Of a DNA stretch of 64,000 bases, positions 1-64,000 are shown in pieces (positions within the stretch are counted from its first letter, which is position 1; each line of letters opens with the position of its first letter). The DNA lies in contig CAVUWV010000010.1 of NCBI GenBank assembly GCA_963745075.1, positions 320,001 through 384,000 of the forward strand, read 5' to 3'. The notes beneath the pieces were generated by a model. The model made no database searches. It was given only the letters and a program-made list of their open reading frames with translations, and had not been told where the DNA came from. This stretch comes from Candidatus Hydrogenedentota bacterium (GTDB taxonomy: Bacteria; Hydrogenedentota; Hydrogenedentia; Hydrogenedentales; SLHB01). Both the position numbers and the translations under genes were made by a program.

Positions 1-363
1 GTGCCCCGGGTTGGCAAGCTGCCCGCGTTCTCGGAATTGGGGTGTATCGAATACGTTGATTCCGTTCTTTCCTATGCTCCACCCGAAGACAGCGCCAGTC
101 TCCGAACTCTTCTCAACGTTCTTTACTTTGCGCCTTCGTTTCTGCTCCGGTATCTCATCCGCGCCATGGCCAATCCCGACCGCTATCCAAAATTTATCGC
201 GACCAATCTACGTCTGGTGGACATGGGCGTTCGCGGGGTTGTGCTTTCCTTGTATTATTCCGGACGGACCAGCGCGGAGTATCGCGGGCAAACACCGCAC
301 GAGTTGATGGGATACGAGGTCCATCGCGTCCCGCGTGAAATTGCCGCGAGTACCGCCCAGTAA
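1..363 (+). CDS. Hypothetical protein, 3' part (probably truncated by the window edge)
   Basis: Open frame from position 1 to TAA at 361-363 with protein-like composition; no family recognised. Confidence 0.55.
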   Translation: MPRVGKLPAFSELGCIEYVDSVLSYAPPEDSASLRTLLNVLYFAPSFLLRYLIRAMANPDRYPKFIATNLRLVDMGVRGVVLSLYYSGRTSAEYRGQTPHELMGYEVHRVPREIAASTAQ

Positions 364-442
364 CCGGTACGGCACCACGCGATTGCGAACCGTTCGCCAA
401 ACCATGCAACAATTCCGTCGGCTCGGGTATAATTAGATCATC

Positions 443-2058
443 ATGAATGGAGCCGACTCCTTCGTCGAACAACACTCGCCTGCTTCGGGCCCTTCTTCCA
501 TGCGTTTGACCGCGTCACTGTCATTGGCATGCATCGTCTTCATTTCGGGTGGCGCCGTCATGATCTACGAATTCCTCGCCGTTCGTATCCTGCAGCGTTT
601 CGTCGGCGGGACGCTCGACGTGTGGGGCGCGGAGATCTCTATTTGTCTTGCGGGTCTGGCGCTGGGGTACTCCCTCGGAGGGTACATCGCCGACCGGTAT
701 CGTGCATGGCTCCCGTTGGGTATCGTGTTGGTTATTGCCGGCGGTACGGCGGTGTTTATGGAGCCCCTCGCTTTTCTTGTCGATCGGAATCTGCCCAAGT
801 CCGGCGAAATGGTGGCTTGGTGGGAACCCTTGTTCTATGCCGGCGTCTGCACGTTCATCCCGCTGTTGGCCCTCGGTACCGTCATGCCCCAGGCGATACG
901 ACTCGCCGTGCGCAGCATGGATCGGGTGGGGTCGGGCGCGGGTTGGGTTGCGACCATTTCAACCACGGGCAGTATCTGTGGTGCGCTGCTCGCCGCGATG
1001 GCCTTCATTCCGTGGGGCGTGCGCGAATCGATCTATGCGACCTCTGCAATGCTTGTCGCAACCGGTCTTGTCATCGTCGTTTGTTACGGGAATTCGTCGC
1101 GCCGGGCGCGTGGCAGCGGTAACGCTGTTGATTGGGTCTTTCGGCGTTGCGCCCGCGGCAGCGGAAACGATCTACGAGAACTACAGCGCGTATCATCACA
1201 TTCTGGTGCGCGACGAGGGGCATAGCCGCACGTTGCTCTTCGACGACTCGCCGCAGACCACCATGGATTTGCGCGACCCTTTCGCGGGCGGGTTCGAATA
1301 TACCGAGTTCTTCCACTTGTCCATGGTGCTCGATCCGACGATCCACGATGTCCTTTTCGTGGGGCTTGGGCGGCGGTACGGGGCCGAAGGCGTTTCTTCG
1401 GCATTACCCCGAAATCCAAATCGACGTAGCCGAAATCGACCCGGAGGTGGTCAAGGTCGCGCAGCGGTTTTTCGACGTCCCCGAGGACAATCGTCTCCGC
1501 ATCGTGACGACGGACGGACGAACCTTTCTTCAACGCACGCGAAACACATACGGCGCCATTGTCATGGATGCTTATGGGTCGGGACCGAACGGCGCCTACT
1601 TGCCGTACCATCTGGCGACGCTCGAGTTCTTCCGCGTCGCCTACGAACACATCGTGAATGGGGGTTGCCTTGTGTACAACGTCATGGGAACGTACGGCGG
1701 TCAGAACGACGATATCGTGCGTGGAATGGTGGCCACGTTGGAACAGGTGTTCCAGCAAGTGTATGTGTTCGAGGCGGAATCGAGCTACAACACCGTGTTC
1801 GTCGCGCAGAAGATTGTGGAGAGCGCCTTGGCGGAGAACCGTACCCGCGATGGCACGCCGTGGCCGAAGGGGCCGTGGCTGGCCCATCCCGCGGATTTTG
1901 GTCAACTCGTCGAAACGCTCCAACAACAGGGGCAATACATCCCGCCCAATTTCGCAAAACGGCTGACGCAGATCTCGAAAGTGCAGAACGCCCCCCGCGA
2001 CGGCACGGTGTACACCGACAACAACGCCCCCGTCGATCTCGCGCCGGATCGCCGGTAA
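443..2058 (+). CDS. Membrane domain fused to a spermidine synthase-like SAM methyltransferase (frameshifted in this assembly)
   Basis: TM region 'VFISGGAVMIYEFLAVR...GYSLGGYIADR' (443-~1090), then 'SAYHHILVRDEG..RTLLFDDSPQT' in a second frame, then 'GLGGGTGPK...EIDPEVVKVAQRFF...DGRTFL...IVMDAY...TDNNAPVD' in the 1132..2058 frame. Shifts near 1100 and 1368. Confidence 0.8.
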
Positions 2059-2069
2059 GCCCCAAGGCA

Positions 2070-2634
2070 AAATTCGAAATTCGAAGCACGAAATCCGAAA
2101 CAAATTCCAATGACGTAAATCCCAATGACCGAAACATGCGCCTGGGCTCATGGCAGGGAAATTGTCTGGCGTTTCCCGTAATGCGCAGAGTCCCGGTAGG
2201 GGCGGCCGGTCCCTCAGCCCAGCGCGGCAAGGCCGCAACCAAAAGAGAGTTTGTCCACCGATTGCACAGATTTGCACCGATTGAGACTGCATGCAACTGA
2301 TTCACGTTGACTCGACGACCTTGGCCTGAAAGGCCGCAAACATGATAGCTCGGGGCAGAGCGAAGCGGCGCCCCGAGTACAGGTGCACCCCACCTCGTCA
2401 CGCGCTGAAAGTGCAAAATAGACATCAAGGTCTGCATCGTTATCCGGGCCTGTAAGCGAAAGTACCCAAATGCGATACGTGCTCCATCCAAAGCAAAATG
2501 CGAAAGCTTTTTACGATCTTGGCGGATAGGTACCCAGCGCGGCATTGCCGCAACCAAATTCGAAATTCGAAGCACGAAATGCGAAACAAATTCAAATGAC
2601 CCAAATCCCAATGACCGAAACATGCGCCTGGGCT
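2070..2634. repeat. Two 79-bp direct repeats (2070-2148 and 2556-2634) of the AAATTCGAAATTCGAAGCACGAAATCCGAAACAAAT family
   Basis: 75/79 identical by eye; related copies at 21375-21420 (inverted) and 34247-34412. Confidence 0.85.
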
Positions 2635-2942
2635 GACCTGGATGGCTGCGTTCGGTAGCGTTAAGGACTCGTACCCGGTGCGCTACCGGGCGGCCGTTCC
2701 GTGCCTGTAGCCGTTGCCGGAATTCGTCTCGACCGATACGCGTCGCGGTCCCCGTATCAATCGCAGCAAGTCGGCGCAGGAGTTTCGTGTCCCACGCATC
2801 GGCGACGACGACATCCGCGCGCAATGAATGGTTACTGTCCCCAATTATTCCTTATTCCCCAGCGCATCGGCAACGTCCACATCCGCGCAATAAGGGGTGC
2901 CGTGTCCAATTATTCGAATTATTCGGTGGCGAAGCTCGGTGT

Positions 2943-3791
2943 GCCCCAACGGGGCTCTGGGCTCTCAGCCCCAGGTTGCGCGGCACGTCGAGCCACGCGA
3001 GACGCAGGCGCGCTACCTGGGGTATGGTTGTGGATATCGATCGGGTTAGCCCAACGGGCTTATGGCCTGTTTGTTACCAAATTGACCCGGGGAGGATTCT
3101 CGCATGCCGCAATCGTTGTCTGCCGTGTTTGTGCATCTGGTCTGGTCCACCAAGGATCGCAAACCGTGGCTACGTGATCCGACGGTCCGCACGCGCCTCC
3201 ATGCGTATTTGGGCGGCGTCTCGCGGGAAATGCAGTGTCCTCCTGTCATTGTCGGCGGGGTGGACGATCATGTCCATGTCCTGGGGCAACTGGGCCGCGA
3301 GGTGTCCATCGCGGGATGGGTGAAGGAGTTGAAGCGCGTTTCCAGCATCTGGATGAAGGACGTCGATACCGAGTTCAAGGGGTTCTATTGGCAGGGGGGA
3401 TACGGGGCGTTTTCGGTCAGCCAATCAAACCTCGCGCGCGTGGAGAAGTACATCGTGGATCAAGAAACGCATCACGCGAAGTTCTCGTTCCAGGACGAAT
3501 TGCGCACGCTCTTTCGCAAACACGGGATCGAGTGGGATGAACGGTATGTTTGGGATTGAGGCCGCAACCCCTTCGGGGTAATCCCTATGATACGCCATCT
3601 TTTCCCCAGGTAGCGCTACGGCGTCGTATCGACACCGCCGCGCAACCACGCCATGGCGTGGCTGAGAGCCCAATGTCCCGTTGGGACACAAGAATTCGGT
3701 GGAGTCGCAATTCCGCAACCCGCAGGGGCTGAGAGCCGGACGTCTTGTTGGGACACAAATCCGAAGCGGAGTTGCAATTCCGCGGTCCGCA
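2943..3791. repeat. REP-like inverted flanks and a ~68-bp tandem duplication around the Y1 transposase
   Basis: GCCCCAACGGGGCTCTGGGCTCTCAGCC (~2943-2970) is an imperfect inverted match to GGCTGAGAGCCCAATGTCCCGTTGGGAC (~3660-3687); the latter unit recurs degenerately at ~3727-3791. Confidence 0.7.
3104..3559 (+). mobile_element. tnpA: IS200/IS605-family Y1 (HUH) transposase, RAYT-like
   Basis: 'VHLVWSTKDR', HUH motif 'DHVHVL', 'WQGGYGAFSVS', catalytic 'YIxxQ'; GGAGG RBS; no tnpB nearby. Confidence 0.92.
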
Positions 3792-3958
3792 CGTCATCTT
3801 CGCGCACGCGGGGACTGAATTCATGCGCCTCGATTTCTTAATTCGTAGTCTGTTAGCATGCATAGGTTGCGAGGTCACTAAGGAAAGAAAAGTGGGAAGT
3901 CTGCCTTACACTAAGTGCAAGGGGCGTATGGAGCGCCCATCACAGAAGGAGACTTCCC

Positions 3959-4984
3959 ATGAACACGACTCAAGCGTATCACTTCATCGGCCTGGACATC
4001 CACAAGCGGACCATTGCGTTTTGCGAGAAGGACCCGTTGGGCAACGTGGCGGATCGGGGGACGATCGGTGCGCGCAAGGAGGAACTGGTGGCGTTTGCGA
4101 CCTCTCGCACGCGGCCCTTCGTCGCGGGCATCGAGGCGACCTTGTTTACCGGTTGGGTCTACGACGCCCTGTTGCCGTACGCAGCCGAGCTTCACGTGGG
4201 ACATCCGCGCCGGCTCAAGGCGCTGTCGAAGAACAAGAACGACCGCATCGACGCCGAAATGCTGGCCAACCTGCTGCGGGCCGACCTGTTTCCCTCGTGC
4301 TACATGGCCTCGGCCGAGGTGCGCGAGTTACGGCGGATTCTGCGGTACCGCAACTTCCTGGTCGGACACGCCACCCGCATGAAGAACAAGGCGTCGGGCA
4401 TTCTGATGGAGACGGGCGTGGAGTACGCCAAATCCAAACTGCACGGAAAGAAGTACTTCTCCGAGCTGGTGGACAGCCTGGAAGACGTGCCACCGTCGGT
4501 GGTCAACTTGTTACGCATGACTCGGACCAATCTCGAATTGTTCACGGCCGCCCAGCGCCACTTGCTCGATGTCTTGACCCGGCATGCCGCCTTGTGCGAC
4601 CGGGTGACCCTGCTCCAGTCGGTGGGCGGCGTGGGCCAGGTTACGGCGCTGACCTGGGCCCTCGAGATCGACGACCCGCATCGCTTTTCCAACATCCGGC
4701 GCGCGCAGAGTTACTGCGGGTTGTGCTCGGCCCAACACGAGTCGGGCGACAAACAGTGGCGCATGCCCTTGTCCAAAGAACGCAACCCCCACTTACAGTC
4801 CATTCTCATCGAAGCGGCCAAGCTGGCGCCGTCCAAACACGCCCACTTGACGCGCATACGCGAGCAAGCCATAGTTCGGGGATACAACAAGAACCGCGCG
4901 ACCCTGGCCGTGGCGCGCAAACTGGTGGCCTATCTGTTGGCCGTGGACAAATCCGGGCAGCCCTTCATAGCGCCCGAGGTGTAG
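3959..4984 (+). CDS. IS110-family DEDD transposase/recombinase
   Basis: 'FIGLDIHK' (D), 'GIEAT' (E), 'KNDRIDA' (D,D); C-terminal 'SVGGVG..TA', 'YCGL.S.QHESG' (Ser) and 'AVARKL'. Confidence 0.95.
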   Translation: MNTTQAYHFIGLDIHKRTIAFCEKDPLGNVADRGTIGARKEELVAFATSRTRPFVAGIEATLFTGWVYDALLPYAAELHVGHPRRLKALSKNKNDRIDAEMLANLLRADLFPSCYMASAEVRELRRILRYRNFLVGHATRMKNKASGILMETGVEYAKSKLHGKKYFSELVDSLEDVPPSVVNLLRMTRTNLELFTAAQRHLLDVLTRHAALCDRVTLLQSVGGVGQVTALTWALEIDDPHRFSNIRRAQSYCGLCSAQHESGDKQWRMPLSKERNPHLQSILIEAAKLAPSKHAHLTRIREQAIVRGYNKNRATLAVARKLVAYLLAVDKSGQPFIAPEV

Positions 4985-4998
4985 GAGGTTTTCACATA

Positions 4999-5186
4999 CG
5001 GTTCTCCTGCCGCCGTATCCCGCCGATTAGGGACTGGGCAAGGGACACAAATCCCGATACCCCCGTAGTCTGTTTCGGGCGCGGCGGCTCTCCCAAACGC
5101 AAACATCGGACCCACGCCGTCAACGTGGTATCTGCAAATGGATGTCTGGTTGCGAGAACCTATCTCGTCAGCAAAACGGAGAACCG
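4999..5186. ncRNA. Candidate bridge/seek-RNA in the IS110 right non-coding end
   Basis: Closed by CGGTTCTCC (4999-5007)/GGAGAACCG (5178-5186); contains exact copies of both element junctions (5064-5074 and 5138-5146). Strand not established. Confidence 0.5.
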
Positions 5187-5527
5187 GAAACGACGTGATG
5201 GCGCGGCGCGCGAAACCAACCCGCGGACCGCGAAGGGGGAGTACTGCCCGAACGACGGCGGCCCGGTCGCACTGCGCTGCCTCCGACGAGCTATACGCAA
5301 GCTACCCATTCTCGGCACCGCACTACGCCCAGGCCGCCTAAGTCTCCGCCCAACAATCAGCTACCTCTTCGCCCCAAAGACGCCCAACCGACGGAATGGC
5401 AAACCGCCCGCTTTGCCTCTTGACTTATACCTATCATGGATGTCCCCAATAAGAAATCGCTATCGCGTCCGCATCGCGGGGCCGGTATCGCTCGGGCGCG
5501 AAGCGGGTTCCCACGACGGAGTGCCGC

Positions 5528-6829
5528 ATGACGCAACATCCCCCTTCCGGAACGCTGCTCGCAAAGGCCTACGCGGAAACTCCCGGACTGCCCGTCGAAC
5601 GGTGTTACGTCGGAACCGACGCCGCCGCGCAACTCGCGGTCTTCGCAAAGGAACGGTGCGGCGGGGCATGCCTCGTGGTCTCGGATACGAACACGCGCGC
5701 AGCCGCGGCCGAACCCGTGTTGCGTGCACTTACCGGTGGCGGAATTGCCGTCACCGAAAAGACCTTCGACGATCCGCACCTCGATGCGACGGAAGCCCTC
5801 GGGGACGCCGTCGCCGAGGCCGGTACCGGTTGTGATTTCTTCGTCGCCATCGGTTCGGGCACGGTCTGCGATCTCGCCAAACACGCAGGCACAAAGAACG
5901 AGCGTCCGGTCCTGCTCTTCGCTTCGGCCGCCAGCATGAACGGATACACCTCCGGGATCACGGCCGTCAAAGTTCGCGGCCTGAAACGGACGGTTTCCTG
6001 CACGCCTGCATTGGGCGTGTTCGCGGATCCCGCCATCGTCGCTGCCGCGCCGCCGCGCATGGTCGCCGCGGGCGTCGCCGATTTCCTGTCCAAATGTTCG
6101 GCGGGCGCAGATTGGCGCACCGCCAATATCCTTCGCGGCGAGTACTACGATGAGCATGCGCTGCGCTTTTACGAGGGCATCCTCGAACAGATCCTGGATT
6201 CAGCCGAAGCGATCGGGAGGGGGGAGCCCGAAGCGGTGGGCGTCATCCTCGAAGCACTGATGTTGTCCGGCCTCTCCATGCTGGTGGCAGGTTCCTCGTC
6301 CCCCGCGTCGGGCGGCGAGCATTTGCTCTCCCACTACCTCGACATGAAACAGGCCTTGTACGGCACGCCGCACGATCTCCACGGCGCGCAAGTCGGCGTG
6401 GGGACCGTGCACTGCCTTCGCCTGTGGGAGAAAGTCCTCGCCCTCGACCCCACGACCATCGATCCCGATGCCTTGGTCGCGCGACAACCCAGCGACGAAC
6501 AAGTCCGCGAATGGGCCTTGGCCGATTGGGGCGACGCCGTCGGAGAAGAAGTCCTTGCACAGTGGAAAGAAAAGTCACTGCCCCCCGATCTCATGCGGGC
6601 GGAGATTATGCGGTTCCGTGACGGATTGCCCGAGATCGCCGAATCCGTCAGCCGCGATCTCTTGCCGTCGCGCGCGGTCGAAGGCGCCATCCGCCAAGCC
6701 GGCGGTCCCACCAAACCCGAGGACATGGACGCGCCCCTCGAGGAATACCAGAACGCATTACAGTTCGCGCGATTCATCCGCAGCCGGTTTACGATCCTGG
6801 ACCTTGCCGCGGAATTGGGGGTAGATTAG
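5528..6829 (+). CDS. sn-glycerol-1-phosphate dehydrogenase-like protein (AraM/EgsA type, Fe-ADH/DHQS fold)
   Basis: 'AIGSGTVCDLAK', 'ASMNGYTS', 'SSPASGGEHLLSHY', 'HGAQVGVG'. Confidence 0.85.
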   Translation: MTQHPPSGTLLAKAYAETPGLPVERCYVGTDAAAQLAVFAKERCGGACLVVSDTNTRAAAAEPVLRALTGGGIAVTEKTFDDPHLDATEALGDAVAEAGTGCDFFVAIGSGTVCDLAKHAGTKNERPVLLFASAASMNGYTSGITAVKVRGLKRTVSCTPALGVFADPAIVAAAPPRMVAAGVADFLSKCSAGADWRTANILRGEYYDEHALRFYEGILEQILDSAEAIGRGEPEAVGVILEALMLSGLSMLVAGSSSPASGGEHLLSHYLDMKQALYGTPHDLHGAQVGVGTVHCLRLWEKVLALDPTTIDPDALVARQPSDEQVREWALADWGDAVGEEVLAQWKEKSLPPDLMRAEIMRFRDGLPEIAESVSRDLLPSRAVEGAIRQAGGPTKPEDMDAPLEEYQNALQFARFIRSRFTILDLAAELGVD

Positions 6830-7100
6830 GAGGATCTGACCGATCTGACCGTTCCGTCCGAAGAATTTCTGGCCTGCTGTGCCGGTTACTTAATCCGCAA
6901 TTCCCACCGCCCCGAAAGTCGTCGTCTTGCGGATCACGCCGTGGCGTGATGAGAAATGCTTTCGAGAAAAACTGTAGGCTCACTGTTGAGGGATTCTCAC
7001 ACGCACTCCGTGAGCCCAAAAAGCTCGGACCTACACGCCAGGCCCCACAGCGGTTTGGGATACCGGTCCGACGTTTGGTGCGTGTGGGAATTCCGGGTTA

Positions 7101-7149
7101 ACCACGTCTTTGGCGCGCTCGACAATCCGGGAAGCGGTTCCGTAATTCA
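7101..7149 (-). repeat. 49-bp diverged copy of the clpP 3' end (matches 7944-7992)
   Basis: 43/49 identical; in the clpP frame it reads YGTASRIVERAKDVV versus YGIVSRIVERAKDVV. Confidence 0.85.
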
Positions 7150-7836
7150 GTCCGCCCGGCGTCGCGCCACGACGAAAAAACAGTCGCTCGCGCGGGGCAT
7201 CGCGCGCGCGATGACTGCGCGCAGGGCGGCCTTTACCGGATTGACCGGCGGGTTGTGCATGGCAAATCGGCGTTCGAGCAAATCAAACCGCGGGCTCAAC
7301 AGCGAGCCGACCTCCTCGGCTGTGTAGAAAACGGAGCAATTCACCATGAACGCCTTGTTCTCGAGCGCGTTGTATTCATTGAACCACCGGAACGGATTGC
7401 GCCCGAACAGGGCATCGAGCCGCCGGCCAAAGGAGACAGCGTTCGGCGCTTCGACCACGAGCACACCGGCCGGCCGCAGCACGCGCGCTATTTCCCCGAT
7501 GACGTGATGCGGGTTGTAGAGGTGTTCAATGACGGATGCGAACAGGATGAGGTCTATCGAGCCGACTTCATAGGGCAGCGGCTCGTTGTCGACATTGCAG
7601 GCGGTCGTGTGGATACCATGTGCCGCGCCGCGGGCCACATCGTCCCCTTGATCGACGGCAAACAACTCGCCGGCGAAGCGCTCACGGAGTATCTCCGCCA
7701 AGCCGAATACGTCGCCCCCGCCCCCGATGTCCAGACAGCGATCCACCTTCTCCGGAACGTGCTTCGACAATAGTTCCAATAGGGCGCGTCGACGCTTGTG
7801 ATGAAATCGCCTGTATTCTTCGCGTGTCGGGCCCAT
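7147..7836 (-). CDS. Class I SAM-dependent methyltransferase
   Basis: 'CLDIGGGGD', 'DLILFASVIEHLYNP', 'RVLRPAGVLVVEAPN'. Confidence 0.85.
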   Translation of the reverse strand: MGPTREEYRRFHHKRRRALLELLSKHVPEKVDRCLDIGGGGDVFGLAEILRERFAGELFAVDQGDDVARGAAHGIHTTACNVDNEPLPYEVGSIDLILFASVIEHLYNPHHVIGEIARVLRPAGVLVVEAPNAVSFGRRLDALFGRNPFRWFNEYNALENKAFMVNCSVFYTAEEVGSLLSPRFDLLERRFAMHNPPVNPVKAALRAVIARAMPRASDCFFVVARRRAD

Positions 7837-7933
7837 GACTCCTCCCCGTCCGGCCCCACCCTACCGGCAGAACAGAAAAGGAGTCAACGCCGCCCCGTTG
7901 GCGATCCTCCTCGCTCCCGTCCGACTCGGAAGA

Positions 7934-8521
7934 TTACTTCTTCACCACGTCTTTGGCGCGTTCGACGATCCGGGAAACGATCCCGTATTTCACCGCTTCC
8001 TCGGCGGACATCCAGTAGTTGCGGTCACTGTCTTTCACGACTTTCGCCACGTCCTGTCCCGTTTCCTTGGCGATGAGTTCGTTGAGCCGCTGCCGAATGC
8101 GCATGATTTCCTGGGCTTCGATACGGATGTCCTGGAGATGGCCGCCCGCCCCGCCGCTGGGCTGGTGGAGAAGAAACCGCGTGTTCGGCAGGCACACGCG
8201 ATGGCTCTTGTCCGGCGCGCCCAACATAATCGGCACCGCAATACTCGCCACCCAGCCTGCGCCAATGGTATAAATCGGCGATTCCACGTAGCGAAGGACA
8301 TCGTGAATGGCGTATCCGGAATCCACGTGTCCGCCTTGCGACGTGATGATGACGCGGATGGGGTCCTTGTTCTCGTTGTCCAACACCACCAGTTGCGAGA
8401 TCACGCGTTCCGCCATTTCCTGGTCGACCTGGCCGGAAAGCACAATCGTGCGCGTTTTGAGCAGATAACCGGTCATTCCGTCTTTTTTCTGCTCGTCATC
8501 GTTCTTTTCGGGGCATTCCAT
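7934..8521 (-). CDS. clpP: ATP-dependent Clp protease proteolytic subunit (Asn in place of the catalytic Asp)
   Basis: 'ITSQGG', 'GWVASIA' (Ser), 'FLLHQPSGG' (His), 'DRNYWMSAEEAVKYGI'. Confidence 0.93.
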   Translation of the reverse strand: MECPEKNDDEQKKDGMTGYLLKTRTIVLSGQVDQEMAERVISQLVVLDNENKDPIRVIITSQGGHVDSGYAIHDVLRYVESPIYTIGAGWVASIAVPIMLGAPDKSHRVCLPNTRFLLHQPSGGAGGHLQDIRIEAQEIMRIRQRLNELIAKETGQDVAKVVKDSDRNYWMSAEEAVKYGIVSRIVERAKDVVKK

Positions 8522-8722
8522 TCCTGAACCTCGCTTTCCGGATACACGTGGAGGGGTTTTCCAATGCAGACATGCACGCCTTCATGCAACGGCGAATATT
8601 GTGCCATCCGCCCCCAAAACAGTTCAACCGAAGGCCCGAAGCCGCTTAGCGCCGCCCCATTTCATGGCCTTGGGTGCCGTGTCCACAATTGAGGCAGTCC
8701 AATTGTGAATAAAGATGTTAAT

Positions 8723-8773
8723 TGTGGTGCAGGCTTCCAGCCTGCGAAGCGGGCAGGCTGGAAGCCTGCACCA
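8723..8773. repeat. REP-like palindrome GTGGTGCAGGCTTCCAGCCTGC...GCAGGCTGGAAGCCTGCACCAC
   Basis: Perfect 22-bp inverted repeat just 3' of the GT9 gene. Confidence 0.8.
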
Positions 8774-8781
8774 CAACCAAA

Positions 8782-9846
8782 CTACCCCGACAGCAGCGCG
8801 AGGCAGCTTTCGTACGCCATTTCCGGCGTGATGGCGTGAAGCCGCTTGCGGGCTGTGGCCAGATCGCAGGGACCCGCCTGGCCGTCCGTAAGCGCTCGGT
8901 GGGGTTGCTGATAGGGTGCATGCTGCCTCGGATCGGTGCCGCCGAACAGCGCGACTACCGGCGTCCCCATCGCCCACGCAATGTGCATGGGTCCCGTATC
9001 GCCACCCACGTACAGGTCGGCCCGGTACAACATCCAGGCCAGGTGCTTGAGGTCGGGCGTTTCGGGCCCCACCATGGGCAGGCGCTGCGTCTTCCCCAGG
9101 ATTTCCCGCACCACCTCCAGTTGTCCCGGGCCCCACGTCAGCACCACTTCAAAACGCCCGTCAGCCAGCAGCCGATCGGAAAGCCGCGCAAAATGTTCGA
9201 GGGGCCACTGTTTTTCCGGGCGTTCCACCGGCGCGTGCAATGCGATCACCCGTTTGCCGCCGTCAAACGTCGCCTCGAAATAATCGTCCACCGTCCGCTG
9301 CACGTCAAACGGCACGCAGACAATAGGGTGCGGCCAGGCGCAACCGGGAACCAGGGTCTGGCAGAGGCGATGGTTTTCATCGCACCGGTTCAAAAGCTCC
9401 TTCGGCAACGGAACCTTGCGATTGGTAAATAGGAAACTGCCTTCCTGGCTGCGAGGCCGCGCAAACCCGATCCGGTCTTTCGCCCCAGCATACCGGGTCA
9501 GGAGACCGCTCTTTAGAATGCCGTGGAAATCCAGCACGATGTCGTAATGGTTGTCCCGAATCGAACGGCATAAACCCATGAACTCGCGCACCGCGTCGAT
9601 GAGACGCTCTGGGCGTTGAAAAATCAGGACCCCGTCGAGCGATGGATGGCCCTGGATAACCTCAACCGACTTGCGCTCGATCACCCAGTCGAGATGAGCC
9701 TCGGGATAAGCGTCGCGGAGAATTTGCAGGGCAGGGAGCACGCGCACGACATCGCCGATCGCACTCAGCCGGACGATAAGAATCCGCGGCGAACCTCCGA
9801 CCATGAGTGTGCCCTGAACCTCCTCGTTCCGGTTGCGCGCGTCCAC
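8782..9846 (-). CDS. Glycosyltransferase family 9 (LPS heptosyltransferase-like)
   Basis: 'ILIVRLSAIGDVV', 'KQWPLEHF', 'GGDTGPMHIAWAMGTPVVALFG'. Confidence 0.92.
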   Translation of the reverse strand: MDARNRNEEVQGTLMVGGSPRILIVRLSAIGDVVRVLPALQILRDAYPEAHLDWVIERKSVEVIQGHPSLDGVLIFQRPERLIDAVREFMGLCRSIRDNHYDIVLDFHGILKSGLLTRYAGAKDRIGFARPRSQEGSFLFTNRKVPLPKELLNRCDENHRLCQTLVPGCAWPHPIVCVPFDVQRTVDDYFEATFDGGKRVIALHAPVERPEKQWPLEHFARLSDRLLADGRFEVVLTWGPGQLEVVREILGKTQRLPMVGPETPDLKHLAWMLYRADLYVGGDTGPMHIAWAMGTPVVALFGGTDPRQHAPYQQPHRALTDGQAGPCDLATARKRLHAITPEMAYESCLALLSG

Positions 9847-9897
9847 GCCGGCGGGGGATAACTCGGAAAGCGAAGACGCCGTAAACTTGAAGAAATA

Positions 9898-9989
9898 TGG
9901 CGGAGAGGGCGGGATTCGAACCCGCGGAACCCCGTTAAGAGTTCACACGCTTTCCAAGCGTGCGCCTTCAACCACTCGGCCACCTCTCC
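9898..9989 (-). tRNA. tRNA-Ser(GGA)
   Basis: Minus strand GGAGAGG...CACGC-TTGGAAA-GCGTG, long variable arm, GGTTCGAATCC, then CCTCTCC-G-CCA. Confidence 0.97.
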
Positions 9990-10252
9990 CCCGAATGCCC
10001 GGCAGGGATTTCCTGGAGCAAACTCGGAATTCTAGTCCGCGCATGACGAAGAAGTCAATGCTCCGACGCCAAGGACGGCTGCCCAGCGTCGTTTTGATCG
10101 CGAGGGATTCCGAGATGTATGACGCTCCCAGTCTGGCTACGACACACCGTCGCGCGATTGCCCCGCAAATTCTAGGCGAGTGGCGCCAGCGTTTTGCGTG
10201 GCGTAAGATAGGACGATTCGCAGTAGCAATACCGACCAGCGGGAGCATTGCC

Positions 10253-12768
10253 ATGAACACGCCAACCCACCTCCAATCCTTCCGTATAACGCTCGTGTGC
10301 ATAGGGTTACTTGTCTTGACCGGAGGCCTCGCCTTCGCCGGCGAGGTGTCGCTGCTCCCGCCTGGGGAGGTCCCCGCAGGGGCTTGGCGCTATTCGGAGG
10401 GCGCAGAGTTCCCCGGCGCGGCAGGCTCCATCCAGACGAACCAGGACGGCAGCCTCGAACTCCACTACGACTTCACGGGCGGCGGCAACTATGTGGGCGT
10501 GTATTGCAATCTGACCCCGTCGCGCTCCATTGCGCGGGTGTCGTTTCGCATGAAGAAACCGGTCGACGCCGAGATATCCATTCGCGTGACGGACAGCACG
10601 GACCAGACGTTTCAAAAGGGGGTCCTGTACTCGAATAACGAATGGCAGCGGTTGTCCTTCGACCTGCAGACTGGTCGGCCCATTGGGGCGGACCTGACGA
10701 CGGGGCGGTACGGCAACCGATCAAATCGATTGCGATTCTCGTCGAGAACCAACACCTGAGTTCGTCGCGCGGAAGCCTGACCATCGCCAACGTCGTCGCG
10801 GAGACGACGAGCGGCGAAGCCATCGTCTCGCAAGACGGGCCCCATACCGGCGCGTACCAAGTCACCGACTTCGGAAACGACGCGGGTTTCGGTGCGTCGG
10901 GCCGATTGAACGACAGTATGTGGTCCGTGGACTTCAGCAAAACGGCTTCCGCGTCGTTGTCAAATTCCATGTCGCTTTTCGGCCATCCCGAGGAATTGAG
11001 CCTGCATGTCCAGGGGGGTCTGCCGGGAAGCACCTTGACGATCTACCTGGGTTCCCACTTCCAGACCTTTAGCAGACAACTCGGCGTGCTGGACGGCGGC
11101 GATCAAACCTTTACGGTGCCGACGCCGCCTGAGGGGTGGGAATACAGCGGCGGCGAAAACGACGGCAAAGTGCGGTATCCCTTGCGGGTGGCGCGGCTCC
11201 AGTGGGACCGCGCGAACAGCGCCGCGGAGCTGTCCAACCTGCAACTCGTCGAGCTGCGCTGCAAAACCGAAGTGACTCCCGGCCGCGTGGTGACCGTCCT
11301 CGCGTCGATGGCTGGCGACAACCCGAAAGCCCTCACCGCAACCTGCCGCGCATGGAACCTCCTCGACCACGACATCACCGGGACGCTCGAAACCACGGTC
11401 CGCGATTGGCAGGGGAATGTGATGCAGGTTCAGAAGACGTTCTGGACGCTCCTCGCCAACGGTACGCCGACGAACGAAAGCATCCCGGTGTTCGTACCGG
11501 ACAAACTGAATTTCGCCGACGTGGAGTTTCATTTCACGGCGGGCGCCTCCGTCGACGTCGCGGCCCATACGACGTACACGCGCCCCCTCGCGGATGCGGG
11601 CGAAACGACGCTGCAACCGGAATCGCCCTGGGGCATGGGCGTCTATCTCTATCGGTACGGCGACAACGCACAGATGGATCAGGCGGCCGCAATGGCTCAG
11701 GCCGCGGGCGTGAAATGGTCGCGTGAAGAGTTCAGTTGGGCCCGCACGGAACCGCAGCGAGGCGAATACGACTTCCACTTCTACGACACGGTGGTCGATA
11801 CGGCACATCGCCATGGCATCAGCGTCTACGGACTCCTGTCCTACTGGTCGTCGTGGACGAAGCCGTATACGGAAGAAGGCATCGACGATTTCTGCACGTG
11901 GGCGAAGGAAGTCGTCAAACGGTACAAAGGCCGCATCAAACACTGGGAAGTGTACAACGAACCCAACATCTTCTTCTGGCAAGGCCCGAAGGAGTTGTAC
12001 CCGGTTCTCCTGACACGGTGCTACGAAGCGATCAAGTCCGTTGACCCGGATGCCGACGTGCTGGGGATGTCTACCGCCGGCATCGACACGAAGTTTATCC
12101 AGGCCGGCCTCGATGCGGGTGCGCCCTTCGACATCCTCACGATTCACCCGTACCGCGCGGTTATGGCCGAACCGGGCTTCATGAAAGAGCTGCGCGAGGT
12201 CGCCCGGCAAGTGAACAACCGGCCGGTGTGGATCACCGAGATGGGTTGGTCGACGCAAATCAACGGCGGCAAGGACGAACTGACCCAGGCCCAACTCCTC
12301 GCGCGCAGTTATCTCGCCGCCATCGCCTCGGGCGCCTGCCAGAATATCAGTTGGTACGATTTTCGCAACGACGGCACCGACCCCTTCTATAACGAAGCCA
12401 ACTTCGGCGTGCTCCGCGCAGACATGACGCCCAAACCCGCCTATCGCGCGCTCGCCACCGTCTGCCGCACGCTCGACTCCGGCGCGCCGGAGTCGGTCGA
12501 GTCCTTTGGCGACGACGTCATCGGTCTACAGATGGGCGACACGACGGCATTGTGGTCGCCGTTCAAGGAGATCATCCTCCACGTCAAACCCCAAGGCGAT
12601 AGGTTGCAGATCAAGAACCTCATGGGCGAAGCGCTGACGCCCAAAAAGGAAGGCGAGACTATCGTGCTTCACCTGCAGCCCGGCGCACCGATCTTCTTGA
12701 CCGGCCCCGCCGTGAAGCGGTCCGGCAAACCCCAAGTCGTAGAAGCGGAGGACGTGTTGCAGTTCTGA
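10253..12768 (+). CDS. Secreted clan GH-A glycoside hydrolase (GH39/GH5-like) with N-terminal beta-sandwich domains; frameshift near 10670
   Basis: Signal peptide after ATG 10253; 'WEVYNEPN' acid/base and 'VWITEMGWS' nucleophile motifs; 'FGVLRADMTPKPAY'. Confidence 0.82.
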
Positions 12769-12878
12769 ACGTTCTTACCTGCGCGATTATCGCTCGTCGT
12801 AATCGTAATCGAAAAACGCATAACCCAGCGATCGACCAGAAATTTCGACTACGATCACGATCGCGAAGAATCTCAAGC

Positions 12879-12915
12879 AAAACCGCCCCGGCCGAGTCTT
12901 CCCCAGCCGGGGCGG
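12879..12915 (-). terminator. Probable intrinsic terminator of the methyltransferase gene
   Basis: CCGCCCCGGC/GCCGGGGCGG stem followed by a T-run on the minus strand, between convergent genes. Confidence 0.6.
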
Positions 12916-12937
12916 ATCGACTTCCACTCCTGCGCGA

Positions 12938-13999
12938 TTACGGACGCGCTTCCAGAATCAGGTTAAACGGCGTTTCCGTCGCGCGCCGGAACGACCGGAA
13001 CCCGCCGGTAACTGCCACCTTACGAATGCGGCCTTCTCCCGCCTGTGCGCCGAGGGCCATCTTCACTTCCTGGCTTAACGACGTGGGCGTGCACACTGCC
13101 GTCGAGAACCCATAGTACACCCGGCCCACCGGGTTCAGGTTGTCCTCGAGGTTGTCTTCCGCGTACGGCTCGACCAGCATCCACGTGCCGTCCGGCTTCA
13201 AGGTCTCGCGGATGTGCGAGGCCGCACCGACCGGATCGCCCATGTCGTGCAGGCAGTCGAACGTCGTGACCAAGTCGTAGTTCTGACCGGGGAAATCCTT
13301 CGCAGCCGCCACTTCAAACCGGATGTTCGTGATGCCGTTCTTCTTCGCCGCGTCCCGCGCGCAACGAATCGATTCTTCGTGCGAGTCGAACCCGACGAAG
13401 GTCGAATTCGGGTAGGCTTCCGCCATGATCATCGTAGACAACCCATGGCCGCAGCCCACGTCCGCAACGAATGCGCCCGCCTCGAGCTTCCCGGTCACGC
13501 CTTCCAGCGCCGGCAACCATTCCGAGACCAAGTGTGCCTGATAGCCCGGACGGAAGAACTTCGCGGTGCCGCAGAATAAGCATCCGTCATGGTCGCCCCA
13601 CCCGATGCCTTCGCCGGTGCGGAAGACGCCCGTCAACCGCGGCTCGTCCTTGTACACCGCCGCCGCCGAGTAGAATCCGCCCGTCATCAGAAAGGGACTT
13701 TCATCGCTGGCGAAGATCATCGTCTGCTCGGGCGTCATGTAAAACTGTTTCGTGGCCGGGTCGTACTCGACGTAGCCCGACGCCGCCTGGGCCGACAGCC
13801 ACTCCCGAACGTACCGCTCGTTGGTCCCCGTTTGATCGGCCAAGTCCTCCGGCGTGAGGGGGCCGTTCGCGCTAATCGCTCGATAAAGCCCCAGTTTGTC
13901 GCCCGTGATTACGAGCGCGCCGTTGACGACCGCGCCCAAATCTCCCACCGTTTTGACCACCATTTCATGCAGTTTCTCTTCATTCATTACCGTAGCCAT
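12938..13999 (-). CDS. SAM-dependent methyltransferase with N-terminal winged helix (Rv2258c-like)
   Basis: 'GDKLGLYRA', 'ERYVREWL', 'VADVGCGHG', 'FDCLHDMGDP', 'TPFNLILEARP'. Confidence 0.9.
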   Translation of the reverse strand: MATVMNEEKLHEMVVKTVGDLGAVVNGALVITGDKLGLYRAISANGPLTPEDLADQTGTNERYVREWLSAQAASGYVEYDPATKQFYMTPEQTMIFASDESPFLMTGGFYSAAAVYKDEPRLTGVFRTGEGIGWGDHDGCLFCGTAKFFRPGYQAHLVSEWLPALEGVTGKLEAGAFVADVGCGHGLSTMIMAEAYPNSTFVGFDSHEESIRCARDAAKKNGITNIRFEVAAAKDFPGQNYDLVTTFDCLHDMGDPVGAASHIRETLKPDGTWMLVEPYAEDNLEDNLNPVGRVYYGFSTAVCTPTSLSQEVKMALGAQAGEGRIRKVAVTGGFRSFRRATETPFNLILEARP

Positions 14000-14053
14000 G
14001 GTGCTTTCCTCCCAGGACTGGTTGGTACTGCTCCCTTGCATTTAGACCGATAA

Positions 14054-14077
14054 GTTAAACCGGCTGGCCGGTTTAAC
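14054..14077. promoter_or_regulatory. Putative TetR operator (TAAACC-N8-GGTTTA) upstream of the methyltransferase
   Basis: GTTAAACCGGC-TG-GCCGGTTTAAC palindrome. Confidence 0.65.
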
Positions 14078-14102
14078 GCCTTGCCAAATAAGGTTCCCGC
14101 CG

Positions 14103-14687
14103 CTAAACAGCGACCAGGGATTCGAGGTACTGCCGAAACCACCGCTGACTCTTGCGGATCCGTTCGGGGTCGCTATGCGCGCGCCCCATCACAATGCTCC
14201 CCTCCAGAATGGCCAGATACGTCTCCGCCAATTCCGCTGCCGTCGGGTGGCCGCCGTCCTCATTCGCAAACGGCGCCAGCAGGGGGGCGATCGCGCCGGC
14301 CAACCCATTGAAAATCTCACTCACGCGCTCTTGTAAACGCGGATTGGTCCGGGCTGCGCCCACGGCGAAGTTGCCAAATAGGCACCCCGTCCGTTGCAGT
14401 TGATCCGCCTTGGCCTCCATGTAGTCGAGGTAACCGAAGGCCCGCTCCACCGGGTCCGGGAGCTTCATGAACTCTGCCCCCCGGATATCCTCCACGGAAA
14501 ATCGGTAGTAAGTGGAGATGGCCGCCAGACCCAAATCCTCCTTCGACTCGAAGAAGTGGTAGAAGCTGCCCTTGCTCACCCCGGCCTTCTCGCAAATCTC
14601 GTCGACAGTCGTGACCATGTAGTCCTTATCCGCCATGATCGCGAGGGCCGCGTCGAGGAGTTTATCTTTTGCCGTGATTCGTGCCAT
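14103..14687 (-). CDS. TetR/AcrR-family regulator (NemR-like)
   Basis: HTH 'TTVDEICEKAGVSKGSFYHFFESKEDL'; 'GCLFGN'. Confidence 0.93.
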   Translation of the reverse strand: MARITAKDKLLDAALAIMADKDYMVTTVDEICEKAGVSKGSFYHFFESKEDLGLAAISTYYRFSVEDIRGAEFMKLPDPVERAFGYLDYMEAKADQLQRTGCLFGNFAVGAARTNPRLQERVSEIFNGLAGAIAPLLAPFANEDGGHPTAAELAETYLAILEGSIVMGRAHSDPERIRKSQRWFRQYLESLVAV

Positions 14688-14696
14688 GCTCCGATT

Positions 14697-14718
14697 CTAA
14701 ACCAACTAGTCGGTTTAG
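14697..14718. promoter_or_regulatory. Putative TetR autoregulatory operator
   Basis: CTAAACCAACTAGTCGGTTTAG, about 10 bp upstream of the tetR start, with the same half-sites as 14054-14077. Confidence 0.65.
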
Positions 14719-14815
14719 TCAAGTGGTTTTTTCGAAATTCTTTCGCAATTCAAGCATAAGATGTCATAATACGGCACTTTACGGATTGAAAAATGGCCGG
14801 ACAACCAGCCGGCTT

Positions 14816-15535
14816 TCACCAGATTCCGGGGACCAGCCGGTATCGAACCCGCGCCGCGTAATCCCGGTAGCCGTCCAATTCGCACTGCAGCAGCTTGTCT
14901 TCCCAGGCCGTGCGAGCGACCAGCCCGGCGACGAAGACACTCGCCGGAATCAAGGCATACGCGGATCCCAACATGCACGGGATGGCGAGAAACATGACGC
15001 TCACCCCGACATACATGGGATGGCGCACGTAGGCGTACGGCCCCGTCGAAATAACGCGGTGACCCCGGTCAGATTGGATTCGAACGGTCTTGACCAGGAA
15101 CGGGTTGGCCGCCATGGCCCAGACCATCACGGCGTCGCCCAGCACGTGAACGACGACCGCGAGTCCCAGCACCCACACCGGGATCGTGGAGAGCCCGTAT
15201 CGCTCCGCGTCCAACCCTGCCACCACGGGAAGGGCGAGAACCGCCGGCGCGATGACGAGAACCATCAACAGCAGGTCAAACCGCGACGCGAATCGTTGTC
15301 GCTTCATCCGCTGCCGGATAATTTCGGGATTGACCCGCCGGAGAACGGCAAAATTGACGGCAAACGTGAGAATCCAGACCGCCAGGTGAAGCCACGCCCG
15401 GGGCCAATCCAGCGTGCCGGCCGGCCAGAATAGAAGGGTCCCCCATATCCCAAGGCTGGCGAGAGATTGTATGACCGCAGCCGCCACGGTCTTCATGGAC
15501 AGCCCACCATCGCCTTGCAATTGCGTCTCCGCCAA
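14816..15535 (-). CDS. Isoprenylcysteine carboxyl methyltransferase/PEMT-family membrane protein
   Basis: 'HRVISTGPYAYVRHPMY', 'EDKLL...GYRDYAARVRYRLVPGIW'. Confidence 0.9.
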   Translation of the reverse strand: MAETQLQGDGGLSMKTVAAAVIQSLASLGIWGTLLFWPAGTLDWPRAWLHLAVWILTFAVNFAVLRRVNPEIIRQRMKRQRFASRFDLLLMVLVIAPAVLALPVVAGLDAERYGLSTIPVWVLGLAVVVHVLGDAVMVWAMAANPFLVKTVRIQSDRGHRVISTGPYAYVRHPMYVGVSVMFLAIPCMLGSAYALIPASVFVAGLVARTAWEDKLLQCELDGYRDYAARVRYRLVPGIW

Positions 15536-15550
15536 TCCGCCCGACCTTCC

Positions 15551-15940
15551 TCAGAAGAAAAACCCCATGTGCGTAAACACCCACGTCGCCGCTACGACAG
15601 TCGCCGCAATCGCGCACGCGCCGTAAACCGCAATCCCGCGCCGCCACCCTCGCGCCCGCCACAACGCGGGTCGAATTCCCAGAGCGAGCAACGGCCACAG
15701 CAATGCGCCCGTCAACAGCACCCAAAACGGTATCAGTCGCGGCGTCAATTCGCCGCCGTCGAAGAACAGGTGGTCGACCCACACCGCCGCATAGAGCGGC
15801 ACCGCCCGCAACGCCATATCCACCGCCAGCAACGGCGTCAAACCGGGAACGAACAGGGCCACGTACGTAAGACAGGGCAGCGTGAGGAATGCGAACAGAA
15901 AGAGCAGAATGATACGTGCCCGGAGACTGGTCCGGTTCAT
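15551..15940 (-). CDS. Hypothetical membrane protein
   Basis: 129 aa with three hydrophobic segments; GGAGG RBS. Confidence 0.65.
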   Translation of the reverse strand: MNRTSLRARIILLFLFAFLTLPCLTYVALFVPGLTPLLAVDMALRAVPLYAAVWVDHLFFDGGELTPRLIPFWVLLTGALLWPLLALGIRPALWRARGWRRGIAVYGACAIAATVVAATWVFTHMGFFF

Positions 15941-16106
15941 GGCAATCCCTCCTTCATGCCCGAAGTGCCGTTGGCTCTTACGCTACCACGATGCACGCAA
16001 ATCGGCAAGAAACACAGGGCGCTCCCAGCGGGGTCAAAAAATGAACCTTGGCGCATCCGAAACGTTATGGTATTAAGGCAAACTGGAAAGCAGCACGACG
16101 AACGCT

Positions 16107-16772
16107 ATGGAGCCGTATATGCATCGACGCACATTCCTGGGACTCGCATCCATAGCCCTCTTGCACGGCTGTGGACGGGACAAAGCGTATGGCAAGCCGA
16201 GTGATCTTCCGGCCAATCACGACGAAACCGCCCCCCACACCATACGGGATCTCATCCGCGAGTCCGGCTATTACGGTCGCGACGCCAACAGCATCATTGG
16301 TCTGGTCGCGCTGGACTACGACGAGAACTTTGGCCCCGTGAATCGCCCCTTCCGCATGGCACTTGTGATTGATCCCGATGACGGAGAGCGTATCGACAAC
16401 TTCTTTGACGGCATTCCCGTGAAACCCGGCGAGCACCCCATCGTGGGGGACGGCAATACGTGGTTTCGCGTACCGCGCCTGGATTCCGCGAACATCAAGT
16501 TCAGCAAGAGCGTGCGGCTCTTCTCCGACCACTTCCCCGACTGGCTCGACCGGGACTTCCAACTAACATTCAAAGAGTTCAAAGGACACGCCTATTACCT
16601 CGAGAACGTACCCAAGGGACTGGCGTTCATCTGGTTCCAAACCGGTTTCGATGGCAACCGCGTGACCCAGTTCCCATTGGCCGTTCGCTTGGACCCAAAC
16701 CCCAAAGCACTTACGCGCCTGGATCTCCACATCCGAAACACCCGCGAGGAAATCCCGTTCCATACGCTGTAA
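16107..16772 (+). CDS. Hypothetical lipoprotein with a Tat-like signal
   Basis: 'MHRRTFLGLASIALLHGC' (twin Arg plus lipobox-like Cys). Confidence 0.65.
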   Translation: MEPYMHRRTFLGLASIALLHGCGRDKAYGKPSDLPANHDETAPHTIRDLIRESGYYGRDANSIIGLVALDYDENFGPVNRPFRMALVIDPDDGERIDNFFDGIPVKPGEHPIVGDGNTWFRVPRLDSANIKFSKSVRLFSDHFPDWLDRDFQLTFKEFKGHAYYLENVPKGLAFIWFQTGFDGNRVTQFPLAVRLDPNPKALTRLDLHIRNTREEIPFHTL

Positions 16773-16895
16773 GTAGGACGGGAATGGTTCCCGTCCAGTC
16801 CGTTCTGATTGACGTTATGCTTCGCCATCAACCATCGCCCTTCGGAGAGATTGAGTCTTACTGACCTCGCGGGACGGGAACCATTCCCGTCTTAC
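16773..16895. repeat. GTAG-type REP doublet between convergent genes
   Basis: GTAGGACGGGAATGGTTCCCGTCC (16773-16796) and inverted GGACGGGAACCATTCCCGTCTTAC (16872-16895). Confidence 0.8.
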
Positions 16896-17971
16896 CGAAA
16901 CCGAATCGAGTACACCGCACATCCGTAGACGCACAAACCGGCAATCCCACCGACCAACCAGTTCACGAGAAGAAAGACAACGGCAAGGGAGCCAAGTATC
17001 AGTTCGGAGCAGACAGCAGTCAACGCATACGTGACCGTGAACACGAGGGCCAACCAGCCGTTGGTTAAATCTACCGTGGTACCCGGCGATTCGGGCCGAT
17101 AAAACGCGCGACAACGAATGAGCGCCGCGGCAAGCAGTGCGTACAATACGGCGATGACCACATTCCCGGTCATGCCGGGCAGCGACTCGGGCCGTATAAC
17201 TCTTCCGGTGAAAAGGTACAGCACGATCAGGAGCATGATGCACACGACAAGGCCTTTGGTACCCGGCAAGAGCGACGCCATCGTGTACCGCGTACCGGTC
17301 CCGCGCGTCCGCCACAGCCAAATCAGAAGCAGAAGCAACAGACCGTTACTCACGATGGAGAAAACCGCAGTTCCAAGGCCCGTCGGACTCCCGCTCGTGA
17401 GCAGTCCGCAACCCACCGCAAATCCGACTACCCAGCGCAACAGCCGTTTACCCGACGTCAACGCGGCGCGAACGCGCGCGGGCAACACGTCAAGCACGCT
17501 TCGCGAACCGGTCAGCAGCGTTTCGGCAACCAGCAGCGGCACGAAGAAGGCCATAAGCGGATGCCACCACAGGACCAGTAGTACGACGTGCGCCCAGGCG
17601 ACGCCACCCAACGACAACGCGACCTCCTGGCCCCACGGTGGGTCGAAGAGCACTTTCGTAATGTAGGCTTCGTAAAGTCCGAAAAGCGCCCCGGCAAAAC
17701 ACAGCCCCTGCCACGTCAACATACGGAACCGTACGAGGATCGTCGTGAGCACGAGAATATGCAGCGTGTACAACGGCGTTGTGATTAGAATCCCCCAGGG
17801 AGAAAAAAAGGGATAGGGAGAAGACCCCACGACCACTTCCGCGAATGCCGTCGAAAGCATGCCCAACAGCAGCCAGAATCCCACCTTCAAAGGTCGCGGC
17901 GGATCTGATCCCTTCGCAGTTACGGTAGCTTCCATCCGGCATCCCCCCATCGTGTTCGTCGTAATGGTCAA
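16892..17971 (-). CDS. Hypothetical polytopic membrane protein
   Basis: About ten hydrophobic segments; 'GALFGLYEAYITKVL'; start uncertain. Confidence 0.7.
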   Translation of the reverse strand: MTITTNTMGGCRMEATVTAKGSDPPRPLKVGFWLLLGMLSTAFAEVVVGSSPYPFFSPWGILITTPLYTLHILVLTTILVRFRMLTWQGLCFAGALFGLYEAYITKVLFDPPWGQEVALSLGGVAWAHVVLLVLWWHPLMAFFVPLLVAETLLTGSRSVLDVLPARVRAALTSGKRLLRWVVGFAVGCGLLTSGSPTGLGTAVFSIVSNGLLLLLLIWLWRTRGTGTRYTMASLLPGTKGLVVCIMLLIVLYLFTGRVIRPESLPGMTGNVVIAVLYALLAAALIRCRAFYRPESPGTTVDLTNGWLALVFTVTYALTAVCSELILGSLAVVFLLVNWLVGGIAGLCVYGCAVYSIRFR

Positions 17972-18109
17972 GACACCACAATGGGAAGAACGGTTACACG
18001 GGCGGCCTGCGGTGTACGCGCACGGTCGCCGACCGCGCGAACGGGTTCTCGGCCGTTTAACGGGCAGGGGAGAGAGATGCCGCGCTCGGCGAGCACGGCA
18101 CTACTTGAA

Positions 18110-18991
18110 TTAAAACGCCGGCCCCAGCCGCTTGCCGTTGTCGTCCCAGCGATAAAACCCCTCGCCGGATTTCGCGCCGAGTTTGCCTTCGCCCACAAGT
18201 TTGTGGAGCAACTCGGGGGCCTTCGGCGCGTATTCGGGATCGAGTTCGTGCATGACGTTGAACGCGTTCAACGATACGTCCAGCCCCGCCAGGTCGGCGA
18301 TGCACAACGGCCCGACGCGCATATTGAAACCGTCGCACATGCCCCGGTCGATGTCTTCGATGGAGCCTACGCCGCGCTCGACCAACCGCACCGCCTCGCA
18401 GGCCATCGCGCCGAAGATCCGGTTCATGAGGAACCCCGGGATGTCCTGTTTCACCAGCACCGGATTTTTCCCGAGCGCGCTCGCAAAATCCATCACCGAC
18501 GCGATCGTGGTCTCGTCGGTTTGCGGATTCGGAATCACTTCCACCAACCGCATGAGCGGCACCGGCCCGAAGAAGTGCATGCCGATAAACCGATCCGGCC
18601 GCTCCGTCGCACCGGCCAGTCGCGTGATCGGGATGGTGGAGGTGTTCGACGCGAAGACCGCGTTCCCATTGCAGATCGCATCGAGTTCGCCCAGCACCTT
18701 GAGTTTCAAATCGATGGCTTCATACACCGCTTCGATGAGGAGATCCGCGTCCGCGGCCGCATCGTACGACATGGCCGTCTCGATCCGGTTCAGGATGCAG
18801 TCGACCGAATCCGTCACCGCGCCTTTGAGAACGAGCTTCTCGACGGACCATTGAATCGTGCGGCGCGCCCGATCCAAACGTTCCGGATCGATATCGATGA
18901 GCGCAACGTCAAACCGGGCCTGCGCGCAGACCTGCGCGATCCCGCAGCCCATGAATCCCGAACCCACAATGGCGACCTTGTGAAACTTCAT
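18110..18991 (-). CDS. 3-hydroxyacyl-CoA (3-hydroxybutyryl-CoA) dehydrogenase
   Basis: 'VAIVGSGFMGCGIAQ', 'FASNTSTIPIT', 'IGMHFF.PV', 'GKLGAKSGEGFY'. Confidence 0.93.
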   Translation of the reverse strand: MKFHKVAIVGSGFMGCGIAQVCAQARFDVALIDIDPERLDRARRTIQWSVEKLVLKGAVTDSVDCILNRIETAMSYDAAADADLLIEAVYEAIDLKLKVLGELDAICNGNAVFASNTSTIPITRLAGATERPDRFIGMHFFGPVPLMRLVEVIPNPQTDETTIASVMDFASALGKNPVLVKQDIPGFLMNRIFGAMACEAVRLVERGVGSIEDIDRGMCDGFNMRVGPLCIADLAGLDVSLNAFNVMHELDPEYAPKAPELLHKLVGEGKLGAKSGEGFYRWDDNGKRLGPAF

Positions 18992-19090
18992 GGCACGCGC
19001 TCCTATCGGAAGGACGAAGATTTGCGCCAAACTCCCGCACGGTCAATCTCGCGAATGCGGGAGTCTATTTTACCATCCTGGTTGCAAACG

Positions 19091-19855
19091 CTACGTCGTG
19101 TACCCGCCGTCGCACGTAATGACCGCGCCGGTCGTGTAACTCGCCGCGTCCGACGCCAGATAAATCGCCGCGCCGACGATTTCGCTGGGTTGCGCGTGGC
19201 GGCCCATGGGCGTCTGGTCCTTGAAGAATCGGTACATCTCGGGTGTCTCGATCAACAGCGACGCAAACTTCGTCTCGACCAACCCGGGCGCGATCGCATT
19301 GCACCGCACGTTCGCACCGCCCAGTTCCTTGGCGAACATCTTCGTCATGGCGATTACGGCCGCCTTCGTGACCCCGTACACGCCTTGCATGGGCGGCGGC
19401 GATATCCCGGCGATGGACGCGATGTTGACGATCGATCCGCCGCCCTGCGCCACCATCATGCGGGCGGCATGTTGGGTCATGAGGAAGTAGCCCTTCACGT
19501 TCACTTCAAACGTCTTGTCAAACGCGCCCTCGGCAATGTCCACCGCCGGTCCGAAATATGGATTGGTTGCCGCATTGTTCACGAGGATATCCACGCGGCC
19601 CAGTTCGCTCTTGACGCGATCGAAAAGTGCCGCAATCGCCTCGGACTTGCCCGTGTGACACGCAATGGGCACGGCCTTGCCGCCCGCGGAATGGATGGAC
19701 CCCGCAACCGCGTCGAGCCCTTCCTGTTTGCGCGAACTCAGCACCACCGTCGCGCCCTGTTCCGCGAATCCCCGGGCAATGGCCTCGCCGATGCCCCGGC
19801 TCGCGCCCGTCACGATGGCGATCTTGTCGGTCAAATTGAACTCGGCAATAGCCAT
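19091..19855 (-). CDS. Short-chain dehydrogenase/reductase
   Basis: 'TGASRGIG', 'NNAA', YxxxK 'YGVTK'. Confidence 0.93.
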   Translation of the reverse strand: MAIAEFNLTDKIAIVTGASRGIGEAIARGFAEQGATVVLSSRKQEGLDAVAGSIHSAGGKAVPIACHTGKSEAIAALFDRVKSELGRVDILVNNAATNPYFGPAVDIAEGAFDKTFEVNVKGYFLMTQHAARMMVAQGGGSIVNIASIAGISPPPMQGVYGVTKAAVIAMTKMFAKELGGANVRCNAIAPGLVETKFASLLIETPEMYRFFKDQTPMGRHAQPSEIVGAAIYLASDAASYTTGAVITCDGGYTT

Positions 19856-19882
19856 AGATTCTCCTTGCAGCACCTTCATTAT

Positions 19883-20012
19883 GTCGTACTCGGCCTCGTA
19901 CTCGTACGCGTACTCGATTTACCACCGGGGACTCACCGTGCCTCACGATGCACTTCGGTAACCGGTAATAACGAAGACCTTCGAGTACGGTACGAGTACG
20001 AAGTACGAGTAC
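19883..20012. repeat. Inverted arrays of the hexamer GTACTC/GAGTAC
   Basis: TCGTACTCGGCCTCGTACTCGTACGCGTACTCG ... CGAGTACGGTACGAGTACGAAGTACGAGTACG. Confidence 0.75.
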
Positions 20013-20048
20013 GGAAACAATTACACCCTACGGAAGGCGTTGCCCGCC

Positions 20049-21098
20049 TTAGTACTTCTTCCCCAGTAAATGGCAGAGGATGTACCGGTCCAGCTCTTCG
20101 TAGTCCCGCGCCTTGATGAGTTCCGCTTCCAATTCCGAATTCAGCGACGTCACCTTGTCCAGCAGGAATTGGAACGTCAGTTTGCTGTTCGAAATATGCT
20201 TCGTGCCAACGTTGCGCTTTTGCGTACGCATGGCCTTCACGTCCAGCCCGACCCACTCGCCGTTGCGGCCGTACGCGTATTCTTCGAGCACCCGCACCTG
20301 GTTGAACGCGCGCCGCAGATTAAACGACCCGAACGACTTGTCCTGGTCGAATTTCATGTTACCCTGATCGTTCAGATGCACGCTCCACAACTTGTCGTGG
20401 GCGAGGGCATAGGCCATATCGTCCGAGGGATCCAGCCCCGCCAGCACGGAGTGCGCTGACTCGACCAGACACCCCACGCGCATGGGATCGATGGTCATGT
20501 AACTGAGACCCACCGCGTGGCCGATGGTCGAAATAATCGCGCTGTCCACCGGCTCGTTGGGTTTGGGTTCGATAAGGATCCGAATCTTCGCATCGTACGC
20601 CAGGAACGCATTGATCGCGTCGCGGATTTGCAGCACCTGTTTGCGCGCCACCTTGCTCTCGCGAATGTACGTGCCTTCCCGCGCCAACCACAGCACCATC
20701 GACGTCGTGCCCAGGATGTTCATGATATCGATGGCCTGTTTCGTGCGGTCGATGGCGTAGGCGCGCAACCGCGCACTGTTGTTCGTGTACCCGCCGTCGA
20801 TGGTTTCCGGCGCGAACCAGAGCCGCGGCGCGACGAATTCCGGCGCCAGACCCTCGCTGTCCAGCATCTGCTTGACCTTGGCCGCTTCTTTCGCGACTTG
20901 CGCGGCCGACTTGGAATCGATGTCCGGCACCACGTCGTCATCGTGGAACTGCATGCCGTCGAAACCGAGCTTCTTGGCCGTCTTCATCTTCGTCGCGAGC
21001 GGGATCGGCTCGCGCACCGGCGGCCCGAAGGGGTCCGCCCCTTCGTCGATGTTCCACGGTCCGAACGAAAACCGGTATTGTCCCTTAGGCTTTGCCAT
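20049..21098 (-). CDS. xylA: Xylose isomerase (class I-like)
   Basis: 'FSFGPW...DPFGP', 'FHDDD', 'IEPKPNEP', 'HLNDQ...FDQD'. Substrate assumed. Confidence 0.85.
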   Translation of the reverse strand: MAKPKGQYRFSFGPWNIDEGADPFGPPVREPIPLATKMKTAKKLGFDGMQFHDDDVVPDIDSKSAAQVAKEAAKVKQMLDSEGLAPEFVAPRLWFAPETIDGGYTNNSARLRAYAIDRTKQAIDIMNILGTTSMVLWLAREGTYIRESKVARKQVLQIRDAINAFLAYDAKIRILIEPKPNEPVDSAIISTIGHAVGLSYMTIDPMRVGCLVESAHSVLAGLDPSDDMAYALAHDKLWSVHLNDQGNMKFDQDKSFGSFNLRRAFNQVRVLEEYAYGRNGEWVGLDVKAMRTQKRNVGTKHISNSKLTFQFLLDKVTSLNSELEAELIKARDYEELDRYILCHLLGKKY

Positions 21099-21464
21099 TT
21101 CTAGTGCTCCTCCATCCGCATCACCCCGCGGTCGTGTGTGACCACAACTTCCGGGTAGCATACGGACCGCAGGACGAAAGATGCAACCATGCCTCGAAGT
21201 GCCGGCGGCATGTGGCTTGGGTGTCCTCGTCCAAGGAGTTTGGACACATGGCCAGCCAACGCGCAGGAACCTTGGGCCGGGACGCCTAAGCCACGAGAAC
21301 GCGCAACGGCCTGCACCATCCCATGGAGATGAACTCCCTTGCGACTTGCCGGCGTTTCCGTCGTTTCCCGTTTGAAACATTGGGATTTGTTTCGGATTTC
21401 GTGCTTCGGATTTCGATTTTCTTCGCGGCGACGCAGCGCCGGTCCACCACAGCTAACAAGCCCT

Positions 21465-24400
21465 TTACGCATTCCCGTCCAGGGCGGAACGCACGACGCG
21501 CGCCACGTCCGCAAACGTCGCCGGCTTGGGGAGGATGGCCGCCATCCCGGCGTGTAGCAGTTGTTCCTTGAGCGGTTCTCCGGTATGGCCGGTGGTGACG
21601 ATGATCGGCAGTTCGGGTCGAACCTTCTTTATCTCCACCGCTAACTCGGCGCCGGTCATCCTGGGCATGGTTTGATCCGTAATCACCAGGTCGAATCCAT
21701 CGGGATCCGCCCGAAATGCCGCCAGGCCCTCCTCGGCACGCGTCACGGCGGCCACCTCGTACCCGAGCTGCCGCAGCGTGCGCTCCAGCAACCGTACGAG
21801 CGCCACTTCGTCGTCCACCACCAGAACCCGTTCGTGTCCGCCGCGCACGGTTTCCAGCGAACTTGACGGCTCCGACAGGTCGATCTCGGCGCGCGGCAAG
21901 TACACGTGGAACGTCGTTCCTGCGCCCACTTCGCTGTAGACCGAAATCGTACCGCCGTGGGAGGTCACGATGCCGTGCACCGTCGCAAGTCCCATCCCCG
22001 TGCCTTCCCCCTGGGGTTTTGTCGTAAAGAACGGTTCGAATATCTTGTCCAGAACTTCTTGGGCGATACCGTGGCCGGTATCACTCACGGTGAGAAGCAC
22101 GTATTCACCTTCGTGCAGACCGGGCCTCGCCTCGGCCAGCGTCCGATCGGCGCTGAGCGGTTGGACGACCACCGTCAGGGTGCCGCCCGAGGCCTGCATG
22201 GCGTGATAGGCGTTCGTGCAGAGATTCATGAGCACTTGGTGAATCTGGCTGGGGTCGGCGAAAACCGCGCAATCCCGATCGTTGATCTCGGTGCGGATCT
22301 CGATCGTCGCGGGAAGCGACGGCCGAAGCAGCTTCAGCGCTTCCTTTACGATCAGGCCGATCTCAACGGCTTGCCGCTCCTCTTCCGTCTGCCGGCTGAA
22401 CGTGAGGATCTGGCGAACCAAGTCCGTGGCCCGCGAGGCCGCCTTCAAGAGTTCGCCCATGTCGGCCTGGGGTTCGCTGTCTTTGGGAAGCGCGTCCGCT
22501 ACCAACTGACCGTATCCCAGAATCGCGCCGAGAATGTTGTTGAAGTCGTGGGCAATGCCGCCCGCCAGCGTGCCGATGGCTTCCAACTTCTGCGACTGAA
22601 TCAAGCGCCTTTCCAGGGCAATCTGTTCCGTAATATCCCGTTGGAGGGCGACGTAACTGACGACGTGGCCGTACTCGTCAACCACGGGAGAGATGGTCAT
22701 TTCGGCGGTATACGACTGTCCGTCCTTCTTCTTGTTCTGCAGGCGGCCCGACCAAACCTCGCCCCGGCCGAGGATTTGCCATAGATCGTTGTAAAAGGCT
22801 TCGTCCTGCACGCCGCTCTTCAGAATCCGGGGATTCTCTCCCGTTACTTCACCGCGTAGGTACCCGGTGATGCGTTCGAATGCGGGATTGACGTACGTAA
22901 TCGCTCCTTGAGCATCGGTGACGAGCACCGCTTCCGCCGCCTGCTCCAGGGCAATCCCCAGCCGGGAGCGCTCTTCCTCCGCGCGCTTCTGCTCCGTGAT
23001 ATCCTGGTTCACCCCACGCGTCTTGAAGGTCTGGCCCCGCGCGTCCTTCACGGTGGTAATCCACACGGAGACCACGCGCACCTCGCCGTCTCGCCGTCGA
23101 ATGCGATGTTCCAATTGCCATTCCGCATCGGGATCGGTCTCCGCAATCGCACGGGCAATTTCATCGCCCACGATGTGCACATCTTCCGGAAATAGAAATC
23201 GGCTCGCGTATTCTTCCGCCGTCATAGTGTATCCGCCCTCCCGTTCGACGGTCGTACCGTACAACGCATAGAATCGATCGCTGAACGTGAGTGCTCCGCT
23301 CGCCACGTCGAATTCCCAATGCGCCGATTTCGCCAAGTCCAATGCTTGGCCCAAACTTCGCTCACTCCATTCAAGCGCCTCCTGCGCCTGTTTTCGTTCC
23401 GAGATGTCAAAACCATAAATGTTGACCAGGTTCGCGGCCTCAATGGGGGCGACGGTGAAGAGGAACGTCTTCCCGTCGCAGTCGATTTCGTCCTTCACGA
23501 CGCGTCCTTCCCGCAAGGTTGTCGATATGTGACTGGAGAGCGTGTCCGGCAACCGTTCGCCCGGCCGGCAATGCCAGGACGATAACAATACCTCGCTGGC
23601 AGGGTTGGCAAATTCGATGATCCCCCTGTGGTCCACGCGCAGGACGGGGTTCGGATTCTCACTCGGGAACCGGGCGATCCGCTTGACCTCGTCATGCGCG
23701 TTCTTCAGTTCCGTCACGTCCTGGAAGCACCCCCGGACCCGCACCACCTTTCCATCTTCAAGGATTGGCCGCCCGATCGTCCGTACCCAACGGCGGTTCC
23801 CCTTGGCCGTCACCAGTTCCAGCACGAGATCGTACGGCGTCCCGCTCTCGATGGCTTCGCGTACCGCGTTCTCAATGCGGTCCCGATGTTCGCCGTGGTA
23901 GAACTCGAGTCCGAGTTTCGCAGAGGTCTCCGCCGACGGATCGACTTCGTGGATTCGAGCCACCTCTTCCGTCCAGGCTCCCTTCCCCGTTGCCGGATCG
24001 AATTCCCAACCCCCGATCTTCGCGAGGCGCCCCGTTTCCAAGAGAAGTTCCTGGATGTATTGGAGTTGTTGTTCGGATTCCTTGCGGTCGCTTATATCGA
24101 CGTGAGAACCCAGGAGTCGGACGGGCTTGCCGTTCTCGTCTAGAATCACTCGTCCCCGGGCCGAAATCCAAATATACGTTCCGTCTTTGTGGCGCATCCG
24201 AAATTCGTTTCTGTATTCGCCTTCTGGTTTCTCCAGGTATGCCGCGACCGCCGCTTTCGCATGTTCCACGTCTTCCGGATGAACGTGCTTTTCCCAACTT
24301 GCGTAGTCGTTTCCTATCTCGCCTTCGTCATACCCGAGTTGATTTTTCCACTCCGGCGAGTAATACACGTCATTCGTGCGAAGGTCCCAGTCCCACAGAC

Positions 24401-25562
24401 CCGTATTCGATGCCGCAATCGCGAGTTTCAGCTCTTCCGCGGTGTCGTTCAGTTTCTGTTGTGTTCGGCGGTACTCTTCCTGCGTCCGAAGCGCCCCGAT
24501 TCCGTACGACAAGTCCGCGGCCAGTTCCACCAGGATTCGTGATTCCTCCTCTCGAAACGCATCGCGGCGAGTGGAATACAGAATCAACAATCCAATGCTC
24601 TGCCCGGCCACGGTTAACGGCAGCGCGAAAGTGGACGCAAAGCCGTGGCTCAACGCCTTTTTCCGCCATGGTTCAAAACTGGGGTCGGTTGCGATGTCCC
24701 GAACGGTGTTGGGTTTGCCCGTGCGGATAGCCGTGCCAACGGGTCCGCGTCCCGTCACAGTCTCGTCCCACGCCACACGAATACCTTTGAGATAAGCCGC
24801 TTCGCGCCCCGCCGAAGCTACGGGCCGGACGGACTTTTCGGGATCGTTCTCGACGTATCCCACCCAGACCAGCGGAAACGCGCCTTCCCGCTCGATGCTG
24901 TGACAGACCGTCTTCAACAACTCCGATTCTTCCGTGGCGCGGACGAGGGCCTGGTTGCAGGCACTGACGATACGCAGGGCGCGGTTGATCCGCTTCAGCT
25001 CAGCCCGAGTCTCCTCCCGGGCCGTCATGTCTTCGATAGTCACAACCACCTGATCCACCTGGCCCTCGGCATCGAAGACGGGAACGGCGCTTGCCGACAC
25101 GGATACGCGCCGGTCATCCGGAAAGACCATGGTGTAGCGAACCCCATGAACTGGGGCACGTGTCCGGATCGCCTGAGTGAGGGGCAGTTTCTCGTCCGGA
25201 AACGGCTTGCCATTGAGATGCGTGTGGGACACCTGGCGGAGGCAATCGCGCGCTAACTCGCCGGCATTGCCGGAGCATGCCAGGAGCCGCGTCGCGTGAG
25301 CGTTCGCCGAAACGATCGTGCCCTGCCGATTCAAAACGAGAATAGCGACAGGACTGGCCGATAGGATGGCCTCATTTAGACGCTCGGCGTCTGCCCGCTC
25401 ACCGGGTGAGGCACGTAATTCGTCGGACGGACATTCCGCCGCTGCACAGGGATCACCCGCCTGGGCTTCCCCCGTAGTCCGTTTCGTTTTCCGCTCGCGC
25501 TGTTCGTGCCTGTGTGCCATAGGAAGTCTTGCAGTAACGTCAACAGAATAATTGTCGCACAT
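21465..25562 (-). CDS. Cytoplasmic hybrid sensor histidine kinase (multiple PAS/PAC + GAF + HisKA + HATPase + REC)
   Basis: '[13 protein letters not shown]', '[14 protein letters not shown]', '[10 protein letters not shown]'; several PAS repeats; start could be 25520. Confidence 0.93.
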
Positions 25563-25734
25563 TTAGACGAATGGTACAAGAGCTTAGACGTAAAGATAGG
25601 TAACAGTGACTAGATAAGGGAATCCACCTATACATCGGCGCGCCTTTTATGCCCCCCTGACAGCAACCGCAAGTCAGTAACGAACTCACGGTATTGCCTT
25701 TACTTTTTTGAATTGCGCCATCAGAATCGCACGT

Positions 25735-27718
25735 ATGAATATGATTAGACTTTTTTCAGCCTTCGCAATACTCGCAGCGTCCCCGGTTTTCGCAGAACCT
25801 TGGAACCCGCCCAATCTTGTGGCGAATCCGGGATTCGAGAAAACCGCGGAAAGCGGATTTCCCGCCGGGTGGAACGGGGACCGATCCGTCTACAGCCGCG
25901 ACACCGAAAAAAAGCATTTCGGCGAAGCGTCGCTGAAGTTCGTGAATGCCGACACGGGCAGGTACGTGCTCTGCGCGCAGAGCCTGCCCTTCGAAGCAGG
26001 CAAGAAGTACGCGTTCAGTGCGTGGATGAAGTCGGAGAACGTCGAAGGCGACGATTCCGGCGCGACCATCTGCATCGAGTATCGGAACGCCGAAGGCAAA
26101 TGGGCCGGCGGCGCCTATTGCCGTACGGGACTGAAGGGAACCTCGGACTGGACGCGTCTCGAAACCGTGTCGGGTCCCGTCCCGGAAGGCGTCGTGGCCG
26201 GAACGGTCGTGTGTTACGTCCGCAAAGGTATGACGGGCACGGCGTGGTGGGACGACGTCGAGGTGCGCGAACACCGCGACGATCCGCTCGCAATCAAATT
26301 GCTCTCGCCAAACTATCGTGGCGAAGTTACGGACGCCGGACCGGAAATGGTATGCGTCTTCGCGGACACGGCGAATCTTAATGACTATCCGCTCGCTGCA
26401 AACGACGTCGAACTGCATTGGAGCGTGACGCCAGAAGACGCGACCGAACCCACGGTCACCGGCAACGAACCCGTATCGAAAGCAATGGCGAATGAACTTC
26501 GCATGCCCGGAAAGACACTAACCCCGGGAACCTACACATCACCGTCCAGTTGCAGGACCAGGCGTCGGGCCACGTTCTCTCCACGAAGACGTACACCGTT
26601 ACGCGGCTCGGCGAAACACGCCCATCGCACGGCGTACATCGACGAATACAACCGGCTCATCTACCAGGGCCAAGCCTTCTTCCCCCTCGGCATGTACTGG
26701 GGATCGGTCGACGACCAATCGCTCGACATCTACGCGGACAGTCCCTTCAACTGCCTCATGCCCTACAACATGCTTGGGCGCGAAGACATGGATCGCGTTG
26801 ACGCACGCGGTTTGAAAGTCATCTACTCCGTGAAAGACTGCTACGCCTTTCTGAAATGCGCATCCGCGACAGCATCAAATCCGAGGACGACGAGCGGCCC
26901 TTCATCGCGAGCAAGGTGGAAGCTTTTCGCGATCACCCCGCGCTGCTCGCGTGGTACCTCAACGATGAAGCGCCGCTTTCGCAATTGGATCGGCTCGTAC
27001 TGCACAAGCAATGGCTCGAAGAACTCGATCCGAACCATCCCACGTGGTCGGTGCTCTATCAGGTCAACGAAATCGGTGGTTACTTCGATTCGTGCCACGC
27101 CATCGGTACGGACCCCTATCCCATCCCAAACAAACCCGCCGCCATGGCGGGGGAATGGACGCGCAAGACCGTCGAGGCCATGCACCACGCGCGGCCCGTG
27201 TGGATGGTTCCGCAAGTGTTTAATTGGGCCGCGTACAAGGAGACCGAAGAAGACAAGGCGCAGCAGCGCCAGCCCACCATCGACGAAATCCGATCCATGA
27301 CCTGGCAATGCATCGCCGAAGGCGCGAACGGCCTCATCTTCTACAGTTGGTTCAACATCTACCTGCCCGAACGCAACGCGGGCCTCGACTTCGACGCCTT
27401 CTGGCCTCAGTTCAAAGGCGTCGTGCAGGAAGTGAAGGACATGACGCCGGCCTTGCTCTCCGTCGAGACGCCGCCCGCCATCACCACCGGCGACGCCGAC
27501 TGGCTCAACTGGACCGTCAAACGCATGGGAAAGAAGGTCTACCTCATCGCCGTCAACAACACCGGCGATCCGCACGAGGCGACGTTCACACTGCCGTTCG
27601 CACCGGTGAGCGCGAGGAAGTTCGGAACAGACAAGACGATCCCGATGAACGGCCCGAAGTCGCTCGAACTATCGTTCGAGCCCTTCGCTGTGCACTCTGC
27701 GAGTTGGTGGAACCGTAG
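25735..27718 (+). CDS. Secreted carbohydrate-binding domain + glycoside hydrolase-like TIM barrel (several frameshifts)
   Basis: Signal peptide; 'NLVANPGFE...WWDDVEVRE' CBM; 'FFPLGMY', 'HPALLAWYLNDE', 'GTDPYP'. Shifts near 26535, 26620, 26860 and probably 27695. Confidence 0.72.
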
Positions 27719-27800
27719 GCGGACGGAAATGGTGCGGCTAATCTGACGTATCTGGTCGTGAACCGCGATGCGTGGAACGGAATGAGTCTCTCGGCACCAC

Positions 27801-27881
27801 GTAGCGCAGGCGTCTCGCCTGCAATCTTTGGGGTATATTGGTCAAGTGTACCCAAAGATGCAGGCGAGACGCCTGCGCTAC
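27801..27881. repeat. GTAG-type REP doublet (GTAGCGCAGGCGTCTCGCCTGCA) forming a long hairpin
   Basis: 27801-27823 and inverted 27859-27881; the spacer is also largely self-complementary. Confidence 0.85.
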
Positions 27882-27892
27882 ATGCGGTCTTA

Positions 27893-30800
27893 CTATTGGT
27901 CGTCCGGCGCAAGCACCAAATCCGCCTGGCCGACTTCTCCGTCTGCGATATCGAGTTCCATTTTGGCGGACAGAGGCGGGTCGAACACCTGGGCGGTCAC
28001 GGTTGCATGGCCTGACGGGATCGCGTCGAAGCGGAACGTGCCATCGGAACTTACGTTTGTATCCCGTTGCTCGGTACCGAACGGGGTGGCGACAAGCAAC
28101 GTCATATGGACACTGGGAACCGGCGTGTCCTGATAGGTGACCGAACCGGTAATCGCGGCTGTCACTGAGGGCAGATTGAAGTCCAGCACGTTGGCGTTGC
28201 CTTCGGTCAACTGTAATCGCTTGGCTGAACCAGCGCGTGATACGCGTGTCGTCTTCCAGATACATCGACGTGAGCGTCAGCGCGAATCCGTTACCTGCCG
28301 GGAGGTGATCAAAACGGTACGCGCCGTCGCCATCGGTCTTCGTAGTGAAACGCTGCATACCGGGACCATGCCCGAAGAAGATCCGCACCTCCGTATCCGC
28401 GGCCGGTTCCCCGTCGATGGTTACGCCGCCCGCCAGCGTGCATCCTTCGCTAAGGGTTACGGTCACCGTGTTTTCGCGGTTGGCATCAAGCGCGACATCG
28501 ACGTTCGCCAGGGAGTAAGCCTCGTGGTACACGCTGACGAGCTTCAACGTCGCCGGCTGGTTGTCCAGCGTGAACTGTCCATCCTCATTTGTCTGCATCA
28601 CCGCCGCGAGTCGCGGTTCCATGCCGTTCGGAACACCGCCAGGGACGATGTAGGCATTGGCTACGGGATTGCCGGAGGAATCTTGAACCGTCCCCGTCAA
28701 CGTCAGGCCTCCGCTCAACGCAATGCGCAGATTGGACCGCGTCTCTCCCGGTTTGACGTTGTCGATTTCGAGTTCCGACTCCGCGTAACCGTCGGCCTTG
28801 ACAACCACGGTCACCGGTCCGGGCGCTACCCCTTCGATACGAAAACGTCCTTCGGGATCCACTTGTGGCCGCATGCGCGTGCGTTCGCCCGTTTGATTCT
28901 TCGTTTTGTTGTCGAGATGGACCAGGTCAAACTGCTCAATGGGCTTGCCCGTGGACACGTCCACCACCTGTCCTTCGAGCACGGCCATGGCGTCCATGAC
29001 AATCTCGAGACCCGCGGTCCCTGCAGCAACGTCGGGCATCAGCACCCTTGGATGATCGTCGTGCTCCGCGACAATGGTCACCGACGTGTCGGGCAGTCCC
29101 GTGATTTCAAAAGCTCCGGTCTCGTCGCTCTGCGTGAACTTAAAGGCATCGCTGCCGTGAGCCCGCACTTCCGCCTTGGCGATAGGGTTGCCCTGTGTAT
29201 CGACGACCCGTCCCAAGATGGTCAGACCGGTTACGGCCTTACCTTGGTAGACGAGCCGCAACCCATCGATATGGTCGCCGGGTTTCAAATCGATGGTTTC
29301 GGGCCCGGTCGCCGGGGAATGGAGTTGCCGCATCTTCGGATCGTGCAAGAAGAGCCGGTGTTTTCCCGGTGCAAGTCCCTCAATGTGGAAGCGTCCATCC
29401 ACTCCGGAATCCGAGGATGAGCGTCCAACGTAGCGCTGAATACCTTTCTCCTCAAAGCCCGTCGACACGCGAATTCCCGCCATCGGCTTGCCACTGGGAT
29501 CAACGACCGTCCCTTCAATCGTTGCAGCCGAATGCAGTACAAGGCGCACATCGGCAAGACCTCCATCGGTCAACTCCACCGGGCCGTACAGATCGCTTAC
29601 CAATTTGCCCGTCACCTCCGCGTCGAGGGTGAAATGCGGCGTCCGCGGAAATCCGGCAAGACTGAAGCGGCCATCCTCGCGGGTGATGAATGATTCGAGT
29701 GATAGGTAGTTATCCCGATCCCTTCCTTCGACTTCTGCGCCGGAGATAGGATTTCCCTGTTCATCAACGCAGATACCCGACACGCGAATCCCTATGACAA
29801 TTGGAAAGTCAATACCCTCGAGGACCTGTCCTTTCGATATCCGGATTGTCTTCGGCTCATTGCCGGTATTGGGTACGCGAAGATCGGAGAAGGTGCGCTG
29901 GAGCGCATACTCACCGGGCGCGGGAACCTCTATTCGGTACACGCCGTCAACGTTCGTAGTAGCCTTTACCGTGAGGTCCGATTCCTCGTTGGCCGGTTTC
30001 AACGCAATCTCCAGATTGGGAACCGGCTCGCCCGTCTCGACAATGTATGCCTGGCCCGTGACGACGCTCGCGTCGGGATCGACCGGTGGATTGTTTGATA
30101 CGGCTTCCGCGACGGCCATTGCGAACGCCGCCGGATCGCCGTTCGCAGGTTGTGGCGGTCCGGTTGTGTCGCCTTCAGCGGGTTGCAGCGGTTCCGTCGC
30201 CGAACGCGCTACTTCCGTTGCATCTGCTTCCATACGTGACGTGGGACGTTCGAGCGCCAGTACGTGCCACGCGGCAAATCCCGCGATTGTCGCGACGGCG
30301 CATGCCGCGACGATCTTCGCGGCAAGTACGCCCGCGCCCGCACCCAACGTCGTGGCGGAAGGTCCTGCCAAAGCGAGTTTGGCGATGTTGACCGTCAACG
30401 CTTGAGGCGCCGCTTCCGCGACCGCGTTCGTTGCCAGCAGAACGCTTAAGGCCCCGCCCGCGATTCCCACTCCTCGGCGCTGGAGAGATGTACGCATACG
30501 CTCCACCGCGCGGTGGAGACGATGCGTCACAGCCGATCGCGTGACCCCCAGAGATCGAGCGATGTCCTCGTGCGTTTCGTCCTCAAAGAAATGACGTAGG
30601 ACCGGTTCGCTCAGGTCGCGGGGCAATTCGGCAATGACTTCGTCCACCAAGTCATAGAGATCGTCCCAGCCAATCTCGATCGTACCTGCCTTGTCCAACC
30701 CATAGGCGGACACGCGTTCGGCGTGGCGTTTTTTTGCGCGGATGCGGTTGATGGCCCGGTTGGTGGCGACGGTGTGCAGCCAACTGGCAAGGTTCCGGTT

Positions 30801-30992
30801 GGGACGTTTGCGCGTCGAGCACAGGACTTCAAAGCACTCCTGCGCAACGTCTTCCGCGTCGGTTGGGTTTCGCAAGACACGCAGGCACGTCGAGTACACC
30901 ATGCCCGCGTGGCGCTGCGCGATCGTCTTGAACGCCTCCGCGTCGCGGTGGGTGTACCAGCGGTCGAGGAGGGCTTGGTCGTTGGCTGCCAT
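27893..30992 (-). CDS. ECF sigma factor fused to a TM segment and carboxypeptidase-regulatory-like beta-sandwich repeats; frameshift near 28212
   Basis: 'DAEDVAQECF', 'LASWLHTVATN', sigma4 'HEDIARSLGVTRSAVTHRLHRA'; repeated 'G.VVD..G.P...A.V...T..DG.F'; C-terminus in ORF 27893..28210. Confidence 0.85.
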
Positions 30993-31125
30993 GATCGGTC
31001 TCCCGTGAACGGTACTGCGTGTTGGGTTATCCGATCAATGAGACAACGCCGGAGCCGAATTGGTGAATGGGATGCACACCCATCCGCGAGCGAGTTACCT
31101 CAACGCGCGACGCCCGCGGCAACCC

Positions 31126-32130
31126 TCACTGCGCCAGCGGGTGCAGCAGCTTCTGGGTCTCGGGGTCGTTGAGGTTTTCCTTCGTGATGACTTCCACGCC
31201 GGTGTCGATGCGTTTTTCGACAGGTTCGCCCTTGAGATGGTCGTAGGCGGACTTCACGCCGAGGTAACCCATCTTGAACGGGTTCTGGACGATCAGCGCA
31301 TGGATCGTGCCCTTTTCGAGGGCGGTGATCTCGTCCGGCGACGCGTCGAAGGCGACGATCTTGAACTCGCCGCCGCGCCCCGCAGCCTCCACGGCCTGGA
31401 CTGCACCGATGGCCGCCGGTTCGTTGGTCGCGAACAAGCCTTTCATATCGGGGTGCGCGGTCAGCATGTCTTCGGTAACGTTCATGGCCTTGGCGACGTC
31501 GCTCTGGCAATACTGCGTATCCACCAACTTCACGTTGGGAAACGCGGCGATTCCCTTCTTAAACCCTTCCTCGCGCAGTTCCGAGGTCGCGGCGCCTTTC
31601 ACAAAGGGGATGAGCCCGACCGGGCCTTCCTCGCCGATGGCGTGGGCCAGTTCTTGGGCGGCCGCTTCAGCCCCGGCGATGTTGTCGGTCGCCACAAAGG
31701 AGACGGGCAAATCCGAATTCACGCCGGAGTCGATGGTCACGACGGGAATGCCCTTCTCTTCGGCGCGCTTGATCACATCAACGAGCGCATCCTGATCGCA
31801 GGCCGCCATTACAATGGCGTTAACGCCCCGGCCGATCATGTCTTCGACGATGTTAATCTGCTTGACAACGTCCGTTTCCTTCTCCGGCCCAATCCAGATG
31901 ATGTCGATGCCGAATTCCTTACCCGCCTCGTCGGCGCCCTTTTTCACCGTCAACCAGAACTGATGGGTAAGCCCCTTGGGAATGACCGCAAACGTCAGCT
32001 TGCCTTCCGGCGACGCGCCCGCGGATTCCGCACCGCCTTCGCTCGACGACGTGGTAGCGGGTGCTTGCGCCTGCTGTCCACAACCGACAATCACCAAAAA
32101 GGCTAACAGGCCAATCGCAACGCGTTTCAT
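31126..32130 (-). CDS. Sugar ABC transporter substrate-binding lipoprotein (RbsB-like)
   Basis: Lipobox 'IVGC'; 'GIPVVTIDS', 'VATDN', 'QNPFKMGY'. Confidence 0.92.
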   Translation of the reverse strand: MKRVAIGLLAFLVIVGCGQQAQAPATTSSSEGGAESAGASPEGKLTFAVIPKGLTHQFWLTVKKGADEAGKEFGIDIIWIGPEKETDVVKQINIVEDMIGRGVNAIVMAACDQDALVDVIKRAEEKGIPVVTIDSGVNSDLPVSFVATDNIAGAEAAAQELAHAIGEEGPVGLIPFVKGAATSELREEGFKKGIAAFPNVKLVDTQYCQSDVAKAMNVTEDMLTAHPDMKGLFATNEPAAIGAVQAVEAAGRGGEFKIVAFDASPDEITALEKGTIHALIVQNPFKMGYLGVKSAYDHLKGEPVEKRIDTGVEVITKENLNDPETQKLLHPLAQ

Positions 32131-32182
32131 GTTCCAGATCTCCCTCGTCGGTTCATCGTTCTCATACTCGAGAAAGAAAACT

Positions 32183-33121
32183 TCACTCTTTCAATTTGCC
32201 CGCGCGGCGTTTGCGCATGTTGTCGATGTACACCAGGATGATGATCAGTGCCCCGACGAAAATGCGCTGCCATTCGTCCGGCATGCCGTTTAACTGGCAC
32301 ATATTCACGAGAATGCCGATGATCAGCGCGCCGATCAAGGCGCCGACCGCGCCGCCTTCCCCGCCCATCAGGCTGGCGCCACCGACCACGCACGCCGCAA
32401 TCGCGTCGAGTTCCATGCCCTCCGCCATCGTGGGATCCGCAACGCCGGTCCGCGATGCCATCAGGATGCCGCCGAACCCGGCCAGCAGACCGCCCAAGGC
32501 GAACGCGCCGATCCGCACGCGGTCCACGGCAATCCCCGATAAGCGCGCGCCGCTGAGATTGCCGCCGCTCGCGTAGATCTCCCGCCCAAACCGGGTATTC
32601 ATGAGAAACACGGCAAACACCCCGACGATCAACACGGTGACCGTAAACGGCACGTACCACGATTCGGTGCCGCCCAAAAACCGAAACCCTTCCGGCAGAC
32701 CGGAGATGCGGCTTCCTCCGGTTAGGAGATGAGCCCCGCCGCGTGCCGCCAGCATCATGCCCAGCGTCACAATGAACGACGGGATGCGGCCCTTCGTGGA
32801 AAGAAACCCGTTCACTGCCCCGCAGCCCAGCCCCGCCAGCGCCCCCAGAAGAATCCCCATCGGAACGCTGAAGCTGTAGTCTTTGATGGCAAGTCCCGCG
32901 ACCACCGCGCACATCGCCGCCACGCTGCCCACCGACAAGTCGATCCCCGCCGTGATAATCACCAGCGTTTCGCCGACCGCGACAATGCTTACCGCACTGG
33001 TGCGACGCAAGAGATTGGTCAGGTTCTCGGGCGAGACAAATCGGGGCGTAAAAAAGGCCAACCCGACACAGATCGCGGCCAGCCCAAAAATCAACGCGTT
33101 CCTCGAAATAAATTGCTTCAC
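32183..33121 (-). CDS. Sugar ABC transporter permease (RbsC-like)
   Basis: 'TAGIDLSVGS', 'FIVTLGMM', 'ELDAIAACVVGGASLMGGEG'. Confidence 0.93.
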   Translation of the reverse strand: MKQFISRNALIFGLAAICVGLAFFTPRFVSPENLTNLLRRTSAVSIVAVGETLVIITAGIDLSVGSVAAMCAVVAGLAIKDYSFSVPMGILLGALAGLGCGAVNGFLSTKGRIPSFIVTLGMMLAARGGAHLLTGGSRISGLPEGFRFLGGTESWYVPFTVTVLIVGVFAVFLMNTRFGREIYASGGNLSGARLSGIAVDRVRIGAFALGGLLAGFGGILMASRTGVADPTMAEGMELDAIAACVVGGASLMGGEGGAVGALIGALIIGILVNMCQLNGMPDEWQRIFVGALIIILVYIDNMRKRRAGKLKE

Positions 33122-33136
33122 GCCTCCGCCTTGATC

Positions 33137-34165
33137 CTACGCCATCGGCAGGGCAACCGGTTTGCCCTCTTTGCCCGACAGGTCCGCGGCGAAGCAGGCC
33201 TCATGCGTCAGGTACGAATCCGCGACGCTCGTGTGCGATTCCTTGTTCTCGTGAATGCACTCGACCAGATGCGCCACCTCGTGGGTGAACGGATGGTGCG
33301 TCACGTCGCCGCTGTCCGGAAGAATCGTCGGTATCGTGGCCCACCCCGTCTGCCCGGGCATGGTCGCTTTCGAGTACAACTGGTTGTTCTTGATCGTCCC
33401 GAGCGTGCCCACGAGATTGATGTTGAACACGTAGGGCTGAATGCACTCGATGCACGAGGCCACCTTGCCGATGCGGCCATCTTTGAACTTCACCACGGTG
33501 CAGGTCGTGGCGTCATATTCGTACTCTTTGAAATCGGGACCCTTGCCCGACGTGGCGTACTGAAACACCTCGGCGATCTCGCCGCCCATGAAGAAGCGCA
33601 ACGCGTCCATGGCATGGCAACCCGCCGACAAAAGCGAGCTCACACCCACGTCTTTCTTCACGTTCCAGGCGTATTGCTTGTACCAGGGTCCGATGCCGTG
33701 GAAGTAGTCCACTTCGCCCAGGATCAGATCGCCGATGCTCTTGTTGGCAAGCTGCTTCATGATGATGTCGAAGAGGGGATTCCAGCGCAGAACGAAACTC
33801 ACCACCGTCTTCACCTTGGCCTTCGCCACCGCGTCGCGGATCGCACGCGAGTCTTCCAGCGTCGTCGCCATGGCCTTCTCGAGGAGCAGATGCTTGCCGG
33901 CTTCGGCTGCGCCCACCGCCTCGTCCCGGTGTACGTCGGGCGGTGTGGCAATCGCGATGATATCGACCCCTTTTTGATCGAGCATCTTGCCGTAATCCGT
34001 AAAGATGTCGCATTTGATGCCGCACTCGGCGGCTTTGGCCTTCGCGCCATGTTCGGTCCGCGAACACAATGCCACCACCTTGGTGTCGGGGTTCTCGTTA
34101 AAGGCACGAATATGTTCACCCGCCACCCATCCGGTGCCGACGATTCCCACTCCCAATTCAGCCAT
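33137..34165 (-). CDS. Gfo/Idh/MocA-family oxidoreductase
   Basis: 'VGIVGTGWV', 'GKHLLLEKAMA', 'GCHAMD'. Confidence 0.92.
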   Translation of the reverse strand: MAELGVGIVGTGWVAGEHIRAFNENPDTKVVALCSRTEHGAKAKAAECGIKCDIFTDYGKMLDQKGVDIIAIATPPDVHRDEAVGAAEAGKHLLLEKAMATTLEDSRAIRDAVAKAKVKTVVSFVLRWNPLFDIIMKQLANKSIGDLILGEVDYFHGIGPWYKQYAWNVKKDVGVSSLLSAGCHAMDALRFFMGGEIAEVFQYATSGKGPDFKEYEYDATTCTVVKFKDGRIGKVASCIECIQPYVFNINLVGTLGTIKNNQLYSKATMPGQTGWATIPTILPDSGDVTHHPFTHEVAHLVECIHENKESHTSVADSYLTHEACFAADLSGKEGKPVALPMA

Positions 34166-34246
34166 GTCGTTCGTCCTCCCGTCCGTTGCGTGCATCGCGT
34201 TGAGGAAGCGTTAAACCCGCTAACGCGGTGTGACGCGTGTCGTAAC

Positions 34247-34412
34247 AAATCCGAAATCCGAATTTCGAAATCCGAAACAAATTCAAAATTCGAATGACCA
34301 AACGTCAGAAACGGATAACCTTTCGTGGTTCTGCGAACCTCACGGCGTTTCGGAAATTTGAATTTTGGTCATTGGTATTTGTTTCGAATTTCGTGCTTCG
34401 GATTTCGGATTT
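34247..34412. repeat. MITE-like element with inverted AAATCCGAA heptamer-rich arms
   Basis: AAATCCGAAATCCGAATTTCGAAATCCGAAACAAAT ... ATTTGTTTCGAATTTCGTGCTTCGGATTTCGGATTT. Confidence 0.8.
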
Positions 34413-34424
34413 AGCGCGTAGCGC

Positions 34425-35843
34425 TCATCCTTGGTGCCAGTACACGTCCCAGCCCATATACAATTCCAGGGCCTCATACACGGCCCGCGCCACCTGACTG
34501 TGGTTCGCGGCGACGTGGTGTTCAAAGCCGTTATGACAAATGTACTGAAGCAGACCCTGAAGGTTCGGCACCTCCGCCACGCCAAAGCCGCCGAAGGTGT
34601 CGACGGGATCGTCCGTGAACCGGCCCTCGCCCACGTACACCGCAATGCGCCCTTCGGTGTCGAAGGTGCTCGCCCGGCAAAACGTCATGGGCTGCGCCTT
34701 GATGCGCCCGTAGATCGTTCCGTACGTGTTCGCCTTGCCCACGGCGCCCGCGATGATCTCCTGGTACTCCATCTTCGTTTCCGCAAAACAACTCTTCGGC
34801 AGGTTCGAACAATGGAAGCACACGCACTTGTCGGCCTCGTTGCCGTAGTTGTTGTTCCAATCCAGCAGGAAACTCGGCGAACCCGAGGCCAGCGCCAGCG
34901 CGTGCATGCTGACCGTCCCCGCCACATCCGTCTCGCACGCCGACGACGACAACTGGTCGCTCAGCATGCTCATCACCGTGCACGGCACGACCCCGAAAAA
35001 CTCCTCCATGCTCGTCCAGCATTGGATGGCCGTCGCGTCGAGATCGTAGTCCTTCATCCAATCGTTGATCACCGTCGCCAGCTTGGCCATCTTCAGCAAA
35101 GCCTGATCGGGGACGCCCTTCGTGTTCGTATAGCCCTTGATCGCCTGCAGCCGCTTCTTCAGACCGGCATCGCTGTCTTTCATCCGCGCGGCCCGTCCAA
35201 AGACTTCCGACAAATCCAGCGTCTCCACCGTGATACCGGAATCCTGCAACAGCTTCTCGCTGTACCGCACCGTATTGAACGCGGCCGGCCGTGCGCCGAC
35301 CGCGCCGATGCGGCACGAGCGCAACCCCTTCACCACCCGGCAGACGGCGGCGAAGTTGTGAACTTCATCCGCGAACTCGTCCGTGGCTGGGTCCATGGTG
35401 TGCCGCCGCGTGAGTGAAAACGGGATGCCATACTGCCGCAGGTTATTGCAGACACTCATCTTCCCGCAGAACGAGTCGCGCCGGTGCTTGATCGTCATCT
35501 TTTTGGCATCGTCCTGCCACGCATGAATCAACACGGGCACGTCCAGCCCGGCCAACTTCAGCGTGTCGGCCACGCCCCGTTCATCACCGAAGTTGGGCAG
35601 GGTCACGATGACGCCGTCGATCGTTTCCCGGTTCTTCTTGAACAGATCCGCGCACTTCTTGGCGTCGTTCCAAGTCTCCACCGATCCGAACTTGGTGTCA
35701 CCGGGTTTCAGGACGACCACGGAATACCCCAGCTTTTTCAACAGTTTCGTCATGTGCTCGTAGCCGTCGCGGGCGAGCACGTCGGGGAAAAAGCCGCGAT
35801 TTCCAACGATCAGGCCGAAAGTGGTTTTAGCTGTAGCAGGCAT
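34425..35843 (-). CDS. L-fucose/L-arabinose isomerase family protein
   Basis: 'LPNFGDE', 'RRDSFCGKMS', 'AIQCW', 'ACETD', 'FHCSN', 'GFEHH'. Confidence 0.9.
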   Translation of the reverse strand: MPATAKTTFGLIVGNRGFFPDVLARDGYEHMTKLLKKLGYSVVVLKPGDTKFGSVETWNDAKKCADLFKKNRETIDGVIVTLPNFGDERGVADTLKLAGLDVPVLIHAWQDDAKKMTIKHRRDSFCGKMSVCNNLRQYGIPFSLTRRHTMDPATDEFADEVHNFAAVCRVVKGLRSCRIGAVGARPAAFNTVRYSEKLLQDSGITVETLDLSEVFGRAARMKDSDAGLKKRLQAIKGYTNTKGVPDQALLKMAKLATVINDWMKDYDLDATAIQCWTSMEEFFGVVPCTVMSMLSDQLSSSACETDVAGTVSMHALALASGSPSFLLDWNNNYGNEADKCVCFHCSNLPKSCFAETKMEYQEIIAGAVGKANTYGTIYGRIKAQPMTFCRASTFDTEGRIAVYVGEGRFTDDPVDTFGGFGVAEVPNLQGLLQYICHNGFEHHVAANHSQVARAVYEALELYMGWDVYWHQG

Positions 35844-36220
35844 AGTCCGACTCTCCTTCTTTCCGCAGTACACCGTGCGCCCGGATCGGCGCAGCCGCAA
35901 GGCATTGTAACGAGCGATGATGGGGGCCGCAAGCTTTCCTGCGTCTCCGAATTGCCTGGCTTGCGTAGATGTCATATGATAGGGGCGTTCTTGGGCTGCG
36001 GATGGACCGGCCGGCATTTCCCCCGCCGGTATTGTCCCGCCGGCTATCAGCCCCGATGAACGGCTCCTATCGTGTGGGTAGGATGATTGGGGGAACGTTT
36101 TGAACCCATTCGGGGATTGGACAACCAGGTAGCGGGGGTTACAATGGACGCGTGCTCGACGAATGGCCGGATTGCCCGTTTTGACGTCGCCGCTTCGTCG
36201 ATGGGAAGGGGAAACGCGCG

Positions 36221-38584
36221 ATGAAACATTCCCCGGCGCGCAGAACGGTTGTCTCTACTCCCGCAAAAGTCCTCATCGCCATCGGAGCCGTTGTTTTCGG
36301 GCTCTCCTTCTACCCCAACATCGTATTGGGCAACAACTTCGACGGCGACTTCCTGGAATTGGTGGGAACCGCGGCCCTGATCGTCGGCGCCAATTTCGTC
36401 GTGCTCAAACTGACGCAACGGCCGGGGATCACCCGTTTCTTCATCACCGGATCGGTATTGCTGATCTTCGCCCGCTTCCTGGACTTCTCGGAGGAATTTC
36501 CCGGACTCGCCGACCTGCCGGTTCTCGGCGGGCAAGGCCTCGGCCACGAACTTGCCGAGCGCGCCAGCGAGGGCTTCGGCTACACCTGCCTGCTCATCAC
36601 CATGCTCTTCGTTATGTACGAGTTGGCCCGCCTTAACGAAAACGCCGAAGCCGAAAAACTCCGGTTCAAACAACTCTTCGAGGAAAGCCAGTACCTCGCC
36701 CGCCTTATCGAACTGTCTACCGACGCCGTATTCGCGGTCAACGGCGAAGGCCGAATCCAGGTGTGGAATGCCGGCGCGCAACGCTATTTCGGCTACTCGA
36801 GCGACGACGCAAAGAAACGGACCTACCGCGACGTCCTGGTCGGCGGCATCGAAGACGCCGGAGAGAATCTGGTCCAGTTCGTCGAACAGAAAGGACCGCA
36901 GGAAGAAGTCGAGGTCATGGCCAAGCGCGACGACGGAAGCCACTTCGCGGCCGGCGCCAGTTTCGCTCCCGTGACGAACGAGCAAGGGGGGGTCGTCGGC
37001 GCCTGTATCATCGTGCGCAGTATCGAAAAACGCAAGCGGGTCGAACAGGAACTGCTTGCCTCGCGCAATCTCCTGTCCCGGGCCTTGCAATCCGCCGACG
37101 TGGGCCTCTTTATCGTCGGTCGCGACGGCGAACTGCTCGAATTCAACGCGCGCATGCAGGTCATCACCGGCCTGTCCGACGAAGAACTCCAACACATGAC
37201 CCTCGCAACCGCCATGCAGAAGATCCTGCTCAATGCCGACACCGTCTTGTCCGGCGTGCAGGATCGCGTGCTCCAACAAGGCAAACACGCCGAATTCCGT
37301 AACATCGTCGTCCACCGCGGAGACGGCGAAACGCGCGTGTGCAACGGCGCCGTCGCCCCCGTCTCGGACGAGACCGGCGCGGTCGTCGCCGCGGCCGGTG
37401 TCGTCGTGGACGTGACGGATCGCGAAGCCCTCCAGGCCAAATTGCTCGAAGTGCAGAAAATGGACAGCATCAGCCGTCTTGCCGGCGGCATCGCTCACGA
37501 CTTCAACAACATCATGGCCGGCGTGTTGGGCTACGCGACGCTCGTGCGCGAAGAACTCGGTGCGGATTCCCCCCACTACCGTCGCATGGTGGCCATCGAG
37601 GATTCCGCTTTGCGCGCGTCAGAACTCACCAATCAACTGCTGACCTTTGCCCAGGCCGGCGCACGCAATATGGAAACCATTTCGCTTAACACCATCGTCG
37701 GCGAAACGGTTAACCTCCTCTCGCACACCCTCGATCCGAACGTGCACCTTACGTTTGACGCGACCCCCAACCTCGATCTGGTGGAAGCCGACCGGACCCA
37801 GATCCATCAAATCGTCATGAACCTCTGCCTTAACTCCCGCGACGCCATGGTGGACGGGGCCGGCGACATCCGGCTTTCCACCGCAAACGTCACCGTGGAC
37901 GACGCCCTGGCCGAAGCGGTGCATCTTCCGACGCGCGGGGATTTCGTGCGGCTCACCGTCGAAGACACCGGATGCGGCATGCCGCCGGAAGTCGCGCAGC
38001 GCATGTTCGATCCCTTCTTCTCGACAAAACAGCAGGGCCGGGCTATCGGCATGGGCCTCTCCGTCGTATACGGGATCATCCAAAGCCACGGCGGCGGTCT
38101 TCGCGTCGAGTCGGAAGAAGGGAAAGGCACTCGCATCGAAGTCTACCTGCCATCTGTGGGTGAGCAGGCCCGGGCCGAGACCGCCTCCTCCCCGGTGGAA
38201 CGCAAGGTCGAGAAACGCGACGGCCTCATCCTCGTGGTCGACGACGAGAAACTCTTGCGCACCCTGCTTCAGGATATCCTCGGGATGGCGGGCTACGACG
38301 TCATCGAGGCCAGCACCGGCGAAGAAGCGCTCGAGATTTACGAGCAACGCAAAGACGAGATCACGGTCATCATCCTGGACATCGTCATGCCCGGCATGGG
38401 CGGCGCAAAGACCCTCGAACTCCTCACCCAGATCGATCCCGACATCCGCTGCATCGTTTCCAGCGGCTACGGCAGCGAAGCCCTCGACGCCAGCCTGCTC
38501 AACCGCGAAAACATCCGTTTCCTGGCGAAACCGTTCCAATCCACCGTCGTCATGGATACCGTCCGCGAACTCATGGCCAACTAG
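36221..38584 (+). CDS. Membrane-anchored hybrid histidine kinase (TM + 2 PAS + HisKA + HATPase + REC)
   Basis: Four N-terminal hydrophobic segments; '[11 protein letters not shown]', 'FDPFFSTK', 'ILDIVMP'. Confidence 0.93.
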   Translation: MKHSPARRTVVSTPAKVLIAIGAVVFGLSFYPNIVLGNNFDGDFLELVGTAALIVGANFVVLKLTQRPGITRFFITGSVLLIFARFLDFSEEFPGLADLPVLGGQGLGHELAERASEGFGYTCLLITMLFVMYELARLNENAEAEKLRFKQLFEESQYLARLIELSTDAVFAVNGEGRIQVWNAGAQRYFGYSSDDAKKRTYRDVLVGGIEDAGENLVQFVEQKGPQEEVEVMAKRDDGSHFAAGASFAPVTNEQGGVVGACIIVRSIEKRKRVEQELLASRNLLSRALQSADVGLFIVGRDGELLEFNARMQVITGLSDEELQHMTLATAMQKILLNADTVLSGVQDRVLQQGKHAEFRNIVVHRGDGETRVCNGAVAPVSDETGAVVAAAGVVVDVTDREALQAKLLEVQKMDSISRLAGGIAHDFNNIMAGVLGYATLVREELGADSPHYRRMVAIEDSALRASELTNQLLTFAQAGARNMETISLNTIVGETVNLLSHTLDPNVHLTFDATPNLDLVEADRTQIHQIVMNLCLNSRDAMVDGAGDIRLSTANVTVDDALAEAVHLPTRGDFVRLTVEDTGCGMPPEVAQRMFDPFFSTKQQGRAIGMGLSVVYGIIQSHGGGLRVESEEGKGTRIEVYLPSVGEQARAETASSPVERKVEKRDGLILVVDDEKLLRTLLQDILGMAGYDVIEASTGEEALEIYEQRKDEITVIILDIVMPGMGGAKTLELLTQIDPDIRCIVSSGYGSEALDASLLNRENIRFLAKPFQSTVVMDTVRELMAN

Positions 38585-38832
38585 CGGCTGAAGTCCAGTG
38601 GCGCACGCGCCTCGCTATCGGCCAATACCGAATGTCGGATCGGACGGATGGGTCCGATCCGTCCGATCCTCGGGAAACTAGGTACACGCCCCGTCACCGC
38701 ATCTCCCTCCCCAGCCCCCCAGCCTCCATGTAGCACAGCCCTGCCTCATGAATCGCCCAGTCATTGAGCCTCGCGCGTGGGTATGGCAGAATCGATGCTC
38801 ACGCACTGAGTCCACGTAGATCCGGAGTCGCC

Positions 38833-39861
38833 ATGCAGGCAACCATCGACTCAACCGAATCCCTCGACGAACTCCTCAGCCGTCCGGACGAGGCGCTCGT
38901 TGACTTCTTCCGCACGCTGAGCGGCAACATCGTCATCCTCGGCGTCGGCGGCAAGATGGGGCCTACCCTGGCGCGTATGGCCGCCCGCGCGACGGAATCT
39001 TCCGGCGCCTCCCGGCGAATTACCGGTGTCTCGACCTTCTCACAAGCCGGTCTTCGCGAAACGCTGCAATTCTCCGGCGTTGAAACTCATCGCGCCGATC
39101 TCCTCGCGCCCGGCGCCGTCGCCGATCTCCCCGACGCCGAAAACGTGATCTATATGGTCGGCCGGAAATTCGGCTCCACCGGCGCCGAGTGGAATACGTG
39201 GGCGACCAACGTGTTGGCGGCCGCCCGCGTGGCCGAACGGTATTCGTCGTCGCGCATCGTCGCTTTCTCCTCAGGCAACGTCTATCCCTTCGTGCCCGTG
39301 GATTCCGGCGGCGCGACGGAAGCGACACGCCCCGATCCCGTCGGCGAATATGCCATGTCCTGCCTCGGGCGTGAACGCATGTTCGACTACTTCTCCAACG
39401 AACGCGGCGCGCGCGTCGCGCAGTACCGTCTCAATTACGCGGTCGAATTCCGGTACGGCATCGTACTCGACGTGGCCGCACGCATTCTCAACGGGGACTC
39501 CGTTGATGTGACCACCGGCTACGTCAACGTCGTCTGGCAACGCTACGCCAATTCCGTCGCGTTGCGTTGTCTCGAACGCGCCGCGTCACCACCCGCCGTA
39601 TTGAACGTGACCGGACCCGAAACGGTGTCCATTCGCGAACTCGCGACCCGCCTCGGCAACCGTATGGATCGTTCGGTGACGTTCACCGGTGAGGAGGCGC
39701 CCACCGCGCTGCTCAGCAATGCCGCGCGGTGCCACGATCTCTTCGGTCCGCCCGATGTGGATGTGAACACGATCGCAGATTGGGTCGCGGACTGGCTCAC
39801 GCGCGGCGGGGCTACGCTCGGAAAGCCCACCCACTTCGAAACACGCGACGGGAAGTTCTAG
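38833..39861 (+). CDS. NAD-dependent epimerase/dehydratase family protein
   Basis: 'ILGVGGKMGPTLA', 'FSSGNVY', 'GEYAMSCLGRER'. Confidence 0.85.
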   Translation: MQATIDSTESLDELLSRPDEALVDFFRTLSGNIVILGVGGKMGPTLARMAARATESSGASRRITGVSTFSQAGLRETLQFSGVETHRADLLAPGAVADLPDAENVIYMVGRKFGSTGAEWNTWATNVLAAARVAERYSSSRIVAFSSGNVYPFVPVDSGGATEATRPDPVGEYAMSCLGRERMFDYFSNERGARVAQYRLNYAVEFRYGIVLDVAARILNGDSVDVTTGYVNVVWQRYANSVALRCLERAASPPAVLNVTGPETVSIRELATRLGNRMDRSVTFTGEEAPTALLSNAARCHDLFGPPDVDVNTIADWVADWLTRGGATLGKPTHFETRDGKF

Positions 39862-39863
39862 CC

Positions 39864-40940
39864 ATGGCGAAATACCCGAAACTTTCACCGGCTGTTGCAC
39901 GGCGCATCCGCTCCGGATTGGTCATCCCGGCCCATCCGCTGGCGCTCACGCGCGCGGGCAGATTCGACGAACGTCACCAGCGCGCCCTCACGCGATACTA
40001 CTGCCACGCCGGCTCGGGCGGCATCGCCGTCGGCGTCCACACCACTCAATTCGCCATACGCGATCGCAACGTGGACCTTTTCAAACCCATTCTGCAACTC
40101 GCCGCCGAAACCGTCGACGAGTACGTGGCGAAAACCCGTCGGCCTGTCGTCAAGGTCGGCGGCATCTGCGGGAAGACGCGACAGGCCGTTCGGGAAGCGG
40201 CGTTTCTGCGCGAAACCGGTTACGACGCTGGTCTGCTCAGTCTTGCGGCGTTGTCGAAATCGACAGTCCCGAAATTGGTCAAACACTGCCAAACTGTCGC
40301 GCGCCAGATACCCATCATGGGTTTTTATCTGCAACCCGCAGTCGGCGGCCGCGTCCTGCCGGTCGAGTTCTGGCGGCACTTTGCCGAGATCGAAAACGTC
40401 ATCGCCATCAAGATGGCTCCCTTCAACCGCTACCAGACCCTCGTCGTGGTGCGTGCCGTCGCCGAATGCGGGCGCGCCTCCGACATCGCGCTGTACACCG
40501 GCAACGACGACAACATCGTCGTCGATCTGTTGACGACCTATCGCATCGCCATCGGCAAGAAGCGGGTTTCGCTTCGGATCGTGGGCGGGCTGCTCGGCCA
40601 TTGGGCTTGCTGGACACGCAAGGCCGTCGAACTGCTCGACGAATGTCACCGCGTCGTCAAAAAGGGCGGCGACGTCCCGGCGTCGTTGCTCACGCGTGCC
40701 ATCGAAGTTACCGACAGCAACGCGGCCTTCTTCGACGTGGCCAACGCGTTTCACGGCTGCATCGCGGGCATTCACGAGGTCTTGATGCGGCAAGGGCTCC
40801 TCGCGAGCCGCCGTTGCCTCGATCCCAGAGAAGGACTGTCCCGCGGCCAACGCGAAGAAATCGATCGCGTCTACGGCGCTTATCCCCATCTCAACGACGA
40901 CGCCTTCGTCGCCGAACATCTGGATAACTGGTTGGATTAA
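39864..40940 (+). CDS. Dihydrodipicolinate synthase-like (class I aldolase) family protein
   Basis: 'GIAVGVHTTQF', 'FYLQPAVGG', 'IAIKMAPFNRY', 'LYTGNDD'. Confidence 0.85.
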   Translation: MAKYPKLSPAVARRIRSGLVIPAHPLALTRAGRFDERHQRALTRYYCHAGSGGIAVGVHTTQFAIRDRNVDLFKPILQLAAETVDEYVAKTRRPVVKVGGICGKTRQAVREAAFLRETGYDAGLLSLAALSKSTVPKLVKHCQTVARQIPIMGFYLQPAVGGRVLPVEFWRHFAEIENVIAIKMAPFNRYQTLVVVRAVAECGRASDIALYTGNDDNIVVDLLTTYRIAIGKKRVSLRIVGGLLGHWACWTRKAVELLDECHRVVKKGGDVPASLLTRAIEVTDSNAAFFDVANAFHGCIAGIHEVLMRQGLLASRRCLDPREGLSRGQREEIDRVYGAYPHLNDDAFVAEHLDNWLD

Positions 40941-40963
40941 CGAGACCGAATGGGAGAAGCCTT

Positions 40964-41758
40964 GTGCGTTTTGCATTCCTCACCGACGAATTGAGCCAGG
41001 AACCGCGGGAAGCAATTGAAATCGCCCTCGAATGGGGCGTCCGCGACTTCGAGATTCGCAATATCCGGGGGAAGCGCTTCCCGCGCGTGCCCCTCCCGGT
41101 GCTGGACGAACTCGTCGATCTCCAGGACGAATTCGATGTCCAATACACCGCCGTCTCGCCCGGCTTCTTCAAGACCCGGATCGACGACGAACCGCACCTC
41201 GCCTACGCCACCGGCGACGGTCTCCGCATCGCCATGGATTTCATGGACGCCTGCGGTATTCCGCTCGTGATATGTTTCGGATTCGAGGCGACGCCCGGCA
41301 CGGACAAAGAAGCCGTCGCGCGCCTGGGCGCCTTCGCCGATCGGATCGCCGACCGGGGCTTCCACGCCGCGGTCGAGAATGAAACCCACTGCAAGTTCAA
41401 CACGCCCGATCGCATCGCGTCCTTGCTGCAGCAATGCGATCGCATCAACCTCGGCGCCAACTGGGATCTCGCCAATCTCAAACAAACCGCGAAGCAGGGT
41501 TTTCCCGACGGCTACGAAACGGTCAAACCGTACATCCGCAACGTCCACGCGAAAGACGTTGTCGTCCTCTCCAACGGAACCACCGAATGGCGGCCCATTG
41601 GCGAAGGCGAATGCGACTGGGCCGGCCAGATGCGCGCCCTCATCCAGGACGAACTCGTCGAACACGTCACCATCGAAAACCACTGCGGCCCGCCCAAGAA
41701 AGTCGGTCACCACAATCTCCAAATCCTCAAACGCTATGTCGAAAGTATGGAAGGATAA
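40964..41758 (+). CDS. Sugar phosphate isomerase/epimerase (AP-endonuclease-2 TIM barrel)
   Basis: 'FLTDELSQ', 'VENE', 'NWD.AN', 'VHAKD', 'TIENH'. Confidence 0.85.
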   Translation: MRFAFLTDELSQEPREAIEIALEWGVRDFEIRNIRGKRFPRVPLPVLDELVDLQDEFDVQYTAVSPGFFKTRIDDEPHLAYATGDGLRIAMDFMDACGIPLVICFGFEATPGTDKEAVARLGAFADRIADRGFHAAVENETHCKFNTPDRIASLLQQCDRINLGANWDLANLKQTAKQGFPDGYETVKPYIRNVHAKDVVVLSNGTTEWRPIGEGECDWAGQMRALIQDELVEHVTIENHCGPPKKVGHHNLQILKRYVESMEG

Positions 41759-41895
41759 CGGGTGAGAGCAGTATCGCGCGGTGCACGAGATCCATTGGTA
41801 GACGCTCGCGAAGCGAGCCGCCGAAGTCTTTTGGAAGGGCGTCCAGGGGGGAACCTTTTCCTCAGAAACGGTTCCCCCCTGGTTTTTTCACGCAA

Positions 41896-42444
41896 ATGAT
41901 TCGCGTCATCGCAGGCTCGGCGCGGGGGATCCGGCTCCAAACCGCCGAAGGCCGGCGCGTACGCCCGACACTCGACCGCGTCCGCGAAGCCTGCTTCAGT
42001 ATCCTCACGCCCCGGCTTGAAGGAGCGCGTTTCGCCGATCTCTTTGCCGGCAGTGGCGCCAACGGTATCGAAGCCCTCAGCCGTGGCGCAGCATATTGTG
42101 CCTTCGTCGACAACGACCGCCGCTCCCTCGACCTTGTGGAACAAAACCTCGATAAGACCCGCCTCGATGCCAAGGGTACGTGCCACCGCTTCGCCCTGCC
42201 ACAAGGGATGGCACAACTACGGACCCGGAAATCCCCCTTCGACCTGGTTTACGCCGATCCCCCCTTCGACTTCACGGCCTACGACCAGCTCCTTTCGGGC
42301 CTCGCAGCCGAGAATCTCCTCGCACCGCAAGGTCTTGTCATTATTGAACATGCAACCGACGCAACCGTTCCGGAAACGGTCGATCCCCTGACCCGCACCC
42401 GCCAGGCAACCTACGGAAACGTGACCCTCTCCTTTTTCTCTTGA
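41896..42444 (+). CDS. rsmD: 16S rRNA (guanine966-N2)-methyltransferase
   Basis: 'MIRVIAGSARG', 'RPTLDRVREACF', 'DLFAGSG', 'DPPF'. Confidence 0.95.
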   Translation: MIRVIAGSARGIRLQTAEGRRVRPTLDRVREACFSILTPRLEGARFADLFAGSGANGIEALSRGAAYCAFVDNDRRSLDLVEQNLDKTRLDAKGTCHRFALPQGMAQLRTRKSPFDLVYADPPFDFTAYDQLLSGLAAENLLAPQGLVIIEHATDATVPETVDPLTRTRQATYGNVTLSFFS

Positions 42445-42492
42445 CGCATTATGTTGTATGTGTTAAATTGCTCTTGACACAATATATAGGTG
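42444..42492 (+). promoter_or_regulatory. Tandem NrdR boxes
   Basis: ACACAATATATAGGTG (42477-42492) fits acaCwAtATaTwG; weaker ACGCATTATGTTGTAT starts 33 bp upstream; they overlap TTGACG-17-TAAATT. Confidence 0.7.
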
Positions 42493-42556
42493 TGTCAACG
42501 GTTTTGCCGAAATCCACTTGTGGTCGGCCCGACAAAACATAGGATTTGTATTGCCA

Positions 42557-43006
42557 ATGCGTTGTCCCTTCTGCGCGTTCCTCGAAAGCAAAGTGGTCGA
42601 CTCCAGATCCTCAAAAGAAGGCGATTCCATTCGCCGCCGGCGCGAATGCCTGAAATGCGCGCGCCGTTACACCACCTACGAACGCATTGAAGAAGTCGCG
42701 CAGATGGTGATCAAGAAAGACGGCCGCCGCGAACCCTTCGACCGCTGGAAAATCAAGAGCGGCATCCTCAAAGCCGTGGAGAAACGCCCGGTCGGGCTGG
42801 AACAAGTCGAAGCGCTCATCGACGACGTTGAGCGCAGCCTCTTCAACTCCACCGAACACGAAGTCTCCACCGACGCCATCGGTCTCGCGGTCATGGAGAA
42901 GCTGAAAGATCTCGACGAAGTCGCCTACGTCCGGTTCGCATCCGTGTACCGCCAATTCAAAGATCTCAACGAGTTCATGAACGAGCTGAAAACTCTCCTC
43001 ACCTGA
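42557..43006 (+). CDS. nrdR: Transcriptional repressor NrdR
   Basis: 'MRCPFC...SKVVDSR...[16 protein letters not shown]', ATP cone, '[13 protein letters not shown]'. Confidence 0.97.
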
Positions 43007-43070
43007 ATACCAGCGCCCCGACTCCCGTTGAAGCCTGCATCCTCCCGGGCTTCAACCGTGCAACAAACCG

Positions 43071-43162
43071 CCCCTCCCCCTCCCCCTCCCCCTCCCCCTC
43101 GTAATCGGGATCGGGATCGATCGGGATCGGGATCGGGATCGGGATCGCAATCGGGATCGGAT
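43071..43162. repeat. Simple repeats (CCCCCT)n then (ATCGGG)n between convergent genes
   Basis: Directly visible tandem hexamers. Confidence 0.85.
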
Positions 43163-43214
43163 TACACCAAACGGAAGGAAAGAATCGCGCGCAGACGAGC
43201 ACCCAGAACGCGCG

Positions 43215-44066
43215 CTACTTCTCCAGGAAGTACCGGTGGCCTGCCACTTCGATGCCCACGCCGCGCAGCTCGACTTTGATAAGACGGGCATTCGTGTCTT
43301 TGATGTATTCGCCCACATACACCTTCTGAAAATTGATCAACGCGGAAGGTCGCGGATTCCGGTCGTTCGTAAGTCCCACCATATTGATCTTCAACTTGGG
43401 AAGACCCAACCGGATTCGCTCCGATTCAGAAAGCATCGGCAGCGTGTTCAAATTGACTTCGCCGATGGGAGTGTCGTCGCGCTGTTCCTGCGGAGGCGGC
43501 GCTTGCTGCACGTTCGTGGGCACCCCGGGCGGCGCAACCGCCGGCGCAGGTTGCGGGACCGATTCCGCCGCGGCCGTCTCGTCCGGTACCGCTGCTGGTT
43601 CAACCCAGACCACCGGGTCGGGCGCCGGTACTGCCGCTTCGGTCGGCGTTACGGACTCGACCGGTTCCAGTGCCGCCGGCTCCGACGAAACCGGTTGCAA
43701 CGGTTCGGGCGCCGGGACCGCCGGCGCACGATCCTCCGCGGGCCGGAACGGGGCAGTCACAACGGGCGGCGTCGCCACAGCAGTACGTGAGGGCGCCGCA
43801 TCCGCCAGACGTGGCGACTCGGTCGCGCGCATGACCGCCACGGCCGTCACGGCGGACACCGTCACCAGCAGGACAATCAACGCGACCCCGGCCAGGACCA
43901 GCACCAAGGAGTTGATCCGGATGAGTTCACCTTCCGGCTGCTGTCGGCGCCGCCGGGTCAGATTACGTTCCGCCGCCGCCTCTTCGACGTTCGCCCGTTC
44001 CCGGGACTTTTCCTTGCCGGTCTTTTCACTTTCGAGTTTCTTGAGCGCGTCCAGGATGGAACTCAT
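43215..44066 (-). CDS. GspB/ExeB-like protein
   Basis: 'MSSILDALKKLE', one TM segment, Pro/Ala linker, C-terminal 'ALIN...YVGE' domain; directly after exeA. Confidence 0.8.
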   Translation of the reverse strand: MSSILDALKKLESEKTGKEKSRERANVEEAAAERNLTRRRRQQPEGELIRINSLVLVLAGVALIVLLVTVSAVTAVAVMRATESPRLADAAPSRTAVATPPVVTAPFRPAEDRAPAVPAPEPLQPVSSEPAALEPVESVTPTEAAVPAPDPVVWVEPAAVPDETAAAESVPQPAPAVAPPGVPTNVQQAPPPQEQRDDTPIGEVNLNTLPMLSESERIRLGLPKLKINMVGLTNDRNPRPSALINFQKVYVGEYIKDTNARLIKVELRGVGIEVAGHRYFLEK

Positions 44067-44070
44067 GGGA

Positions 44071-46356
44071 TCAGTTCCCTCCGCCGCCACTCGGTGCGCT
44101 CGGGATCAACGGCATGCCCGCCAACGCCGCCGACGCGGCCGCTTCTTCAGAGGCATCGGTCTTTGCATCACCCGGAGTCGGCGGCGGCGAAGGTTTCGAC
44201 GCCTCCGCCTCCGGTTCCTCGGACTTCTTGGCCTCGGCCGGTGCTTGGCCCGCCGGTGGCGCCGGTTTCGTGTCCTCCGCGGGCGGCTTCGATTCCATCC
44301 CCGGCTCATTCAGGTCTTCTGACGTTACCACGCCCTTCGCATTGAGGTTCGCGAACGGGTCTACCGGCCCCTCTGGTACCGGCGGCGGCGCGGGCGGGGG
44401 CGTTTCCGCCTCGGTCGCGGGCGGGGTTTTCTCGTCCGGCTTGTCTACCGGCGGTTCCTCCTTGGGCGCTTCAGCCAGGGTCGCCGGCGCCGTCGGCGTA
44501 TCTTCCGCCTTTGCCTTCTCTACTTCCTTCGGCTTTTCTTCTTCCTTCGGTTCGGGCTTCTTGGCCACCGTCTTGGGCGGTTCAGGTTTGGCCTCCGGTT
44601 TGGACTCCGGCTTCTCCTCCCAGTCCGCGCGCAACGTCAGCGGCGGCAACGGCCGCAACGCCGGTGTGGAGAAACCCGGCAGCCAACTATACAGCACCAT
44701 CCGCGTCCGGCTGCCCAACACGCCGTCCACCTCGAGCCCCGTATCCTTCTGCACGGCGGACACCGCTTCTCGCGTCACGCTGTCGTACACGCCGTTCGGC
44801 TTTTCCTTGAACCGTCCCAGCGCCCGCAATTGGACCTGCAACACCCGCACGTCCTCGCCCGTTGTTCCAGGACGCAAGATAGGCGCATCCGGATTCGGAT
44901 CCCGCCAGAACAGGAGCGCTTCGTTTTGATAGCACTGTTTGAACGCATCCGTCGGGATCAACGTGGTGTCGGACATGCTCGTCGTGAGCCGCAGCTCGTC
45001 AAACTCGACCCCGATGATCGCGCTCCACACCGTCTGGGTCTTCCCGTGCAAACGCACCATCACCGGGAGATTGATCGCTTCGATCTGATCCACCGTGAGT
45101 TCCAGGGCTTCGCACTGCAACCGGCTCTCTTCGGCAAAGGTGCGTATGCTATCCTCGGAATCGTCGGCGGGATAGTCGGTCAACAGCGCCAGGTTCCACT
45201 CCCGCAACATGCTCACCGCCGCGCCGTTCAGACACTCGTGCGGATTCAACCGGTCCACAAATCCCGATACCGTCGGGTCGAAGGCCCCGTCCGTCGCGGG
45301 CGCCTCCACCTCGACCGGACGCTCGGCCGCGGGCGTCAGCGCCGTGTCGCGTGTTCGCGCTTCCGCCGTAGACGAGGTCGACGCGATGGGATTCACCTTG
45401 TCGAAAAGCGCCGCGAGTCCATCGCCGGACTCCCCGTTCAGATAGTCGATGCCGAATTTCCCCAGCACCAGCACCAAGGCGATCACCGCGATCACCGTGG
45501 AACTCGGCACGAGGCGTTTCAACCGCGAGCCTTCTTTCTTCTTCTTGACGGTTTCCCCGCGGATCTCTTTCCACGCCTGCTTGATGATGGTGTGCGAGAT
45601 TTCCCGCGTTTCCTTCGTATACCCGATAAGGAGGGCCCGGTCGCAGATCGCATTGATCACGCGCGGCGTCCCGCCCGTGAACTTATAGATGTACTTCACG
45701 GCCTTCGGCGTGAAGTGAATCCGGCGTCGCCCCCCCGCCACGCGCAACCGGTACGCGATGTACTGCAGCGTCTCCTGCCGCTCCAGGGGATGCAGGTGGT
45801 ACCGTGCCGTGATCCGCTGGTTCAACTGCCGCAACTCGTCAAGTGACAAATGCTGCATCAGTTCCGGCTGGCCGATCAGCACGATCTGCAGCAGCTTCGT
45901 CGTCTCGGTTTCCAGGTTGGACAGCAGCCGGATCTGTTCCAGGACCCCCGGCGTGAGGTTCTGCGCCTCGTCGATGACCAGCACACAGTTCTTCCCCTTG
46001 GCATTGCGGTCCAGGAGATACTCGTTCAGTTCGTCGATCAGCTCGCGAACGGTGGCCGCTTTCGAGTCTATCCCGAAATCATCGTTGACCTTACGAAGGA
46101 GTTCCTCCGGCGAGAGGTAGGGGTTGAAGATGAACGCGACTTCCGTGTTCTCGTCGAGTTCGTTCAGGAGCGTCCGGCAGATCGTCGTCTTCCCCGTCCC
46201 GATTTCCCCCGTGACCATCACGAACCCGCTTCGGTTCTTGATCCCGAACAGCAGGTGGGCGAAGGCCTCCTTATGCTTCTCGCTGAGATAGAGGAATTTC
46301 GGGTCCGGGGTGAGGTTGAACGGCTTTTCCCGCAGACCGTAAAAGGCTTCGTACAT
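44071..46356 (-). CDS. exeA: ExeA/GspA AAA ATPase with peptidoglycan-binding domain and long Pro/Glu/Lys tail
   Basis: 'YGLREKPFNLTPDP', Walker A 'GEIGTGKTT', 'IDEAQ', 'LIGQPEL'; PG-binding 'VRVLQVQL...GLEVDGVLG'. Confidence 0.92.
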   Translation of the reverse strand: MYEAFYGLREKPFNLTPDPKFLYLSEKHKEAFAHLLFGIKNRSGFVMVTGEIGTGKTTICRTLLNELDENTEVAFIFNPYLSPEELLRKVNDDFGIDSKAATVRELIDELNEYLLDRNAKGKNCVLVIDEAQNLTPGVLEQIRLLSNLETETTKLLQIVLIGQPELMQHLSLDELRQLNQRITARYHLHPLERQETLQYIAYRLRVAGGRRRIHFTPKAVKYIYKFTGGTPRVINAICDRALLIGYTKETREISHTIIKQAWKEIRGETVKKKKEGSRLKRLVPSSTVIAVIALVLVLGKFGIDYLNGESGDGLAALFDKVNPIASTSSTAEARTRDTALTPAAERPVEVEAPATDGAFDPTVSGFVDRLNPHECLNGAAVSMLREWNLALLTDYPADDSEDSIRTFAEESRLQCEALELTVDQIEAINLPVMVRLHGKTQTVWSAIIGVEFDELRLTTSMSDTTLIPTDAFKQCYQNEALLFWRDPNPDAPILRPGTTGEDVRVLQVQLRALGRFKEKPNGVYDSVTREAVSAVQKDTGLEVDGVLGSRTRMVLYSWLPGFSTPALRPLPPLTLRADWEEKPESKPEAKPEPPKTVAKKPEPKEEEKPKEVEKAKAEDTPTAPATLAEAPKEEPPVDKPDEKTPPATEAETPPPAPPPVPEGPVDPFANLNAKGVVTSEDLNEPGMESKPPAEDTKPAPPAGQAPAEAKKSEEPEAEASKPSPPPTPGDAKTDASEEAAASAALAGMPLIPSAPSGGGGN

Positions 46357-46478
46357 GCTTCCCTCGCCGGGCAGGCACACCTATCCCTGCCCTCCTAATC
46401 CGTGACTTGGAAGAATAACAGGAGAAGGAAAACCTGTCAACAAATGACCGGAGCCCGGAGCGGAGCCAAAAGACCCCA

Positions 46479-46570
46479 CAGATCCGTCCGATCCGCCCGA
46501 TCCCACGGCCCGGTCCATGCCGGTCCCCGTCCGTGTGCGTCCGTGTAGGTCCGTGTAGGTCCGTGTAGGT
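46479..46570. repeat. CCGAT-based repeats followed by (CCGTGTAGGT)x3
   Basis: Directly visible. Confidence 0.8.
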
Positions 46571-46576
46571 CGCCCC

Positions 46577-49500
46577 CTACGGAAACGCCATATCCACCTC
46601 CACCACCGATTCCCCCTCCGGCACAACCACGGGCTTCCCCACAACCTGCCCCAACCCATCCGTCGCTACCAGGAGCGTGTACTCGCCGGGGTCTACGGCG
46701 TCGAACCGAAATGGACCGGGACCGTTGAGCCGGTCCATGCCAGCGGCACGCATTTCCACTATCGTTGCAGAGGTCGCGTTGTTCACGGCAGCCGCATCAA
46801 CCTGGCCCGCGAGCAGGGCCACGTCCAGATCGCCAATTGTGGAGTCGGCCGTTATTCGCCCCCGCACTGACGCGCCGTCCGCAAAATCGAAGTCACGGGT
46901 GATACTGGCCCCAGGCGCGATCGCAAACATCGCCGTCTTGCCAACCCGGCGTCGACTGGCTACCTCTGTTACGACGACAAGCGTGCCCGGGCCCGCCACC
47001 ACATGGGCAAATTCGAAGTGCCCCGCCTCATCGACGGGTCGACTATATTGCACGAGCCCTTCAGCCGCTTCGACCGTCAGCGCCGCCATTATGGGACGGC
47101 TTGTTCCCAGCCCCGGCGCATTTCGTACAGTCCCTGACACCTTAGCACCGGCCGTTTCCAAATTAATATCCAGCCTCGTCGTTTGGTTAGACGCAACGGC
47201 AACGGTCCGCCGGATTCTGCCTATCGGCGAATCGACGGTCACGAGCGCGGAACCCGCGATCAGCTTGTCGACGCGGAACGATCCATCGTCTCCCGTAGTT
47301 GCGATGGGCCGTATCCGATCGTAACTCGAGAACGAAGCCTCCGTGTAGTAGAAATTGACGCGAGCCCCGGGCACAGGCGCACCATCCACAGTCACAGCGC
47401 CTTCAAGAGTTCCACCGTTCGTCAGCGTGAACGTAGGGCTCGGTGAGGATCCCGCATGTACGTCCACCGTAAATTCTCCAGGTGCGTAATCAGGGTGATA
47501 TACATAGATGAAGTTCGTCCCAGGCACGAGATTCCCCAGCGTGCAGGTGCCGTCACGGCCAGTCTTTGCGCTGGCCCCGGAAAACCGTGGGTTATCAAAG
47601 TAGTACGGTAATTCGCCGTTAAAAACCTGCGCCTCGGCTAGCGGTTGGCCGGAAGGGTCAACCACTGTCGCGTGAACCACCGCGCCCGGCTTCACGACGA
47701 GGTCCACTCCGGAGATCGTCTGCCCTGGGTGAACTTCGACGATCGTCGAACTGGGAAAGCACCCGGCCGCTCGCGCCACGACGGCGCAGCTACCCGGCCA
47801 CGCATTGTCCACGCGGTATTCACCGGATTCGTTGACGTACCGGTTGTACGGAAGGTTCGATCCCGCCGACGCCGCCACATCCGCACGAGCCACGGCCAAG
47901 TCAAACTCAGTCATGGGATTCCCCGTCCGACCATCAACCACCCGGCCTTCGACAGATCCGAAACGATCCAAAACGATCTTGAAGTCCTTCGTGCCCGTGG
48001 CAACGCCGTCAATTTGGCGGGAAGGATACCCTTCTGCCCGGATGTTGAGGTCGTAACTTTCCAGGTCGAGACCTTGCAAGGTGTACACGCCGTTTTCGTC
48101 CGATTTTGCCCAGGGACCAAGTCGCCCTGCTCCCCGCGGAATGACATCAGCACCGGAAACGGGCGAGCCCGTGTCATCGACTATCTGCCCGGTGATCGTT
48201 CCAGCGCCTCCACCCACATCGATAATCAAGTCCGAGATGGACTGTCCCGGTCCAACGGACACTTCAGTCGCCGGCTTTCCCAATCCGATTGAATCGGCCA
48301 AAATGAAATAATCGCCGGGAACCAGATTCACAAACGAGAAACGCCCGTTTGCATCGGAACTTGCCGAGTCGAAGCGGTCGCGGGTCTTGCTTCTGATATT
48401 CACACCCACTCCGGCCGCGGCCACACCGCCACCATAAACCAACTGTCCGCTGACCGAACCCATCGGGCGTTTGACGAGCGTCAATGTGACTCCCTCAACG
48501 TCATGGGCTCCTAGGGTGAAGGGTCCTGCCGTTTCGCTCATCCATGCCCCAGCCGTTGCTTGGACGATCACCGCTTCGCCTAGTGCAAGACCTGAGATTG
48601 TGAAGTCTCCGGCTTCACTTTCTTCGATATCGCGACGAGCGCCACGGAAGGCGTCGCTCGCCCGATCGGTATACCGGACTGTAACAGTTATTCGGTCAAA
48701 TTCAGCATCCGGTGGCGCTTTCACCGTCCCGCGGATTGTCGCCCCCTTCGCAAGTCCGAAATCGATTCCCGTAATGGTCTTTCCCAGTTCCACGACGAGG
48801 GGATCCTGCACGGGGTTTTCAATGACCGGGTACCCGGGCCCCTGCACGGATTGGACGTGATACATTCCCGGTCGCAAACGGGCAAATCGGTACGCGCCCG
48901 TTTCGTCTTCGTTGGTGTTTCCGTATTCCGAGACATCCCCCGTCGTACGTAGATTCACTTCTGCGTGTCGGATCCCGTTTCCAGTCTGCGCGTCATACAC
49001 CCTCCCCATGATGATTCCCCCTTGGGCAACCTCGACGGTCACACCCGTCACGTCACCGCCTTCGGGCACGATGAATCCTTTTGACAAAGAGATCAGCTTG
49101 TCATCGTGGATTTGTACAGAATTGCCACCCGGTTGGACGCCATCTAACACGAAGTATCCATCCCTTCCGGTTTCAGTCAGCCGCCCCCGATACATGCTGA
49201 CCTTCAGATCCGGCACCGGCGTGTTCGTCCCCGCATTGACCACCCGGCCTTCCACGTGCGCGCCCGGTGTCAGCGTAATCATTACCGGCGGTTTGTCGGC
49301 CGGCAGATAATCGCTTTCGTAAAGCGCACAGGTCGGCGAATCCACCTGCAACTTCCACGAACCCAGCCACACCGGCGCCAAGTGAAACCGGCCGTCGGCA
49401 TCCGTTCGCACCCCTCGGAGTTCCTGCCACCGATCGGAAAGCCACTCTTCCTCGCCCGTCCAGTTGCCTTGTGTCGGCGTTACGAGTGCATCCGACACCG

Positions 49501-50731
49501 GCGTCCCGTCCTTGCTGTGCACCACCCCGTCCAACGCGCCCGCCGGAAGCATGGCGATCTCGTGCACCTCCGGTTCTGCGGCCGTGTCGCTGCTCATATC
49601 GTCCGCGCCGAACACTCCTGGCGCCGTCGCCTGCAACATATACGCTGTATGTTGCAGATCCCTGAACCTAAACGAGCCGTCATCCCCCGATTTCGTTTCG
49701 TGGTGCTTGCCCTTCCCGGGGTCATAGGGATCGAGCGTGAGGGCCGCGTTCGCCACCGCGTTTCCGGACTGGTCGACCGTCCGCCCGCGAATGAAATTCC
49801 CGGCCAGGGAGTCCGCCGTGGCGGTTGCTCCGTGATCGGTCCGATCCGACCGATCCGTCGGATCCGTCCGATCGGCTTGCGGCTCCTCCGCAGCCACCCC
49901 GCTTTGCGCGATGGCTGTCTCGGGTCCGGCGTTCTGCGCGGTTGGTTCCGGCGCATTCGGCCAATACACCACCGTGCCCGCCACCACCAGCACCGCGGCA
50001 ACCGCCGCCATGATCTTCGCCACCACCCCGGACGCGATCGTCCCCGCAACGCCCGCCGCTGCCGCACCCCCCGCAGCGCCCGTTGTCGAAGCGGCACTCG
50101 CTTCCCACGCCGCCGTGACGCCCGCGAGCAGCCCCATGATGGTTTTCACGCGATCCCGGTGCGACCGTTCCGGTGCAACAGCCGGTTCCAGGTGACGCAG
50201 CATCTGCCCGCTCAACGCGTCCCGCGCCCGTTGCAACCGCTTCCTTACGGCGTCCTGGGAAAGTTCCAACAGCGCGGCAATCTCCTTGATTGACCGGCCG
50301 CCGTAATAATGGAGGAGCAACGCCTCGCGATGGATGTCGTCGAGCCCTTCGATCTGCTGCCGCACGAGGACGCGCAGTTCCCGATCTTCGAGTCGATCCG
50401 CAGACGGCTCCTCCATCGCGGCCACCGCATCGACCCGTTCCGCTTCACGGGCACGGCTGCGTTGGTGGTTGCGGCAGATGTTGCGAACGATGGTCAGCAG
50501 CCACGGACCGAACTTGGCGGGCTCGCGCAACCCGTCCAGGGATTCGAAGGCTTTGAGAAAGGCGTCCTGCGCGGCGTCTTCCGCATCGGTGACGTTGCGA
50601 AGCTGCGCGTACGACACCGCGTGGGCCACAGGCAAATAGCGATCGACCAGCACCGCAAATTCGTCGTGCTTCCCCGCGCGCACCCGCAGCACGACTGCCG
50701 CATCATCGGAAGTCTTTCTAAACCACGGCAT
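46577..50731 (-). CDS. Second ECF sigma factor fused to a TM segment and many carboxypeptidase-regulatory-like repeats
   Basis: 'DAEDAAQDAFLKAF', 'FGPWLLTIVRN', sigma4 'IKEIAALLELSQDAVRKRLQRAR'; TM 'IMAAVAAVLVVAGTVVYW'; repeated 'G.VVD..G.P' units. Confidence 0.9.
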   Translation of the reverse strand: MPWFRKTSDDAAVVLRVRAGKHDEFAVLVDRYLPVAHAVSYAQLRNVTDAEDAAQDAFLKAFESLDGLREPAKFGPWLLTIVRNICRNHQRSRAREAERVDAVAAMEEPSADRLEDRELRVLVRQQIEGLDDIHREALLLHYYGGRSIKEIAALLELSQDAVRKRLQRARDALSGQMLRHLEPAVAPERSHRDRVKTIMGLLAGVTAAWEASAASTTGAAGGAAAAGVAGTIASGVVAKIMAAVAAVLVVAGTVVYWPNAPEPTAQNAGPETAIAQSGVAAEEPQADRTDPTDRSDRTDHGATATADSLAGNFIRGRTVDQSGNAVANAALTLDPYDPGKGKHHETKSGDDGSFRFRDLQHTAYMLQATAPGVFGADDMSSDTAAEPEVHEIAMLPAGALDGVVHSKDGTPVSDALVTPTQGNWTGEEEWLSDRWQELRGVRTDADGRFHLAPVWLGSWKLQVDSPTCALYESDYLPADKPPVMITLTPGAHVEGRVVNAGTNTPVPDLKVSMYRGRLTETGRDGYFVLDGVQPGGNSVQIHDDKLISLSKGFIVPEGGDVTGVTVEVAQGGIIMGRVYDAQTGNGIRHAEVNLRTTGDVSEYGNTNEDETGAYRFARLRPGMYHVQSVQGPGYPVIENPVQDPLVVELGKTITGIDFGLAKGATIRGTVKAPPDAEFDRITVTVRYTDRASDAFRGARRDIEESEAGDFTISGLALGEAVIVQATAGAWMSETAGPFTLGAHDVEGVTLTLVKRPMGSVSGQLVYGGGVAAAGVGVNIRSKTRDRFDSASSDANGRFSFVNLVPGDYFILADSIGLGKPATEVSVGPGQSISDLIIDVGGGAGTITGQIVDDTGSPVSGADVIPRGAGRLGPWAKSDENGVYTLQGLDLESYDLNIRAEGYPSRQIDGVATGTKDFKIVLDRFGSVEGRVVDGRTGNPMTEFDLAVARADVAASAGSNLPYNRYVNESGEYRVDNAWPGSCAVVARAAGCFPSSTIVEVHPGQTISGVDLVVKPGAVVHATVVDPSGQPLAEAQVFNGELPYYFDNPRFSGASAKTGRDGTCTLGNLVPGTNFIYVYHPDYAPGEFTVDVHAGSSPSPTFTLTNGGTLEGAVTVDGAPVPGARVNFYYTEASFSSYDRIRPIATTGDDGSFRVDKLIAGSALVTVDSPIGRIRRTVAVASNQTTRLDINLETAGAKVSGTVRNAPGLGTSRPIMAALTVEAAEGLVQYSRPVDEAGHFEFAHVVAGPGTLVVVTEVASRRRVGKTAMFAIAPGASITRDFDFADGASVRGRITADSTIGDLDVALLAGQVDAAAVNNATSATIVEMRAAGMDRLNGPGPFRFDAVDPGEYTLLVATDGLGQVVGKPVVVPEGESVVEVDMAFP

Positions 50732-50770
50732 GATTGTACCTCGCCTCCCCTGCGAAGGCGTCACGCCGGG

Positions 50771-50944
50771 CTACTGCTGCGACGCCTCCAGCCGTTGTCG
50801 AATCGCGGCGACATCCCGCCGAATACCGTTCAACGTGATGATGAGCCACACTACAACCGCGATGGGGATTCCCCACGCGAACAAACCCACGATGAGCACC
50901 ATCACCCATTCCATGCCGCCCGGCCCGGTCATCATCGCTTCCAT
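50771..50944 (-). CDS. Small single-TM membrane protein
   Basis: 'GPGGMEWVMVLIVGLFAWGIPIAVVVWLII' then a coiled-coil-like tail; GGAGG RBS. Confidence 0.65.
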   Translation of the reverse strand: MEAMMTGPGGMEWVMVLIVGLFAWGIPIAVVVWLIITLNGIRRDVAAIRQRLEASQQ

Positions 50945-51054
50945 AACCCTGTCCTCCCTGTATAGCGAAAGTGCTTTCACCGACCAGTGTAGGCCACGGA
51001 AAGGCTGTTTACCAAGGAAGACACCACCCCACCAAAAAGGTGACCGGAAAAGAA

Positions 51055-51133
51055 TGCAGGCGAGACGCCTGCGCTACAATCGCCCAAGCCGAGTCGGTGG
51101 GATCTTCTAAGTAGCGCAGACGTCTCGCCTGCA
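51055..51133. repeat. Second pair of GTAGCGCAG(G/A)CGTCTCGCCTGCA REPs
   Basis: 51055-51077 (inverted) and 51111-51133; same family as 27801-27881. Confidence 0.85.
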
Positions 51134-51180
51134 AGGTCTCTACAGTGGCCGGGAGCGCTGCGAATGCTGGATCGGGCCGA

Positions 51181-52044
51181 TCAGCCCGATCGGCCGGATC
51201 CGTCCGATCCCTTCTCTTCCGCTGCCGCCTGCTTGATGGCGTCCCGGATCGCCCCGTCCTCCGACCACGGGATCAAGTGGTTGCGGTCTTTGAACAAGAC
51301 CTCGTCGCGAACCCGGCCCTTCGTCAGGTGCTCTTCGAGGTAGGTCACGTTCGACACCGGCACCAAGGCATCCTTCTTACCGTGCAAGACGATCACCGGG
51401 CACGTAATCTTCGCGAGCAGCGGCTCCAATTTCTGAAGTTCCGCTTTGAGCGGGAGCAGCTCGCGATTCGAATTGCGCAATCCGCGCGGCAGGATACTCG
51501 GCACAAACCCGACTTCGCCCAGCGTCTGATACCAATGCGTCTTCTCCAGGTCAGGGTCCAGCGCACCGGAAATCACGACCAATCCCCCCACCCGGTCCGC
51601 GAAATCCGCGGCCGCCCGGCACACGATGGTCGCACCGAGCGAATGCCCCACCAGGATCGGCCATTTCCCGTTGCGCTTCACCAGAAACGGTTCGATCGCC
51701 TTGGCCTGTTCTTCGAGCGACGGCACCGGGGTGTGCGGGGTCGTCTGTCCGAAGCCGGGCCGGTCCAACGCAATCGACTCGAACCCGGGAATGGGGTCTT
51801 TCAAGTAGTCGAGCCACGCGCGCGCGTTCCCCGGCGACCCGTGCACATAGATGATGCGCGGCGCATCCGTCGGCCCGGCGTGCAGGTAGCTGATGACCTG
51901 CCCATCCTCGCCTTGGATGGTCGCACGCGGCACGCCATCGTCGTCGCCCACCATCATCGCCACGGTAAGCGCGACAACACTGATAGCGCCGACGATAGTC
52001 AGCAAACATCCGGTAAGTAAGATTCGTTTTCGGGGTCGTTTCAT
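51181..52044 (-). CDS. Membrane-anchored alpha/beta hydrolase
   Basis: 'HGSPG', 'DRPGFG', 'GHSLG', 'HGKKDALVP', 'NHLIPW'. Confidence 0.92.
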   Translation of the reverse strand: MKRPRKRILLTGCLLTIVGAISVVALTVAMMVGDDDGVPRATIQGEDGQVISYLHAGPTDAPRIIYVHGSPGNARAWLDYLKDPIPGFESIALDRPGFGQTTPHTPVPSLEEQAKAIEPFLVKRNGKWPILVGHSLGATIVCRAAADFADRVGGLVVISGALDPDLEKTHWYQTLGEVGFVPSILPRGLRNSNRELLPLKAELQKLEPLLAKITCPVIVLHGKKDALVPVSNVTYLEEHLTKGRVRDEVLFKDRNHLIPWSEDGAIRDAIKQAAAEEKGSDGSGRSG

Positions 52045-52116
52045 AGACTACTCAGTAGGTTCTCTCGTCCTCGGTACGGCACAGCCCTGCAAAGAACGAT
52101 GCACCAGAAAGAACAT

Positions 52117-52333
52117 CCCCCTTCAAAGGGGGAATTATGCGCGACTCGGGCATACGTCCGCATGATGATATGTCCTTGCTCCCGAAACCGCCACTGCTCC
52201 GTACCGCGACGCAAAGCGCAACTCACAAACCGAGGTCGCGCGCGAGAGCATGCGTAAGCTGCACAAATCCTTCGTGCGCCAAACCGCGCAGCGAAGCGAG
52301 CGCGATTCCCCCTTTGAAGGGGTATCAAGGGGG
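52117..52333. repeat. Intergenic inverted-repeat element (CCCCCTTCAAAGGGGG...CCCCCTTTGAAGGGG)
   Basis: Inverted terminal hairpins with an internal GCGCGACTCGG/CCGAGGTCGCGC match. Confidence 0.65.
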
Positions 52334-52492
52334 ATGTTCTTCTCTCGGCCAAGCTCAGCCTCTATTCGCGTTCGATTGCCCTTAAGCCGGTAAGGCGGGA
52401 AACCTCGTCCTGAACGGCGGCGGCGAGCGTCTTGCCCGTGTGGTCCTTTGGATTCACAACGTCACCAAAGGTAACGTCGCAGCGTATCCATT

Positions 52493-53248
52493 TCAATCCC
52501 GCGCGGCCGTCGCGCGCAATGGCAGACTGTGCACTTCCGCCGCGCCGTTGGGCAGGATGTCCCGCGGCCAGTAGCGCATCACAGCATCCGCGGCCCCCGC
52601 CTTGATCGCCACTTGCGTAATGCTCCGCGTCGTCGACAGCTCCCGGTCCATCAGCGGAGAATAGGCTTCCTCGCCCTCCGGCTGAAGCGCGTGAAACGAC
52701 GGCAGAAATCCCCGCATCGGACATCCCGCCTCGCGCCATGCGGCAAAAGCACCGCGCCGCCACATCGTCACCTCCTCCGTCTTCCACGACGACGACACCA
52801 GCATCGTCCACGTTTCCTCCGTATCCAACGCTGGCAGAAGCCCACGCCCGGTCCATGTCTGCGCGATGGTCTGTTCAAGCGAACACACGAGCAACGTGAA
52901 CGAGGGATACGGCGTCGGATCGAAGTGTCCTGAAAACGCGGCCCGAATGTCCTCTAGTCCGCCGTGCTCCAACAGCCTCGGCACGATCTCGCCACGGGTG
53001 GGTACCGGCCCATTCGCGTCTTCCGGCCGTTCCCCCTGCGGAAAGTACGCATTGACCAGACACCCCACGACTCCCGCGTCGTTTACGGCAATCCACATTC
53101 CGCCCCGATCCGAGTCGCGCGGACCCAACAAGGCGTGCGCACGACCCAACCGCTCCGGCGGAATCTCCGGACCGCGCACCCGCGCCTCATCCCGGTTCAT
53201 CGTTACCGTCAGCGCGGTATCGGTACGATGAATGCTGATCGTGCACAT
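52493..53248 (-). CDS. NRDE/TANGO2-family protein
   Basis: N-terminal 'MCT', 'NRDE', 'PRD...GG.WIAVN..G'. Confidence 0.85.
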   Translation of the reverse strand: MCTISIHRTDTALTVTMNRDEARVRGPEIPPERLGRAHALLGPRDSDRGGMWIAVNDAGVVGCLVNAYFPQGERPEDANGPVPTRGEIVPRLLEHGGLEDIRAAFSGHFDPTPYPSFTLLVCSLEQTIAQTWTGRGLLPALDTEETWTMLVSSSWKTEEVTMWRRGAFAAWREAGCPMRGFLPSFHALQPEGEEAYSPLMDRELSTTRSITQVAIKAGAADAVMRYWPRDILPNGAAEVHSLPLRATAARD

Positions 53249-53501
53249 GCGATTCGCTCCCGATCGATCGCTACAACCTTTTCCAGTGTAACACTCCCTG
53301 CGTACGCACGAGCACAGAATTATTGCATTGCCCCCGCGGGGCAAACGACTCCGGTCCGGGCAAGGAAACTACGTTGCACCAATAGCTTACACCCGGCAGG
53401 GGGAGGTGCTTCGCCGTGTAATGCGGCGCCCCATTGCCGGTATTATTCACGGAAGTGAATGCCACTGCCTCTCCGAGAAAAAGACGCTGGGAGTATCCGT
53501 C

Positions 53502-53657
53502 GTGAAACGCACCAAGAACCTGACAAAACCCAAGCTGTTTATCCGCGATCTCGAGCGCCCCGCGCCCGCCAAAGGCAAAGCCACCACCCTCGCCGTCGGT
53601 GAGGAAGCGTGGTGGAAGGGTGGCGTCACGACTCTCGCCCTGGGTGAAGAGGCCTGA
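53502..53657 (+). CDS. Graspetide (omega-ester peptide) precursor, plesiocin type, two cores
   Basis: GGAG RBS plus GTG start; MKRTKNLTKPKLFIRDLERPAPAKGKA-TTLAVGEE-AWWKGGV-TTLALGEE-A. Confidence 0.9.
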   Translation: MKRTKNLTKPKLFIRDLERPAPAKGKATTLAVGEEAWWKGGVTTLALGEEA

Positions 53658-54600
53658 GTCCGCGAACCACGCCCAAACGCGGCTGGGTCGCCATCTTCGG
53701 CGCAAAGAACGACCCGCAGGTGCGCCGTGTTTCCCGCGCGTTGCGCGAACGGGGCGGAAGTGTTTTCTTGTGCGACAGTGTCGCCTTTCCGGAGACTGTA
53801 CGGGTTTCCTTTGACGAAGACCGCGTCCGGGTCCATGGGAAACCGGTGCCGGAACCCATGCGTTCGGCGTACGTGCGCACGCTGGGCACCAGCTACCGCC
53901 TGCCGAATCTCGCAAAGGAATTGAAAGCCCGCCCCCACGGATTGCTGGCCCAGCTCGACGAATGCGGCGCCATGATGGCATCCATGGCCTGCACCCTCCG
54001 CGAGCGGGGCGTTCCGTTGGTCAACGACCTCGACGTCAACGCCCAACACGGGCGCAAGCCCTATCAGTTGCGCCTCCTCCGCGATGCCGGTCTCCCCGTG
54101 CCGCGCTACCTCGCCAGCAACGATCCCAAAGCGGTCCGCACCTTCGTCCGCCGCGTGAAACGCGCCGTGTACAAACCCATGGCAGGCGGCGCAACCGTCC
54201 GCGAAGTCAAGCCGGAAGACCTCTCCGACGATCGGTTGGACGCCCTGGCCTACGCCCCCGTCCTGTTCCAGGAGCTGATCGAAGGGATGTTCCGTCCGCG
54301 TCTACGTCGTCGGCGGGAAAGCTGTCGCCGCCGGCGAGTATCCACTCCACCGAACTCGACTACCGCCGCGCCGAAGACGCCGTGGTCCCCACCCGGCTCA
54401 CTACCGCCGAACGCCGCGCCGCAATTGCCGCCGCCCGCGCCTGCTCCATGCGCTTCAGCGGCGTCGACCTCATCCGCACGAAGGAGGCGTTCCTCGTCCT
54501 CGAATGCAATCCGTCCCCCATGTTTGCCGTCTTCGAAAAAAAGACCGGCGTCGACATAGCCGGCCCCCTCGCAAACTACCTCCTCAACCCTGAAAGCTGA
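53654..54600 (+). CDS. ATP-grasp macrocyclase (PsnB/MvdD/RimK superfamily); two frameshifts near 54290 and 54335
   Basis: 'KPYQLRLLRDAGLPVP', 'YKPMAGGA', 'FQELIEG', 'VRVYVVG' (bridging frame), 'LDYRR', 'FSGVDLI', 'LECNPSPMF'. Confidence 0.88.
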
Positions 54601-54607
54601 TCGCAAT

Positions 54608-54670
54608 TCTTCTTCGTTCTTCGTTCTTCGTTCTTCGTTCTCGTAATCGTAATCGTAATCGTTCTCGTAA
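54608..54670. repeat. (TTCTTCG)n then (CGTAAT)n simple repeats
   Basis: Directly visible, just 3' of the ATP-grasp gene. Confidence 0.8.
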
Positions 54671-54854
54671 CACCCACGATGCCGGGGTCCAATTCTGACT
54701 CGTCGCATTAAACTTCACGAGCGAATTTGCTCCTCTTCAATCTGTGCAATTCGGCGTAACCTGTGGACCAAGAAGAAACACCACCGCGGGTTACCCCACA
54801 GTGGTGTTCAATCCAGCCTCAATCCCCCGAATGCGAGGGAAAACGATGTGCGCT

Positions 54855-55194
54855 TTACTGAGCCGCCGGTTCGCGGACCAACTCGTCCAGCTTTTCTTCG
54901 ACGTTCCTTGGCCTCTTCCGCCGTCGGCAAGGGATCCTGCGTCTCATTGATCACCGGCCAGTCCGCCGCGAGTTCCTGATTCAACGCGATGTAATGCTGC
55001 CACTTCTCCGGCAGATCCTCTTCCGGGTAAATGGCGTGAACCGGGCACTCATCCACGCACGCACCACAATCGATACACTCGTCGGGATCGATTACGAGCA
55101 TGTTAACGCCTTCGTGGAAGCAATCCACCGGACACACCGCCACGCAGTCCGTGTACTTGCACTTGATGCACGGTTCGACAACGATATGGGCCAT
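54855..55194 (-). CDS. fdxA: FdxA-type (7Fe) ferredoxin; probable frameshift near 54903
   Basis: '[18 protein letters not shown]...[21 protein letters not shown]'; an alternative frame ends [15 protein letters not shown]. Confidence 0.9.
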
Positions 55195-55605
55195 CTTTCT
55201 CTCTCCTGTAAGCGAAATCTGCGGCCGAACTTCCCAAGCGGCCACATAGAATGCAACATCGCAGGACCGGGTAAACATTTCGGTGCGGAAGGAGAAAATC
55301 CTACCGGTTCCCCGCCGAAATGAACTCCCGTGTGTACCATTCCGCCCGCCGGTATGTCAAATTCGCAACGCCCAAAATGGCGACGTCTCAACCTCGAACG
55401 TGGTCCTCACCCTACCCTAGCGTACTCGTACCCCGAAACGCAGCGATTCGGCCGCACAAAACGTCTTCGAGTACAAAGTGTCATGAAAGGGGCTTTCGCC
55501 CGAAGAAGAGGAAAATGAGGTTTTCGGCGCCTACAGGCGGGTAGCCGGACGGCAGCGGAGTAGGATGGGAATCACTTTCGGAGCAGTACGAACGGTTCGC
55601 CCGAC

Positions 55606-56337
55606 CTACTCCGCGTTGCGCCCGATAAACCGGTAATACGGCGCCCGCGCGACGGGCAGATAGCGCAGCCGCGCACGGTGTTCGGAGAAGTGCACCGGCG
55701 TGAAGCGATCGAACAAGTACGGCACGTGGTCCGGCGACGGAAACACGTTGTCCATGGGAAACCACGCGGGCCAAAGCGTCCGCGTCAGCCAGGAATGCCG
55801 CCGGTGCCCTTGTGCCGGATACTTCCGCGAAACGTAGAAATCGGTCACCCCGATCAACCCGCCCGGCTTCAGAATTGCCCGGGCCCGGTCGATGGCCGCA
55901 AACCAGTCCGGAATCATCGTGAGCGAATAAGAAAACGTTACAACGTCCACCTGCCCTTCCGCGGGGGTGAAATCCGTCACGTCGCGCTCCAGCACTTCCA
56001 CATTGGCCCACCGGTGTGCCGCCGCCCGTTCCCGGGCCAACGCCAGCAGCGAAGGACAGATATCCACGATGTAAACCTTCCCCAGCCGCGCGAGGTCCGG
56101 GCCGATCCGCTCAATGTTCTTCCCCGTGCCGCCGCCCATATCGGCCCACACCGCGCCGTCTTCCACGGGAAGCTGGGCAAACAGTTCCTTCCGCCCGAGC
56201 AACAGATGCTCGCGAAACCCGTCGTAGCCACGGGCCTGCCCGCGATAGAGACTGTCGAGCCGGTCCGCGTGCGACGAGCCGCGGATGGGCGTCAGCGCCA
56301 TGTGGTACAGGACTTTTAGTTCACTTACGATTGACAT
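55606..56337 (-). CDS. SAM methyltransferase resembling the betaine-lipid (BtaB/BTA1) methyltransferase domain
   Basis: 'HADRLDSLYRGQARGYDGFREHLLLGR', 'WADMGGGTG', 'FSYSLTMIPDW', 'GVTDFYVSRK'. Confidence 0.8.
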   Translation of the reverse strand: MSIVSELKVLYHMALTPIRGSSHADRLDSLYRGQARGYDGFREHLLLGRKELFAQLPVEDGAVWADMGGGTGKNIERIGPDLARLGKVYIVDICPSLLALARERAAAHRWANVEVLERDVTDFTPAEGQVDVVTFSYSLTMIPDWFAAIDRARAILKPGGLIGVTDFYVSRKYPAQGHRRHSWLTRTLWPAWFPMDNVFPSPDHVPYLFDRFTPVHFSEHRARLRYLPVARAPYYRFIGRNAE

Positions 56338-56539
56338 TACACCAGCCTGCAGCGCTATTAAGGACGGCGGGTTTTCCAACCCGCCCTCCTCTTGCAGCCC
56401 ACGGATCTTTTCACGAACGCCTTGCAGGACGCAAGGCATGGCGACACGCACGAAATACGGAGGTCATCGAAAAGGAGCACGAAGAAAGCGCATGGAATCG
56501 CACGTCAATCGCAGATCCGAGATCTCCTCCAGCCGCCTC

Positions 56540-57820
56540 TCAGTACGACTCGCCGTCCAACCCCGCCACAAACGCCCGGTACTCGACAATGGCGTCCTTC
56601 TGCGCCTCGGCACGCGCTGCGTCCACCTCATCGTAGTGTTCTTCGAGAAGCTGGACCACCGTCCCGTCAAGTTCGCCGGACTCGTTCTGCCGCCGCAGGA
56701 TGCCGAGCGTCTTCGCCCGGTCCAGCCCGCGCCGGTACGGCCGATTCTCCGTCAGCGCGGTGAACACGTCGGCCACCGCCATGATCCGCGCGCCGAGCGA
56801 AAGCTCTTTTGCCGTGCGGTGAAAGGGGTAGCCCGTTCCGTTCAAGCGCTCCTGGTGCAAGGCGCTCCAGTCCGTGATCACCTCAAACCCTTCCACTTCC
56901 TCCAGCACCTGATACGTATAGAACGCATGGCAAAGCATGATGTTTCGTTCTTTCTCGTTCAGCCGCCCCGGTTTGTCGATGATCTCAAGCGGAACGGCCA
57001 ACTTGCCGAGGTCGTGCAGATACGCCGCCACCCGCATCGTCTCCCGTTCCTGGTCTGAGAACCCGATGAGGTCCGCCAGGCACACCGCCGACGCCGCGAC
57101 TCCGCTCGAGTGGGTTGCCGTGAATTCGCTTTTGAAATCGATCAACCGGCAGATCAACCGCGAGAAATCGACCAGCCCTTCCAGGTCCAGCTCGATCGAC
57201 TCCTCCCGCAGTTCGCGCCGGAGTATCGAGTCCAGCGATTGGGATACGATCTCCAACCAGAAGTACTCTTTCTCCGCGAGTTGACGGAAGACCTGGACCA
57301 TCTCGGGCTTGAAGAGCCGGCCCGACTCTCGCTCCACGGCCTCGCGAATCTCCTTTACCTGCCCCAACGGCGACTTGTTCCGGTCCACGAGAACCGCAAT
57401 GCGATCCGCGAGATGGAGCAGATGCGCATCCTCCGGCACCGCCTCCCCGTTCCAGCGCGCGCCCTTGCCGTCCGCCCACGGTACGTGGTGAAAGCGCACC
57501 AGCTTCGCGATGCCATGAAACGGCGCAAACGTTTCCAGGAGCCGCGCGCCGACAACCGCGTGCTGATACGGCCGGACATCCTCAAACTCGAGCACGTCCA
57601 ACCGTTCCCGCATGGAAAAACAACCGATGTCATGGAGGGCGCCCGCCAGGGCCAATTGATACTGCGTGTGCCGGGGCCGATCGGATTCGCGCCCCAGGCG
57701 GTACGCGATATAGGCCACGCGGGTGTGGTGCTCCGCGATCCGGGGATTCACCAGATCGACCGTCTTGGCCAGCGACGCGACCAGGTCGAACAGATACACG
57801 CGACTCGGCGAGAAAGACAT
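56540..57820 (-). CDS. HD-GYP phosphodiesterase with tandem HD domains
   Basis: 'LHDIG' and 'LHDLGK'; 'HQERLNGTGYP'; 'VADVFTALTENRPYR'. Confidence 0.92.
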   Translation of the reverse strand: MSFSPSRVYLFDLVASLAKTVDLVNPRIAEHHTRVAYIAYRLGRESDRPRHTQYQLALAGALHDIGCFSMRERLDVLEFEDVRPYQHAVVGARLLETFAPFHGIAKLVRFHHVPWADGKGARWNGEAVPEDAHLLHLADRIAVLVDRNKSPLGQVKEIREAVERESGRLFKPEMVQVFRQLAEKEYFWLEIVSQSLDSILRRELREESIELDLEGLVDFSRLICRLIDFKSEFTATHSSGVAASAVCLADLIGFSDQERETMRVAAYLHDLGKLAVPLEIIDKPGRLNEKERNIMLCHAFYTYQVLEEVEGFEVITDWSALHQERLNGTGYPFHRTAKELSLGARIMAVADVFTALTENRPYRRGLDRAKTLGILRRQNESGELDGTVVQLLEEHYDEVDAARAEAQKDAIVEYRAFVAGLDGESY

Positions 57821-58094
57821 ACTACGCTCCTTCCCACCAGTCACACGGGACCCCTTGCGCCTGCAAAATCATTATACCGGATGAAGGATTGGAGGGGCAT
57901 ATTCCTCAACGCGAAGACGGGAGTGGCCCCACTGGGAGCGCCTGGCTCCAGCCTGCCGACGTTCGGACCGTTTACCGACTGCAATACATCGACGGCAATT
58001 GCTCAGCGTAGATGCATACCCTCCCGTTCACGGGGAGGGTCAGGGGGGTCTTTCCGGCCAATCGTACTCGTGCGTCGTAATCGTAATCGCCAGC

Positions 58095-58676
58095 CTACCG
58101 CGGCCGCACCTGCCCCGCTTCCGCGCAAATGGCGTCGAACAAACGGGAAACCGGCTCGATACCAAAATCCCGAAAATTCTTGGGGTTCTTCCAAAATTCC
58201 TTCAATCGCCCCCGGCCCTCGCGCTCATACATCACGATCTTGACCATCATCTGCGCCTTGTCCAGCCCGCGGACCAGCCGCGCTTCCGGCGTCTGGGGGT
58301 CCAGCAATTCCCGGTGGTACGCCGCGTACTTGGCCGGAAACCCCTCCATCAACCGCTCGATGATCGCTTGCTCCGCGTCATTTTTGGCCTGTTTCAAAAA
58401 CCCGTCGCCGGCCGGCATGGGGATGTCCATCAGCCACGCTTCGGGCAGGTCGTGGATGAGCGCCATGGTGAGGGCACGTTCCCGGTCGAACTGATCCGGA
58501 TACTCCTCCACAAACAGGAGCGTCATGAGCGCCACAAAATGACTGTGCGCCGCAACCGACTCCGGCTCACATACCCCGCGCAAGACATACCCCGCCCGCG
58601 CAATACGGTCCAGGGGATGGATTTGTTCGAAAAGGGCGATCACGCGCCGCTCAAAATCGTCCATCGTATCTTTCAC
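58095..58676 (-). CDS. HD-domain hydrolase (HDDC2/YfbR 5'-deoxynucleotidase-like)
   Basis: 'RAGY', 'ESVAAHS', 'IHDLPE', 'LDK'. Confidence 0.88.
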   Translation of the reverse strand: MKDTMDDFERRVIALFEQIHPLDRIARAGYVLRGVCEPESVAAHSHFVALMTLLFVEEYPDQFDRERALTMALIHDLPEAWLMDIPMPAGDGFLKQAKNDAEQAIIERLMEGFPAKYAAYHRELLDPQTPEARLVRGLDKAQMMVKIVMYEREGRGRLKEFWKNPKNFRDFGIEPVSRLFDAICAEAGQVRPR

Positions 58677-58784
58677 AACCCACGAGCAAGACTCATCGTC
58701 TTTGGAGGTAGCCGTGTGGGACAGCCACGCCGCGGCGTGGCTGTCGTTCTGCAGTCACATACACAGTGCCGCCCCTCGCCCGGC

Positions 58785-60122
58785 TTAGATCAGCGAATCC
58801 CGGAGGCAGTCGTCCCGCATGTTCAGGTATTCGTCCAACATGGCCTCCGCCGACTCGCGGTCCAGCCCGATCATCGTAAGCGGCGTCGCCAGCGCATCGA
58901 GCAGCTCGCCGCTGTCTTCGAGATTCGTTTGCAGCGTGCGCGCCATCTGGGTCCCAATCGCGACGATCGCCACGTTCTCCTTGGCATCCACCGCCAGTTC
59001 CGGCCGGTGATGGAACCGGATCGGCTCTGCAATTTCGATCGGCAATCCCCAGTGCGACGCCAGCAGGTGTCCCGCTTCCATGTGTGACAACCCGAGCAAT
59101 TCCTCTTCCGCTGCAATCAGTTCCTCGCCGTCGAGAGAATGATCGATCTTCGAGTACAGATCCGGCGCGACTTCCGACAGGGCCAGCCGTCCAATGTCGT
59201 GCAGCAACCCACCCGAGAACACGCCGATCTGGCGCTTGCGCCCGCTGGCCTTCGCGATGATCCGCGTCGCCGCCGCGCAGCACATGGATTCCACCCAGAA
59301 CGCACGGTAATCGAAGGCCTTCGACTTGTCGAACACATTCACCACCGCCGCCGAAAGCACGATCGCGTACGTCTCGCGAAGCCCCAGCAACGACACCGCC
59401 AGACCCACGTCGTCCACCCGCTGGGGAAACCCATACGCAGCCGAGTTCGCAACACTCAGGACCTTAGCCGCGATCGGCGGGTCCAACACGATAATATCCG
59501 CCACGTCGCGCACGGAACTCAACGGATCGAGCGTCGCTTCCTGCACGCGCCGCACCGTTTCCGGCAGGGCCGGCAGCATATCGATCTGGCGAATCATAGT
59601 GGCCAGATTCGTCAGCCGGATCGAAGCGCGGATCCCCGTTGCATCGGGAATCTCCGGCGCACCTTTAGCCCCCGCGGGCTTTTCGTCGACAGGAACGGCG
59701 GGATAGTACCGCTGAATCGCGGACCGGATATCCGCCGGCGCGCACAACAACGGTTTGACGCGCAGCCCCGTGCGTTCTTCGATCTTCTGCACGGTCGCGG
59801 AATCGAGGGGACACACCATTCCGACGGTCAAAAGCCGCCCCAACTTATCGATGGGAAATATTTCGTGCTCGACGGCCATCTCGCGTGGGATCAGATCGAT
59901 CAACTCGCGGGGAATGTCGTACTTGGAAAGGTCGATGCTCGCCACGCCGGGCTGGCGCGCGAGGAAGCCGACAAAGGCTTCTGCATCCAGATAGCCCAAC
60001 GCGATCAGCGTTTCCACGATCTTGCCGCCTTTGGCCGCCTGCGTGTTGAGCCCTTCCTGTAACTGATCCTTGTGGATCAGGCCGGCGTCGACCAGCAATT
60101 CGCCGATACGGCGTTTGGCCAT
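58785..60122 (-). CDS. MshEN-HDOD fusion protein
   Basis: 'RIGELLVDAGLIHKDQLQEGLNTQ'; HDOD 'LPALP', 'ANSAAYG', 'LLHDIGRL', 'HWGLP'. Confidence 0.88.
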   Translation of the reverse strand: MAKRRIGELLVDAGLIHKDQLQEGLNTQAAKGGKIVETLIALGYLDAEAFVGFLARQPGVASIDLSKYDIPRELIDLIPREMAVEHEIFPIDKLGRLLTVGMVCPLDSATVQKIEERTGLRVKPLLCAPADIRSAIQRYYPAVPVDEKPAGAKGAPEIPDATGIRASIRLTNLATMIRQIDMLPALPETVRRVQEATLDPLSSVRDVADIIVLDPPIAAKVLSVANSAAYGFPQRVDDVGLAVSLLGLRETYAIVLSAAVVNVFDKSKAFDYRAFWVESMCCAAATRIIAKASGRKRQIGVFSGGLLHDIGRLALSEVAPDLYSKIDHSLDGEELIAAEEELLGLSHMEAGHLLASHWGLPIEIAEPIRFHHRPELAVDAKENVAIVAIGTQMARTLQTNLEDSGELLDALATPLTMIGLDRESAEAMLDEYLNMRDDCLRDSLI

Positions 60123-60401
60123 CGTATCCAGTTGCCGTTGCCCCGCCGCCCGCGCGCGAGAAGGAACGCCCCCGGAGTGCCTATCGTCAGTGCTCGGTGT
60201 CATGTAGTACCTTCCCGTTCACCGGGCGCAAGCGCATATCAAGGCGCAACCCATCCGTAAATGCGCGTGCTATCTACGCATGCCTTCGCAACGAGAGGGA
60301 CGGCCCAGTGTCGCATCATTCTACGGTCGCCCCCGTGCACCGGTCAAGCGCAATGGATTCCGCGTCAATCCGAGCGGCAAGCTGCCCGGCGGCGGAGTCC
60401 G

Positions 60402-62552
60402 CTATTTCCGCAGCGCCACTTCCTTGTCGGCGACCGCACCGAGATCCGCGTAAATCTGTTTTGCCGCGTCGACCCGTTGCAGCAATTCGGGACCTTGCAG
60501 GGCCAGTTGTTTGATCGTCCGGTTGTCGTCCACCTCCCCGGAGTCGTTCCGGGCGATGGCATCCGCGACGATTTGTTCGACCTCGGCCAGGCTGGCTTCG
60601 CGCTTTGCAAGGAGTTCCTGGATTCCGTCAAACTTCCAGAACCGCAGCCCGTCGCGCACGACATAGATCGGCGTCGTGTGGGCCCGCGAACCGTCGCTTC
60701 CGTCGGCGCGCGCCGCGATCCAGAATCCGTTGCCCGGCGGCAGATCGAAGTCCAGCGCCAACTCCGACTGATCGGCGTCAGTCGATTCGGCGGTCTTCAC
60801 CGGCTCCCCGTGGACGATGATATCCAGCTTCACCGGCACGCACCGGTCCGGATCGCCCCAGGCCCGCGCCTTCACCCGTAGCGGCTCGTCGTCCGCCACG
60901 TCGATTTCGTCGCCCGGCATCGCCTTATTCACCGTGAAGTCGAGCATGATTCCGTTCGTCACGAAGGTGTGCCCTTCCCGCACGGCTTCGAACCAGCGGT
61001 CCGCCGTGAACTTCTTCTTCCCGGTATACGCGTAGACCCGCACCTCGCCGATGCTGCCGCCCCACGGCACGTCGGACCCCGCCGATGCCGTAACCTTAAA
61101 ACCCGTGTTCAGAAAGTCGTAGTAAAGGTCCGTCCCCAGGTTCGCGAACTGGAGCAGCTCCACAAAATCGATCTTGTCTTTCGGAATGTTGATGCTCATG
61201 TCGCGGTGAACCTGAAAGATCCCCGAATTCACGTGCGCGTACCCGGACAGACCGCCTTGCCGGTGCACTTCGTCAAACACGGTGTCGTACAAGTAATACC
61301 GATCCGTATTGCGGATCATGTTCTTGATGTTCATCGCCAGCGTGTGACCGAGTTCGTTGTGTGTGCGCGGGCATTCCTGTCCCGGCGAAAGCACGTAGTC
61401 GCCGTCGACCACGCGAAAGTCCTGCCCAAACCCACGCTGCTCGAACCACGTCCGGTAAATGTCGCCCATCTTCACGATGTTCGCGAGGTGCACGTCCTCG
61501 GCTTGCGCCCACGTCATGATCGTTTCCCCGTCCTCATCGCTGAGGATCTGCGTGTGCACATGATCGTCGCCGGAATACCACCCAGACTTGCGCATGTCGA
61601 CCCAACGGCGCGGACGGTACGTCCGTTCCACCGTCTCGTCGGACGTTACGGTAAACGTGTCCCGTACCGGCACGTGCTCCACCCCGCGTAGAACGGTAAT
61701 CGCGTATTCGCCGGGAGCCAGCGCCATATTGAAGGGACCCGGTACGCACCAATACGCGCCCGCAAGTTCGCCGGGATAGTTGGCGCGCCGCGCACCATCC
61801 CAGTTGCCCTGACGATCGAATTGGGGACCGAAATCCAGCGCGTTGCTCGGTTTGATTTCGCGGCCGTCCGTCTTCCACACAATCCGCATCATGGCCGGCG
61901 CGGGTTTCCCCGTGTCGTCGGACAGCACCGTAATCCGTAGCGTTCCGTGATCCGGCGTCTGCGTATGAATCGGAAGAACGGTGGCCGGCCGACCCGCCAC
62001 CGAAAAGTTGAGATACATCAACGTCTTCAACTGAGGTACGCGATTCAACGAAACCAACACCCACGTAACGCAACCCGGTTCAACCTCAACCGGCAACTCG
62101 TAACGGGAGAAGTCGGAGAGATCGTAGTCGATCGTAAGGCATCGCGCCGGACCGTCTCCGCTCGACACGCGAAATAGAAGCGCCCCCGAGTCGCCCGGCA
62201 ACGTTAAGGCCTCCACCGGCAACACGGTCTTCTCGCCGCCAAGGGTAATCTCTTGCGTGGAAGAGCACCCCGCCAGAATCTCCTGCAAATGTTGTGCGGC
62301 GCCGTCCCGTTTGGCCGTGGCCGCCTTCCGCTCGTCGTCGGTCGGCGCGCGCCGCAATTCCTGTTGGGCTTCGCGCAACGTGCGATTGACGTCATCCAGC
62401 GCCGCCTGGTCCGCCTTGGCAAACAAGTAAGGGTGGTAACGCACCAGCGCGCCCGCCATCTCCGCCGCTCCCGGCAGCGTTTGTGCCTCTTGGGCCCCGG
62501 TGGGAAGCAACGTCAGCACCGAAACCAGCAAAAATACGTAGCCCGCTTTCAT
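60402..62552 (-). CDS. Secreted CehA/McbA-family PHP-fold metallohydrolase
   Basis: Signal peptide; 'GWYSGDDHVH', 'GQE', 'AGSD', 'GHTFVTNG', 'AHTTPIYV'. Confidence 0.82.
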   Translation of the reverse strand: MKAGYVFLLVSVLTLLPTGAQEAQTLPGAAEMAGALVRYHPYLFAKADQAALDDVNRTLREAQQELRRAPTDDERKAATAKRDGAAQHLQEILAGCSSTQEITLGGEKTVLPVEALTLPGDSGALLFRVSSGDGPARCLTIDYDLSDFSRYELPVEVEPGCVTWVLVSLNRVPQLKTLMYLNFSVAGRPATVLPIHTQTPDHGTLRITVLSDDTGKPAPAMMRIVWKTDGREIKPSNALDFGPQFDRQGNWDGARRANYPGELAGAYWCVPGPFNMALAPGEYAITVLRGVEHVPVRDTFTVTSDETVERTYRPRRWVDMRKSGWYSGDDHVHTQILSDEDGETIMTWAQAEDVHLANIVKMGDIYRTWFEQRGFGQDFRVVDGDYVLSPGQECPRTHNELGHTLAMNIKNMIRNTDRYYLYDTVFDEVHRQGGLSGYAHVNSGIFQVHRDMSINIPKDKIDFVELLQFANLGTDLYYDFLNTGFKVTASAGSDVPWGGSIGEVRVYAYTGKKKFTADRWFEAVREGHTFVTNGIMLDFTVNKAMPGDEIDVADDEPLRVKARAWGDPDRCVPVKLDIIVHGEPVKTAESTDADQSELALDFDLPPGNGFWIAARADGSDGSRAHTTPIYVVRDGLRFWKFDGIQELLAKREASLAEVEQIVADAIARNDSGEVDDNRTIKQLALQGPELLQRVDAAKQIYADLGAVADKEVALRK

Positions 62553-63169
62553 GATCCCTCTCCCTCCTTAAACGACGCACACGTCGCGTCCAGAACCCGG
62601 ATCGTCTTGGTCAATTTCGAAGGCCGTTTCAGCCCCGGGTTTGCCGCCGCACTCATCACGATCCCGCCTTTGCCGCGCACCGAACTTGCCACCAGCGTCG
62701 GCATGTCGGCCCACAGGCCGTTGTCCAGCACAATCGTGCTGCCCTTGCCAAAGGTCGCCGGCGTGCGGGCAAAGTAAAACAACCGCAGCACGTGCGGATG
62801 CGCCTCCAGGTCTTTGGAATCCAAGAGGTTCAACTCCGGATCGTAAAGCGGCGTCAGTGAACACGGTTTGCCGTCCACCCGCAGCGTCAATTGGGATGCG
62901 GCTCGGTCGAGCACGGTTTTCAGGTACGCCCGACGTTCACCCGAAGACAACGTGTCGTCGCCGTTCGCATCGATGAGCCGCCGCGCTGCCAAAGACATGG
63001 GACTGGTGAACAAAAACTCAACGGTAAGGTCGATATTTGTCGGGCCGACCACGGCCGTGACGCGCTGTTGGAGGTACTTTTCCAGTTCCACGTGGGCGAA
63101 GGCGGTAACCAACGCGCCCGAAAAGCACACGGCAACGAAAAGAAAGGTAGGCGCCCGACGAATCCCCAT
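62549..63169 (-). CDS. Hypothetical secreted protein
   Basis: Signal peptide ending 'AFA-H'; 'DANGDDTLS..E' EF-hand-like loop; ATGA overlap with the next gene. Confidence 0.7.
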   Translation of the reverse strand: MGIRRAPTFLFVAVCFSGALVTAFAHVELEKYLQQRVTAVVGPTNIDLTVEFLFTSPMSLAARRLIDANGDDTLSSGERRAYLKTVLDRAASQLTLRVDGKPCSLTPLYDPELNLLDSKDLEAHPHVLRLFYFARTPATFGKGSTIVLDNGLWADMPTLVASSVRGKGGIVMSAAANPGLKRPSKLTKTIRVLDATCASFKEGEGS

Positions 63170-63427
63170 AGTCGATCCCCATCGCGTTGGACCGCCAGTC
63201 TAAATCGCCGGCCGGGCGGTGTCAACGCCTCCAACGAATCGCGGCGAGACGAATCCTCGCCCGCCGTGTATAATCCTACAGGACTCGCCGCCACGCCAAT
63301 CGACGAGCCAGACGCTTCGGCGTGGTCAACTTCCTTTCTCCAGGAACGGGTTGAATGTCTCTAGGGTTGTCCGTCTCTATCATCGACCGGATCCCATACC
63401 GGCGCGAAGTGACGTGAAGGAGCAGTA

Positions 63428-64000
63428 ATGAATCATAAGCTATCTATTATCACAATCTTAGGGCTATCGTCGGTGTGGGCCTCAGCCCAGGATTACGCAG
63501 ATATGGCGACCGCCCCTCCCATCACGACCAACGCCGCCATGGATAAGGTCTTGAATCCACTCCCGGCGTCCCTTGTCGAAACCTATCTCCAGTTCGTCGG
63601 CACTTCCCACGTCTTCGACACCTACGCCGGCCAGAACGGCCAACTTAAGTCCTTGTCCGACAACCACAAACAATTTCTGGTGGGCAGCGGGTTTTCGGTC
63701 GACATGGACTCCCAAGCCCTTTTCGACCAAGGCGTAAGCGATCCGCCCTACACCGTGTACGAGACCGCGATCACCTCCGTCGACGCCGAGGCCCTTCGGC
63801 TCCTCGTCGACCTATCCCAACTCCAGGACGGCGAAGAGGCCTGGGTCATCGATACGTCCGCGAACCGGGCCTTCGGACCCTATGGCTCGGACGACGCGGT
63901 GGAAGGTGGCCGCTGGCTCCCCACTACCGTCAGCGAATCGGCCGTCCTCATGGTCCGCACTACCGGCGCCACTCTGCCCCAGATTCGCTTGCTAGGCGTC
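63428..64000 (+). CDS. Secreted protein, N-terminal part (resembles a lysyl-endopeptidase-type propeptide); runs off the window
   Basis: AAGGAG RBS, ATG 63428, signal 'MNHKLSIITILGLSSVWASAQ', 'AEALRLLVDL...FGPY...WLP'; absent from the ORF track because there is no stop. Confidence 0.6.
   Translation, partial: MNHKLSIITILGLSSVWASAQDYADMATAPPITTNAAMDKVLNPLPASLVETYLQFVGTSHVFDTYAGQNGQLKSLSDNHKQFLVGSGFSVDMDSQALFDQGVSDPPYTVYETAITSVDAEALRLLVDLSQLQDGEEAWVIDTSANRAFGPYGSDDAVEGGRWLPTTVSESAVLMVRTTGATLPQIRLLGV

Follow-up and report, generated by a model that had tools for sequence, protein, structure and literature searches.

The window (the whole 64,000-nucleotide stretch of DNA analysed) carries an open reading frame for an IS110-family transposase. 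Matches to PF01548, PF02371 and NF033542 (188 bits against a cut-off of 140) bore out the family assignment made in a preliminary description of the locus.

3944..3951, + strand: likely ribosome-binding site AGAAGGAG, from its sequence
3959..4984, + strand: IS110-family DEDD transposase, 341 aa, with D13, E59, D95, D98 and S262 at the expected motif positions

As the broad definition of IS110 elements has it, the protein combines a DEDD RuvC-like domain with a Tnp domain holding the catalytic serine, and the element has a specific target, a single orientation, a short shared core replacing a duplication, and terminal inverted repeats absent; sequence matches and covariation point to a further item of that definition, a structured RNA in the non-coding end matching both target strands. 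Just upstream of the element (3104-3559 and 3660-3791) are an IS200-like Y1 transposase gene and two repeats spaced 67 bp apart, and at about 2530-2650 there is a REP-like repeat, about 65-90 bp long, that has dozens of matches in the genome. The host probably belongs to Candidatus Hydrogenedentota, as the closest named loci come from genomes in the same family.

We consider it very likely that the locus is an intact IS110-family insertion sequence (3851-5443) that occupies the terminal repeat of Y1-transposase elements, to which a guide RNA from its right end likely steered it. The element is real and probably recently mobile, works by a known mechanism and comes from an apparently unnamed clade.

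Copies and boundaries of the element

The preliminary description placed the element between a GT at 3845, followed by AGTCT, and a GT at 5442-5443, with TTGACT at 5420-5425; all of these letters were confirmed. Its right boundary was correct (the shared trinucleotide is TGT 5441-5443), and the short left and long right non-coding ends, given there as about 110 and 460 bp, measured 108 and 459 bp. Its left end lay 6-7 bases too far out, the AGTC after that GT being target DNA.

3839..3850, + strand: left half of the target repeat, host DNA and not element, found in 11 empty sites; contains the GT of the preliminary description
3851..3853, + strand: shared TGT, left junction, from the C31 empty site; GT 3852-3853 is the likely core, from the guide overlap
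5441..5443, + strand: shared TGT, right junction, from the second copy and empty-site comparison
5444..5459, + strand: right half of the target repeat (CCC), with an arm (5450-5459) pairing with 3831-3840 in the rebuilt empty site

A second, near-identical copy on contig C29 (2 differences) has an identical 17-bp flank. Both full copies are preceded by TAATTCGTAGTC and followed by CCC, and the left end therefore cannot be placed from these two copies alone. Three candidate left GTs were compared: with each, the C29 copy's pre-insertion site was rebuilt and searched in the genome. With TGT 3851-3853 / 5441-5443, the rebuilt 46-nt site had one genomic match, on contig C31; with the left core at GT 3845-46 or at GT 3848-49 it had 0 matches in each case. 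The left boundary was set at TGT 3851-3853 because only this join rebuilds the empty site on C31, which is a paralogue and agrees with the C29 right flank over 12 bp only. An orthologous empty allele of the window site was not found in 5 congeners, where the neighbourhood differs. Empty copies of the 14-nt target number 11 in the genome, where 0.047 were expected (reversed control, 0).

Comparison with other copies and empty sites had been proposed in the preliminary description, with different shared boundaries as the outcome that would count against it. Among relatives (49-91% protein identity) the common sequence starts at TGT and runs inward, a different boundary; the preceding bases vary, and the left target half (3839-3850) differs while the element end stays constant. 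An element running from GT 3845, with a circle promoter TTGACT-17-TAGTCT, is accordingly scarcely tenable: the upstream TAATTCGTAGTC common to both genomic copies speaks for it, but its rebuilt empty site is absent from the genome, the C23 variant and most relatives have other bases at that position, the identical bases are present in 11 element-free repeats, and its -10 is 3/6 in the window and not conserved.

Contig C23 holds a 90% variant with its right end replaced by other sequence; from C23:103064 onward the variant is broken just before the guide RNA, and the foreign sequence, probably another insertion sequence, reaches the contig end. A 350-bp fragment of the guide-RNA region (C15:145532-145877; 88% identical, left donor guide altered) lies on a contig that had no transposase match. 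At C10:396230 (minus strand), a 14-bp copy of the element right end sits within a TIR-like repeat with no adjoining transposase and is possibly a scar. Locus L178 (G262:C49) has TGT at the left junction, TGA at the right junction and no guide region; since TGA-type TIRs exist (L227-L229), it may record insertion at a mismatched core base.

Element ends and the predicted junction promoter

Junction promoters and dinucleotide cores are textbook features of the IS110 family, and for that reason the finding of the preliminary description, as written, is ordinary. Four features were placed at the ends.

3854..3859, + strand: predicted -10 hexamer TAGCAT with TG-n in front (extended -10), 4/6 consensus
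3858..3867, + strand: left arm of a bulged subterminal inverted repeat, 7 bp inside the first T of TGT
5420..5425, + strand: outward-facing -35 hexamer TTGACT
5429..5437, + strand: subterminal inverted repeat, right arm; the 3-bp extension GGA comes next

The idea that the right end carries an outward -35, to be completed when the element circularises, is supported. With the boundaries at TGT 3851-3853 / 5441-5443, circle formation is predicted to give TTGACT-18 bp-TAGCAT, whose -10 is extended, and not TTGACT-17-TAGTCT. The hexamer TAGTCT has 3/6 consensus bases and is made of target bases, which differ from relative to relative; the junction probe put forward with it, like the left end and the TAGTCT -10, contains 7 bases of target DNA. 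Formation of the promoter only on circularisation holds for the -35; the extended -10 is already present in the inserted state, since the target supplies the same TGT and with it TG-n-TAGCAT.

Both ends were parsed in 16 of the 21 loci studied, with two pairs of near-identical elements among the 16, and in 16/16 TTGAC(A/T) stood 17-18 bp from a T(A/T)(G/T)(A/C)AT hexamer, a junction-promoter motif conserved across loci. When joined, these loci gave -10 hexamers with 4-5/6 consensus bases (TTGACA-17-TAGAAT in two loci); the inserted state, in the 14 loci with flanks, scored 1-3/6. Joins of the type first proposed scored 1-3/6 in 11 of 14 loci and 4-5/6 in 3 (16 bp spacing) and, mostly scoring 1-3, are not conserved. 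The extended -10 at the inserted left end has no good -35 (0-3/6) and could supply low transcription of the kind that IS621 needs for excision (PMC13626964). A promoter scan of the linear region returned a single unrelated site, inside the ORF. No back-joint of a circle was found in four contig runs (other strains or relatives, a weak test), and read-mining for the circle junction returned no run containing half of the query words.

With one bulged base removed, the subterminal inverted repeat was paired over 9/9 bp in 14 of 17 loci and over 8/9 in the other 3; its changes were compensatory (CCTAT, CCTGT, CTTAT, CTCAT). Outside it lay a 7-bp left and a 3-bp right extension in 17/17 loci with both arms read, as counted with offsets fixed in the script.

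Predicted guide RNA in the right end

The 459-bp right end is predicted to encode a bridge/seek RNA with covarying stems. The preliminary description missed both this RNA and the repeat targeted by the element.

5009..5150, + strand: predicted bridge/seek RNA core; target-binding loop, which stem 5009-5015/5082-5088 closes, then donor-binding loop
5027..5034, + strand: predicted right target guide, of which GGGAC (5030-5034) complements GT+CCC
5064..5073, + strand: predicted left target guide; its sequence equals that of the left flank with TGT (3844-3853)
5099..5104, + strand: candidate right donor guide GCAAAC, 5/6 complementary to the left end; the weakest assignment
5138..5145, + strand: predicted left donor guide ATGGATGT, identical to the element right end (5436-5443)

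Folding an alignment of thirteen right-end regions gave three parts: outer stem, inner hairpin and a further hairpin. Over 20 named pairs, 98% of cells were paired and 12/20 pairs had two-sided changes, above all slid controls, for a structure drawn from the same 13-sequence alignment, which favours it; RNAalifold also joined the two target guides by four pairs, which are invariant and were excluded from the counted structure. Unconstrained folding of the single sequence pairs the guides together (z -0.49), 13 kcal/mol better than the open-loop form, and Rfam returned no match for the predicted RNA.

Left target guides scored 62/84 against their own left flanks over 14 loci (permuted mean, 33; 0/200,000 permutations as high), and right target guides scored 55 against their own flanks (permuted, 46.9; p 0.008), both figures being inflated by permutations that ignore kinship. 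L165 was dropped from the left-guide test as a duplicate; L166, L001, L169 and L178 had no readable RNA, L174 and L179 no left flank, and L164, L173 and L179 no usable right flank. Distant relatives (24-31%), which have different ends, were left out of the guide tests. In L081 (76% aa identity) guide and flank alike read TTCCAC, and in L167/L168 the 8-nt right guide is changed to GACAGGAC, matching the changed flank CCTGTC. Matches were partial in L164 (2/6) and in L173 and L175 (3/6 each), and the right flank of L176 misfits its guide.

In IS621, guide overlap marks the core dinucleotide (PMC11208160). The two target guides here overlap exactly on GT, for which reason GT 3852-3853 is the likely core; the GT core of the preliminary description thus probably stands, at a position other than 3845. 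Sequence comparison gives good support to three guides and leaves the fourth, the right donor guide, a candidate.

An 8-nt copy of the right end stands unpaired after a covarying hairpin in 13/13 aligned RNAs, and in L173 the left donor guide changes along with the end (a single event), both reading ATAGATGT. These observations count against a seekRNA model, unlikely in our view, in which only the target loop guides, the protein reads the ends via the inverted repeat and the donor-like segment does not pair. That model draws on ISEc11, for which 70-100 nt RNAs with target matches were sufficient (Siddiquee et al., PMC11187229), on the poorly defined right donor guide of the present element and on the compensatory changes seen in the inverted repeat. 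We prefer an RNA that would read both target and donor.

If the cycle resembles that of IS621 and ISEc11, the inserted copy would be transcribed at a low level to yield transposase and RNA, and the element would excise as a circle. Its ends, joined at TGT, would place TTGACT 18 bp before TG-n-TAGCAT and so raise expression. The first loop of the RNA would pair with both target strands and the second with the joined ends, and strand exchange would occur at the GT core with no extra bases generated.

Target repeats and related systems

Judged by its sequence, the target is a GGGGWSAS-type terminal repeat of Y1-transposase elements (TIRtrons). TIRtron repeats share GGGGWSAS (Di Nocera et al. 2013, PMC3733652), and TIRtrons/TIRYT form class 2.1 in bioRxiv 10.1101/279083; their RAYT-like Y1 gene between GGGGWSAS inverted repeats corresponds here to the target, not to the element. 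At 11/13 genomic sites (11 empty plus 2 filled) the repeat lies 8-44 bp from the match end of a Y1 gene or fragment, facing outward. The window's own site is one of the two exceptions, a lone repeat not adjoining a TIRYT gene. The target-associated Y1 transposase gene (257 aa; PF01797, 45.8 bits; NF047646, 74.9 bits, just below the cut-off of 80) has inverted repeats at both ends, which together with GGGGWSAS is the TIRtron arrangement. Fourteen rebuilt sites matched GGGGWSAS exactly (5), with one mismatch (6), with two (2) or with three (1). Many TIR copies on C20, C24, C29 and C31 have behind them short tandem re-copies of their own outer 8-25 bases.

The insertion site of the C23 variant belongs to a second repeat family, which has 18 copies and brackets another Y1 gene, and the reprogrammed element of G128/G130, with different guides, has its own matching repeat family (12 and 13 copies; 0 in three other genomes). 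The target of the present element was found in G022 and G043 (same-guide or same-flank relatives) and was absent from three others. TIRYT-like genes of other genomes are often flanked by such repeats, only 2 relatives' flanks matched the TIRYT protein directly, and within each of four other genomes the TIRs at the resident TIRYT genes mostly mismatch the left guide of the resident element. Across the clade, the part of the guide reading the conserved GGGGACAS is kept while the adjacent five or six bases vary. As a separate observation, the target repeats of L236-L239 (G128, G130) occur as inverted pairs nested in a second inverted pair starting GGGACAGCG, forming gene-free units of 250-300 bp.

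One reading of these data keeps the element and RNA as described and treats the TIRtron link as incidental, the guide reading a short motif anywhere and TIR families supplying most copies. The lone repeat at the window copy, the imperfect sites of L176 and L180 and the frequent mismatch between own-genome TIRYT TIRs and own guide all suit it. We find it somewhat unlikely nonetheless, given that the invariant guide bases are the TIR consensus, that the C23 variant occupies a second 18-copy family around another Y1 gene, and that the guides of L176 and L180 match the TIRs of the L220 TIRYT gene, from a different genome. Our tentative proposal, possible if a little short of probable, is that the clade consists of widespread unnamed bridge recombinases apart from IS621-like and canonical IS1111 elements, a TIRtron-specialist parasite in which guide bases for the TIR consensus are fixed and their neighbours retuned per TIR family, with a compact, reversed two-loop RNA in the right end and a GT core. 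If true, such a clade would provide a separate scaffold for programming and make it possible to test whether the donor of IS1111-type elements is read by RNA.

The clade is large: a protein search at E 1e-30 gave 6,596 matches, a count taking in other IS110 proteins, and the best 120 of these were 59-100% identical. No relative was found in viral contigs by protein search, and their 35 matches to a 16-nt RNA motif included 0 beside a transposase; a 401-genome sample of G135's phylum had no match at E 1e-50. Solved-structure relatives of the transposase were limited to IS621 and ISCro4 (E about 1e-7).

The organisation is IS1111-like. As in the IS1111 group (ISEc11, ISKpn4, ISPa11, ISPst6; PMC11187229), there is a long non-coding region downstream of tnp (here 459 against 108 bp), a junction promoter (here a predicted one), a 341-aa transposase, natural reprogramming, and extensions of 7 bp left and 3 bp right outside the inverted repeat. 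The IS1111 guide order is kept, the top-strand guide (5027-5034) lying 5' of the bottom-strand guide (5064-5073). The inverted repeat, usually 11-13 bp and near-perfect in IS1111 (Siddiquee, PMC11187229), is here 9 bp plus a one-base bulge, within the 7-17 bp range of Durrant (PMC11208160). Where IS1111 has the motif GL-P----S(t)G, the present clade has GLCSAxxES(G/A), without the P; GLCSA was found in 12/13 clade proteins, the 13th being mis-parsed by the pattern. Most clade transposases have ESA in place of the usual SG at the catalytic serine. The transposases form a separate 100/100 clade outside the 100/99 branch holding ISPa62 (ISPa62/ISKpn4-type), and thus outside canonical IS1111, in a small tree of 37 proteins and 10 references with long branches and unresolved deep nodes. 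Siddiquee et al. mention exceptions of this sort with a downstream non-coding region (PMC11187229).

IS621 (Durrant et al. 2024, PMC11208160; PDB 8wt6) and ISCro4 (PDB 9t56) have the same DEDD and Tnp domains, together with two features predicted for the present element, a junction promoter and a two-loop RNA in which the target and donor guides overlap at a dinucleotide core. The present element differs from them in having its RNA in the right end, a reversed guide order and weak sequence similarity (E about 1e-7), and its core is likely GT, within the shared TGT, where that of IS621 is CT. At least 11 rows in the accessible part of Durrant Supplementary Table 1 have the motif SYCGL, those listed being without an ISfinder name, and about five of the SYCGL rows listed resemble the present clade. 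The RNA and end motifs of the element were not among the readable supplement contents of PMC11208160 and PMC11187229. Published work already covers the mechanism, the junction promoter, the reversed order of the guides and natural reprogramming. What the present analysis contributes is corrected ends, three well-supported guides plus one candidate, and natural retargeting; the clade is also a ready test case for the bridge-versus-seek question, which asks whether a downstream RNA still reads the donor, and is a candidate non-CT-core recombinase.

IS4321 and IS5075, which Partridge and Hall reportedly described in 2003 as inserting into the inverted repeats at the termini of Tn21-family elements, are likewise IS110-family elements in the terminal inverted repeats of another mobile element; they target Tn21-family repeats, whereas the present element targets the TIRs of HUH/Y1 transposase genes. 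TIRtron ends thereby join REPs, attC and Tn21 repeats among known IS110 targets. ISPpu9, for one, inserts into REPs (PMC12288879). The term "IS110" had 0 occurrences in the accessible text of Di Nocera et al. (PMC3733652), the accessible part of PMC5581495 held nothing on an IS110-TIRtron link, and no paper in open-access literature listings connected IS110 elements with TIRtrons.

In Verrucomicrobiota, another multi-copy IS110 clade (L011-L080, e.g., L051-L059; about 28% identity) likewise combines a long right end with a TTGAC facing outward; it carries its right end a second time as an internal copy (AATAGGTGT), and is a second readable guide system.

Follow-up and report, generated by a model that had tools for sequence, protein, structure and literature searches.

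The non-coding DNA behind an IS110-family transposase gene in the window (the whole stretch of 64,000 nucleotides that we analysed) raises the question of whether it encodes a guide RNA and, if so, which of its parts read which DNA. The original prediction was a bridge- or seek-type RNA of an IS110/IS1111 element, carrying copies of both halves of the donor junction on the same strand in what might be a new architecture. The first part of this prediction stands and the second does not. We find that the segment from 4999 to 5186 (+ strand, 188 nt) is, judging from its sequence, most likely the bridge or seek RNA of a 1.6-kb IS110-family element of the IS1111 type. A bispecific guide RNA of such an element is overall the best explanation, at a probability of roughly 0.9, and the segment is very probably a further example of a published guide-RNA design, not a new mechanism.

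The gene (3959-4984, + strand) encodes a DEDD transposase/recombinase of 341 aa with the domains PF01548 and PF02371, which scores 188 bits against NF033542 (cut-off 140). D13, E59, D95, D98 and S262 are invariant in 46 homologues of the transposase, and the protein combines the DEDD RuvC domain with the C-terminal Tnp domain and catalytic Ser of the IS110 family. Non-coding DNA amounts to ~460 nt downstream of the gene as against 105 nt upstream, the distribution characteristic of the IS1111 group. Among the matches listed, relatives of the transposase in plasmid records reach 56% to one unannotated match and otherwise at most 33%, and the best named relative is ISHvo9 at 30% identity; the annotation of these relatives is mostly just 'IS110 family'. 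The IS1111 type is the most likely assignment and is based on the tested features of the element rather than on placement in a tree.

The two partners of insertion were fixed by a second copy of the element, an empty site and an end-to-end junction in a homologue: the target reads ..CGTAGTCT-GT-CCC.. and the donor ..ATGGAT-GT-TAGCAT... The second full copy, on contig C29, has new flanks and shows 2 differences in 1608 nt (one substitution and one 1-nt indel). Because an empty site on contig C31 carries the flanks of the C29 copy (the long left flank and the first right-flank bases), positions 3844-3851 on the + strand (CGTAGTCT, the same in the C29 copy) are target DNA, a host REP-like left half outside the element; TGT (3851-3853) is common to both junctions, as to target and donor, and the element proper begins at 3854. 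The left-junction core is GT (3852-3853), as indicated by the C31 site and the L121 junction, and is followed by the donor right half TAGCAT (3854-3859). The right-junction core GT lies at 5442-5443, with the target right half (CCCCAAT) beginning at 5444 according to the second copy and the empty site. The predicted donor junction ATGGAT-GT-TAGCAT occurs as a natural sequence once, in the homologous locus L121, which is a circle or a tandem copy. Empty and filled sites compared in this way show a specific target and a short common core with no further duplication, as in the IS110 family. Alternative cores that would place AGTCTGTT or GTC inside the element were dropped, since only CGTAGTCTGTCCC is a repeat among the candidate empty targets searched; their rejection also rests on one copy of CGTAGTCTGTCCC having the flanks of the C29 element.

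This empty 13-mer has 12 exact occurrences in the genome, where 0.28 would be expected. Half of these sites (6 of 12) directly adjoin the same RAYT-like gene (PF01797; NF047646 at 75.1 bits, slightly below the cut-off of 80) and others adjoin its remnants, so the target is a REP-like end sequence, a repeat of the form TAATTCGTAGTCT-GT-CCCTGAATT found mostly at the ends of this gene. Inside the element lie subterminal inverted repeats of 9 bp with one bulge: ATG(C)ATAGGT at 3858-3867, 7 nt in from 3851, and ACCTATCAT at 5429-5437, followed by the 3-nt extension GGA (5438-5440). They stand 10 nt apart at the junction, and their 7-nt and 3-nt extensions are those of the IS1111 group. The outer 6 bp of the two repeats covary in 38 loci (5.79/6 versus 5.01 shuffled, 0/20000). 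Joining the ends would bring a predicted -35 box, TTGACT (5420-5425), to 18 nt from TAGCAT, the predicted -10 box, which TGT precedes; a TTGA hexamer stands before the junction end at 17-18 nt in 35 of 38 loci and at 22 nt in 3, TTGA itself being within the search anchor. A promoter scan of the linear element gave nothing relevant, because the junction promoter is absent from that form.

The guide analysis covered 88 loci with protein identities of 44-100%, of which 80 came from a metagenome scan and 8 from genomes; 78 distant loci (L003-L080, 24-31% identity) were left out of it. The left junction was located in 71 of the 88, target guide B (below) in 74 and the right junction in 53. In covariation tests proteins were collapsed at 97% identity and loci with both parts were kept, and within-cluster shuffles used clusters at 70% identity. 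The loci are related and many have a single flank. Guides and junctions were located by fuzzy anchors taken from this element, so that the invariance of the core and adjacent bases is partly by construction.

The four strings that first drew attention to the segment are all present. CGTAGTCTGTT (5064-5074) equals the left junction at 3844-3854, ATGGATGTC (5138-5146) the right junction at 5436-5444, GGGACTG (5030-5036) the palindrome arm at 3811-3817 and GGGACACAAATCC (5042-5054) the neighbouring REP at 3750-3762. In 3000 dinucleotide shuffles of 4985-5200, counted on both strands, a match of 11 nt to the left junction turned up 2 times, one of 9 nt to the right junction 78 times and the two together 0 times; a 13-nt match to the 145-nt REP region arose in 4/3000. 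Because the left junction consists of target-left, core and donor, CGTAGTCTGT (5064-5073), which had been taken for a donor half, is instead a target guide, and it varies with the left flank of the homologues. This target guide B has the same sense as the target left half plus core and would pair with the bottom strand. Target guide A (TTAGGGAC, 5027-5034) lies upstream of it on the same strand of the element, is the complement of the core plus target right half and would pair with the top strand. Reverse-complement guides, supposed to be missing, are present: TTAGGGAC against the target GTCCC(T/C) and, imperfectly, ACGCAAAC against the donor GTTAGCAT. GGGACTG equals the arm at 3811 because both complement the GTCCC target arm; its final TG is scaffold in 71/73 loci. 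The 13-nt REP match lies in an unconserved inner hairpin and is found, among the 88 loci, only in the two full copies of the genome analysed here. We read it as a coincidence on a conserved GGGA..TCC stem, although the shuffle count (4/3000) is no proof of this. The C29 copy that carries the 13-nt sequence lies far from that REP.

Covariation with ends and targets across homologues, proposed with the original prediction as one way to check it, is found for the target guides, which covary with the flanks. Guide B scored 5.79/10 against its own left flank (52 loci), compared with 3.72 when shuffled overall and 4.51 within clusters (0/20000 each). The signal is at positions -6 to -2 (0.69-1.0 versus 0.28-0.57), with -10 to -7 at chance, and in 26 sister pairs guide B fitted its own flank better in 19, worse in 0 and equally in 7. 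The complement of guide A scored 5.35/8 against the right flank (40 loci, without L121 and without three loci whose right junction lacks the terminal GT), compared with 3.99 shuffled overall and 4.69 within clusters (0/20000); with wobble pairs the within-cluster test gave 6/20000, and the signal stops at +7. Among 20 sister pairs, guide A fitted its own flank better in 10 and worse in 2, with 8 tied. Guide B fits the near-invariant donor-left sequence poorly (2.76/10), a comparison in which the permutation test is powerless. The predicted RNA has, in short, a target loop with two guides, one per strand, that covary with the target as in a bridge RNA, and the top-strand complement (5027-5034) precedes the bottom-strand match (5064-5073) and then the donor pair, the order seen in the IS1111 group.

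The proposed ~190-nt segment with a 9-bp closing stem was borne out, with 4999-5007 pairing with 5178-5186 around 188 nt. Eight or nine of the nine pairs are kept in 27/27 sequences, themselves selected with these ends as anchors; the structure alignment comprises 27 of 34 extracted sequences, all from the nearer clade and none from the farther clade. The fold of 4985-5200 has z = -2.47, with equally stable shuffles in 1/200. The target-binding arm (5009-5088, + strand) is 80 nt long and consists of a stem, an internal loop and an inner hairpin (5036-5062). Together with the 3' hairpin it is 94% paired, with two-sided change in 42 cells (0/500 shuffles), slid controls giving 43-48%. The CCCGA/TCGGG loop suggested around the left-junction match is not a conserved pairing; CGGG at 5076-5079 pairs instead with CCCG at 5019-5022 across the 27 aligned sequences (98.8% of cells paired). 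In the consensus fold, both target guides and donor guide A are unpaired. A single-sequence fold buries most guide bases, at an opening cost of 10.6 kcal/mol, and when the guides are held open two guide-bearing loops form, each split by a hairpin. RNAalifold favours another 3' pairing (5000-5006 with 5155-5161), of mostly invariant pairs, in which donor guide B is partly buried. Rfam returned 0 matches at E <= 1 for the guide RNA and for the second hairpin described below. No sequencing run matched half of the sequence words, and all six RNA runs matched small shares (0.07-0.11); contigs of relatives in four RNA-library runs span the transposase and the non-coding region alike, a coverage that does not point to a discrete RNA.

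The putative donor guides follow in the same order, the top-strand complement at 5097-5104 and then the bottom-strand match at 5138-5145, both on the + strand. Donor guide A is an imperfect complement (6/8) of the core plus donor right half, and donor guide B (ATGGATGT) has the same sense as the donor left half plus core. Both matches are present in the putative donor loop. Guide B is identical to the element's own right end in 46/49 loci, but it is near-invariant and partly fixed by the anchors. Guide A scored 4.57/6 in 53 loci versus 3.86 shuffled overall, with a marginal result within clusters (911/20000). By clade, TAGC donors go with the reverse complement ..GC in 27 loci and TTGA donors with ..GA in 19/20, and single TTAA and TTGG donors are also matched. 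Since the within-cluster signal is marginal, support for guide A comes mainly from one clade switch, TAGC to TTGA, and from the single cases. As read from these sequences, the donor-guide evidence is weaker than that for the target guides.

Each second guide extends one base past the core and there matches the other partner, which is why the strings resemble junctions. The candidate handshake bases of the target loop are TT (5074-5075, + strand), assigned by analogy with PMC11208158, the first being donor +1; those of the donor loop are CT (5146-5147, + strand), the first being target +1. U5074 agrees with donor +1 in 53/54 loci, and this base lies within the search anchors; C5146 agrees with target +1 in 42/44 loci, the RNA base being inside the anchor and the flank base outside. 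Both bases hardly vary. The extra base after each second guide would thus occupy the place of the handshake bases of IS621, where handshake guides are described as pairing with non-cognate DNA after strand exchange and driving insertion (PMC11208158, PMC13626964). In loci L096 and L116, guide A ends GGGTC and the right flank is GT-ACCC; 7-8 nt fit only with a 1-nt shift, and the candidate handshake C mismatches target +1. This points to a REP variant with one base more than programmed as the insertion site, or to a tolerated bulge. The second core base also differs in places: the right junction ends GC in L107 and GA in L149, the left being GT, and in L155 both the left junction and the guide carry GA. 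These three loci suggest that core mismatches may be tolerated.

The ends, the REP-like target, the donor junction, the conserved structure and the change of target guides with insertion site can be read from the sequence itself. The route of transposition would be that known from IS621 and ISEc11. The element would circularise, and the joined ends would form the promoter TTGACT-18-TAGCAT, from which transposase and RNA would be transcribed. The target loop would then open the target DNA with one guide per strand, the donor loop would do likewise at the circle junction, and the DEDD/Ser enzyme would exchange strands at the GT core. The post-core base of each second guide, which fits the other partner (U = donor +1, C = target +1), would form a handshake pattern favouring insertion.

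A different division of labour is conceivable, in which the working RNA is the 80-nt target arm (5009-5088), the protein recognises the ends via the subterminal repeats and the segments that resemble the donor belong to a precursor or are a relic. This would compete with the donor-loop part of our reading alone, not with the target part. An 82-nt ISEc11 seekRNA is reported to have supported transposition alone (PMC11187229), the arm here is of similar size and self-contained, and donor guide A is imperfect with marginal within-cluster covariation. However, donor guide B remains the element's own end in 46/49 loci, with protein identities as low as 48%, the sequence of donor guide A changes along with that of the donor (TAGC/..GC, TTGA/..GA and the singles TTAA and TTGG), and the donor guides share the split-by-hairpin geometry of the target loop. 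We consider this division unlikely, though the most serious competitor to a bispecific guide RNA.

That both donor halves, or junctions, are read from one strand, with GGGACTG and GGGACACAAATCC as target guides, would explain why two strings are exact copies of the left and right junctions, and few shuffles (4/3000) yield the 13-nt REP match. Yet the empty sites make 3844-3851 target DNA, and changes in the corresponding string go with the flank rather than with the element end; reverse-complement guides exist, the 13-mer is in the RNA of just 2/88 loci, and related RNA-library contigs differ at 5046-5051. Such an architecture is therefore highly improbable. Much the same holds for the idea that the matches are relics at the DNA level, internal duplications of the junctions from which no guide RNA is made: the RNA-library contigs give no direct evidence of expression and Rfam holds no match, but compensatory stems are kept and a 5-7-nt window is rewritten with new targets while the scaffold stays fixed. 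The bispecific guide RNA accordingly remains the reading that we prefer.

Set beside the published IS1111 seekRNAs (ISEc11, ISPa11, ISKpn4 and ISPst6; Siddiquee et al. 2024, PMC11187229), the element shares, as that account describes them, the long non-coding region downstream of the transposase gene, the subterminal inverted repeats, extended by 7 nt at the left and 3 nt at the right, the junction promoter (predicted here), a guide order with the top-strand complement 5' of the bottom-strand match and a transposase of 341 aa within the range of 330-350. The target is of REP type as for ISPa11, and the 80-nt target arm resembles the short IS1111 seekRNAs of 82-96 nt (PMC11187229). It differs in its repeats, 9 bp with a 1-nt bulge versus the usual 11-13 (PMC11187229), which is within the 7-17 bp of PMC11208160, and in the C-terminal transposase motif, GLCSAQHESG here versus GL-P----SG (PMC11187229). 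The non-coding region of ~460 nt and the 30% identity to ISHvo9, the best named relative among those listed, also set it apart. A donor loop is apparent here; none is described in the passages of the seekRNA account that we consulted (PMC11187229).

The RNA would probably work like the IS621 bridge RNA while having the IS1111 features that we tested. As described for IS621 (PMC11208160, PMC11208158, PMC13626964), the RNA would have two loops, one for the target followed by one for the donor, and in each a pair of guides overlapping at the 2-nt core; the first target guide is 7 nt plus core, and its covarying span thus has the length of the left target of IS621, in which the core is at positions 8-9 (PMC11208158, Hiraizumi et al. 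2024). The base beside the core fits the non-cognate partner, an inferred handshake here, the target is again a REP, and the guide order is identical once read from the opposite DNA strand. In contrast to IS621, the RNA lies downstream of the transposase gene, with respect to which its guides are inverted, GT takes the place of CT as the core, and the second target guide covaries ~6 nt past the core, longer than in wild-type IS621, where the extended guide is an engineered one. The putative donor guides lie in a multiloop, an arrangement expected for many IS1111 elements: 93% of these were predicted to have a bridge RNA in their right end, often with donor guides in a multiloop (Durrant et al. 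2024, PMC11208160). The IS621 transposase itself is a weak match (34.5 bits, C-terminal part).

The mechanism class is already published, the finding itself is ordinary, and the tables of Durrant et al. may already list this RNA family. Its value is that of a clean natural dataset, in which the target guides of ~50 homologues are reprogrammed, the donor differs between two clades and the ends are defined; this makes the question of seekRNA versus bridge RNA directly testable in one system through donor reading by an IS1111-type element and handshake pairs. In the literature searched, largely without subscription papers and supplements, we found no passage that demonstrates handshake pairing in an IS1111 element. 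It is a speculative proposal, which we hold with little confidence, that the bridge RNA of this clade is complete, with four guides, functional handshake bases, IS1111 orientation and a naturally long second target guide (~15-nt target), and that a second conserved hairpin, carried by one subclade and shared with IS3- and IS481-family elements, is perhaps an undescribed functional IS module. If true, donor reading by RNA would extend to IS1111-type elements and a more specific scaffold would be on offer.

This second hairpin (5257-5338), 82 nt long, follows the guide RNA, of which it is not part, and precedes the right end. It has a conserved 38-nt core and freely covarying arms, with two-sided change at 12 of its 25 pairs and 95.7% pairing, and is present in 22/22 TAGC-type and 0/22 other complete elements. 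In L174 a related core lies downstream of an IS3-family gene and in L182 downstream of an IS481-family gene; further ones occur at multicopy contig ends, among them L186 and L189. The viral contigs searched held no relative of the element and no match to the hairpin.

The genome also holds altered copies of the element. One on contig C23 (G000:C23:101905-103064, L086) is 91% identical, with the right part, including the RNA region, replaced from about position 5009; it lies in a different REP, with the left flank ..ATGGTTACTGT. RNA-library contigs of close relatives read GTTA at 5066-5069, the guide that fits this flank. A right-end piece on contig C15 (G000:C15:145532-145877, L198), 88% identical, contains part of the guide RNA and the second hairpin with neither transposase nor terminal repeat, and L176, L177 and L183 are comparable orphans. 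Upstream of the element in the window, a Y1 (IS200/RAYT-like) transposase gene (3104-3559), distinct from the RAYT-like gene whose ends are the target, has an inverted repeat on either side (3001-3022 and 3604-3625), and two 67-nt-spaced REP-like repeats (3604-3791) lie just upstream of the element. In L095, upstream of the transposase gene, 32 nt separate the right end of one copy from the left end of the copy that follows it, a tandem insertion into adjacent REP arms.

Follow-up and report, generated by a model that had tools for sequence, protein, structure and literature searches.

A predicted plesiocin-type graspetide precursor and PsnB-like ligase pair in Candidatus Hydrogenedentota

The window (the whole 64,000-nucleotide stretch of a Candidatus Hydrogenedentota contig that was analysed) carries a small gene for a 51-aa peptide that runs directly into an ATP-grasp ligase gene on the same strand (Table 1). 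The peptide ORF is nested within a 109-aa mechanical ORF and, as a first-pass annotation of the sequence had described, encodes a leader motif, LFIRDL, and two cores, TTLAVGEE and TTLALGEE. The adjoining ATP-grasp gene carries the DYR and ECNPSPMF motifs also reported there, both of which sit in the last of its three frame pieces. Contigs of public runs, possibly from the source sample, are identical to the window at 53460-53623, 53568-53718 and 54001-54267, and a public-run contig confirms the junction between precursor and ligase. A GGAG similar to the Shine-Dalgarno-like site of the window lies 5′ of the precursors in loci L001-L004. A promoter scan found no sigma-70 site.

Table 1. Features at the graspetide locus and its immediate flanks, with positions in the window.
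Feature	Position	Strand	Basis or remark
TANGO2/NRDE-family gene, divergent	52493..53248	-	Not recurrent beside relatives' loci
Shine-Dalgarno-like GGGAG	53489..53493	+	8 nt upstream of precursor GTG, from sequence
Graspetide precursor, 51 aa (predicted)	53502..53657	+	GTG 53502 to TGA 53657; dN/dS, homologues
Leader recognition motif LFIRDL, residues 12-17	53535..53552	+	Alignment to 7DRM chain E; PsnB paper
Core 1 TTLAVGEE, residues 28-35	53583..53606	+	Motif search; ring pattern inferred from PsnA2
Core 2 TTLALGEE, residues 43-50	53628..53651	+	Motif search; ring pattern inferred from PsnA2
PsnB-like ATP-grasp macrocyclase gene (predicted)	53654..54600	+	Three frames in assembly; overlaps precursor end
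Break 1, one extra base vs relatives	54284..54290	+	DNA alignment to four relatives
16-codon middle piece with equivalent of PsnB catalytic Arg213	54291..54338	+	Alignments
Break 2, one extra base vs relatives	54338..54339	+	DNA alignment to four relatives
Ferredoxin FdxA, convergent, outside system	54856..55194	-	+1 break at about 54904; break changes C-terminal tail

Across all six frames of the genome (6.8 Mb in 36 contigs), the tandem double TTxxxxEE pattern occurs once, in this precursor, and single matches number 45. Up to an E-value of 10, its sole match in the PDB is PsnA2 residues 14-38, a weak hit (E 0.75) that spans the leader motif and the first core with spacing nearly equal to that of the precursor. 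F13 and D16 of the precursor correspond to PsnA2 F15 and D18, and both residues are kept. Compared with two same-genus genomes, the precursor gave dN/dS values of 0.027 and 0.017, so strong purifying selection acts on it, as measured inside one genus. The expectation that standard annotation would miss the gene held in part: gene callers do predict it, as an over-extended 78-aa protein (P0085), but Pfam and NCBIfam assign it no family.

Two features of the leader had been singled out from the sequence. The first, a change from E to R within the LFIEDL-type motif, lies in a freely variable column (E in 15, K in 4, R in 3, S in 3 and D in 2 of 27 relatives), and FIRDL is found in at least two other Group 2 rows of a 2026 RODEO survey (PMC13097080, supplement 2). 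We therefore regard it as ordinary variation; the leader contacts named in the consulted sections of the PsnB paper are F15 and D18, not E17 (10.1101/2021.03.09.434688). The second, a very basic leader, stands as a description, with nine K/R against two D/E in residues 1-27, but is not peculiar to this locus: Bacillota, Omnitrophota and Planctomycetota rows of the same survey likewise include basic LFIEELE leaders.

Among characterised enzymes the ligase is closest to PsnB. In searches of the PDB, its N-terminal piece alone matched PsnB (7DRM) at E 7e-31 and left RimK unmatched. The C-terminal piece by itself could not tell the two enzymes apart (RimK E 1e-9, PsnB 6e-9). An intact orthologue, P0003, is 77% identical to the N-terminal piece and matched PsnB at E 6.7e-56; the graspetide enzyme that came next scored 4.5e-15, and RimK 1.7e-12. 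When an AlphaFold model of P0003 (pLDDT 92.8) was searched with Foldseek, ranks 1-10 were PsnB chains (TM 0.76-0.82) and the first RimK appeared at rank 29. Pfam recognized RimK only, on the C-terminal piece, and the ligase scored below every cut-off of the NCBIfam models. A separate RimK gene is present in all three relatives tested (E about 1e-60), and the RimK gene of this genome is likewise separate from the ligase and itself split by a frame break.

Using residue roles described in the available sections of the PsnB paper (10.1101/2021.03.09.434688), we mapped 14 PsnB residues onto the ligase, of which 11 are identical (R72, Y171, K172, R181, R192, L196, V201, F203, R213, D233 and R235) and two are conservative swaps (I193 to L and F234 to Y). 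R72, K172, R213 and the DYR loop, with Y in place of F/W, are present in the ligase and in 33-34 of its 34 relatives. PsnB Arg101 is Asp in the ligase and Arg in 3/34 relatives, in a column near a gapped region that is less sure; this residue is reported to be specific to Group 2a yet dispensable in PsnB (10.1101/2021.03.09.434688, in the sections consulted). The LFIEDL-type leader and the pocket residues Y171, R192, I193, L196, V201, F203 and R181 agree with Group 2a, with L at I193, but since Arg101 is replaced, the pair would not be filed there. A Group 1 microviridin assignment was rejected, as the core TxK(Y/F)PSD has no occurrence in the genome and the single ligase here, with scores far below the MvdC/D cut-offs, is no MvdC/MvdD pair. 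By sequence, by the fold of the intact orthologue and by its residues, a PsnB-like identity of the ligase is supported. Combined with the PsnA2 match, the TTxxxxEE cores and the assignment of close relatives to Group 2 in the survey's listed rows (PMC13097080), this upholds the original proposal that the locus is a minimal precursor-ligase pair of the plesiocin type (Group 2).

We propose, with a probability of roughly 80%, that the locus is a two-gene Group 2 cassette whose ligase closes two Thr-Glu esters per core, with frameshifts that are likely assembly errors. By analogy with PsnB, the ligase would bind the LFIRDL leader with Phe13 docked in the Y/L/V/F leader pocket, and its Arg213 equivalent would present the core Glu to ATP, giving an acyl-phosphate that is then attacked by Thr. 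Inner rings (T29-E34 and T44-E49) would form first and outer rings (T28-E35 and T43-E50) next, with loss of up to four H2O (about 5580 to 5508 Da), to yield two bicyclic hairpins. Translation of the ligase would start at a CTG that overlaps the stop codon of the precursor. Cleavage of the leader and export of the peptide, if they take place at all, would depend on genes elsewhere. By analogy with other Group 2 peptides, the hairpins may act as chymotrypsin/elastase-type serine-protease inhibitors, a step to which we give slightly better than even odds. Reported Ki values for plesiocin are 16 nM for elastase and 7.5 nM for chymotrypsin (PMC10125368), and a Rheinheimera Group 2 peptide is reported to inhibit elastase (PMC11626197); a full-text literature search found no experimental work on any member of the family described here.

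The precursor-ligase pair is a phylum-level family. The ligase was found in 35/135 Hydrogenedentota genomes, about a quarter, spanning six families, and the 100 negative genomes include members of ligase-positive genera. Named homologues are mostly Ca. Hydrogenedentota, with three records labelled Nitrospiraceae. A precursor is present in 34 of the 35 ligase-positive genomes, one copy each, and in none of the 100 negative genomes; in the exception, G022 (96% complete), it was not found even at E 10, and an intact ligase lies at G022:C54:3651-4541. Precursor and ligase are adjacent in 29/34 relatives and on different contigs in four, where the precursors (G054:C114:19768, G119:C621:14462, G029:C4:6833 and G013:C210:40164) lie among unrelated genes and their neighbours have nothing evident in common; the G013 ligase is near a contig end. 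Precursors of relatives have one to three cores. The first core is TTAAKCEE in G015 and G111 and the second is ITFKEGED in G020, variants that could alter the number of rings or the protease preferred. The ligase profile matched twice in each of a set of proteins about 630-680 aa long (P0189, P0196, P0211, P0228 and others), which are apparently tandem double ATP-grasp fusions.

Two trees were built, a quick tree and a FastTree that leaves out P0084 and the Pedobacter rows. In these, a single clade (SH 95 and 98) holds 34 of the 35 ligases; genera are monophyletic within it, and the deeper order is not settled. RimK is on a long branch that FastTree puts in the same unresolved node as the ligase clade, and PsnB, which a motif search did not find among 143 added representatives, is absent from both trees, so phylogeny alone does not separate the ligase from RimK.

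Flanking genes offered few recurrent partners. FdxA is syntenic with the ligase in seven genomes of four genera, and a few other genes recur in two or three genera, among them an oligopeptide-type ABC ATPase in the flanks of three genomes. When the flanking ORFs were clustered, over flanks of 2.4-17 kb of which many were short, no peptidase-fused exporter or peptidase recurred beside the ligase, whereas Group 2 clusters usually include an exporter or peptidase according to the consulted part of PMC13097080; this weakens the secreted-inhibitor step. C39 domains occur in 19/35 ligase-positive and 39/100 ligase-negative genomes, counts that take in the domain whether or not it is fused to a transporter and in which kin are not independent, and none was found at E 1e-8 in the genome of the window. 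A weak C39-like match there (E 1.6e-4, G000:C8:454044-456164) lies in a 257-aa frame and was rejected as a peptidase-fused transporter because it is too short. The second long ATP-grasp gene about 1.4 kb from it is a 496-aa frame with a similar gene in three relatives. Elsewhere around the locus, short tandem repeats (TTCTTCG x4.6 and TCGTAA x5) stand right 3′ of the ligase stop at 54610-54670, with similar ones in unrelated contigs, and a 1395-aa ORF on the minus strand (46577-50764) looks from its translation like an ECF sigma factor with many repeated beta-domains.

The missing exporter, the single copy, the conservation over the whole length and the unlinked cases leave room for a different role, in which the cyclised full-length peptide would stay intracellular, keep its basic N-terminus and regulate a conserved host target, such as a serine protease of the producer, instead of being exported for defence. 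We consider this possible but unlikely. It accords with the retention of a single ligase and a single precursor in each genome over six families, including the four genomes where the two are unlinked, and with the monophyly of genera in the ligase tree. Precursor dN/dS of 0.02-0.03 over the whole length, which is below that of the ligase, points the same way, as do the distribution of C39 domains and the ERPA-type sequence that stands in place of the PsnA2 VTGG past the leader motif. However, the system is lacking from 100 genomes that include members of positive genera, and the strong conservation applies within one genus. The core loop residues are plesiocin-like, the KG or KGG that often precedes the first core could still serve as a cleavage site, and export may depend on unlinked machinery; many of the flanks are short, and the C39 counts cover the domain with or without a transporter.

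Our preferred reading, an active Group 2 cassette, also depends on the two frame breaks in the ligase. The Arg213 equivalent lies in the piece between them, so the enzyme would be lost if the breaks were real, and the locus could then be genuinely dead in this strain, stripped of its catalytic Arg and DYR loop. In favour of such a loss, both breaks stand in the assembly, no read or contig from the four public runs compared spans either one, and no obvious homopolymer surrounds the second. Against it, the ligase is single-frame in 34/34 relatives, and dN/dS (0.15-0.16 before the breaks and 0.18 after) gave no sign of relaxed selection behind them. ORFs from 399 kb of the same-genus genome G003 were also compared with this genome, and frame changes were found in 23/206 orthologous genes, or 22/205 (about 11%) without the ligase, six of them broken more than once. 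Housekeeping genes are among them (lepA, gnd, miaB, recN and hemW, and also rimK), and the ferredoxin 300 bp from the ligase has a +1 break of its own. Breaks across the genome are mostly +1 and often clustered. In the reverse comparison 6/220 genes were broken, five of which mirror the same sites. Because so many other genes and the neighbouring ferredoxin are broken while all 34 relatives are intact, both ligase frameshifts are very probably assembly errors, and a dead locus appears improbable. Apparent pseudogenes in this assembly are suspect, and its frameshifted genes should not be taken as pseudogenes.

No in-frame ATG, GTG or TTG precedes the first conserved strand of the ligase, and the only candidate, CTG 53654, overlaps the precursor TGA. 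The same is true of all five genus-g1 ligases and that of G017: from the in-frame stop upstream to the first conserved strand, none of them contains one of these three codons, and all keep the overlapping CTG in frame despite differing spacer lengths. The genomes with this overlap besides the window are G001, G002, G003, G005 and G017. In G115, an ATA overlaps TAG in the same manner, and in G023 a CTG lies directly past the stop. Most ligases from other genera have a separate ATG, GTG or TTG a few codons ahead of the first strand. From these sequence patterns, the ligase likely starts at a CTG coupled to the precursor stop. Partial synthesis of precursor and ligase as a fusion, through a -1 shift at the precursor end, would also fit the lack of standard start codons and a ligase frame that opens three codons ahead of the precursor stop, but it is very doubtful in view of the absence of a slippery heptamer from the sequence, the nearby standard starts in most other genera and the CTG/TGA overlap that holds its frame at different spacer lengths.

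Very improbable, and rejected here, is that a housekeeping amino-acid ligase of the RimK/LysX type stands beside a chance peptide: Pfam, the slight preference of the C-terminal piece for RimK and the 'RimK-type' database names of relatives lean that way, but the sequence and fold of the whole protein are far closer to PsnB, leader-pocket residues are kept, true RimK genes exist separately and the precursor co-occurs nearly one-to-one.

Among known systems, the pair resembles plesiocin PsnA2/PsnB of Plesiocystis pacifica (7DRM-7DRP) in its TTxxxxEE cores, in an LFIxDL motif set 16-17 residues ahead of the first of them and in a single ATP-grasp ligase, with orthologue P0003 about 37-38% identical to PsnB and the ATP-site, leader-pocket, Arg72, Arg213 and D-aromatic-R residues retained. 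It differs from PsnA2 in its two cores instead of four, in having ERPAPAKG instead of GKVTGGKGG past the motif and in its strongly basic N-terminus, and from PsnB in the Arg101 to Asp and DFR to DYR changes, the likely CTG start and the two breaks in the assembly. RcpA/RcpB of Rheinheimera also combine TTxxxxEE-type cores with a single ligase and inhibit elastase, and four to five dehydrations of RcpA were demonstrated in E. coli, but as described in the consulted text of PMC11626197 they come with an ABC transporter whose C39 peptidase cuts at GG, and none lies beside the locus in the window. Haloarchaeal and Bacillota precursors (Halocatena plasmid; Halopiger cluster4730 in the part of PMC8939145 consulted; Paenibacillus rows of PMC13097080) share a FIEELE/FVEDLE leader with no GG following, a TTxAxGEx core and an adjacent, 40% identical ligase; unlike the pair described here, the haloarchaeal ones have acidic leaders and ligases on separate branches. 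On Halocatena salina plasmid NZ_CP096022.1 (L094 3807-3927), the one-core precursor with a FIEELE leader is unannotated and lies upstream of the 40%-identical ligase, with two hypothetical genes after. RimK/LysX ATP-grasp ligases share the fold and C-terminal domain but are 21-24% identical, exist as separate RimK paralogues in these genomes and lack a leader pocket or precursor.

The first-pass annotation had considered the peptide new, and as a class it is not. Supplement 2 of PMC13097080, in the portion consulted, has at least 19 rows labelled Hydrogenedent-, at least 18 of which are Group 2 precursors of this family, so the family already figures in a published Group 2 prediction table. 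Such rows (for example MCC6486403.1 and MBI5095142.1) have the same basic N-terminus, L(F/Y)IxELE leader and one or two cores, and one of the listed peptides is also encoded in the same-genus genomes G001 and G002. The exact peptide of the window was not found among the listed rows of that supplement. In the passages of PMC13097080 examined, unlinked precursors, one-to-one co-occurrence and discussion of the family were not seen, and the 11 readable supplements of PMC8939145 contain no Hydrogenedent- entry and one similar haloarchaeal precursor. A full-text search, with supplements of PMC13097080 covered in part, found no published link of Hydrogenedent- with graspetides.

The locus adds one predicted graspetide of Group 2 and, for tests of PsnB-type enzymes, a very small scaffold with two cores. 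The family, with one precursor and one ligase in about a quarter of the genomes searched, sometimes unlinked and with no recurrent exporter, offers a clean set of cases for studying what use graspetides are to the cells that make them and by what route a leader is removed without a C39 transporter. Hydrogenedentota might even have domesticated a plesiocin-type graspetide, as a single-copy, exporter-less peptide that keeps its leader, acts on a conserved internal target and is co-kept with its ligase when the genes separate, although we think this rather unlikely. If it were true, it would reveal a regulatory role for peptides of a kind known as secreted protease inhibitors, and neighbourhood-based mining would then be overlooking trans-acting graspetide precursors.
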